Assembly (NCBI GenBank): GCA_013239625.1
Contig: MU054541.1
Coordinates: forward strand, 248,001-312,000
Source of the DNA: Lama guanicoe
Lineage: Eukaryota
Length of the DNA: 64,000 nucleotides
Direction of reading: 5' to 3'
The position numbers and the translations under genes were made by a program. Below, in pieces: positions 1 to 64,000 of the stretch (the first letter of the stretch is position 1; the number at the start of each line of letters is the position of its first letter). The notes under the pieces are model-generated. The model had not been told where the DNA came from and did not search any database. It was given only the letters and a program-made list of their open reading frames with translations.

Positions 1-167
1 GCCTGCTCCATCTGCAGCCAGAGGTGCTGCCACAGCTGGCATGTTCTGTCCCTTGACATCTCTCCACTGTATCTGGGGCTGGGGATACCAGCCAGAGGAT
101 GTGCACCCCAGGTGGATCCCTCCGTCCTTATGGCCCTTCATTTCAATGTGAAGATCAGAACCCAGTG
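1..167 (-). CDS. BTN3: Butyrophilin-3 IgC exon, 5' part (continues beyond window start)
   Basis: Acceptor TTCCTTCTACAG at 168-179. Phase-1 translation [56 protein letters not shown] is typical of BTN3A IgC. Not in the ORF track. Confidence 0.93.
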
Positions 168-295
168 CTGTAGAAGGAATACATGAGCCTCAATCCTTGG
201 CAGCCTCCTATATCAGTGAGGGTCTCAACAGGAATCAGATGGCACACTCACATTAGGTAATTAAAGTAGGGTTTCATTAAGAAGCTATTCACGGT

Positions 296-418
296 GGGGA
301 GGGTATAGCTCAGTAGTTAAATGCGAGTCTAACATGCAGAAGGTCTTGGGTTCAATCCTCAGTACCTCCAGTAAAATAAATGAATAAACCTAATTCCTAG
401 CACCCCCCCCCAAAAAAA
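296..418 (+). mobile_element. tRNA-derived SINE (vic-1-like, camelid)
   Basis: GGGGAGGGTATAGCTCAGTAG...GGTTCAATCC A/B boxes and A-rich tail; imperfect TSD AAGAAGCTATTCAC / AAGAGCTGTTCAC. Confidence 0.8.
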
Positions 419-839
419 GAGCTGTTCACAAAAGTGCAGATATGATGAGGGAAATAGAGCAAAGCCCCTGGGCCAGGAACACTGTTAGCACCCATCCCTA
501 CACCCAAAGGGAGGTGGGGAGAAAGCCAACTTAAAGACCTAAAAGGAGAGAGTCATGTATGAGAGGATCTTCATAAGAGCTGTGATCTTTGGGAAGAGCA
601 TGCAGCCAGCTAGAGGTGGTCCTGCAGAGAGAAAACCAGGAGATTGAGTACCCAGACCTCTCTCTCCTCCCTGCCTTCCACCCACCTTATGCTATGATTC
701 TCTACTGACCAAACCCAGCCAGAACCAACCGGGCAAGAGAGTGCCCTGAGAAAGAGAAATGCAACACTTAACATTGGACATGGACCTGGTCTTGGTGTTC
801 TTCTGTGGAACCCAAGCAATTTCATGGAACATCAACATC

Positions 840-1265
840 AGATGGGGGCAGTTTGTCACCACATCAGGTCAAGACAAAAACAAGACCAACAGTAATTGTG
901 TTTGAACATAGAGAAAAACGCAAACACTGTTCAAAGCACAACCATGACCAAATATCCCCCTGTCCTGGCTGTGAGTGATGCTGCTCCTTTACCAATCCCT
1001 GCTTTAGCCTTACTCTAACCTTCCTCCTGGATAAGGTTTATGAAGATACCCACTCACAGAATTACATCCTCCCCCACCTCCCTGAGAGCATCCAATCTAG
1101 AGCAAAGCCCGCTTCCATAAACTTTGCCCCAAATCCCCTAACAGAAGCCCAAAGCCTGTACCAAGTCTCTCTGACAGCTTCTTCCTGAGACCCTCACGTT
1201 CCCACTTGGCATGTGCTCTCTCCCTCCTGCAACAAGGATTAAAGCCAATTGGTACAACTGCAGGT
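840..1265. mobile_element. ERV LTR-like fragment in BTN3 IgV-IgC intron
   Basis: LTR-like composition only; boundaries approximate. Confidence 0.4.
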
Positions 1266-1691
1266 GTGTACCTGGGGGCCTTTGGTTGGAGAACAGTGGT
1301 AGCACAGATGCTGTCCCTATGGGTCAGTCTCCCCAGCATGCACCTGGAGGGACCCCAGAAGCCATGTGGAACGCAATTGAACCCAAACAACCACACACCA
1401 TCTCCAAGGAAGTATTTCCTTATCCTTCCCATCCCTGATGTTCCACTTCCCTGCTTAGACCCTGGCAGCCAGTGGGAGGGAGACATTGATATTATAGGAT
1501 GCAGAAGGGGTTCTTCCTGGAGGAAGACCTGCATCTTTCACAAGGGCCTCAGAGAAACAAAGTTGGAAGGCAGTGGAGGCAGTTCCCAGTGATCAGCCAG
1601 GAATGCTGAGAGGTGGATTTGGAACGTGAACTCTGCCTCTGTCCCCGGATCCCATGGAGGAACAAGCTCAGAACAAAACCTGGAGGCTCAC

Positions 1692-2039
1692 CTGCAACCT
1701 TGAGCTCCACCAAGGCTTTTTCGTAGAAGTTGCCATCTTGGAAATAACACAGGTAGTTTCCACTGTCAGAGGCTCTGACGTTGCGAATTCGGAGAGCAAC
1801 CTTCCCTGCAGTGATGTCATCTCTTAAAATTTCAGTTCTCCCTCGATACTCTGCAATCTGTCTGTCTTCTACTTCCTTCCCACCTGCGTACATGAAAACT
1901 ACCTGCCTGAGGCTGGACTGCACCCACTTCAGTTCCATGGTCTCCGCGCTCATCTTTGGGGACAGGTGACAGGGCAGCTCAGCGTCTTCACCCACTATGA
2001 CCAGGACGGGCCCAGGGGGTCCAATCACAGCAAACTGAG
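1692..2039 (-). CDS. BTN3: Butyrophilin-3 IgV exon (348 bp)
   Basis: Acceptor CTTTTGCTGACCAG, donor GTGAGC, phase 1/1. Translation [39 protein letters not shown]...[25 protein letters not shown] has both Ig cysteines and the conserved Trp. Confidence 0.97.
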
Positions 2040-2276
2040 CTGGTCAGCAAAAGGGGGAAATTCCATTAGAGGGAGTTGGGGCCATGATGGTAAGAGGGTG
2101 TCTCAGGCAGAAAACCCTAGAGAGGAACAGGATCCTGACAGAAGGGCATCTGTCTTAATGGCATGTGAACCTTCAGTTTACGCTGGGACTTCCTGGAATG
2201 AGGAGTCTAAGGTTCTGACTGGGTGCTAACAGGTAATTGTTTACTTCAGATCCATAAAAGTAGAATCGTTCCCTAC

Positions 2277-2361
2277 CTGAGCAGGGGGTAAGCAGCTCGA
2301 CCAAGACGAGGCAGACAAGGAGGTAGAGCCGAGGGGAATCTAGGGACCTGGCCGTTTTCAT
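2277..2361 (-). CDS. BTN3: Butyrophilin-3 leader (signal peptide) exon, 85 bp
   Basis: CACAG|ATG, MKTARSLDSPRLYLLVCLVLVELLTPCS, donor GTAGGG; splices in frame to the IgV exon (G|CT = Ala). Confidence 0.92.
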
Positions 2362-3419
2362 CTGTGATGCAAACAGAGAGACACCAGAAGGAGTCAGGGA
2401 GAAACGATGAGCTGAAAAAGATGGAGAATTCGGCGTGGAAATCTCCATCTCCCCAGGGCAGTCTCGGGGCAAACACTCCATCACTAGTGTGATGACCCAA
2501 GACCCTTTTCTGCCAAAATGTCTGCTTGGGAGTCTCTTCACCTTTGAGTTCCAACATGGAAAAATCTCCCATAAAAATATGTATGTTTAGTGTACAGACA
2601 GTAACCCTAACCCACCAGGAAAATCTTTAGCTCTACTACATTAATATGTTCAGAATCCTTTCACTTGCTCACACTTCCCCAGCTACGCCAGGTCCAAGCC
2701 TTCACCATCACACTGATTAATACAAGACCCTCTTCTCTGGGTCCCTGATTCTGCTTGTGTCCCCAGTAGTCTCAGCACAACATCCAGAACATTCCTTGAG
2801 TCACATCCGGTCACTTTTCTACTTGGCACCTTCCAGTGGCTCCCGTTTCACTCAGAGTAGATGCTGAAGTCCTTCCAATGGCCGGCGTGACCCTCCAGGA
2901 CCTGGCAGTCCTCACTTCATCTCCCCTGCTCTCCCTGTCTCTGTTCCAGCCACACTGCCCTTCTTGCTGGTCCCTGAACACAGCAGGACAGAGTACCTCT
3001 ACAAAGGATATTGGTCTATTTTGTTTCCTGATGTATAAGAAGCTTGTAGAACAACGTGCAGTTAACATGGAGCCCTTAGTAAATATTTGTTGAATGAGTG
3101 AATGGTTACATATTAACCCATCAATACTCACTAGCATTTTATTTCAGTTTAGATCATCGGATGAATTGGTTGTCATCCAATAAGAGAGGGGGTGGAGACT
3201 TTATAAAGATAAGAATTTTTCTCCATAATGACAGTGCCCTTTGGTCTGGCTTAGAGAGCAGAGCCTGGCCTCCTGTGCTCCCACTGGGACTTGCCTATAT
3301 TAATGTGTTAATTTCTATTTTTCAATAAAATGGTTTCAAGGGACAAGCCCGTCCTGGGTATGTAAGTATAAGAGTTGCAACTTGATGTTCCTTGGTGCAC
3401 TCTTTTCACAATTGTTATT

Positions 3420-3520
3420 TGGGGGAGAAACATCCCTGGAAAGGAAATGAACCATGTGCTTACTAAGGCTCCTTGGCAGATGGCCTCTGGGCTCATCAGC
3501 AATGGATAATTTCCCTGTCA
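3420..3520 (-). promoter_or_regulatory. Candidate BTN3 promoter with ISRE-like and NF-kB-like motifs
   Basis: GAAAGGAAATGAA (~3439-3451) and GGATAATTTCCC (~3504-3515), about 1.1 kb upstream of the ATG exon. Motif match only. Confidence 0.3.
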
Positions 3521-3795
3521 TGGTCTTTGCACTAGTAGAGAAGTGCCTTTTAGTGGAAGAGATGCTAATACTTGCACGGAAGGGGCAAATATGTTAACCT
3601 AGAAGCACACAGCAGCCCATCACAGCTCATGCCTCTATGAAGTGCTAAGGTGCTCCCAGCTCAGAGGCAGGGCGCCTGTAACTCCCCAGTCCTGGCCTAA
3701 TGCTTCCAAGTGGATCTTGGCTCAAAAAAATCACCTCCATCAAATTTTAGACATGGTCTGTGGCATCACTGACCATCTATATTTTGTTTTGTGGC

Positions 3796-3911
3796 TTTTT
3801 TTTTGAGGTGGGGTAGCTAGGTTTATTTATTTATGATGGAGGTAAAGGGATGTGAACCCAGGACCTTGTGCATGTTAAGCATGCACTCTAATCACTGAGC
3901 TACACACCTCC
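3796..3911 (-). mobile_element. tRNA-derived SINE (vic-1-like)
   Basis: Minus strand reads GGAGGTGTGTAGCTCAGTG...GGTTCACATCC with an A-rich tail. Confidence 0.75.
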
Positions 3912-6900
3912 TCGCACTGTGATAAAGGAAGTGTGGGGCCCTTGCCAGCAAGCCAGGCTTGATTCTAGCTGGAGTTCTAACTTGGCTTCCATCCCAACCA
4001 CCCCAGAGTTAGTTGCATCCCTAAATAGTGGACAGCCCTAGAGTAGGATAGAGAACTCCAGACCTGGCCCTCTCCCTTCTCTCAGCATGTATTTCCTCCT
4101 TCCCAAAGATGCCAGATGGAATGGCTTGTTGACAACTGACTCAAGGTTGTGCCCAGCTGGGGAGCAACACTGCTGTCTCCTCTAGGCCCCAACCTATGGC
4201 CATCACAAGTTCAAATCACTCTCCCACCAGACTCTGGTCAAGATCTAAGCAGACTCCCTGGTGGAGGCTCTGGAGTCATCAGGGGCTGAACCTACCAATT
4301 CTTAATCCCAAGGCTAGTGAATGGGAGAGTTAGGAAGAAGATCTGGTCTCACCCATGTGTTTTCATTCATAGTCATTCAACAGATGTTGCCTGAGCACTC
4401 ACTATGTGCTAGGCCCACGACGTGTTAGGTGTTGGAAATAAAAAGGGTGTGGGAAGTAAGTAATGGCACTACGATTCACAATCTCTGTGATCTCAGTCAT
4501 GTGACAAAATGTATTTGCACTTCAGTTCCTTATAAAAATTGTGAAATAGGAACTTGAGAATATGCATTATTGGCTCAGCAATTTCACTTTGAGAAATCCA
4601 GCAAAGCACTTGCAAGGATCTAGAGAGAAGCATGTGTAAGGAAGGCACTGCAGCATTATTTTTAAAAGTGAAAAAATGATGAACAACCTAACGAGCCACT
4701 TTAACCACTAACAGGGAACTGGTTAGTTAAAGGCATGTCTGTATGAAGGAATGCAATGTGGCAATTGAGTGATTTATAGTTGCAAACCCAGAATCAAGAC
4801 ATATTAAGTAAACAAAAAGCACATTGCAGAGTCTACTAAAAAACAAAAAGCAAAGCTTAAACAAAAACAAACACAAAAACAAAGCTAATCATTTGTATAT
4901 ACATTTTATATAATTGCCTGAAAGGAGATCTGAAGGGATACGTGCTAAACTGAGAGCTGGAGATTAAGCGAAAGACGCTTTTGCCCTTTGCCCTCTATAC
5001 TTGGAAAATTATTTGGATGTTTTATGTTTTATATATTTTCAGGTTTTACTTAGCAATGAAAAATTGTTACAATAATTATGATGACTGCAATATATTAGTT
5101 GTTCAGAAAATCCCAAATCCTATAAATCAACTACACACTAGTAAAAACAAATTTAAAAAAAAAAACCAACTCCTCACACGAATTTCCCCAAAGGAAACTA
5201 GCATGAGGCCCTCATTCATACCACCTGCTGCTGTGGCGCCTGTCCCCGGCAGGCCTGCCATATGTGGCGGGGTGAGCTGAGGAAGAGCCGCGAGCAGAAA
5301 TCAGGGAATTCTTTGGAGCCCTGCCTGAAATCTGGACAAACTCTCAGGTAAAATATTGCCTTTCACCATCTCCTCTGCTCTTCAAAACTGCTCTCTGTGC
5401 TGCTACAGAGAAGACAGTATTATTGTTATTATATATATGTAACAATTTCAACACTGTCCTCCGGGTGAGGAATGTATTTTCACTAATGTTTCACTAATAA
5501 TATCTATTATTCTTTGTTCCTGAATAGAGACAACTTCAAAAATGGAGAAGAATATGAAGGAATAAAATTTAAATAATCTGCGATGGTAATCATATACTTT
5601 ACTTCATGGCAATATAAATATTTTGAGGAGTATTTTGGCCATAGATATATACCAAATGCCAGAAAAAATGTTTTATGTTTTAACCCAGAAATTCCACTTG
5701 TAGAAATTCATCTTAAAGAAAAAAATTCCGGTATTAACACAAACATTTATGCTTGTGTTAAACATTTGTGTTTGTGTTAAGACTGTTCACCACAGTAAGA
5801 TCTACAATAGCAAAAAGCAGATATAGTTTAAATCACCAAATGGAATCCAGTTTTGTTACAATTAGAAATAAAAACTCTTTATTAAAAATATGATTCCTAA
5901 TGACTATATGAAAATCCCTTTTGTGATTGGACAATGAGTTTTTATCTATTCTCCAACTGTTGTATATGTAGGTTGGTTCAGATTTTTTTTTTAATTACAG
6001 ATAATTCTGTAAAGAACATCTTTACATATAAATATTTAAGGCACATCTCTTTCAGAATATCTTAGAACACATTCCCAGGGATGACTAGGTGAGATAAGAG
6101 TCCTTGGCTCCTTTCTGACCACAATAAGTTCCTAAGAACATGCAGTTGACACATTTTCTCATTCAAGGTGTCTCCTTCCCACAAATTTTCAAATTCAGGT
6201 CTTTAGCCTTTACATTGCCCTCCCACCTCCACCAGTTTACCAACCCTGCCCCCCACAGGCACAAGCACCAGTCCCTTTCTCTGGGTGAGGACCTTCCTGT
6301 AGGTCTACTCTCAGCTTTTCAGCCTCTCTTCCTCCAGGGCCAGTGGCCTTGGCTTTTACCAATTTCCCCCCACTTACCTCTTGGCAATTCCATCTGAAAG
6401 TTACAGCCCACAGAATGAAGACAATCAATTGTTCTCCATTAGTGATAAGAGTCTCTGATCTGGAAGAAAAAAACAAAAGAAAGATGCCTGCTCACTCTGG
6501 GAAACAGTGAGTCGTTCTGTGGCAGAGTTAGTTTTTGGATTGGCTCCGAGGGGTGTTACTCATCAGTTGCTGGGCAGAAACCAGTGGGGAAGTTTAAAAT
6601 GAAAACTGAAACTGTATTGGATTGTATATGAAGAAGAAAAATTCCAGCCTTAATTCTCACACTGTTTGTGTCACTCTGTGTTTCCCTTATTGAATCATTC
6701 ATGTACATGTATGTGCATAATCAGTATTTCATTATATATACCTGTTTTATGTCTTCTAGATGAAAATAGATTTATTTTATATCATAGTAGATTTACTGCG
6801 TAGAGAAATAAAAGATTTTAATGAGGGAAGAGAGGAAGTCATGCATTAAGTGAAATGTTTCTGTGACTGTTTGCTGACATCTGTTTGCATGTAGATGGGC

Positions 6901-9069
6901 ACATGATGGAGCCAACTGAAAGTATGAACAGAAAGAAAAACAGACTCGCTTCGCCTTTTTTGAGCACCTCTGAAATTCAGGCCTCAGATCCACTACCAAA
7001 TAATTGGAATTATCAGGTTTCCCAAGGCAGTGCTGTCAGTGATTGGTGGGCGTGTTTTACATTTTTGAGAAAATTCTTATTTGGAACATTACTGAGAAGC
7101 CACATTCACCCTCTGAGACTTATTTGTGCTACATTTGTATTTCATATGTATTTCTTTCTACTCTGCCAGCAGGATCATGTCTGCTCCAAAGTTTGACTCT
7201 GGAGAGTCTGTGAACACTGTTTCTGTGAGGGGTCTTTGGGACGAAGTGGTCCTACCTGTGGCTTAGAGCCTCCCAAGACAATTTATTTGCCTCTCAAGGC
7301 AGTGATTAAAGCTCCTAGGACTTTGATATGACTAGGCTGATGGAATTTAATTGTATTACAACTGTTTGAATTTAGGCTCTGTGATAGAGGTGCCTGTTGT
7401 GCAAGTTCTATTTTCGGCTCTTTTTTTTTTTTTTAATGTACAAAGAGCTATCATTCTCTCTGAGATAAGGTAGATGTCCTGGATGGCCCATTCAAGGAGA
7501 TTCACTTAGTCCACTTAATGAAGCTGACGTAACTTGTGTCCTGATGAAACACTGGCAGACACAGTATTTCTGGCTCAGACTGTGTGGGGTTGACCAGATG
7601 CAGCAGGACAGCCCTGGCCAGATTTTCTCTGGTGGCTCCAGTAGAGCTGGGAGTGTCCCATCTTACTTTCTCAGATACAACAAAGCAACAGTTCCCTGTT
7701 TCTTAGTAATCACATCCCCCTTATAAAGAAGAGTGGCCAAGGAACTAAGTTTGAGCCAGTGATTTGTAGGCAGAAGCTGTTGGGTTGTGTTTCTCAAGAG
7801 AGGTCCGCATTCTTCTACATTCTCCTTCCTCTTGTGCAGAATGTGGTCTTTGTGGCTGGAGGGCAGTGACCAGCTTGTGACCATGAGGCAACCTTGGATG
7901 GAAACTACACCCAGAGAAGAAGGACAGCAGGACACCGGAGCATGGACGCATATCTGAGCTGCCAGACCCGCTCTGGACAGCTGCCCTTCTGAATTCACAT
8001 TACGTAGAAGGAAAATAACCCCTGGGTTTTTTTTTTGAGCGCAAGGTACTCTTGCTCTCTTTTATCAGGAGCAAACACAATTCATCCATCCCCAGCCCCA
8101 ACTATCAACACTTTATCTTGAAGATTTTCAAACAGATAGCTAATTTTTCAGTGAACACCTAATACACCTACTGTCTAGATTCTGCAGTGAACATTTTACT
8201 ATACTTGCTATATTATAATCTATCTTTCTATTCATACCCCATCCATCTCTCTTTATTATTTACTCCAGCATTTATTATTTATTTATTTGGTGACTTCCAA
8301 AGTAAGTTGCAAACATTAGTACCCTTTTCCCTGGAGACTTCAGCATACCTATCAAGTAGAAGAATACACTTCTGAAATGCTTGAGACACCATAAAAGTAG
8401 GAGTTCCTTTCAGTGATATGTTCTGAAATGTTCTAACTGTTCTAAATGATCAGTGGGTTATTTTTATCTGAGTATCCCTAGCTCCTGAATGCCTAGCCAT
8501 CCCTATCTTTGGTACCTGGCCCCAGGTACCTAGCCACTCCTTGTAAGAGTCAGGACTACCTCCAATAGGCTGTGTAAACAGGCAAGCTCCAGGACTGCCT
8601 CTCAGGAACAGCCTGAGGCAGGGACAAGCACTCAGGTCCCTTTTGTCCCTTCTCTGACATCTCCTCAAAGAAATGCTCCCTTTTCTGCTGATACTGCAAG
8701 ACAGGACTTGATGTTCTGGAGGACCTGTAGGATGTAGGTCCCCACAAATCACCTGAAGAATGGCAGGCATAAAATCACTTATAATAGAAGCTGAGGAAAG
8801 GCATGGGATTGAGTTCAGAAATAAAATAAAATAGGGAGTGGTCATTACATCATAGATGGGTGAGAAAGTAAAACATAGCTCAGAAAGTAAAAATCAGCCC
8901 TCCCTGTCATCAGCCTGGGATAACAGACATGCTTGATAAATAAAGCCAACTCCATAGTTGGAGAAATAGTATTCCTCCCGCGGTCATGCTGCAGCTGCAA
9001 AGGGGCAAAACAAAAGCTTCCTGCTTTCTGACTCACTGGGAAATTTTGCTTTTAAAATTCACAATCTAT

Positions 9070-10107
9070 GGGAGAAAATATTTGCAAATGATGCGACTGA
9101 CAAGGGCTTAACTTCTAGAATATACAAGCAGCTCATACAACTCATGAACAAAAAAAAAAAACAATAAAAAATGGGCAGAAGACCTAAACAGACACTTCTC
9201 CNNNNNNNNNNNNNNNNNNNNNNNNNNNNNNNNNNNNNNNNNNNNNNNNNNNNNNNNNNNNNNNNNNNNNNNNNNNNNNNNNNNNNNNNNNNNNNNNNNN
9301 NNNNNNNNNNNNNNNNNNNNNNNNNNNNNGTGCACAAATGATAAACTCTGGAGAGGGTGTGGAGAAAAGGGAACCCTCCTACACTGATGTTGGGAATGGA
9401 ATTTGGTGCAGCCACTAAGAAAAGCATTATGGAGATTCCTTAAAAAAACTACAGGTGGGTTTACCATATGATCCAGCAATCCCACTCTTGGACATATGTC
9501 TGGAGAAAACTCTAACTTGAAAAGATACATGCACCCCAATGTTCATAGCAGCACATTTACTATAGCCAAGACAGGGAAGCAACCTAAATGTCCATTGACA
9601 GATGACTAGATAAAGAAGGCGTGGTGTATATACATAAAATGGAATACTACTCAGCCATAAAAGAGAATGAAATTATGACTTGCAGCAACATGGATGGACC
9701 TAGAGATTATCATACTAAGTGAAGTCAGTCAGACAGAAAAAGGCAAATATCACATGATATTACTTAAATCTGGAATCTAAAAAAAATGAGACAAATGAAC
9801 TTATTTACAAAACAGAAACAGACTCAGACACAGAAAACAAATTTATGGTTACCAAAGGGGAAAGGCAGAGGAGTGATAAATTAGGAGTTCGGGATTAGCA
9901 GGTACAAACTACAATATATAAAATAGATAAACAACAAGGTCCTATTATATAGCACAGGGAACTATGTTTAATACTTTGTAATAACCTATAATGAAAAAGA
10001 ATATGTATATATATGTATAACTGAGTCACTAGGCTATACACCAGGAACTAACGCAGCATCATAAATCAACTATACTTCAAAAAATAAATTAATTTAAAAA
10101 ATAAAAT
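9070..10107 (+). mobile_element. 5'-truncated LINE-1 (ORF2 C-terminus, 3'UTR, A-rich tail)
   Basis: ATGGGAGAAAATATTTGCAAAT and GATCCAGCAATCCCACT L1 motifs; 16-bp TSD AAAATTCACA(A/G)TCTAT at 9054-9069 and 10108-10123. Confidence 0.92.
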
Positions 10108-10454
10108 AAAATTCACAGTCTATCAAAAGCTTTGCTACTGGAAATCATATCAATAAGAATGAAATAGTCCCCTCTTGCCTAGAGATCCAAGCTACTTCGA
10201 CACAGAGAAGCAGCCTTGATTTCCAGCCTAGATGCTGAGCTTCAGAGAAGGGATTTCTAGGCACAACATTTTGTATCTCTTAACTTTATGGCATCCAAAG
10301 AAATAGGCTCCATGTCTACTTCTCATCTCATCACATGAAGCCCTGGGAGAGAAATGTATATGAAATGAAGCCGGAAAAATTCATTGATTCAACACATTTT
10401 TATTGAGAACCTGACGTCTAGTAGGTATCAGGCACTGAAGATAAAACTGGTGGC

Positions 10455-10640
10455 AGAGGTAGCATTATGGAGTGGTTAAACCATAGAATCGGAAGCCAGG
10501 TTGCCTGCGTGAACTATACTAGCTGTGTGATCTTGGACCAATTACTTAACCTCTCTGTGCCTTAGTTTTCCGATCTGTAAAATAAGGGTGATAATAGCAC
10601 CTGTCTTTTGGGTTGTTGTCGTGAGGATGAAATGAGATAA
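10455..10640 (+). mobile_element. MIR SINE
   Basis: MIR core CTAGCTGTGTGATCTTGGACCAATTACTTAACCTCTCTGTGCCTTAGTTTTC. Confidence 0.75.
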
Positions 10641-11477
10641 TTCAGGCAATTTTCTTACAACGGTGCTTCATACAGATGAAGACATAAAAATGTATGTGCA
10701 GTAAAAGGTAAATTTGATCTTCCTTAGAATTGATAGATTGGACCATCCTTTGAGGAGTGTGAGATGCCTGGGTTTGATGCCAAAGAAATACAAAACTGAA
10801 GGGTAGGCTTCTAATCTTAACTTTAGGCGATAAGCCTGATAGATACCGATAACAAAATGTATACAGAAACTCCTTTTGTAAAAAATAGGTAGACATGTAC
10901 ATAATAATAATTCAAGTCCCTTTTGTACAATTGCACTTTCAAGAACTTATCCTAATGACAAGTACAATTTGGAAATTTATTCTGTGATAGTGACCAGAGA
11001 TATGCAAGACGATTTACATACAAAGATGTTTATAGTAGCATTATTTGTAACAGGGAAGAAAGAAACCCATCCTGATTATAAATGACATTAGATTAGTAGT
11101 TAAGATTTGGTGTTAAGTAAAAGAAGCACATCATAGGACAATATATATAATCTGATTTTTATTAGAAAAACTGTGTGTATTTGTATAAGCACAGAAAAAA
11201 GTAAAGAATATGCGCTTAACTGTTGATGAAGTAAAATAATTTCAAGGTCAGAAAATATTTAGGGGAAAGAGCAGTAAACAAATACACAAACTGGAAAAGA
11301 AATCTTGAAAAATCTGGGATGAAAAAAATGTCATTGAAAGGGCGATTGCGATTGCCCTTATAAGGAATGATTGTCTTCTTAGAGGTGGTATGATTGCATT
11401 AGCTGTCAGAATGTTGAAGGCAGCATCAAGTTCCAGACCAGCAGGGTGACTTGGAGAAGTGGCTTTTCTCTGTGCAC

Positions 11478-11483
11478 TTTATT
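11478..11483 (-). other. Candidate polyadenylation signal (AATAAA) of the B30.2 butyrophilin-like gene
   Basis: TTTATT on the plus strand, about 535 bp downstream of the TGA at 12018. Confidence 0.4.
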
Positions 11484-12017
11484 TAGTCTCTCCCACAGTT
11501 ATTTGTGAGTCAAAATGAAATAAAGTCCATGTATGAAAAGACTGAGGAAACAGCCAAGCCCCATTCAGATGCAGCTTCCTGCTTTTATGCAGGCATTAAC
11601 GACAAACACTGCTTGTGGGCACTGGCTTTTCTTTTCCTTCTTTTCCTTTCTTTTCTTTCCTACGGGAGCTCAATTTCATAGGTCACTCTTCGCCCTGCTA
11701 GTCTTTCTATCAGTATCTCGTCTCTGCTTTCTTTGGGGTTTCTTTATCTCATTCCAGCTGGGATGGCAACAGCAGACAGGCCCCCTTGACAAGATTCTGT
11801 AGGGTCACATTGCCTTTCTTGGTCCTCTGCGCCACTTAGCCCTGGAGAATTATAAACTGTCCCCAGCCTTTATCTACAGCAAAGATCAGAGGGGCTCAGC
11901 CTTCACTGCTGGCTTGGCTGGAGCCCTGGGCCCTTGTCCTCAGAAGCAGCTCCTCCACCCCAGTGCTGAGTTCTCCCCTGGACATTCAACTGAGAGAAAG
12001 TCTGGGCACAGATGGCC

Positions 12018-12535
12018 TCAGTGGCAGATGGTCAGAGGGGTTGGGTGATAGAACCAGAGGCAGAAGAAAGGCCGGAGGGGCCCAGAGAAGGAGGCCTGGG
12101 GGAAAGTGTAGATGTGGGACCCGTCAGCCCCACTATAGAAGGAGACATCCCCAGCCTCATAGTCCACGAAGATCCCCACCCGGCTCAGGGGCTCGCCCAG
12201 GGGGAGGGCGGTCCGAGGGGAGGTGAGGGCTTGATACTTATTAGCATAGAGTTCCATGGCCCAAAATCCATTCTGAGGCGACTCTGTGATTCCCCATGTC
12301 CTTTCCACGTTTTCCTCACAAACCCCCAGCTCCCAGTAAGTCCTGTCACCCACGTCCACCTCCCAGTAGTGTCTCCCCGAAGAGAAGGACTCATGACCCA
12401 GCACACAAGGGTCAAAAAAAAACCTTCCAGTTCTCTCGGGGAGATCCTGCCACGTATTTCTCCGCCTCACACTCCGGTGATCTTCAGACAGAAAGAGTTC
12501 AGGGTAGGCAGTGTCTGGATCCAGAGTCACGTGAG
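12018..12535 (-). CDS. Butyrophilin-like gene, terminal B30.2 (PRY-SPRY) exon
   Basis: Acceptor CTTTCTGCAG. Uninterrupted AHVTLDPDTAYPELFLSED...GRHYWEVDVG...VGIFVDYEAGDVSFY...FSGPLRPFFCLW...PLTICH*; resembles BTN1A1/BTN2. Confidence 0.93.
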
Positions 12536-13719
12536 CTGCAGAAAGAGTGAGCGAGAAGAGACACCTGGTCACCTCTGGCATCTCAGGACACTCAGTGACT
12601 GGGAAGAAGGGGAGAGAAGCTGGTCTGAACCCATAAAGTTCCCTTCCTTCCTCCACAAGATAGCTGGAGAGATAAATATGTCCGCAAATGTCCTGAAGAA
12701 CACCTCAGAGAGCTCCCAGGAGAGCTCAGAAACTTACCAGGGGGAGCTAATCCAGATTCCCTGAATCCAGAGGCCCCAGGTCCCTGGGAGCAGGGGTGGC
12801 TAATCATGAACCTCCAGCTCCCCACCCCACCCTCTCAAGCCCCTCTCATGCCACCTCACTATTATTATTTATTTCATATTTCCCTCCTCTTCTAGAGAAG
12901 GACCTGAGAAGGTAGAGACTATGTTTGGCCATCTTTGCATCCTCACCATTTAGTGCTGTCAGACCCCGCTTGCAATGGATGCTCGATAATGTTGGCAGAA
13001 TGAAGGGCTAAGGAAGGTCCTGTAGACAGCCTCCAGCCATGCCTCTCTGCCAACCTGAAGCCCCAGAGGGCTGTGTGGAGGGCTACTTGGCTAGAGATTT
13101 TTGGCCAATTGTAAAATCCCGGATCTAATCGATACCCATCTTTAACAAACAGTCCCAGATTCTCATAGCTTAGAAGCATCGTAAGGGAGAAACTTTATGT
13201 GTTCACTGATTCCTGGCCAATTCCAGGCCTGGCCCAGGAGAAACCTTCTGCATAATATTTCTACTCCATTTTCTGCTATTTTCTGACTGAATACAGAGTA
13301 GAGTGAGGCCCTAGGTTGACATAGAACAAAGCTCCCACATCCCCATATGATCTGTCCTGAACACTGAAGAGATGGAGAAATATACTTTTATTATGTTTAC
13401 CTAATGGGATATTGAGGTCTTTTGTTACAACAGTTAGCCTGCCCTGACAAATACAAATCATGACCCAAAGTCAACTCCCTGTATAGACTGTTTCTATGGA
13501 CATTTCTTCTACGTGCTGGAAACTGAGCACTCTCATATGGTAAAACACAGGCCCTGCCCTGTCAAGGAACTCAATCTTGAGACAAAGAAACAAATAATAC
13601 CGCTTCAAAGAGAAAGTCTTTCAATTGCACCAATTACTTGAAATTACTGAGACTTCTTCATGTTCAGGACAAGGGATCACAGTAGATCTATTCCAGACCT
13701 GCACCACAGGATGAGGGGA

Positions 13720-13930
13720 GGGAGCATAGCTGATGGGGCCAGACTCCCTGGACTTTTATCCCAGTGTCACCACCTCCTGGATGTGTGATTTGAAGCAAGA
13801 TTTTCTTTACCCTCTTTGTGGATTAATTTCTTCCATTGTAAATGGCCATGATAATAGCACACCTCTTAGGGCTGTGGAAGAATATACATTAAGCACTCAG
13901 ACCTGCGCCTGGTGTATAGTAGTAGCTGCT
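13720..13930 (+). mobile_element. MIR SINE (degenerate)
   Basis: TGTGTGATTTGAAGCAAG...TGTAAATGG...ATAATAGCACACCTC MIR-like core. Confidence 0.55.
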
Positions 13931-13951
13931 TAAAAAATGTTAGCAACTTCC

Positions 13952-14038
13952 TTTTTTTTTTAATTTTATTTTAATGGAAGTGCTGGGTTTCACACATGCT
14001 AAGCACACACTCTACCACTGAGCTATTCCTCCACCCCT
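13952..14038 (-). mobile_element. Internally deleted vic-1-like SINE
   Basis: TAGCTCAGTGGTAGAGTG on minus strand; flanking repeat AATGTTAG(C/T)AA. Confidence 0.65.
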
Positions 14039-14557
14039 AATGTTAGTAATTTTAAAAGACCATTTACTCGATTTTATTTATCCCTTATTTTTAGGGTTCT
14101 TCACTGGGGGAACTGGTTATAAAGTGGCACCTCTGCTCCGAGGGGAGAGCAGCTGAGGTGGACGGAGTCGCTAGATCTCCTCTAAGATGCACATTACCCA
14201 CTACAGACTGAATGGCATTTGAATGAAGGCTTTCCCATTGTACTCTTAGGTCTATGATGCTGAAAATATTGAGGTGTAGGGAAACCCAAGACAGAAAGTG
14301 GATGAGGAGCACTTTAAGAAGGAAAAAAAAAAAAAAGGTTTAAACTGCTGGAAAGAAAAAAAGGCCCAGATGCTGAACAGAGATTGGGATAGCATTTGAC
14401 CTGGAGGCCATGTGAATCTTCCCCGGGTTTCCGTACAGGTACCACCCAGCCAGGCCATTATTTGGAGCTAGGAGATGGAAAAAGACCAGTAAGATTTTTT
14501 TTTTTTTTTATAATGGAGTCCTGAGCCTGAGACCTTAAGAATTAAACAGTCACTCAC

Positions 14558-14584
14558 CAGCATGGGACCGAGCTTTTCTCCAGT
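14558..14584 (-). CDS. Butyrophilin-like gene, 27-bp juxta-B30.2 exon (WRKARSHA)
   Basis: TTTTCTATTGCAG|ACTGGAGAAAAGCTCGGTCCCATGCTG|GTGAGT; matches the BTN1/BTN2 'WKKATLHA/WRRTFLHA' exon; phase 1/1. Confidence 0.85.
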
Positions 14585-17500
14585 CTGCAATAGAAAACAG
14601 AGAGGTGAGCGCTCCCTGGCTGGAGTCATACATTGCTTCGCCCTTTCTGTGTTCTGGCTGCCTTCCCTCATGTTCCTCACAAGGATGGTGTCCAGGCAGA
14701 GGGAAGTCAGATGAAATGTACTCTTCTATTTCCCCTTCCTGTTTCCTAAGTAAGGGCTTGGACGGCACTGGGAGCTCTTTATTCATCTCTCCTCTTTCCC
14801 CAAATTAGATGACTTTGTGCCTCAGTAGCTGAAAGGCACCAGCTGATGCAAATGCCTGTGAAGGCTGCCATCACATGGAGCACAGCCCTGAAAACAGGAC
14901 AGAACTATGCTGGATTCACTCTTCTGTTCATTGTGGTCATGGTTCACTCGTTCCCATGGTCAGGCGCCTGACCTGGGAGAAGGTGATCCTGTCCTCTCTG
15001 GCATCTTTTCCAAGACCTCGTACACTGTCCTGCATGCAGTAAGATTGGCCAACAGCCTGGAAATCTGTCTCTTTTATCGCGTTCATCTCTGCAGGAAGCA
15101 TCTATTTTTCATAGTTTCTATGTCACCTCTTGCTGTCATAAAGGACTCCTACACTTTTTGTCTTATACCTTTACCTGGGAAGCTGCTAGTGTATTCTGGG
15201 CACTATGGCTTATTGTCAATTAGCTCACGGCTCTTCTCTCTACCCCAATATGTTGTTATCCACGACTCATTAGCCAAGAAACTCAAAGCTGGTTAATTAA
15301 CCATTCAATGTCCCTGTTTCTTCATCTGTAGGATAGAGATGTGACTAACATTTGCTACTGAAGTTATCTGGGTAGGACTTAGAATAGCACCTACAAAAAT
15401 ACTAAATCACTGTGCTGTATGCCTGAAACTAACACAATGTTATAAATCAACTCTACTCCAATTAAAAAGATGTTTTTAATCTAAAAAAGGCATTTACAGT
15501 TATGCAAGGTCATCAAAAAAAGAAAAAGATACAGAGGAGCAAAAAGAATGCATTTCTAGAGCTGACCTGTTGTATGGGCTGCACACTTGGTTTCTACCTG
15601 CCTCCTCTGCATCTCTACTTTGATCACACATAGGCTCCTCATCTTAATGTATCCTGACTTCCGATTCTGTGCTACCTCCCCCCCTTGCCCCCACTGCCTG
15701 CTTCTCTCTCGGTTTCCCCGTCATGGTAATTGACAATTCTATCTTTACAGTTTCTTAGGACTAAGACCTTGGAGTCATCCTTGATCCACTCCTTTATTTA
15801 TACCTCACATCGAAATCTATCAGCAAAGTCTTTCTACCCTTTAAAAAAAATAAATCCAGCACTGACCCCTTCTCACCACTTCCAGCACCCACCCTTGGTT
15901 TCCCTGCAGCAGCTCCCAGCTGGCCTTTAGGCTTCTATCCTGCTCCTCCTACCCTTCCCCCGAGCCTAGTCTCAGTTTAGCATCTAAAGTAACTTCTCAA
16001 AGCATAACTCAGGTTCTGTTCTTCCTCTGCTCAAAACCCATTGGTGGCTCCTTTCTCAGATGCAAAGCCAATGCCAGCACGTTGACTTTCAAGGTCCTCC
16101 AAACCCCCTGATACTCCCTCCAGTTTTCCTGGTCACTCCCTGTCCTCTAGCTGCCCTGGCCCCTTTGTTACTCTTCAAAGAAACCAATGAGCTTCTGCCT
16201 CTGGATTTTGGCACTGTGGTTCTCTCTACTTGAAATGCTTTTCCCTAGCTATTCCTGTGGCTTGCTTCCCTACTTCATCATCACCCTATTTTATTTTATA
16301 TTTTTTTATTGAAGTGTTTATGTACAAATATTAAAAGTTACAAGTGTACAAATCATTACCCTGTTTTAAATTGCACCTTCCAGTGCAATATTCTCTTATC
16401 TCCCAGGCACATATCATCATGTGCCAAACTGTATATTCCACTATTTCTTTTTTTTTTTTTTCTTTCTTCTTACTCTAGAAGGTAGGTGCTTTGTGAATGG
16501 CGCATTCCTGTTGTGTTCATTTCTGTGCCCCTGGCACCTAAAAGAGTAATTGGCACATAGTTAATGGTCATGGATCTTTGTTGAGTTGGTAAATGAATGA
16601 CTAACTGAATGACTAAATGAACTGAATAGAGAAGCCCTGAAGGAAACTGGAGAGTGATGGGTCCAGGATGAGAATGAGGGAACAGCCTCAGAAAGAAGAA
16701 AAGACATCTACTCTGTTGAAGTCAGAGCAAACAGGTCAGAAAGGGCAGGTGCAGGGCATGGGGCAGGAAGTTTGGCCCCTCCCTTCTAGTTTCTCTCTGA
16801 GATGGGGGTTGCTTCACCTTCAGAGTCGTGGGAAAAGGATGTGGTGATGAGGATCACAGCTAGTGTTCACTGAACTTAACTGCGTGCTGCCTTCTGTACT
16901 GGGTGTTCTCCATACTTTGATCTCATTTCCTAGCATCTGCTCAATATAGTAGTTGTAATTAAATCAATTTTGAGGTTGGAAAAATAGAATTTCAAAGTAG
17001 TTTAGGAGCCTGTCCTGGTTTGTCTGAATGAGTAGAATAAACAAGGTCAACCAGGTGTGGTGAACAGGCAGAGGAAAGGGGCACAGAAATAGATAGAAAA
17101 CTGCATGCTGTATTTGAGGCACCGCAGGTGGTGTGGTTAGACCAGTGTGGAGCTGGGCATGTCCGGGAATGTCCAGGGATCGGGCAGAAATAGGGCTGGA
17201 CCATCAAGTGCTTGCAATGCAGAGATGAAAAGTGCATGGACTGAACTTCATCTAACTGCTGTAAAAACTTTGGTCAGACAAAAATCTTATTCCCAAATAC
17301 ATTGGGAAATATATCTTCAAACTCCTGAGGGAGCCAATTTAAAAACATTAGCATTAAAAGTTAAAATCTGTCATTAAGGACTTCATTTGTTACTAATGCA
17401 ATTATGAACTTATTTTGGAACCTGGAATCACTCAGCAATAATTGATTACGAGGATGTTAAACTGGTGATAGAGAATCCGCTTAGGTTGTGTTTGTTTAGA

Positions 17501-17789
17501 TTAAAATCTATATTAAGACAATTTTTTTAAATTGAAAATTCTTTTAGAATTTACAAATGTCCATAGCCTTCCCCGCACCAATAAGAATGCAGAAGGTGAT
17601 GGGAAGCCACAGAAGTTTTGGGAATTGAGAGGAATGCAATCAGACATCTGTTTTGGTGAGTTTACTCTGAAACTCTAGACTATGGTCATGCTGTAAACTT
17701 TGCAGAAATAATGTTTTGTTTATGCTGGTTGTTTTCCAGATTTCTTGTCTGTTTCCTAATATTTATTTAAACTGAAAGCCTTTTTTAGA

Positions 17790-18055
17790 TTTTATTTTTT
17801 ATTGAAGTGTAGTTGACTTACAGTGTTAGTTTCAGGTGTACAGTGAAGTGATTCAGTTGTACATATATATACATAGATATTTTCTTTACAGATTCTTTTC
17901 CATTATATGTTATGACAAGAAGTTGAATATAGTTCCCTGTGCTATACAGTAGGTCCTTGTTGTTTATCTCTTTTATATATAATAATGTGTATCTGTTAAT
18001 CCCAAACTCCTAATTTATTCCTTCCCTGCACCCTTTCCCCTTTGGTAACCATAGT
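17790..18055 (-). mobile_element. LINE-1 3'UTR fragment
   Basis: Reverse complement matches the 3' end of the L1 at 9.8-10.1 kb (TATAGCACAGGGAACTAT, GGTTACCAAAGGGGAAAGG). Confidence 0.8.
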
Positions 18056-18348
18056 TGTAAACTGAAAGTCTTAAAATGAAAAGGGTAGCAGTAGCTCTTG
18101 TGAGGAATGGAAGCAGCCTACTGTTAAGAGAAGGGCCTTGGTAAATGAACTCCAGGAATCTGCGGTAAAAGAAGAAAGAAAAATTGAGGGAGGTAGTTTA
18201 TGCCTGAGAAGAGGCCCTGGACTGAACAGTAAAAGGACTTGTCCTGAAGGGAGGAAAGAAAGGTGCCCACTTGGGCGGGTGGTGGCAGCATTACACAGCA
18301 GCAGGTAGAGGAGGAAGGGCAGTTTAACGGGAAAGGAGATGGAGTTCA

Positions 18349-18466
18349 TTTTTTTTTTTAATTTTTTTAACTTTTTTTTTCTTTTTTTAACAGAGGTACT
18401 GGGGATTGAACCCAGGACCTCCTGCATGCTGAGTATGCACGCTACCTCTGAGCTATGTTCCACCCC
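18349..18466 (-). mobile_element. tRNA-derived SINE (vic-1-like)
   Basis: TAGCTCAGAGGTAG...GGTTCAATCCCCAGTACCTC on minus strand, polyA tail, flanking GGAGTTCA/GGAATTCA. Confidence 0.8.
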
Positions 18467-18788
18467 TACTGGAATTCAGTGTTGGCCACAGGTTTGAATA
18501 ACCTTTGAGGCATCCATGGTATGTGAACAGAGATATTGGGATTATAAGGGTTAAGTCCAGATTGTGTAAGAATGATCAAGGCCTCAGGGGAAAGAATCAG
18601 GTTCATCTAAGTTACCTATTAAATGAAGCAGATAAAGTCTTAGAGGAAAAACAAAAATTCCAATTTACTCACCATCCACCTTCTGGGCTTTCCTCCAGCC
18701 TGAAGTGGAGCAAAGAAACCTCATGAGATACATTGCACAAGAGAGGGTCTCAAGTCGTACATACAGGAGAGGGAAGCACAGAACTTAC

Positions 18789-18809
18789 AGAGTTCTCTTT
18801 GGAGTTTTT
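18789..18809 (-). CDS. Butyrophilin-like gene, 21-bp heptad exon (EKLQREL)
   Basis: CCTTTTGCAG|AAAAACTCCAAAGAGAACTCT|GTAAGT; canonical BTN coiled-coil mini-exon. Confidence 0.82.
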
Positions 18810-19132
18810 CTGCAAAAGGACAAGAAATGAATCAGTACCATCCATAGGAAACAAGCCAGGTTCATATGGACAGGGCCTCTGGAAGCCCTCTTCCTGGCTT
18901 ATGAGTGCAGTGAGTCCTGGGAGCTGTCCCAGAACTGGGGAAGCAAGGGCACAGTCAGGCACACAGCTTGAGGGGAGTAAAAGGATAGGGTTGGTGGTAC
19001 TGAGGGAGGAAGGACTGCACGAAAAACCTCAAGTTCAAATCCCCTTGATCTGCTTTGTTCTTGCCCTCTCCCTTCTCTGTCCAATCCATAGTCTTCTTTG
19101 GATCCACTGCCTCGGTCTTCTAATTGCTTTAC

Positions 19133-19297
19133 CTTTGGTCCAACATTCTCGCGCTTTCTCCCGGTGAAGTTTCCAGATAAAACCAAGAGCAGCCAGCAGG
19201 AGAAGCCCCAGAAGAAGCAAGAGTGAAGTCTGAGCAGCTGCCCAAGGGAAGTCCTTCAGGAAGAGAGCACCTGAGCCAGAAGTGCTGGGTGTTATTC
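19133..19297 (-). CDS. Butyrophilin-like gene, transmembrane exon
   Basis: Acceptor CTTTTCTCTGCAG (alternative in-phase acceptor near 19271), donor GTAAAG. Translation ...LFLKDFPWAAAQTSLLLLLGLLLLAALGFIWKLHREKARECWTK. Confidence 0.8.
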
Positions 19298-19784
19298 CTG
19301 CAGAGAAAAGCAGGGAAGAGCCAAACACTGTGGTGCTGGAGCACACAGAGGATGCCTCGGGATTCTGTGGGGTTCCTGTTCCAGCCCAGTGGCAGAGGGG
19401 CCTGGCTGGGAGAGTGACCCCAGCTTTGCCCCGTTATCTTCCAAGAGATGGTTGGGAAAACAAGATACCGTGAAAGTCATCATGAAAATACATAAGTACT
19501 TAAGTAAAATAAATAAAACGGTTCTGGGACCCAGTATTAAATATTTGGACCATTAAAAAGTCTTTCACAAGTCTTCCCCTACAGTGTTGAGCAGAAAGCA
19601 GGGAGTGGTGCTTTACACAAGCAAATATTTGATAAACAGAGCATTTCCCAAGAAATCCTGCCTAATCAGTGCTTTAAAAAAACCAAGAGGAATTTCCAGA
19701 AATGATTCAGACCATTTGCAAAGGGGCTGAAACGAAGAGAGAGAGGACTACACACGAGCACAGCCCTTTAAACAGCATCCTCAC

Positions 19785-19970
19785 CTGCTTCCTTCTGTCC
19801 AGCAGTGTCTTCAGTGGAATCCCATTGTTGGGAAAATGGTGAGTGTTCAGGGCCTCTGACTTGGCATCTCCTGGTGGAGAAGCTACAGGCCTCCCCTCCA
19901 TGGTGGTGATGAGTCCCGTCCTTGGCCAAGCACATGGCTGAAGAAGATGAGTCCTGCAGCTCTTGTACCT
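19785..19970 (-). CDS. Butyrophilin-like gene, putative 186-bp ectodomain exon (collapsed IgV remnant)
   Basis: Acceptor CCCCTCTCCCCCACAG, donor GCAG|GTGAGG. Phase 1/1 and stop-free: EVQELQDSSSSAMCLAKDGTHHHHGGEACSFSTRRCQVRGPEHSPFSQQWDSTEDTAGQKEA. Both ends resemble the BTN3 IgV exon at nucleotide level. Confidence 0.55.
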
Positions 19971-20058
19971 CTGTGGGGGAGAGGGGACGGAGAGCTCACT
20001 GTCCTTCACACCTCGATTGGAAAATCAGGAGTCACTCCCTGCCCACTGAGCTGCTTAC

Positions 20059-20120
20059 CAGCCAGTAAGAGGGAGAAGAGGTGGAGACAGGGATGAATAA
20101 AGGAAGGACACTGGACTAAC
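20059..20120 (-). CDS. Butyrophilin-like gene, putative leader exon
   Basis: TTTAG|G TTA GTC...CTG GCT G|GTAAGC gives (M)LVQCPSFIHPCLHLFSLLLA; phase-1 end as in BTN leader exons. Confidence 0.5.
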
Positions 20121-20600
20121 CTAAAGTTGGGTCATGCCTCTCAGAGACAGAAATTTGGGGCTGTTTTGGCTTCTGCTCGATTCCCAGCACCTAAAACTGA
20201 GGGTTGGTAGATCTCCAGGTAAAATACGTTGCATTTTAACTTGCTAAATCGGGGTACTTTATACATAGGAGACTCTCAGTAAATATTTGTGGGATGAATG
20301 AATGCTGTTTTCTGCTTGGAGCTTTAATAAGAAAACAGAGAATCCAAGCAAGGCTGCAGGCAGAGGGAAGCTGGCCTGGGGAGACAAGGGAAGCTGAGTT
20401 GAGCTGATAAGCAGAGAGCCCTGTCTGTTTGCTGTGAGCCAGATCCTGTGCTGAGCAGAGAGGTAGGATCAGAGGAGTAGAGAGAGGAGTCCGAGACAGC
20501 CTGGGCCTTTAAGGAGCCCAGTGACCTGACACTCACACTGTCCATCTCCCTTGTCCACACCTGCTGGCTGTCTCCCCACCGCCAATTCTCAGGCACTCAC

Positions 20601-20660
20601 ATTTTCTTCTGATTGACTTGGTCTTGGGATGACTTTGTGATTCAGACACTGGGCTGGGCC
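20601..20660 (-). other. Putative 5' exon of the butyrophilin-like gene, ending in AT of a split start codon (5' boundary unknown)
   Basis: AGAAGAAAAT|GTGAGT strong donor; AT plus G of the next exon forms an in-frame ATG with A at -3; in-frame TGA 14 codons upstream. Confidence 0.4.
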
Positions 20661-21539
20661 AAGGCTCCAGTCAGGACTCTCCACGGCTGGTCTCTCAGGC
20701 TGGAGCACCAGCAGAGGCCAGGGAGTACCCCTGGGCTGGGAGTTGCCATTGGCAGGGCTCCCCTGGGGACTCCACTTAGATGTGGGTCTGGCCAGGGTGC
20801 CATGTCTCCACTCCTGCCCCCCGTGCTGTTACCAACTATGATGGGGGCGAACTCTGGACTGTGAACCCCATTTACCTTACATTTATGATGTAAGATATCG
20901 ATGCTTTCAGGGATAGGAGCCAGGTCTAGAGATCGGCCTACGTAGACAGACCTGGGTTGGCCAGTTTCACCACAGCTCTGCTGAATTGGAACTCACACCG
21001 CCTGGCATGAGGCCTGTGAACTCAGTGGACCTGTTGGCAATATCTGCTGTGTTGCTGGAGTGAGAGAGAAGGTGACGTGGCTGGGGCACCTGGAAGTGGA
21101 GAACAAGATGGAGAAAAAGAATTTTATATTAAAACAAAACCAAAAAATAAAGCACAATGCAGGATACGTCTGATGAATTCTTTTCACATCTTCAGCCCTA
21201 CAGGGATTTGCCGGAAGGTAGGAGACAATGGGGACAAGGAGCTGGTACTAGGCAACAAGGCTGGTCTGGGATGGAATCGAAGAATGTACACTTTTCTTAT
21301 TAGAAGAGAATTTTTGCGGGGGGCAGGTAGAATGGGTAATGCTATGGAAATGCAGCACCAAAGCAGGTAGAACCCAGGAAGGCTACAGAGTAAAGGAGTC
21401 ATCAACTCTTAATCCCCTCGGTCAGTGTCAGTGGGATAAATGCTTCCCTTCAAAATCTGAACCTCTCTCTGGCTATGGCAGCATTGAAGACCAATAGACC
21501 CAGATGCTGGTTGTAACCGTGCTCTTGACCAAGGAGCAC

Positions 21540-21790
21540 AGACAGTCTTTTGGCTGAAAGTGTGAGAATTTCTAGGGTTACACAATCTGGATTCACGTTT
21601 GGCTCCACCGGCTTCACTAGCTGTGTGATCTTGGGCATAATATTCACCTCTTTAAGCCTCCTCTACAATATGGGTTGAATAGTAGTAATGGCTTCCTGGG
21701 AAGGCTGTGAGGATGGAACCAGGGTGTGCACGTGAAATGGAGCCTTGGGGGCAGTGATCGGTACAGAATGCTCAGTAAATATTAGTTATG
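21540..21790 (+). mobile_element. MIR SINE
   Basis: CACTAGCTGTGTGATCTTGGGCA...GCTCAGTAAATATTAGTTAT. Confidence 0.7.
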
Positions 21791-22819
21791 GCCCTATTAA
21801 CTCTTACTCCAATTTACCCAATATTGTGGTTATTTATTAACATCTAGCTAGCCCTCTAGACAGCAGATCCTTGAAAAGAGATGTCTAGGCTTGTTTATCT
21901 TAATATGTACTTATCTCCCCCTCCCCCACCACAGTCTACTCCGTACTTTTTTCCAGTCTGTTGACCTCTTCTAGTGCTGATTCAGCCATCTTTGCAGTCT
22001 GGCTTCTGGTGGGGACCTACCAAGAACAGCAAAAGATCCAAAGGGTGGAAGGACAGAGACTCCAGGATGTCTATGCCCCTAGCTCCATCCCTACTGGGTA
22101 GCAGGTGACAGTGGCTGCCATCTTGCTCCAGAGCCCCTGCTCTGTCGGGACACTTTTCTATGGCTACAAATCTCACCTGCTTTGAAAATACTCTCCCCTT
22201 GCTCCTTCAGACCCATTGGTGATAGCTCCTGCTGTAGTCCCAGAGCAAGTCACCCTGGAACTCCACTACTCCTATCAACCCAAACATTTTAGAGCCTAGG
22301 TTTTCTCAAATTCATAATATCCCTGATCTCATCTGGTTCCCTGCCCTTTCTCCTTATCCCTTTACAGAATACTGTTGAGGCTAAGATGCTTTAATTGATG
22401 TATCCAAGGTCATAGCTAACTGGTTTTCTGATTTTTAGTCTAGTGATCTTTTCCTGCTTGACTCTGAGAGTCTGAGAGTCTTCCTAGAGGGAAAGTCCTG
22501 CTTCCCAAGTATTTGGAGACCAGAATTGGCACTGATGCATTTGCATCAGGCAGAGAGGTCTCCTGCTCAAGGAATTATTCCATGCATAGAAAATGAAAGC
22601 AGTCCCTGGTGCTGCAAAGGCAGGGGCCTGGACGGGACCGGCGACCTCTGGGCACAGGAAAGGAGTGCACTGAAATGGACTGGAGAGCTGGGGTCGGCAG
22701 AGAAGGTGGAGGGCAGGGCTGCCGTCTCACTTCTGGTGAGACTTCTTGTTGTGGGCAACACCCCTTACACTTGTTGGTAGTCTCCTCCTTGCTTGTCCCG
22801 TTCCAGCCCTTCTAGTCTA

Positions 22820-22955
22820 CCACTCTCCTCCCTCCCCTTCCTCCTGACTCTCCCCTCTCCCTTTCCTCCTCTCCCTCGTCCCTCCCTCTTCCTCTTCTAG
22901 GCTCCTGTCCCTTCCCCAGCTTCTTCCACCGCCTCCGCCTCCTTTTCCCTCTGAT
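22820..22955 (+). repeat. CT-rich low-complexity polypyrimidine tract
   Basis: Almost exclusively C/T for about 130 bp. Confidence 0.7.
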
Positions 22956-23409
22956 AATAATCTTTAGGCTTTTCTGTCCCCCGGTGGCCAATGTGCGTCA
23001 CTGCAGGTGCCTGGGAAACAACCTCCATCTCTCAACCGGTATGAAAGGAGTGGGGAGTAAACAAACAGCCAAGCTAAGGGCTGTGCAGTGCAGAATCCCA
23101 AGAACTGAAATACGTGGGGTTTTGACTCAGGAGTTACATCTGTACGTCTATTTTTACACCAACTGAGGTTTATTTCAGTCCCCAGCCCTTTTCTGCTTAA
23201 TGGCAGGACCTTGATCGTAACCAAATCGGGCTACACCTAAGCTGACTTAGTCCATTCAGGACTTTATCGAGTAATTTGGGGGCTCTTCATTTTCTCGGAA
23301 TTGTATCTCAGTCTGAGGGCGAAGGGAAGACCTCTGTCTTGTCCAGGTACCAGTAAGAAGTCGCCTGCTGGCATCTGCCCACTTGGGATCTGCTTCTACA
23401 TCCTTGTAC

Positions 23410-24067
23410 ACTGGTTTCTCAGCGTGGAACCCTATAAATACCCACTTTTTCCCTCTGCATCCTTAAAGGAAAGATGATAAAATGGCCGCACTTAGGCTAA
23501 CAAATTCTTGGCTTTATGCTTTCTGCTTGCTTTTAGAATGGTCAGCAAACCTGACTGACCGGACACTGTTGCCAGCCTCAGGCCCATGTTAAAGCTAAGG
23601 TTGTTGACTTTGCTGTTTTTGCTTTGCTCTGGCAACTAAAATTTATAGTCATGTTTTCTGAGTCATTCTTCAGGTAGAGAGTCATGGAATGATAAATTCA
23701 GGAGAATGGCCTCACCCTTCAGAGTTCCTCCGTGGTGCTAGATGAGTCTAAGCAGATAATAGAAGGTCATGGGCTGATGACCTTCCAGATCACTGGAAGG
23801 TCCCATGATGCCAGACTCATCAAGATTTAGAAGGAAGTTTCATCAGAGACCCTTGTTGATTGTTATCACCTTTTATGTTCCAACCCCTTTGTCTATAGAA
23901 TCACTAAGCCCCAATCCCAAGATGGGTTCACAGTTTTGAAGGTATTAGCCTGCTGTGAGTTGCCTTTGCCCAGCAAAGCAATAATCTGCCTCTGTTCTTC
24001 TAAACTCTAGGGCCATATCTCTGTGTTATTTGGCTTGTCAGGGACATGGGCTGATCCTTTGGCAACA
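23410..24067 (+). mobile_element. ERV solo-LTR-like element
   Basis: LTR-like body with a TATA-like element and GCAATAA, ending GGCAACA; 5' boundary approximate. Confidence 0.5.
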
Positions 24068-51498: not shown

Positions 51499-51842
51499 CT
51501 AAGAAGTAGTGCTTTACTAATTATGTTATAGAAGGAACTATAACTCAGTATCTTGGCTTCCACCCTTGCCTTCAATTTATTTCAGCATTTTCCCTGCTTC
51601 ATAGGGCCACGAGAACTGTCATAACTGGTGGCAACAATAGCACGGTCATCCTGGCAGCCAAGAAATCCGGTTTATTATGAGAGGACCTTAGTTAATGAAT
51701 GTAAATAGTTCCACTTTTATTTTCAGGAAATTATTTTGATTCCAGAAACTTTTTCTTTTTAAAGGCTCCATTTTATTTTATTTTCTTATTGTGAGACAAA
51801 CCTACAAAATTTTAACTACGTAAGTTAAGAAAACACCTGACT

Positions 51843-51914
51843 TAGCAGAGGATGGTTTCGATCCATCGACCTCTGGGTTATGGGCCCAGCACGCTTCCGC
51901 TGCGCCACTCTGCT
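51843..51914 (-). tRNA. initiator tRNA-Met(CAT)
   Basis: Exact reverse complement of the other two iMet copies. Confidence 0.98.
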
Positions 51915-52631
51915 CCCTGCTAGGCACCTTCTACTAGTAATACTCTTAACTTTGGTCGGATGCGATTTACTAAGCCTCAAGAGAAGTCTACGGGAGGTCG
52001 CCTATTTATTTCAATATTCTGGCTACAAGTTGCCAAATCTCTGGAATAATGTCCCTACTAGAACCAGAGAAAACAAAACGAAGAGTAGAAAAATAAACGT
52101 TAACATTGTTAAGTTACCAGGCGCAGGGGTGAGGGATGGATAGATAAATGAGAGTTATATGTTGTAATAAACATAAGGAAAGAAAACAAACGAGATGGGA
52201 AAGGAACTCGGGCTTCCGCGCAGCGAGCGAGAATTGTACCACGCAATCATTAACCAACCATGTACTCGCCTTCAGGAAGAAAACCCTTTTGGTCAGATTT
52301 TCCTTGGTTTGGTGATGGAAAGGGTGAAGTATTGTAGTTTCTGAGTTTCTTAGGATGGGGGTTTGGGTTGAAGGAACTTTACTGCAGGCAGCAAAAATGC
52401 TGGAGGCACTGTAAAGTTGAGAGCAAAGTTGGCTTCCGCATTTCAACGGAAGTTGCCGCAGTTCTGGTCGTGAGGGCCAAATCTCCTGTGCAATCATCAC
52501 AAAGCATCCCAAGGAGCAAAAGATAATAAATAAGAAATGTTAATTTTTGTAGTCTGATGTAGTTGTAAAAAAACAAAGGTCCGAAAATTTCCATTTAGGC
52601 TGGAGAGGCTTCTGCGGAAGGCACATTATGT

Positions 52632-52760
52632 GGGCGGGGACTACGTCGTCGTGACGTCACCTCTAACTAGGGTCGCAAGGGGGGGGGCTGGCGGGCTCAA
52701 TGAAAGTGCCCGAGAGCGCGCTTTCAGTTCTCAATTCGGTCCGAAATCCACGCATATAAG
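52632..52760 (+). promoter_or_regulatory. Histone H4 promoter
   Basis: GC box 52632-52639; CRE TGACGTCA 52652-52659; H4 site II/HiNF-P element CTTTCAGTTCTCAATTCGGTCCG 52721-52743; TATAA at 52755. Confidence 0.85.
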
Positions 52761-52765
52761 GGTAA

Positions 52766-53122
<357 letters not shown>

Positions 53123-53160
53123 GTCTCCTGTTTTCAGCAATCTTAACACTTTTTACCAAA

Positions 53161-53176
53161 GGCCCTTTTTAGGGCC
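53161..53176 (+). other. Histone 3' stem-loop (H4)
   Basis: GGCCCTTTTTAGGGCC followed by purine-rich HDE AAAGGAG. Confidence 0.92.
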
Positions 53177-55698
53177 GCCCACAACTTTCGGTAAAGGAGC
53201 CTAACACTTAATTCTACAGTGGTTATTCTCTAGGATCTAGCTTTTCTTTTTTTGTCGCCAAATAGTAACGTTAAATCGCAGTTTATGTTCTAGAAAGGTG
53301 AGTATCTCAGCTTGAAGTATCTTGCTGCAGTGTGGTTTTAGGTATAGTCTTGCGCACTATGATACTTCACGTGACAGTGAAAAGGCTTGTGTGTGCTATC
53401 TGCCCCAGAAAGATTTACTCTGGGTTAGGAATGTAGGCAGCGTTCTCGAGTACCAGAAAGACTGGCTTAAACTGCCGGCGATGTAGCGACTGGAGGCTGC
53501 CTTTACCCCGCCTTTCTTCTGTGCTCAAGATGGCGGCGAAGGCGGGGAACAAAGGGGGCCCGCAGCGGGAACCCGCGGCCGGAAGAGGCGAGCTCACGAG
53601 TGGGGCGGGTCGTTCCCCTGGGCAGGAGCGCGCTCCTGTGCTCATGTGGCGTGACGCTGCTGCTCGGCTCTGCCGACCAACACCCTTGTACCAACGGCAC
53701 TGGGGGAAAAATGAAAATTTACACGCGGGGAGACCCCTATATTCTGACTTCCTCTAATGAGCGTTTAAAAAAGTGGTTAGTGTATGTTACTTAACATTAA
53801 TGCCACCTGAATTTAACAGTTGAGTAAGCTGTACACTCAGAATATTTTACGTCACATTAAGTATGCACTATTAAAATAGTTCAATAGTTCCCATAGAATC
53901 ACTCAAACTAAAACCAAATTCCCTAACTTCTAATACTCAGTCCAAATGAACAGATGTTTGTTATGCTGCAAATGTCATCTTAGATACCTGGTTTGCTAAG
54001 TGGAGGGTCCAATCATGCCTTTGTTTCTGTCTCATGTCTCAATCTACAAGTTTTGTCTTCCTCGATTACACTTATTTTTCAGACATTGATTTGCTGTAGA
54101 CCTGGCCTGCAGACTATCTTCGTCTCATTTGTTTCCGAATGGATCATTATCCTTGACTCCTGTACCCTGTATGCCCTGCAAGGTAGAAGTGATTTTTTCA
54201 GACTTAAATGAAATGAAATCATGTTAATTTTCTTGTCGAGGAACGGTTTAAAGATTTTTATGTAAATACTACTGTACAACATCAAGAGCACCTGATGTCA
54301 GGCTTATCCAGATTCAAGATGATGGATCCAGCACTGGCCTAGAGTTACTTAACTGGTTTCCTGGTAAAATCAATTTTCCTCCTTGTGGCCTGCAACTAAT
54401 TTGTAGGGTGATACTTTGATAGCCAGAAAGCAGTGGAGTCATTTGGAATCTTGTCTGTTTTAAAGATACAGACTCCAGTGCTTAAATATGAAATGAATAA
54501 GATGTTACTGGAGCTAAGGTATCAGTTTGAGGAGATGAATTCATATGAGGGTATTAACAAACAAAACAAAGCACATAGCATGTGCCAGGCACTGCTTGAT
54601 GCTATAGAATTATAGCAGTGAACAATTGAATATTTCTGTATTCTTGGACTTTTATTTGTCAGGGTAGGGAAACAAACAAAACAGGTAAATAAAACATGGT
54701 GTTTCAGATGGTGCTATGAAATCCAATGAAGCTGGGGAAGACATTAGTGTGGGGAGGAAGGAGGTGATATTTTAAATGATATGGTAATAGCAAGCTTATA
54801 AGTGATGAGAGGAGAACAGATTGAGAAAGTGAAGTTCCTAATAGAAGACCAAGAAGGAAAGCCTAGAGGTAGCAAGTAATTATTGTGGTTGAGCAGATGG
54901 AGGGCAAGAGGGTGTGGAGGAAAAGGAAACGAGATCTGAGAGGCAAGTGGAGGTGAGTAGTTCCTGTATAACCTTCCTTATAACCCAACACATCTATTAA
55001 AGAGGTACCACTAGTCCTGGTGAGACATGAAAAGATCCCTGGAAAATAAGCCACACGTTGCTTGAATTGGCCAAAGCAGGGAAGTCTAATAGTCACAGGC
55101 ACTAGGTTGTCCTCACAACAGTTCAGGGGAAGATGATTTTAAAAGAGGGGCTTAGATTGTTAAAAGGGGTTTGGAATGTTGGTCACACTGCCAGACAAAG
55201 AAATCCTAATTGGTGTCAAATGCTACTGGCTTTGAGGCCTACTTTACTTCATTCAAGGCCTCAGGATTCTGAGATTCCAAAGTGGGCAGGACCAAGGGCA
55301 CCTTCCAAGCACTTCAACCAGAGGCTTTAGCAACAGCTACTATTTTGGAGGCACTTTCTTTGTGCAGACAACGTCCTAAGTGCTTTACCTGTGTTCTATT
55401 GATCACCCCAGCAATGCCATACAGTTGCTAATTATTATTCCCATTTCAGAGGTAAGGAAATGCTCACAAGAGTTTAAGCAATTTCCCCAAATTTAACATT
55501 CAGGACTGTATCATATCCTGGAGGGTTGCCCCTTAAAAAGTGCTTATAGATTTCATGAACACATGGTTTTAAAATGTATTTAAAATCAACTTTGAAGAGC
55601 AAGAAAGGAGTGTCTTAATTATACGTGGGGTTTAGGGAATTTTCTTCAAGCATCACCATAACATGTACTCGTTTGATGTTCACAAAAATCTGTGTAGG

Positions 55699-56099
55699 TG
55701 TAGGGAGGAAAACCTTCCTTTCGAGGTTCTTTGGCTGACCCATTTGATGATTAACAGGAGGAAAAACAAGGTAGCAACATCTATACCTCCTGTATACCCT
55801 GGAGATACCCAGCAAACTGAGTACATCTACGAAATAGCTGAAGCCACCGCCTTAAATACCATCTTCAACTAAAGACAAAAGATGCTGGGGGTGGGGAGTC
55901 AGTTGTGGAAGGTAACTATGAGAAGCACAGTTCATATGGGTAAGGTTATTATACAGATGTAAATTGTGACTTTTCCACAGATGAGACAACTTAGCCATCC
56001 TCCTCTTCCAGGTTCATCGAGACGCTGGAGGTTTCCCTAATGAATTTCTTACAAAGGTAACTTCCTATTGTTTTCAGAGCTTGTGTCATAAAAATAACC
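55699..56099. mobile_element. Truncated ERV LTR-like fragment abutting the H2B stub
   Basis: Begins TGTAGGGAGGAAAA, LTR-like content, ends abruptly at the H2B junction. Confidence 0.5.
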
Positions 56100-56144
56100 A
56101 GAGCCCTTTTTCGGGGCTGGAGCCGACTTAGCTGGTTCAGGCAT
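56100..56144 (-). pseudogene. Truncated histone H2B (first 15 codons only)
   Basis: Minus strand ATGCCTGAACCAGCTAAGTCGGCTCCAGCCCCGAAAAAGGGCTCT = MPEPAKSAPAPKKGS, then non-histone sequence; no remaining CDS or stem-loop found. Confidence 0.88.
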
Positions 56145-56204
56145 TATAAGACAGAACTACCACCACAAAAAGAACACTGGTAAAATACAACCACAAGCAC
56201 ATAG

Positions 56205-56475
56205 CCTTAGTATTTATTTGGCCTATATGCAAATTACGGATGGCAGAATTACATTCTCTGATTGGCCTTCTCAGCATCGTAACCTCTGATAGGCTGTTAT
56301 CTATTCCATACTCTCATTGGCTCTTTCCTTCGCTCACCCTTACGTAATTTGACCTTTCAACTACAGACTTCCTATGTAAATTAGAAGCGTTTAGATCTGG
56401 CTTTTGATTGGCTGAAATTTGGGTTCGGCCAATAGCACAGGCTGTTTTACCAAACCGCCGCAGTGTATAATAGTC
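56205..56475. promoter_or_regulatory. Bidirectional H2A/H2B promoter
   Basis: Oct-1 octamer ATGCAAAT 56227-56234 next to H2B-side ATAAATA; CCAAT boxes at 56261, 56316, 56407, 56429; H2A-side TATAAT at 56466. Confidence 0.85.
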
Positions 56476-56495
56476 TAGTTTCTTGCGTTTCATAA

Positions 56496-56927
<432 letters not shown>

Positions 56928-56971
56928 NNNNNNNNAAATATCGTGCGTGCAGCTACAACCTTATACCCAAA

Positions 56972-56987
56972 GGCTCTTTTCAGAGCC
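56972..56987 (+). other. Histone 3' stem-loop (H2A)
   Basis: GGCTCTTTTCAGAGCC; HDE-like GAGAGCTTG downstream. Confidence 0.93.
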
Positions 56988-57064
56988 ATCCATGTTTTCA
57001 CATTTGAGAGCTTGTAACTAATTCTAACACTGGTTTAGTCTGCCCACTAGGGAAAAAAAGACAC

Positions 57065-57692
57065 TGCCGGAAGCTGAGAATTCTGTTTTATTTCGTGAGA
57101 TTTCTGAGGACTTCAAGCTCGGGAGGCAGCGTCTCAGATCTGAGACTGCCCTGAAGAAAGGGAAGAGCCAGGATATAGGGGTTTTTGCAACCAAGACGAG
57201 GTAGTGGGAACACCAAAAGACTACCACTAATTAAAACGAGCTATGTCAGAGTAATGAACTTAGTATTTTCTATGTAAGGGAAGATGCAAGGGTCTGGGCT
57301 CTTAAAATTTCTTTTTTTATGCACCGTATCTATCTAGGGCCAGTATGCTGTTCTTAACCATCCTGAGTTTCCACAGGGTGCACCGTTGGAGGTGGCTGTG
57401 GTGGCTGAGGGCTTGGCATCATGGTTGTAGTGGCTTGATAGCTACGTTTTTGTTTTGAGTAAAAGATTTATTCGGAAAGATACATAACTCCATACTGCGG
57501 GCTAACTCATAAGGCCGAAGGGGCTAAGAGGCTTGGGGGTGTTAAAGCAAGTGCCATCTCTAAGGCAAGAGAGAATGACCCAGGCCTGGGAGACACACAT
57601 TCCATAGACAGAATGTGGGCCATTTTACTCAGAAGGGCGAGCGGCCTCCAAACATCCTTAACAGATATGACAGGCAACATTTTCCATTCACA
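57065..57692. mobile_element. ERV LTR-like element(s)
   Basis: TG...TTCACA termini and LTR-like content; possibly nested. Confidence 0.5.
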
Positions 57693-58404
57693 TCTATAAG
57701 CCTTCAACAGTTAAAGCCATTGGATATAAATATACCTTTTTCAACGTGTTATTATCTTGGCTATTTCACATGACTGCTTGGAATGTGGTTCAGGGATACG
57801 GGAGTTTTACGAGAAAATAGCATCGTAAACGGGTTTTAGTTGTGAGGAAGCAAGTTTTGGTACCGTTTACAAAACCTTGAGTAGTCTCCAGATCTTTAGA
57901 GAGGAGAATATTCTATACTGCGGAAAAGGCGGGTGGGGTTGGTAGCTTGGGATATCTTTAAGACATTGAAATAGCAAAATGAGAACCACTGGCAAATCAA
58001 AGATCAGCGCGGGCTCTTCAAATTCTGAACCGAACCATAATCTCATTTAGGCACTACAGCAAAGTCAATCGTTTGGCGCACTGTTTGCCTATCACCTCTA
58101 GCCCAATCGCTTTACCTGTGGCTTCCCAGAGTGGAGATAGGAAGTGGCAGTCCAGGGAACTCCAGGTTCCGTTCAGAAAAAGCAACCGCTGAGAAAAAAC
58201 AATAAAAGTAAATCTCTTCTCAAAAGCTTGGTCCTCGGAATTTTAGGCCACATTACATAGATCTACTGAGTCAGAACTGGCATATTCCACAATCACGAAG
58301 TGGCTCCTTATTTACAATTTGAGATGAGCTGAACTAGAACAGTAGAAAATTAGCTCCTATGGTTAGTAGACTATAACGAAGAGAGGGATTGGAATGTGGA
58401 GTAA

Positions 58405-58530
58405 TTCATCCAATCAGAACCTGTAGTAATTAACCAATCACATCGTTGATGCTTCAGCCAATGGTTTCATTTCGCGGGACTTTTGAAAAACCGCAAGGCC
58501 AATCAGAATGATTCTGAGTGTATATAAAGG
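58405..58530 (+). promoter_or_regulatory. Histone H3 promoter
   Basis: Four CCAAT boxes (~58410-58503) and TATATAAA at 58521. Confidence 0.85.
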
Positions 58531-58582
58531 CAACCTCTTCCTCAAGCCATCAAGTTGTGCGTTTTTCTCCGTACTTCTTGCA

Positions 58583-58993
<411 letters not shown>

Positions 58994-59027
58994 AGTTTTT
59001 CCATCTGTTTAAATCCAACTCAAAAAA

Positions 59028-59043
59028 GGCTCTTCTAAGAGCC
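59028..59043 (+). other. Histone 3' stem-loop (H3)
   Basis: GGCTCTTCTAAGAGCC followed by ACCCA; HDE-like AAATAGCTG. Confidence 0.92.
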
Positions 59044-61087
59044 ACCCACGTTTTCTTTAAAATAGCTGTTACTAAGTTTGTCTTACGTAGCAACTTAAGG
59101 ATTTAATGCTGAATGTTTGAAAGCAGCTTCGCCTGGGACATCGGTGTGGGGAGTTTTTCTTGGGTTATTGGCTACATTTGTTTTTCATGTGGGATTTGAT
59201 ACGAAGTGTCCTTCAGTCTCTCAGTTAAATACCCACCTGGGCATCGATGGGTAGGTTACATACTAAAGTTAAAAGATAACTTTGGCTGGTGGGAAATAGG
59301 ACTTGATACATTCTGTAGGCCGTTAGAAGGGGCAGAAATCAGTGTGATGTGATAATCAGGTTATCTGAGCATGTGGATTATGAAAGGTAAGTGTTATCCC
59401 CTGAATTTCGGTAAAGGTGAGTGTGGATTTGCTGTTTGCTCCTTCCAAACTGTGTTCCATGCAACTGGGAAATAGAGCTTTGGCTGTTGCTTTTTAGTGT
59501 CTGGAACTGTGCAAATTGTTTCAATCTCTGCAAAGTAAAAGTGAAACTTTTCCTGTGAAATGTTTGTCTTTTTACACAGAGAACAATGAGAGCACTGTTT
59601 TGTTTATAGTTAACTTGTCACATAAGAAGTTAGACTACTCAGGAAAGATTTTTAAATACACTTACGGGTGGCAGAACCCAACGTAGGGAGCCCAGCTGGC
59701 TTCTACAGTCTCACTACTCAAAAAATGTGGTCTACCACCAGCAGCATGGGCATCACTTGAAAATGTGCTGGAAATGTAGATTTTCACACCCTACCCAGGT
59801 CTACTGAGTCAATCTACACTGTAATAAGTTCACCTCAGTCGATCCTTAAGAATGCTAGTTTAAGAAGCCTATTTTTTTAAATGGTGCTTTTGGTCTCACC
59901 CAGAAAAACAGCCTGTCTGTTGGCTCATCAAAAATAAGCATTTCAAACTACACGTATTTATGTAATAGAATGAAATTGCTCTCAAGCAATTGCACATAAC
60001 AAGGTGCCCCTAGGATAGTTTCTTTTCATCATTGATCAGTGGCCTCAATGTTAATTGCACATTACAGTCAACTGGAGGTTTTACAAAAAATATTTTTGGT
60101 TGAGGTCCAATCAGTATAAGTATAAATATGGTATGGACCCAGGCAACAGTAATTATTAAAACTCAAGTGCTTTCAATAGGTAGTGAGGACCAAGACTAGA
60201 GGCTACATAAAATCCAGTCTTATGGTGATTAAGTCTTGTTTGACTCAGTTTACCTAAATGAATCATGCTTTCCTTGAAGTTTGCCTTCAGAAAGAATATA
60301 GTCTCAAAAGGGACTTTTTGGCTTGTTTATAATCACTTTATCTCACTGCAGTGAATCCAAATATTACGTGGCTTTTACAGCCAATTCTGAGGACAGGGCT
60401 AATGTGAATCTATACTGAGAAATGAAGCTGCTTTCAGTGGTTGACATTACCAGGTTTTCAGGGATGGAACAAGACTACCCTAGACTCTTCACAGGCAACC
60501 AGTGGATACCTCTCTGTTTTCACATTGGGCCTTTTCTGTACAGATTAGCACAAGGTCCTGTTTGGGCCTTCAGGTGGTCTTCCTCCATAGCCTTCGTTTT
60601 GTGATCTACCTTCATCTCCCTCCCTCCCCATATTGTTTTAAAAACCTGTTTTATTATGCAACTTTTCAGTATATATAATATTAGAGATAATAGATTGATA
60701 AACCCTACGTAGCCTCAACATTGTCAACACTGGCCAAATGTTTTTTTCTATACCTCTTCTGCCTTGATTATTGTCTTGATTATTATAAAGCTTTATTACA
60801 ATAAAGATTATTGTAATTTCCTCTCTCACTATTTTAATATACATCTACCATTTTAAAACCTATTTTGATGCCATGATTACTTCCCCCAACAAACATTTCT
60901 TAACGCTGAGGAATTTTAAAACATATTCACTCCACATATGTTTGTTGAGTTTACAATGTGCCGGAGGCTGTTCTAAGCACTGGGAATATACTCGGAGAGC
61001 AAAACAGACAAAATTCTCTGCTTTTGTGGAACTTGCATCGGATACATCAGACAATACATCAGATAAATATTCTGCATCAAATGTTAG

Positions 61088-61509
61088 TGTTACGGAAATG
61101 ACAGGCCAGCCAAGAAACAAGCACCACTCGGAGGGTTGGAGTACTCAGATTTATTACACCAGCGGGCTCAGAGGGGCTTCTGCTCCTAAGCCCTGAGCAC
61201 CTCCAAGACGTGTGCATGAGGTTTTGTAGGGTTAAGTACAAGCTTGGGGTATTCGGCCAATAGGCATGCAATAACTTTAGCAACATCATTATCACAAAAG
61301 TAGAGGCAGTGAGGCAGCAAACCAACATTTTAAGGCCAGATATGTTTCTTTGAAAATCCAGCTGGCTAGCAAAAACATGAACAGGGAATCAGCAAACCGA
61401 CAATTTAGATTTACGAGTTAGCCCAGCAGAACTCAGATCAGTAATCCAACACTTGTTACACTTAGATTTGTGACTTAGCTTGTTAGCCCAGCTGGGCTTT
61501 TCCTTCACA
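61088..61509. mobile_element. Solo ERV LTR with 4-bp TSD
   Basis: TGTTAC...TTCACA flanked by TTAG (61084-61087 and 61510-61513). Confidence 0.75.
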
Positions 61510-62197
61510 TTAGATGGTGAGAAGAACAATAATGCAAGAATATGGCGTGTCATGGGGAGTTGAAATTTTGAGGTGACCAGTGAAGACGGTGCTAAGATTG
61601 TTCATTCAGCAAAGAGCTGAAAGGTGAAGAAGCAGTCTGTGGAAAGAGGAGGAGGGGTGCTGAGATGCCAGGGTGGCTGTACCCGGTGGGTGGGGCACAT
61701 TAGGAGGAGATGGAGGTAGAGAGTTGGAAGCCAGATCATGTAGGGGCTTCTGGCCACTGAAAGGAATTTCGCTTTTGTTCTGAGAGGCAAGGCCTTGGGA
61801 GGAGCTGAACATAGGAGTTTTTGTATCCCTCTGTCTTGTCAGCAGCTTCTAGTTTATTTTTAGGCAGTCTCAATTGTGCTCCGCTGAAAAATTAGGGTCC
61901 CATTTCATTTCTGTTTTGTGCTGTTCAGACCTTGAAGATATTAGCTGACCTGGGGCACTTCATACTCAGGGTAGAAAGAGAAAATCTGTTAGTTTGAGGT
62001 TAAAGTTGGTTCATAGGGTTGGGTCTTCAATTGACTGGATTAATGGCCACAGGCAAACTGTTGATCCTCAGGTAACAAGCTTGATTTATTTGCATTGCAA
62101 ATTCAAATGTCTTCAGGGACCAGGCAAGGGATTTTTATAAACCAATATAAACAAATACAATGCTTTGGTAGGTAAAGAGGATTAAGGAAACAAAGTA

Positions 62198-62325
62198 GGG
62201 GGAGGGTGTAACTCAGTGGTAGAGTGCAAGTGCTTAGCATGAACGAGGTCCTGTGTTCAATCCCCAATATCTCCATTAAAATAAATAATAATAATAAAAA
62301 AAGCTAAATACCCGCCCCCCAAACT
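62198..62325 (+). mobile_element. tRNA-derived SINE (vic-1-like)
   Basis: GGGGGAGGGTGTAACTCAGTGGTAGAG...GTTCAATCCCCA with A-rich tail. Confidence 0.8.
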
Positions 62326-63497
62326 TAAAAATAGTCAGTAAAAAGGAAAACATAAAACAGGTCAAGGAGATTAAGGACAGCAATTGAGTAGGAAATGGCT
62401 GGGGGGTAGTTGTAATTTAAATATGGTGGGTGGGGTAGACATCCTAAGTGAGATGAGACATGAAGGCCAGAAGCATGAAGCCTAGGAGAGGTGTCTTCAA
62501 CCATCTGTAAGATTACGTCAAAGAGATGAGACACTGATTGCTCAGATCCTCTGTTGGGAGCATTACTTGCGGTGATGGCCACAGGTTTGTTAACCAACTA
62601 GACAAAACCAGATTCCTTTTCTGTTTCCTCAAGCTGGAGTTCCCAGCACTGATTTTATACATTTTTTCGTATCTTTCAAAAGTATTGATATAGTTTCCTG
62701 AGCACACCCAATTTAGATGGCAAACTGAAGCAGGGGCAGGAAGAGATGAGTACTAACCCCATGGAAGACAACCAGCCTGATTCAAAGATATCAGTCATTA
62801 AGGAAAAAAATACTAATTATGTGATAATTTATTTAAAATAAAAAGCAAGATATTTTGAGGTTCCAAATAATCACCATCATTATTTTGCTTTTCAGAAGAA
62901 ACAGAATCTAAATGTGATATTTCTAGAAAGGCTTTACACACTGTAACAAATAAGTTTTCTGAGATTACATTGCATTAATATTGATGAGCCCCCAAGTATA
63001 AATAAAACTGCTCATCTGTTGGCTCATTGCTGATAGAAGTCTATATTAAAACCTTCATGATGGTGATGATTTGATGACCAAACCCAGGATTTTTAAAATA
63101 AAACAAAATTAAAATAAAAAATTATTTCTGTATGATGGTGATACCTGTTCCCAACTCCTGATCTTGAGCTGAATTTTGGCATAGAACTGAGATATCACAT
63201 CTTTTTTGAATACTTCATATTGGGTGTTCAAGGATAGGACAGGAGGCTGATGTCCTTTAGGATTTGCCCAGATAACTATGAAACTGTTGGGGAGGAAGAT
63301 CTTTTTCCTCTAGCCTTTGCCAGCTAAACAGTGTCACTAGCCATCTGGTTCTACAGGTTTGAGTCATTTATTTAACCACTGCAGTCTGTGACCTTCAATA
63401 CACCCTGAAAGGAAGTCTGGGTTGAGATCAGGAATGAGGCACTCTGTGCTCTGGGAAAAATGGCACAACAGGCTGTCAGATTCATCAACAAGCAAGT

Positions 63498-63620
63498 GGA
63501 GAGGGAAGGTTATAACTCAGTGGTAGAGCGCATGCTTTCCATGCATGAAGTCCCCAGTACTGCCATTAAAAATATAAGTAAAAAAAAAAACCCGAATTCC
63601 CCACCCCACTGGCCCCCAAA
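63498..63620 (+). mobile_element. tRNA-derived SINE (vic-1-like, internally deleted)
   Basis: TATAACTCAGTGGTAGAGCGCATGCTT...CCCCAGTAC...ATTAAAA; flanking CAAGTG repeat. Confidence 0.7.
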
Positions 63621-64000
63621 TTAAAACAAGTGACTGAACTTCCTTTTAGAAAACAGAGATTAGGGACCCCACTGGAGAGATGCCGGGCAGAGTATACAGC
63701 CTTCAATATATGTCCCTAGTGACATCCAGACCAACGTGTCTTTTAAGTGCATTTTGTCTGGAGAGGGCAATTGTAGCCAAAATGGGAGTCATCAATGCAT
63801 AGTGAATTCAAGATCTCATAAATATTGAGTACCTCATGAATATTTGATATCTTACGAATATTTGGCACTTTTTGGCTCTTTCATCTCTTCCTACCTCCAT
63901 GTAGCACACACAAGCTCTACTTACTACCTCTGTGTCTTACATGTCTCATATGATACTAAACAATTTATAGTAAATACAGCTTTTGAATTTTGTCTGTATC

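Follow-up and report, generated by a model that had tools for sequence, protein, structure and literature searches.

BTN1A1 is the milk-fat-globule butyrophilin, and the intracellular communication between BTN2A1 and BTN3A1 runs through the transmembrane (TM) segment, the juxtamembrane helix, and the B30.2 domain. To our knowledge, no non-primate species other than the alpaca serves as a model for how Vgamma9Vdelta2 T cells sense phosphoantigens. The phosphoantigen-sensing BTN2-BTN3 pair has also been solved for alpaca (8hjt), and according to reviews, the alpaca BTN cluster comprises one copy each of BTN1, BTN2, and BTN3 (PMC7348870). Here, we analysed a 64,000-nucleotide stretch of Lama guanicoe DNA (the window), which carries on its minus strand a butyrophilin gene without immunoglobulin (Ig) exons. 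The gene spans ~8 kb and lies in the extended-MHC BTN cluster, with a tRNA cluster upstream and the leader, IgV, and IgC exons of BTN3 downstream. A preliminary description of the window had proposed an Ig-less gene of this kind, i.e., TM segment, juxtamembrane heptads, and B30.2 domain upstream of BTN3, and this core was confirmed, with BTN3 ~10 kb away on the same strand. We estimate a probability of roughly three in four that a conserved eutherian Ig-less butyrophilin gene, here in its alpaca-type copy, occupies the locus and encodes a TM anchor, heptad mini-exons, and a tail-less B30.2 domain (Table 1). The gene is not new to databases, since it already bears the label "BTN1A1-like", as had been anticipated, in four camelid species and many other mammals; a literature search found no published study of it.

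Table 1. Features of the Ig-less butyrophilin gene and of the neighbouring BTN3 in the window. A slash within a motif marks an exon border.
Feature	Position	Strand	Evidence
Candidate first coding exon, 40 nt; ATG 22216-22214; donor G/gtgaga; ends in phase 1	22177-22216	-	Match to N-terminus of dromedary KAB1261209.1
N-terminal exon, 186 nt, phase 1-1; conserved start ATG 19935-19933; ~50 aa, non-Ig	19785-19970	-	Alpaca XP_031544118.1, 100% over 50 aa
TM exon, 165 nt, phase 1-1	19133-19297	-	Hydropathy, flank charges, cross-order identity
Juxtamembrane heptad exon, 21 nt, EKLQREL	18789-18809	-	AG/GT borders; RefSeq isoform X1
Juxtamembrane exon, 27 nt, phase 1, C-WRKAQKVD; ag/GC...G/gtgagt	18673-18699	-	tblastn with database proteins
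Juxtamembrane exon, 27 nt, D-WRKARSHA	14558-14584	-	AG/GT borders; orthologue-model match
B30.2 (PRY-SPRY) terminal exon with stop	12018-12535	-	Pfam PRY 3.4e-20, SPRY 3.2e-27
Downstream BTN3 IgV exon	1552-2043	-	Pfam V-set 5.6e-16
Downstream BTN3 IgC exon	start within 1-189	-	Pfam BTN3A2-like Ig-C domain 4.9e-21

RefSeq and GenBank models of the same build (short non-Ig N-terminus, TM segment, three heptad mini-exons, tail-less B30.2) were found in Vicugna, three Camelus species, Bos, Bison, Bubalus, Capra, Ovis, Oryx, Cervus, Odocoileus, Rangifer, Choloepus, Oryctolagus, Lepus, Ochotona, and Condylura, with partial models in Loxodonta (elephant) and Delphinapterus (beluga; truncated). Reading frames are intact, and the exon set and stop position are the same, in at least five eutherian orders; since the Ig-less state is common to these orders, it is ancient and not a camelid novelty. 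Between alpaca and the other orders, identity was 71-87% in the B30.2 domain (83% for elephant), 73-88% in the juxtamembrane region, 49-84% in the TM segment, and 32-66% at the N-terminus, whose product can be aligned in frame to the models from bovids, deer, sloth, rabbit, pika, and mole. Together with 108 invariant columns across 12 orthologue models, this places the conservation, as read from aligned protein sequences, chiefly in the juxtamembrane helix and the B30.2 domain; the case for constraint is made from protein conservation and kept reading frames. A butyrophilin tree, which the preliminary description had suggested building, resolved the Ig-less B30.2 as a distinct lineage: in a maximum-likelihood tree of 58 B30.2 domains, the Ig-less proteins formed their own clade (support 100/99), apart from the BTN1A1, BTN2, and BTN3 clades (each 100/99-100), and their B30.2 branches were about as long as in BTN1A1 and BTN2, whereas BTN3 branches were longer. 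The orthology to BTN1A1 implied by the RefSeq name was therefore rejected, as the Ig-less proteins fall outside the BTN1A1 clade (100/100) and have a C-terminal tail of 0 vs 47-57 aa, and "BTN1A1-like" misnames what is a distinct lineage. Among the matches listed, no member of the clade was found in primate, rodent, carnivore, bat, horse, or pig proteins; given this apparent absence, the gene is dispensable.

The alternative that survives best, though we consider it improbable, is that the locus is transcribed yet without function, the relic of a butyrophilin whose Ig exons have been lost, with an open frame left over and gene models propagated by homology through annotation pipelines. The poorly conserved N-terminal segment (32-66%), the truncated beluga models, and the seeming lack of the gene from the annotated proteomes of many orders would fit such a relic, as would the count of alpaca butyrophilins in reviews, which stops at BTN1, BTN2, and BTN3 (PMC7348870). 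However, a relic would not be expected to show intact frames with a like exon set and stop position in at least five eutherian orders, 108 invariant columns, or B30.2 branches as short as those of BTN1A1 and BTN2, and the 83% identity between alpaca and elephant B30.2 probably lies far above what ~100 million years of neutral drift would leave. Transcripts also weigh against it. Logan contigs of 1292 nt and 1371 nt encode whole products of 334 aa and 309 aa, and considering that these contigs are so short vs a gene span of ~8 kb, they represent spliced transcripts; such contigs encode the Ig-less protein in cattle and in one further species.

In the species studied here, splicing, the 5' end, and expression are predictions from database models only. 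Two indirect hints of a spliced transcript in this species are the multiple RefSeq isoforms and the presence of 64% of the last exon's words in small runs from a related organism, which we guess to be RNA. Papers on expression in sheep and buffalo name "BTN1A1-like" LOC genes that could not be matched to the Ig-less gene. A pig "BTN1A1-like" entry carries values for FDR, fold-change, and P identical in both tables to those of BTN1A1 and is, therefore, probably not a separate measurement.

As initially reported, the stretch from the TM exon to the tRNA cluster contains neither an IgV nor an IgC exon, and no relic of one was detected there either, up to the first tRNA at 25536. When 22 proteins of 480-560 aa (mostly full-length BTNs) were compared by tblastn with positions 19298-25500, the best E-value was 0.14 vs 1e-40 for the BTN3 IgV control; a 73-sequence BTN IgV profile reached 1 over the same interval vs 4e-53 for that control, and a BTN IgC profile 2.3 vs 1.2e-17 for the BTN3 IgC control. 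Pfam detected no V-set domain in any exon of the gene and neither V-set nor C2-set domains in the orthologue models of at least 15 species or in the two full-length transcript contigs. An origin of the 186-nt exon as a collapsed Ig exon was likewise rejected, since it scored an E-value of 6.5 against the IgV profile and tblastn returned only an 18-aa chance match (E 80). The exon contains no Pfam domain. It is very unlikely that the gene has an Ig ectodomain after all, whether located outside 19298-25500 (within masked sequence or past the tRNAs) or acquired by read-through or fusion with a neighbouring BTN, such that its Ig-less state would be an annotation artefact. There are twelve N runs in the window, but none falls between 12018 and 25536, and models from at least 15 species and both full-length transcript contigs are without V-set or C2-set domains. 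Fused yak and red-deer models do include a BTN3 IgV, but it is located downstream of the B30.2 domain or of the juxtamembrane part. Since this IgV is the exon of the next gene, 88-90% identical to the BTN3 IgV of the window (88/100 and 104/116 residues), we read these models as merged predictions; they also place BTN3 next to the Ig-less gene in yak and red deer. With no Ig domains, the protein would therefore be unable to act as a T-cell-receptor ligand itself.

The preliminary description had assembled the gene from seven minus-strand intervals. Their AG...GT borders were all confirmed, and they total 981 nt and join in frame with a single terminal stop. The last four exons proved solid; among the three 5' exons that had been considered less certain, the 186-nt exon was backed by homology and the intervals 20602-20601 and 20120-20059 were not. 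Thus, homology backs five of the seven, leaving both exons of the supposed signal peptide without backing. The set was also incomplete, as the 27-nt phase-1 exon at 18699-18673 had been overlooked, with the result that the junction residue Y of the first model is absent from every annotated isoform. The well-supported exons now number six (186, 165, 21, 27, 27, and 518 nt), and those from the TM exon through the mini-exons have the canonical BTN layout, 165 nt followed by 21, 27, and 27 nt, each in phase 1-1 and bordered by AG/GT. Translated from the conserved ATG in the 186-nt exon, the corrected product is 302 aa long and differs from alpaca XP_015107239/XP_072800812 at one residue (E215K). 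Should the candidate exon at 22216-22177 prove coding, the product would gain 25 in-frame residues and reach 327 aa; among the proteins fetched, only KAB1261209.1, a dromedary model of 327 aa, shares a 6-mer with this exon. Homology searches were run with single exons or with database proteins, and the joined exons served to check the frame and to compare the product with XP_015107239 and KAB1261209.1. RefSeq isoform X1 includes the 21-nt exon, which X2 and X4 skip, and X3 and X4 skip the exon at 14558-14584. There is now very little chance that the gene is correct as first drawn, with an ATG split between 20602-20601 and 20120, a signal peptide encoded by 20120-20059 and cleaved off, no exon at 18699-18673, and a type I product of ~326 aa. 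In favour of that model, its exons have GT-AG borders and join in frame, the 20-aa product of 20120-20059 is hydrophobic, and a signal peptide would help to translocate the N-terminal segment. Against it, the acceptor of 20120-20059 has only 9/20 pyrimidines vs 15-18/20 at the six acceptors with support, and not one 6-mer of the product of that exon recurs in 326 fetched proteins (orthologue models from other orders included). No annotated isoform lacks the exon at 18699-18673 alone, the WRKAQ motif of that exon does not vary across 12 orthologue models, and database models begin either at the conserved Met at 19935 or with exon 22216-22177.

The N-terminus of the protein is short, non-Ig, poorly conserved, and apparently without a signal peptide. 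With a mean Kyte-Doolittle value of -0.83 across their first 25 aa, the N-termini that have support are hydrophilic. In the TM exon, the top 19-mer has a mean Kyte-Doolittle value of 2.48, flanked by five K+R on the C side vs one on the N side, and by tblastn the exon weakly matched (E 0.75) the region of the TM exon in a BTN1A1. By the positive-inside rule and analogy to BTN topology, the N-terminus is predicted to be outside (type III) and the B30.2 domain cytosolic; it would be unusual for a hydrophilic head of ~70-95 aa to insert N-out in this way with no signal peptide. An isoform that skips the TM exon (247 aa) would yield a soluble form. AlphaFold2, run on a 12-row alignment, predicted one continuous helix over residues 68-128 (pLDDT 82-92 over ~71-110), which is the usable part of the model, the B30.2 domain being poorly modelled (mean pLDDT 42.5). 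An ESM Atlas search with residues 1-131 returned no usable match, and a homodimer prediction for residues 60-302 scored 0.44, with one control at 0.52.

The terminal exon encodes an intact PRY+SPRY domain that is identical to alpaca RefSeq at 172/173 residues, and the nearest solved chains are the B30.2 domains of BTN2A2, BTN3A3, and BTN2A1 (E 2e-63 to 3e-58). Since the stop codon directly follows the domain, there is no C-terminal tail, and this was so in 13/13 members of the clade vs 47-57 aa in BTN1A1. We transferred the basic-pocket positions of BTN3A1, in what we take to be the literature numbering (H351, H378, K393, R412, R418, R469), by alignment to BTN3A3. Five of the six basic residues are replaced (H351D, H378E, K393T, R412Q, and R469C), two of them by conserved acidic residues, and R418 is kept; pocket residues D172 and E199 are conserved within the Ig-less clade in the 12-model alignment. 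Given these replacements, the protein is, as far as its residues indicate, not a phosphoantigen sensor of the BTN3A1 type.

A fourth gene of the cluster, conserved since the eutherian radiation, thus retains exactly the parts through which BTN2A1 and BTN3A1 communicate, which makes it a candidate modulator for reconstitution experiments. The preliminary description had suggested that it could heterodimerise with BTN1, BTN2, or BTN3 as an adaptor, chaperone, or decoy, and it may serve as a BTN partner or as a membrane-tethered B30.2 adaptor. The likeliest mode of action, which we put forward tentatively, would be that of a membrane-tethered B30.2 module using its TM/juxtamembrane helix and its B30.2 domain to pair either with itself or with a full-length BTN; such pairing would tune BTN trafficking or inside-out signalling. 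Alternatively, the protein may recruit a cytosolic ligand of its own. It is conceivable, although a long shot, that where there is only one BTN3, as in alpaca, the protein is a third, purely intracellular/membrane component of the BTN2-BTN3 machinery, setting the stoichiometry, trafficking, or threshold of phosphoantigen signalling by juxtamembrane and B30.2 pairing, or that its acidic pocket senses a different, cationic metabolite or protein. Were it such a component, its apparent absence from annotated primate proteomes would accompany their expansion into BTN3A1, A2, and A3. Were the gene inert, its value would lie in cleaner annotation only.

Comparison with known systems sets this protein apart from each of them. 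It resembles its RefSeq namesake BTN1A1 in being single-pass, in its TM exon, phase-1 mini-exons, and single B30.2 exon, and in a B30.2 domain that is 60-63% identical; however, BTN1A1 has a leader, IgV, IgC, and a tail of 47-57 aa, and forms its own clade (100/100), which includes a marsupial. BTN2A1/BTN2A2 and BTN3A1/BTN3A3 have the solved B30.2 domains closest to its own, and it shares with them a juxtamembrane helical region and the gene cluster, but it has no TCR surface, the basic pocket of BTN3A1 is replaced, and its clade is separate. TRIM proteins and pyrin have the same PRY-SPRY fold, a cytosolic ligand-binding module (TRIM11 2e-56, pyrin 3e-50, TRIM21 3e-47), but are soluble RING/B-box/coiled-coil or PYD proteins, unlike the Ig-less protein with its BTN-type TM anchor. 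The working analogy for its putative pairing is another naturally truncated butyrophilin, human BTN3A2, which has no B30.2 domain and is reported to act by TM/juxtamembrane pairing with a full-length partner (PMC11969061). The two are mirror images: BTN3A2 has Ig domains but no B30.2, whereas the Ig-less gene has B30.2 but no Ig domains.

The Ig-less butyrophilin gene is flanked upstream by a tRNA cluster, with masked N runs in between the tRNA genes, and downstream by a BTN3-type gene on the same strand; no N runs occur within 12018-25536. A HMMER scan performed with the B30.2 exon returned near-identical short proteins whose C-terminal ends coincide exactly with the end of that exon, and word-indexed searches and cluster look-ups yielded a 302-aa alpaca isoform X1 (XP_015107239, XP_072800812). 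The suspicion, raised in the preliminary description, that automatic pipelines had already labeled the gene was borne out, as its models entered public databases years ago. Other annotated isoforms omit the 21-nt exon, one 27-nt exon, both of these, or the transmembrane (TM) exon (247 aa), and the GenBank model from dromedary is 327 aa long. The isoform annotated in RefSeq with in-frame skipping of the 165-nt TM exon (P0152 and P0006, 247 aa) would yield, in all four camelid species, a soluble protein consisting of N-terminus, juxtamembrane region and B30.2.

Features of the Ig-less butyrophilin gene and its neighbors in the window
Feature	Positions	Strand	Remarks
BTN3-type gene, 5' part	1-2600	-	continues past left window end
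IgC exon start of BTN3-type gene	1-189	-	
IgV exon of BTN3-type gene	within 1552-2043	-	
Leader-like ORF of BTN3-type gene	within 2176-2586	-	
B30.2 exon (last exon)	12535-12018	-	PRY-SPRY intact
Mini-exon	14584-14558	-	
27-nt mini-exon	18699-18673	-	overlooked in preliminary description
Mini-exon	18809-18789	-	
TM exon	19297-19133	-	
186-nt exon	19970-19785	-	contains ATG 19935
Exon matching dromedary N-terminus	22216-22177	-	in-frame ATG
tRNA cluster, 13 genes	25536-51914	both	Trp x2, Met x3, Arg x3, Ser x3, Gly, Gln

Exons were joined locally for the frame check, while database searches were performed with single exons and with database proteins standing in for the whole. Checked by script, the seven intervals originally proposed on the minus strand have the AG and GT borders described, sum to 981 nt and contain a single, terminal stop, and the last of them does encode the B30.2 domain. 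tblastn of database orthologue proteins against the window revealed an additional 27-nt exon. Together with five of the seven intervals, counting 19970-19785 from its internal ATG, it makes up the six supported exons. Joined from ATG 19935, these six encode 302 aa, and E215K is the sole difference from the alpaca RefSeq protein, which points to alpaca or a very near relative as the source of the window. The two 5'-most intervals found no support: the acceptor at 20120 has 9/20 pyrimidines vs 15-18/20 at the six supported acceptors, and the hydrophobic 20-mer encoded by 20120-20059 has no 6-mer in common with any of the 326 proteins retrieved for comparison, orthologues included. The N-terminus of the 327-aa dromedary model maps to a separate exon further upstream (table).

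The absence of an intact IgV or IgC exon between the TM exon and the tRNA cluster, likewise proposed beforehand, held up in two kinds of search. When tblastn was queried with residues 1-300 of 22 proteins (480-560 aa, mostly full-length butyrophilins), nothing Ig-like was found in 18900-25500; the best matches (E 0.14-1) arose by chance or fell on the TM exon, and the same queries matched the window's BTN3 IgV exon at 1e-40. Profiles were also made from 73 butyrophilin IgV domains and their IgC neighbors, and no stop-free piece in the three minus frames of 19298-25500 scored better than E 1, with controls at 4e-53 and 1e-17; the 186-nt exon gave E 6.5 against the IgV profile. V-set and C2-set domains were also missing from the orthologue models, save for two merged predictions from yak and red deer, in which an IgV sits downstream and shares 88-90% identity with that of BTN3 in the window. 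In these two models (P0288, Bos mutus; P0323, Cervus elaphus hippelaphus), the Ig-less gene is merged with part of the neighboring BTN3, namely its leader and IgV. They are annotation fusions, of value solely as evidence of gene adjacency, and since their IgV is that of BTN3, the Ig-less gene adjoins BTN3 in ruminants.

The full build starts with a short non-Ig N-terminus and the TM exon, continues with three juxtamembrane mini-exons and closes with a B30.2 that the stop follows immediately. It has been annotated in camelids, Bos, Bison, Bubalus, Capra, Ovis, Oryx, deer, two-toed sloth, rabbit, hare, pika and star-nosed mole, with partial models in elephant and beluga. The models from beluga (Delphinapterus leucas; P0324 and P0326) are 181-190 aa long and comprise the TM exon and a partial PRY, which may mean either that the gene is decaying in toothed whales or that the assembly is incomplete. 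Logan contigs of 1292 nt and 1371 nt encode complete products of 334 aa and 309 aa, respectively, and therefore represent spliced transcripts. Small sequencing runs from a related organism, tentatively taken as RNA, contained 64% of the last exon's words.

In a maximum likelihood tree of 58 B30.2 domains, the Ig-less proteins were monophyletic (support 100/99) and fell outside BTN1A1 (100/100, with wombat), BTN2 (100/99, with koala) and BTN3 (100/99). A monotreme group joined them at 95/75, which is below the threshold that the tree tool sets for strong support. Within the Ig-less clade, branches were about as long as in BTN1A1 and BTN2, and BTN3 had longer ones. A second clade labeled "BTN1A1-like," confined to ruminants (P0238, P0262, P0266 and P0076, from Dama, Oryx, Ovis and Capra), is separate from the present gene. 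Its stem is long (0.40), and it combines a coiled coil with B30.2; the listed isoforms carry no Ig Pfam domain. Between alpaca and other orders, identity was 71-87% in the B30.2, 73-88% in the juxtamembrane helix, 49-84% in the TM exon and 32-66% in the N-terminal segment. Considering this conservation of the protein, the 108 invariant columns in an alignment of 12 models, and the constant tail-less end (0 residues after the B30.2 in 13/13 clade members vs 47-57 in BTN1A1), we see strong indirect evidence for purifying selection on the predicted cytoplasmic part.

The supported N-termini are hydrophilic, appear to lack a signal peptide and contain no N-glycosylation sequon. A strongly basic flank comes after the sole hydrophobic stretch and, based on the positive-inside rule and on analogy with butyrophilins, the B30.2 would be cytosolic with the short head facing out. 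AlphaFold2, run with a shallow alignment, was confident for only one long helix (residues 68-128) spanning the TM and juxtamembrane segments. Among solved structures, BTN2A2 (8hjt chain A), BTN3A3 and BTN2A1 provided the nearest B30.2 domains; the 8hjt deposit, which we take to be the alpaca BTN2-BTN3 complex, also holds a chain named "Butyrophylin 3." In an alignment to BTN3A3, the positions that form the phosphoantigen pocket in BTN3A1 (H, H, K, R, R and R, by the residue numbering of the BTN3A1 literature) carry D, E, T, Q, R and C in this protein, and both acidic replacements are conserved across the Ig-less clade.

A review of the field lists single copies of BTN1, BTN2 and BTN3 in alpaca (PMC7348870). 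No description of an Ig-less butyrophilin lineage was found in the literature searched, which included butyrophilin reviews and evolution papers. The gene is thus annotated yet uncharacterized, and "BTN1A1-like" is a misnomer.

Since the Ig domains are missing and the BTN3A1 pocket is replaced, the protein is probably not a T-cell-receptor ligand and, judging by its residues, would not be expected to bind phosphoantigen in the manner of BTN3A1. The leading guess, at a probability of roughly 0.3, is a membrane-tethered B30.2 module that would use its TM/juxtamembrane helix and B30.2 domain to pair either with another copy of itself or with full-length butyrophilins. BTN3A2 has kept its Ig domains and is missing the B30.2 (PMC11969061); the proposed module, with the B30.2 kept and the Ig domains missing, would be its mirror image.

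Follow-up and report, generated by a model that had tools for sequence, protein, structure and literature searches.

A spliced, Ig-less butyrophilin gene in Lama guanicoe whose start-codon exon probably derives from an eroded IgV exon

Introduction

In the place of its Ig ectodomain, one gene of the butyrophilin cluster of Lama guanicoe has a single 186-nt exon, raising the question of where this exon came from and what kind of protein it now begins. The window analysed here, a 64,000-nucleotide stretch of contig MU054541.1, contains the 5′ part of BTN3, a tRNA cluster and histone genes, with the gene in question (the Ig-less BTN gene) lying in between as a fourth, spliced butyrophilin-like gene beside BTN3, on the minus strand and in the same cluster and orientation as the other butyrophilins. 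BTN3, BTN2 and BTN1A1 lie downstream of it on one contig of the same genome, with the true BTN1A1 ~52 kb away. The alpaca cluster is described, in the excerpted text of the published account, as single copies of BTN1, BTN2 and BTN3 (PMC7348870). In databases the gene is present only as an automatic “BTN1A1-like” model. Full-text literature searches returned no description of it, and subscription papers on butyrophilin evolution may mention it; Afrache and colleagues, and Fichtner and colleagues in 2020, have reportedly written on that subject.

The surroundings are those usual for a butyrophilin cluster, with 13 tRNA genes, and histone H4, H2A and H3 genes that are partly N, in the stretches 25536–51914 and 52800–59000. 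A 150-aa stop-to-stop frame at 35438–35890 (+) resembles what we take to be a decayed processed copy of HPF1.

A first-pass annotation had read the 186-nt exon as a collapsed IgV exon, with both ends kept and about half lost from the middle, translated in a new frame and either retained by selection as a linker or left to neutral decay. Here we examine its splicing, its ancestry and its conservation among orthologs.

Gene structure and splicing

The Ig-less BTN gene shares with BTN1A1, BTN2 and BTN3 a phase-1 TM exon, 21- and 27-nt heptad exons and a terminal B30.2 exon, and differs from them in having no leader, no folded IgV, no IgC and no tail after the B30.2 domain (Table 1).

Table 1. Coordinates of exons and exon segments in the window, with the basis of each assignment.
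Feature	Position	Strand	Basis or remark
BTN3 IgV exon, intact, 348 nt	2039-1692	-	1 of nine reference IgV exons
Upstream non-coding exon, main splice form	21089-20876	-	joint 20876 to 19970 (runs X5, X6, X9); contig cover to ~21091
Likely intronic remnant, first ~86 nt of IgV exon	20050-19971	-	old acceptor near 20050
186-nt exon, first coding exon, very probably eroded IgV nt ~87-348	19970-19785	-	splicing and IgV models
Native-frame block, strands C-C', VQELQDSSSSAMCLAK	19968-19921	-	posterior native 0.88-0.99
Likely start codon, GCCATG, from Val codon at IgV nt 141	19935-19933	-	
Shifted-frame block HHHHGGEAC, IgV nt ~218-244, strand D	19911-19885	-	12 settings
QVRGPE block versus IgV NVRASD, probably native frame	19863-19846	-	
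Native 3' end EDTAGQKEA and original IgV donor	19812-19785	-	posterior native 0.93-1.0
TM exon, 165 nt, single hydrophobic helix then KLHREKARE	19297-19133	-	contig joints, hydropathy
Heptad exon, 21 nt, EKLQREL	18809-18789	-	contig joints, sequence
Heptad exon, 27 nt, CWRKAQKVD	18699-18673	-	contig joint, protein P0126
Heptad exon, 27 nt, DWRKARSHA	14584-14558	-	sequence, loose end of X5 contig, P0126
B30.2 (PRY/SPRY) exon, intact, no tail past domain	12535-12018	-	Pfam, PDB matches

The 186-nt exon is real and spliced. It lies between an acceptor (...ccccacag) and a donor (AAGCAG/gtgagg), in phase 1 at both ends, and its open frame reads VQELQDSSSSAMCLAKDGTHHHHGGEACSFSTRRCQVRGPEHSPFSQQWDSTEDTAGQKEA, with three Cys and HHHH; in length, splice sites, frame and composition it is as first annotated. 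Splicing was read from contigs of four runs from four studies, whose RNA status is presumed and which come from a related organism, mostly 95–99% alike. Inclusion of the exon in RNA is borne out, with its upstream joint (20876 to 19970) and its downstream joint (19785 to 19297) each present in three of the four RNA-like runs, the latter a direct splice with no IgC exon between, and with one X9 contig spanning the whole exon and both joints. The joints 19133 to 18809 and 18789 to 18699 are likewise each found in three of the four runs. Contig cover reaches positions above 18600, and the B30.2 exon falls outside the covered region. The acceptor of the upstream exon was read from the sequence, and alternative upstream donors at 20601 and 20537 are seen as loose contig ends.

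Several further traces lie around these exons. The TM exon seems 27 nt longer at its 5′ end (19297–19271, −), with an inner acceptor-like site before 19270 from which, just as in BTN1A1 and BTN2, there would be 10 residues up to the conserved Trp; it is the outer site that is used in the contigs. The intron at ~19460–19370 (−) carries a faint IgC-like trace (EDNGAKLG..GWNRNP versus EDGGIRLE..GWYPEP; 41/500 shuffles with the IgC profile), and gene models of beluga, hare, deer and sheep run on into this intron. Upstream, 20159–20061 (−) weakly matches the leader exon of BTN1A1 together with its donor (z 4.6, 1/200 shuffles, partly low-complexity), a leader-like peptide, LPSACSLAWILCFLIK, can be read at ~20370–20320 (−), and an open, ATG-bearing exon end at ~22215–22175 (−), MGLKEQGESIFKA, matches the start of the dromedary model P0123, with no splice joint to it among the four RNA-like runs.

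The B30.2 exon is recognised by Pfam (PRY 5.3e-20, SPRY 6.3e-27) and matches the B30.2 domains of BTN2A2 and BTN3A3 in the PDB with E values of 1e-61 to 1e-63. Its identity to the B30.2 of the animal's own BTN1A1, BTN2 and BTN3 is 63%, 59% and 55%, respectively. Read from the internal Met, the product matches the Vicugna pacos protein P0126 (XP_072800812.1, 302 aa) over the exon peptide and the TM exon, with a difference of one residue between the two B30.2 domains. Two quick trees place the gene in a clade of its own, apart from BTN1A1, BTN2 and BTN3 (SH-aLRT 99). The automatic name notwithstanding, it was rejected as a BTN1A1 ortholog, the B30.2 domains falling in separate clades in both trees and the true BTN1A1 lying elsewhere on the contig. 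It was also rejected as a TRIM protein, with Pfam finding no RING or B-box on the window exons or the full-length orthologs.

Origin of the 186-nt exon

Scored pairwise against BTN3 IgV alone, the 186-nt exon is marginal, its score being reached by 46/1000 (water), 399/1000 (HOXD70 local) and 87/1000 (global) shuffles; summed over nine IgV exons, 11, 105 and 6 of 1000 shuffles do so, according to the scoring scheme. Standard profile tools are blank, with nhmmer on the window returning nothing at the exon on the coding strand, hmmsearch giving a best E of 0.66 for an Ig signal within it, hhalign a probability of 0.2%, and Pfam no Ig match. Since the BTN3-only comparison was marginal and these tools were blank, custom splice-anchored pair-HMMs were built on nine complete 348-nt IgV exons of the butyrophilin family, taken from 17 matches with partial and more distant ones excluded; their parameters were set by hand, the last three bases were excluded, and some block boundaries were first picked by eye. 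Nine 282-nt IgC exons of the same genome served as the control.

With the donor-anchored IgV profile, the score of the exon is reached by 1–2/400 shuffles using all nine references, 0–4/400 without BTN3 and 5–12/400 with BTN3 alone, and it is in this 3′ part that the likeness first noted against BTN3 stands. Its donor ranks first of 77 strict non-IgV donor-like sites with the IgV profile, and is at background with the IgC profile. A model of the whole IgV exon, applied to the 357 nt upstream of the donor, gives a score reached by 1/3000 shuffles and puts the site at the top of 1190 loose donor-like sites (those remaining after removal of sites within 400 nt of IgV exons), at −0.2 bits compared with −14.3 for the next. 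The DNA homology is collinear and ends at the IgV donor, in phase 1, with the animal's own BTN1A1 the best single template for the remnant (z 5.9).

The peptides of the orthologs, compared as predicted proteins only and hence biased to open frames, point the same way. In a frameshift-aware joint model of seven lineages against IgV DNA, the score is reached by 0/2000 column shuffles, and by 0/1000 when the camelid row is removed, with negative controls for the IgC exons (1462/2000) and the reverse complement (226/2000). The Asian elephant peptide, fetched later and held outside the model, gives 3/2000 shuffles. The ruminant N-termini (24 residues) fit best, ungapped and among all offsets, at IgV nt 87 in the native frame, with 0, 1 and 1 of 300 shuffles for three rows and 29/300 for reindeer, the segment having been chosen by eye. 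An IgC origin was rejected, both the IgC profile and the IgC joint-model control being at background.

If the exon were instead an exonised intron, resembling IgV by chance, the blank profile searches and marginal pairwise scores would be as expected. However, the anchored DNA tests, the ortholog tests that leave the window out, the held-out elephant and the ungapped ruminant match all agree, with the IgC and reverse-complement controls negative, and we regard a chance likeness as highly improbable. Judged by these comparisons, the first-pass reading is upheld in its main point, the 186-nt exon being very probably a collapsed and eroded butyrophilin IgV exon.

Anatomy and reading frame

How the exon collapsed appears to differ from what was first proposed. 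The earlier alignment paired exon nt 30–81 with the start of the IgV exon. Taken alone this pairing does as well as, and no better than, two other placements (summed z over the nine IgV exons 10.0 against 8.0 and 7.7), and it loses only in context, its posterior in the joint ortholog model being at most 0.034 in 12/12 settings. Rather than half of the exon being lost from the middle with the 5′ end kept, the 5′ quarter most likely passed to the intron by a shift of the acceptor, with a further ~50 nt deleted. The segment 20000–19976 falls on IgV nt 57–82 with a posterior of 0.85–0.99, and the intronic remnant taken by itself is modest (36/1500 shuffles; local 23/1000, p about 0.02). On this placement, the polypyrimidine tract and acceptor now in use consist of former L-P-C-H-L-S-P codons, among them the B-strand Cys codon, which has become CGT at ~19988 in the intron (posterior 0.96). 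The position of the ruminant N-termini at IgV nt 87 gives independent backing, and most likely the IgV exon has its first ~86 nt now in the upstream intron, where they form the new acceptor. The F-strand Cys and the C-strand Trp are replaced, leaving neither Ig cysteine.

Within the exon, strands C–C′ are retained in the native frame, as in sloth PSRVMHPDKDG compared with MOG-type FSRVVHLYRSG, and the first 11 codons of this block are probably 5′ UTR in camelids. The Met is placed on IgV nt 141 with a posterior of 0.92–0.96 when all columns are used, and of 0.06–0.17 without the upstream columns. After this block a deletion of ~50 nt with a frameshift leads into HHHHGGEAC, the Glu column of which has a posterior for the shifted frame of 0.78–0.98 over the 12 settings; strand D of BTN3, when shifted, reads HHCREGCS. 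VRGPE returns to the native frame with a posterior of 0.80–0.90 when window codons are used, a call made less sure by the peptide-only model, which puts QVRGPE in the shifted frame, and SPFSQQW is of uncertain frame (0.6 for the shifted one). Across the 12 model settings, 19–27 of the 49 codons counted from the Met are native and 16–22 shifted. The supposed new frame therefore holds for the shifted codons, with HHHHGGEAC as the firm block, and fails for the native ones, and by these alignments the exon is in all likelihood a mosaic, about half or more native and about 40% shifted.

A related possibility is that the exon is an internal linker behind a leader, with the IgV 5′ and 3′ ends kept, the middle half gone and the frame wholly new. 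Besides the 5′ pairing, it draws on the IgV +2 frame, which fits the mole, dromedary and alpaca peptides (z 6.2, 4.9 and 2.8 at d 0.5). The native frame, however, fits 9/9 peptides (z 1.8–5.4 at d 0.5), the joint model gives the 5′ placement its very low posterior, and the gene has no leader, with in-frame stops at three junctions. As coding begins with the 186-nt exon in each of the three splice forms seen, a linker role is unsupported, and this arrangement seems to us very improbable.

Orthologs and conservation

Searches with the B30.2 domain recover an ortholog group at 69–98% identity, none of its members with an Ig Pfam domain, comprising camelids, bovids, cervids, elephant, sloth, rabbit, pikas and the star-nosed mole. 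Named pig, horse, carnivore, primate, bat and murid orthologs were absent from the matches, which is no proof of loss. An ortholog with an intact IgV was not found in 13 matches of 166–529 aa, in 92 matches of 400–2000 aa (best B30.2 identity 66%) or in the 12 of 150 representatives examined, which is weak evidence of absence. P0192 and P0158 were considered as Ig-bearing orthologs and rejected, their V-set lying only after the TM or B30.2, which reads as fusion with BTN3; together with P0269 they are database models, likely artefacts, that fuse the Ig-less BTN gene with BTN3, or BTN3 with the B30.2 of BTN1A1. On these predicted proteins, Ig loss is not specific to camelids and appears older than the placental radiation.

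The same searches return a second B30.2-bearing, Ig-free butyrophilin-like clade (P0043, P0062, P0067, P0068, P0070, P0082, P0325 and P0415; SH-aLRT 99–100), separate from the Ig-less BTN gene; its deer, pig and loris rows show a TM. Butyrophilins are already known to lose domains, and this clade is a second TM–B30.2 group without Ig.

The exon peptide is in one frame in 9/9 full-length rows, at 41–56 codons from the Met to the junction, so that the frame is preserved in the orthologs despite indels, as far as predicted proteins tell. Mean identity over 15 lineage pairs is 42% for the exon peptide, 62% for the TM exon, 82% for the heptads and 76% for the B30.2, the first of these falling in the range expected under neutrality (37–61% for d 0.55–0.25). 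Nonetheless invariance over 17 rows is at least 90% for D4, D6, C17, F34 and A50, and the Met is conserved in 6/7 aligned lineages, pika being one column off. HHHH is found only in alpaca records, with GHHH in camel, HLHR in buffalo and GQHH in sloth. The 186-nt exon is missing from the models of hare (P0185), American pika (P0012), beluga, African elephant and muntjac, and the gene copies of beluga, pocket gopher and black rhino are truncated or fragmentary.

The broken copies and the neutral-range identity of the exon peptide are what a transcribed pseudogene in neutral decay, its frame open by chance, would give. Against this, lineages as far apart as sloth, elephant, rabbit and camelids have the TM, heptads and B30.2 intact and conserved, all nine full-length rows keep the frame, and neutral survival is roughly estimated, from assumed rates, at 2e-6 to 4e-8. 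A decaying pseudogene is accordingly very unlikely, and of the two fates first suggested, selection on the frame is favoured over neutral decay. In these predicted proteins the exon peptide drifts near-neutrally yet its frame is kept, and we are confident that the gene encodes a functional protein.

Start codon and predicted topology

The upstream exon ends in ATG-TAA-G, with a stop just before the junction, and an in-frame stop is present at 3/3 observed upstream junctions, so that the protein likely starts at ATG 19935. The ATG-TAA itself (20882–20877, −) is a minimal upstream ORF in frame with the main ORF and may exert translational control. The Ser-rich segment of the first-pass annotation is present in the open frame, and lies upstream of the internal ATG, where it is probably untranslated. 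Ruminant, sloth and dromedary models start at Mets further upstream. Hydropathy (KD19) peaks at 2.48 at residue 76, in the TM, and reaches only −0.49 in the first 55 residues, with no hydrophobic stretch there that could serve as a signal peptide; translation in camelids is therefore likely to start at ATG 19935 with no signal peptide. A single helix with a basic C-terminal flank and no signal peptide is the arrangement of a type III membrane protein, and an N-out/C-in topology is the probable prediction from these features. AlphaFold with the 17-row alignment gives a model too poor to interpret (mean pLDDT 43, with the B30.2 itself unfolded) apart from one helix at residues 68–128, and the best ESM Atlas match to the sloth N-terminus (0.81) is under the useful range.

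The same ancestry could serve another purpose, with the protein acting as an intracellular B30.2 sensor, either retained in the ER/Golgi or soluble through skipping of the TM, as an innate factor of the TRIM/pyrin or BTN3A3 type with no butyrophilin partner. In four camelid species the RefSeq models (P0001 cluster, 247 aa) leave out the TM exon, the B30.2 is related to those of TRIM11, TRIM21 and pyrin, and retention and loss of the gene are patchy over mammals. Lagomorphs, moreover, are reported in the excerpted text of PMC4271611 to have lost BTN3, Vgamma9 and Vdelta2 and yet keep the Ig-less BTN gene, so that its job is independent of that system. However, no TM-skipping joint occurs among the four RNA-like runs, the heptads are the most conserved part, as expected for coiled-coil pairing, and the B30.2, by identity alone, is well conserved and not fast-evolving. 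An intracellular sensor is thus unlikely, though less so than the other alternatives. For the membrane-tethered protein, action as a dimeric B30.2 adaptor is predicted with confidence that is evenly divided.

Discussion

On balance, we favour an Ig-less butyrophilin whose start-codon exon derives from an eroded IgV exon. Its predicted product is a membrane protein of type III, with the B30.2 domain tethered beneath the membrane. The history would have begun, earlier than the radiation of placental mammals, with an acceptor newly arisen inside the IgV exon at about nt 86, placing the A–B strands and the first Cys in the intron. Some 50 nt would then have been lost with a frameshift, compensating indels restoring the frame; the gene has neither a leader nor an IgC exon, and its ATG would have come from a Val codon. 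Translation from ATG 19935 would give a hydrophilic 68-residue N-terminus, threaded outward by the single helix in the role of a reverse signal-anchor. The TM–heptad helix would pair with itself or with a neighbouring butyrophilin, and the B30.2 would recruit a cytoplasmic protein partner. Selection on the remnant would be for the start codon, the open frame and a short M-x-x-D-K-D-G motif, with none for the Ig fold.

Type III membrane proteins include BCMA, BAFF-R and the LAT/PAG adaptors. The Ig-less BTN resembles these in having no signal peptide, a short Cys-containing N-terminus, a single helix and a basic C-terminal flank, and differs in its B30.2 domain; no sequence relation is claimed, and its own type III topology is a prediction. 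BTN3A2 is a truncated butyrophilin that acts as a partner subunit, with its Ig domains kept and B30.2 absent, of which the Ig-less BTN is the mirror image, keeping the B30.2 and dropping Ig. The leader–IgV–TM–B30.2 butyrophilins of monotremes (P0207, P0270, P0274, P0277, P0278 and P0056) also have no IgC, and their SQPSNVVHLY resembles sloth TQPSRVMHPD, both falling in the same open polytomy (support 88). Unlike the Ig-less BTN they keep leader and IgV, and they are possible intact relatives; among seven templates, however, the IgV fit of the monotreme exons (z 3.5–4.4, 4/6 scored) is no better than that of BTN1A1 (z 2.4–6.2, 3/6 scored).

With BTN3, its adjacent gene, the Ig-less BTN shares two Trp-bearing 27-nt heptad exons. 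The pocket residues of BTN3 include H, K and two R positions, for which the Ig-less BTN reads E, T/A, Q and C, with one R kept. In contrast to the W-H-Y of BTN3 (W350/H351/Y352) it has F-D-P, the H351 and Y352 columns being D and P in 5/5 aligned orthologs, and its B30.2 thus lacks the phosphoantigen-binding histidine. These three residues are named as key in the excerpted text of PMC7348870, with H351 as the key phosphoantigen residue.

A wider proposal is that this is a subfamily ~100 million years old that passed from type I to type III by means of its own dead IgV exon, and that its heptads allow it to pair with BTN1A1, BTN2 or BTN3 and so tune their signalling or secretion roles, for example as a brake on phosphoantigen sensing in alpaca; we put this forward as speculation, and think it doubtful. 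The goat gene LOC102180173 is listed among differentially expressed oviduct genes in the excerpted text of PMC9597788. The “BTN1A1-like” label hides the gene, and can contaminate milk-fat and expression studies.

The alpaca is the non-primate model for phosphoantigen-reactive gamma-delta T cells, and a fourth, spliced member of the cluster, its B30.2 intact and its heptads the best-conserved part, would be a missing variable there, as in cattle, sheep and rabbit. The gene also offers a natural test of butyrophilin function without any Ig domain to bind the T-cell receptor. If the proposed history is true, the gene drew its splice acceptor from Ig codons, its start codon from a Val codon and a new conserved His/Cys peptide from a frameshifted strand. 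It would then be a traceable case in which the exon of a folded domain gave rise to a splice site, to a start codon and to a new peptide that is partly frameshifted, the membrane topology being predicted to have changed as well.
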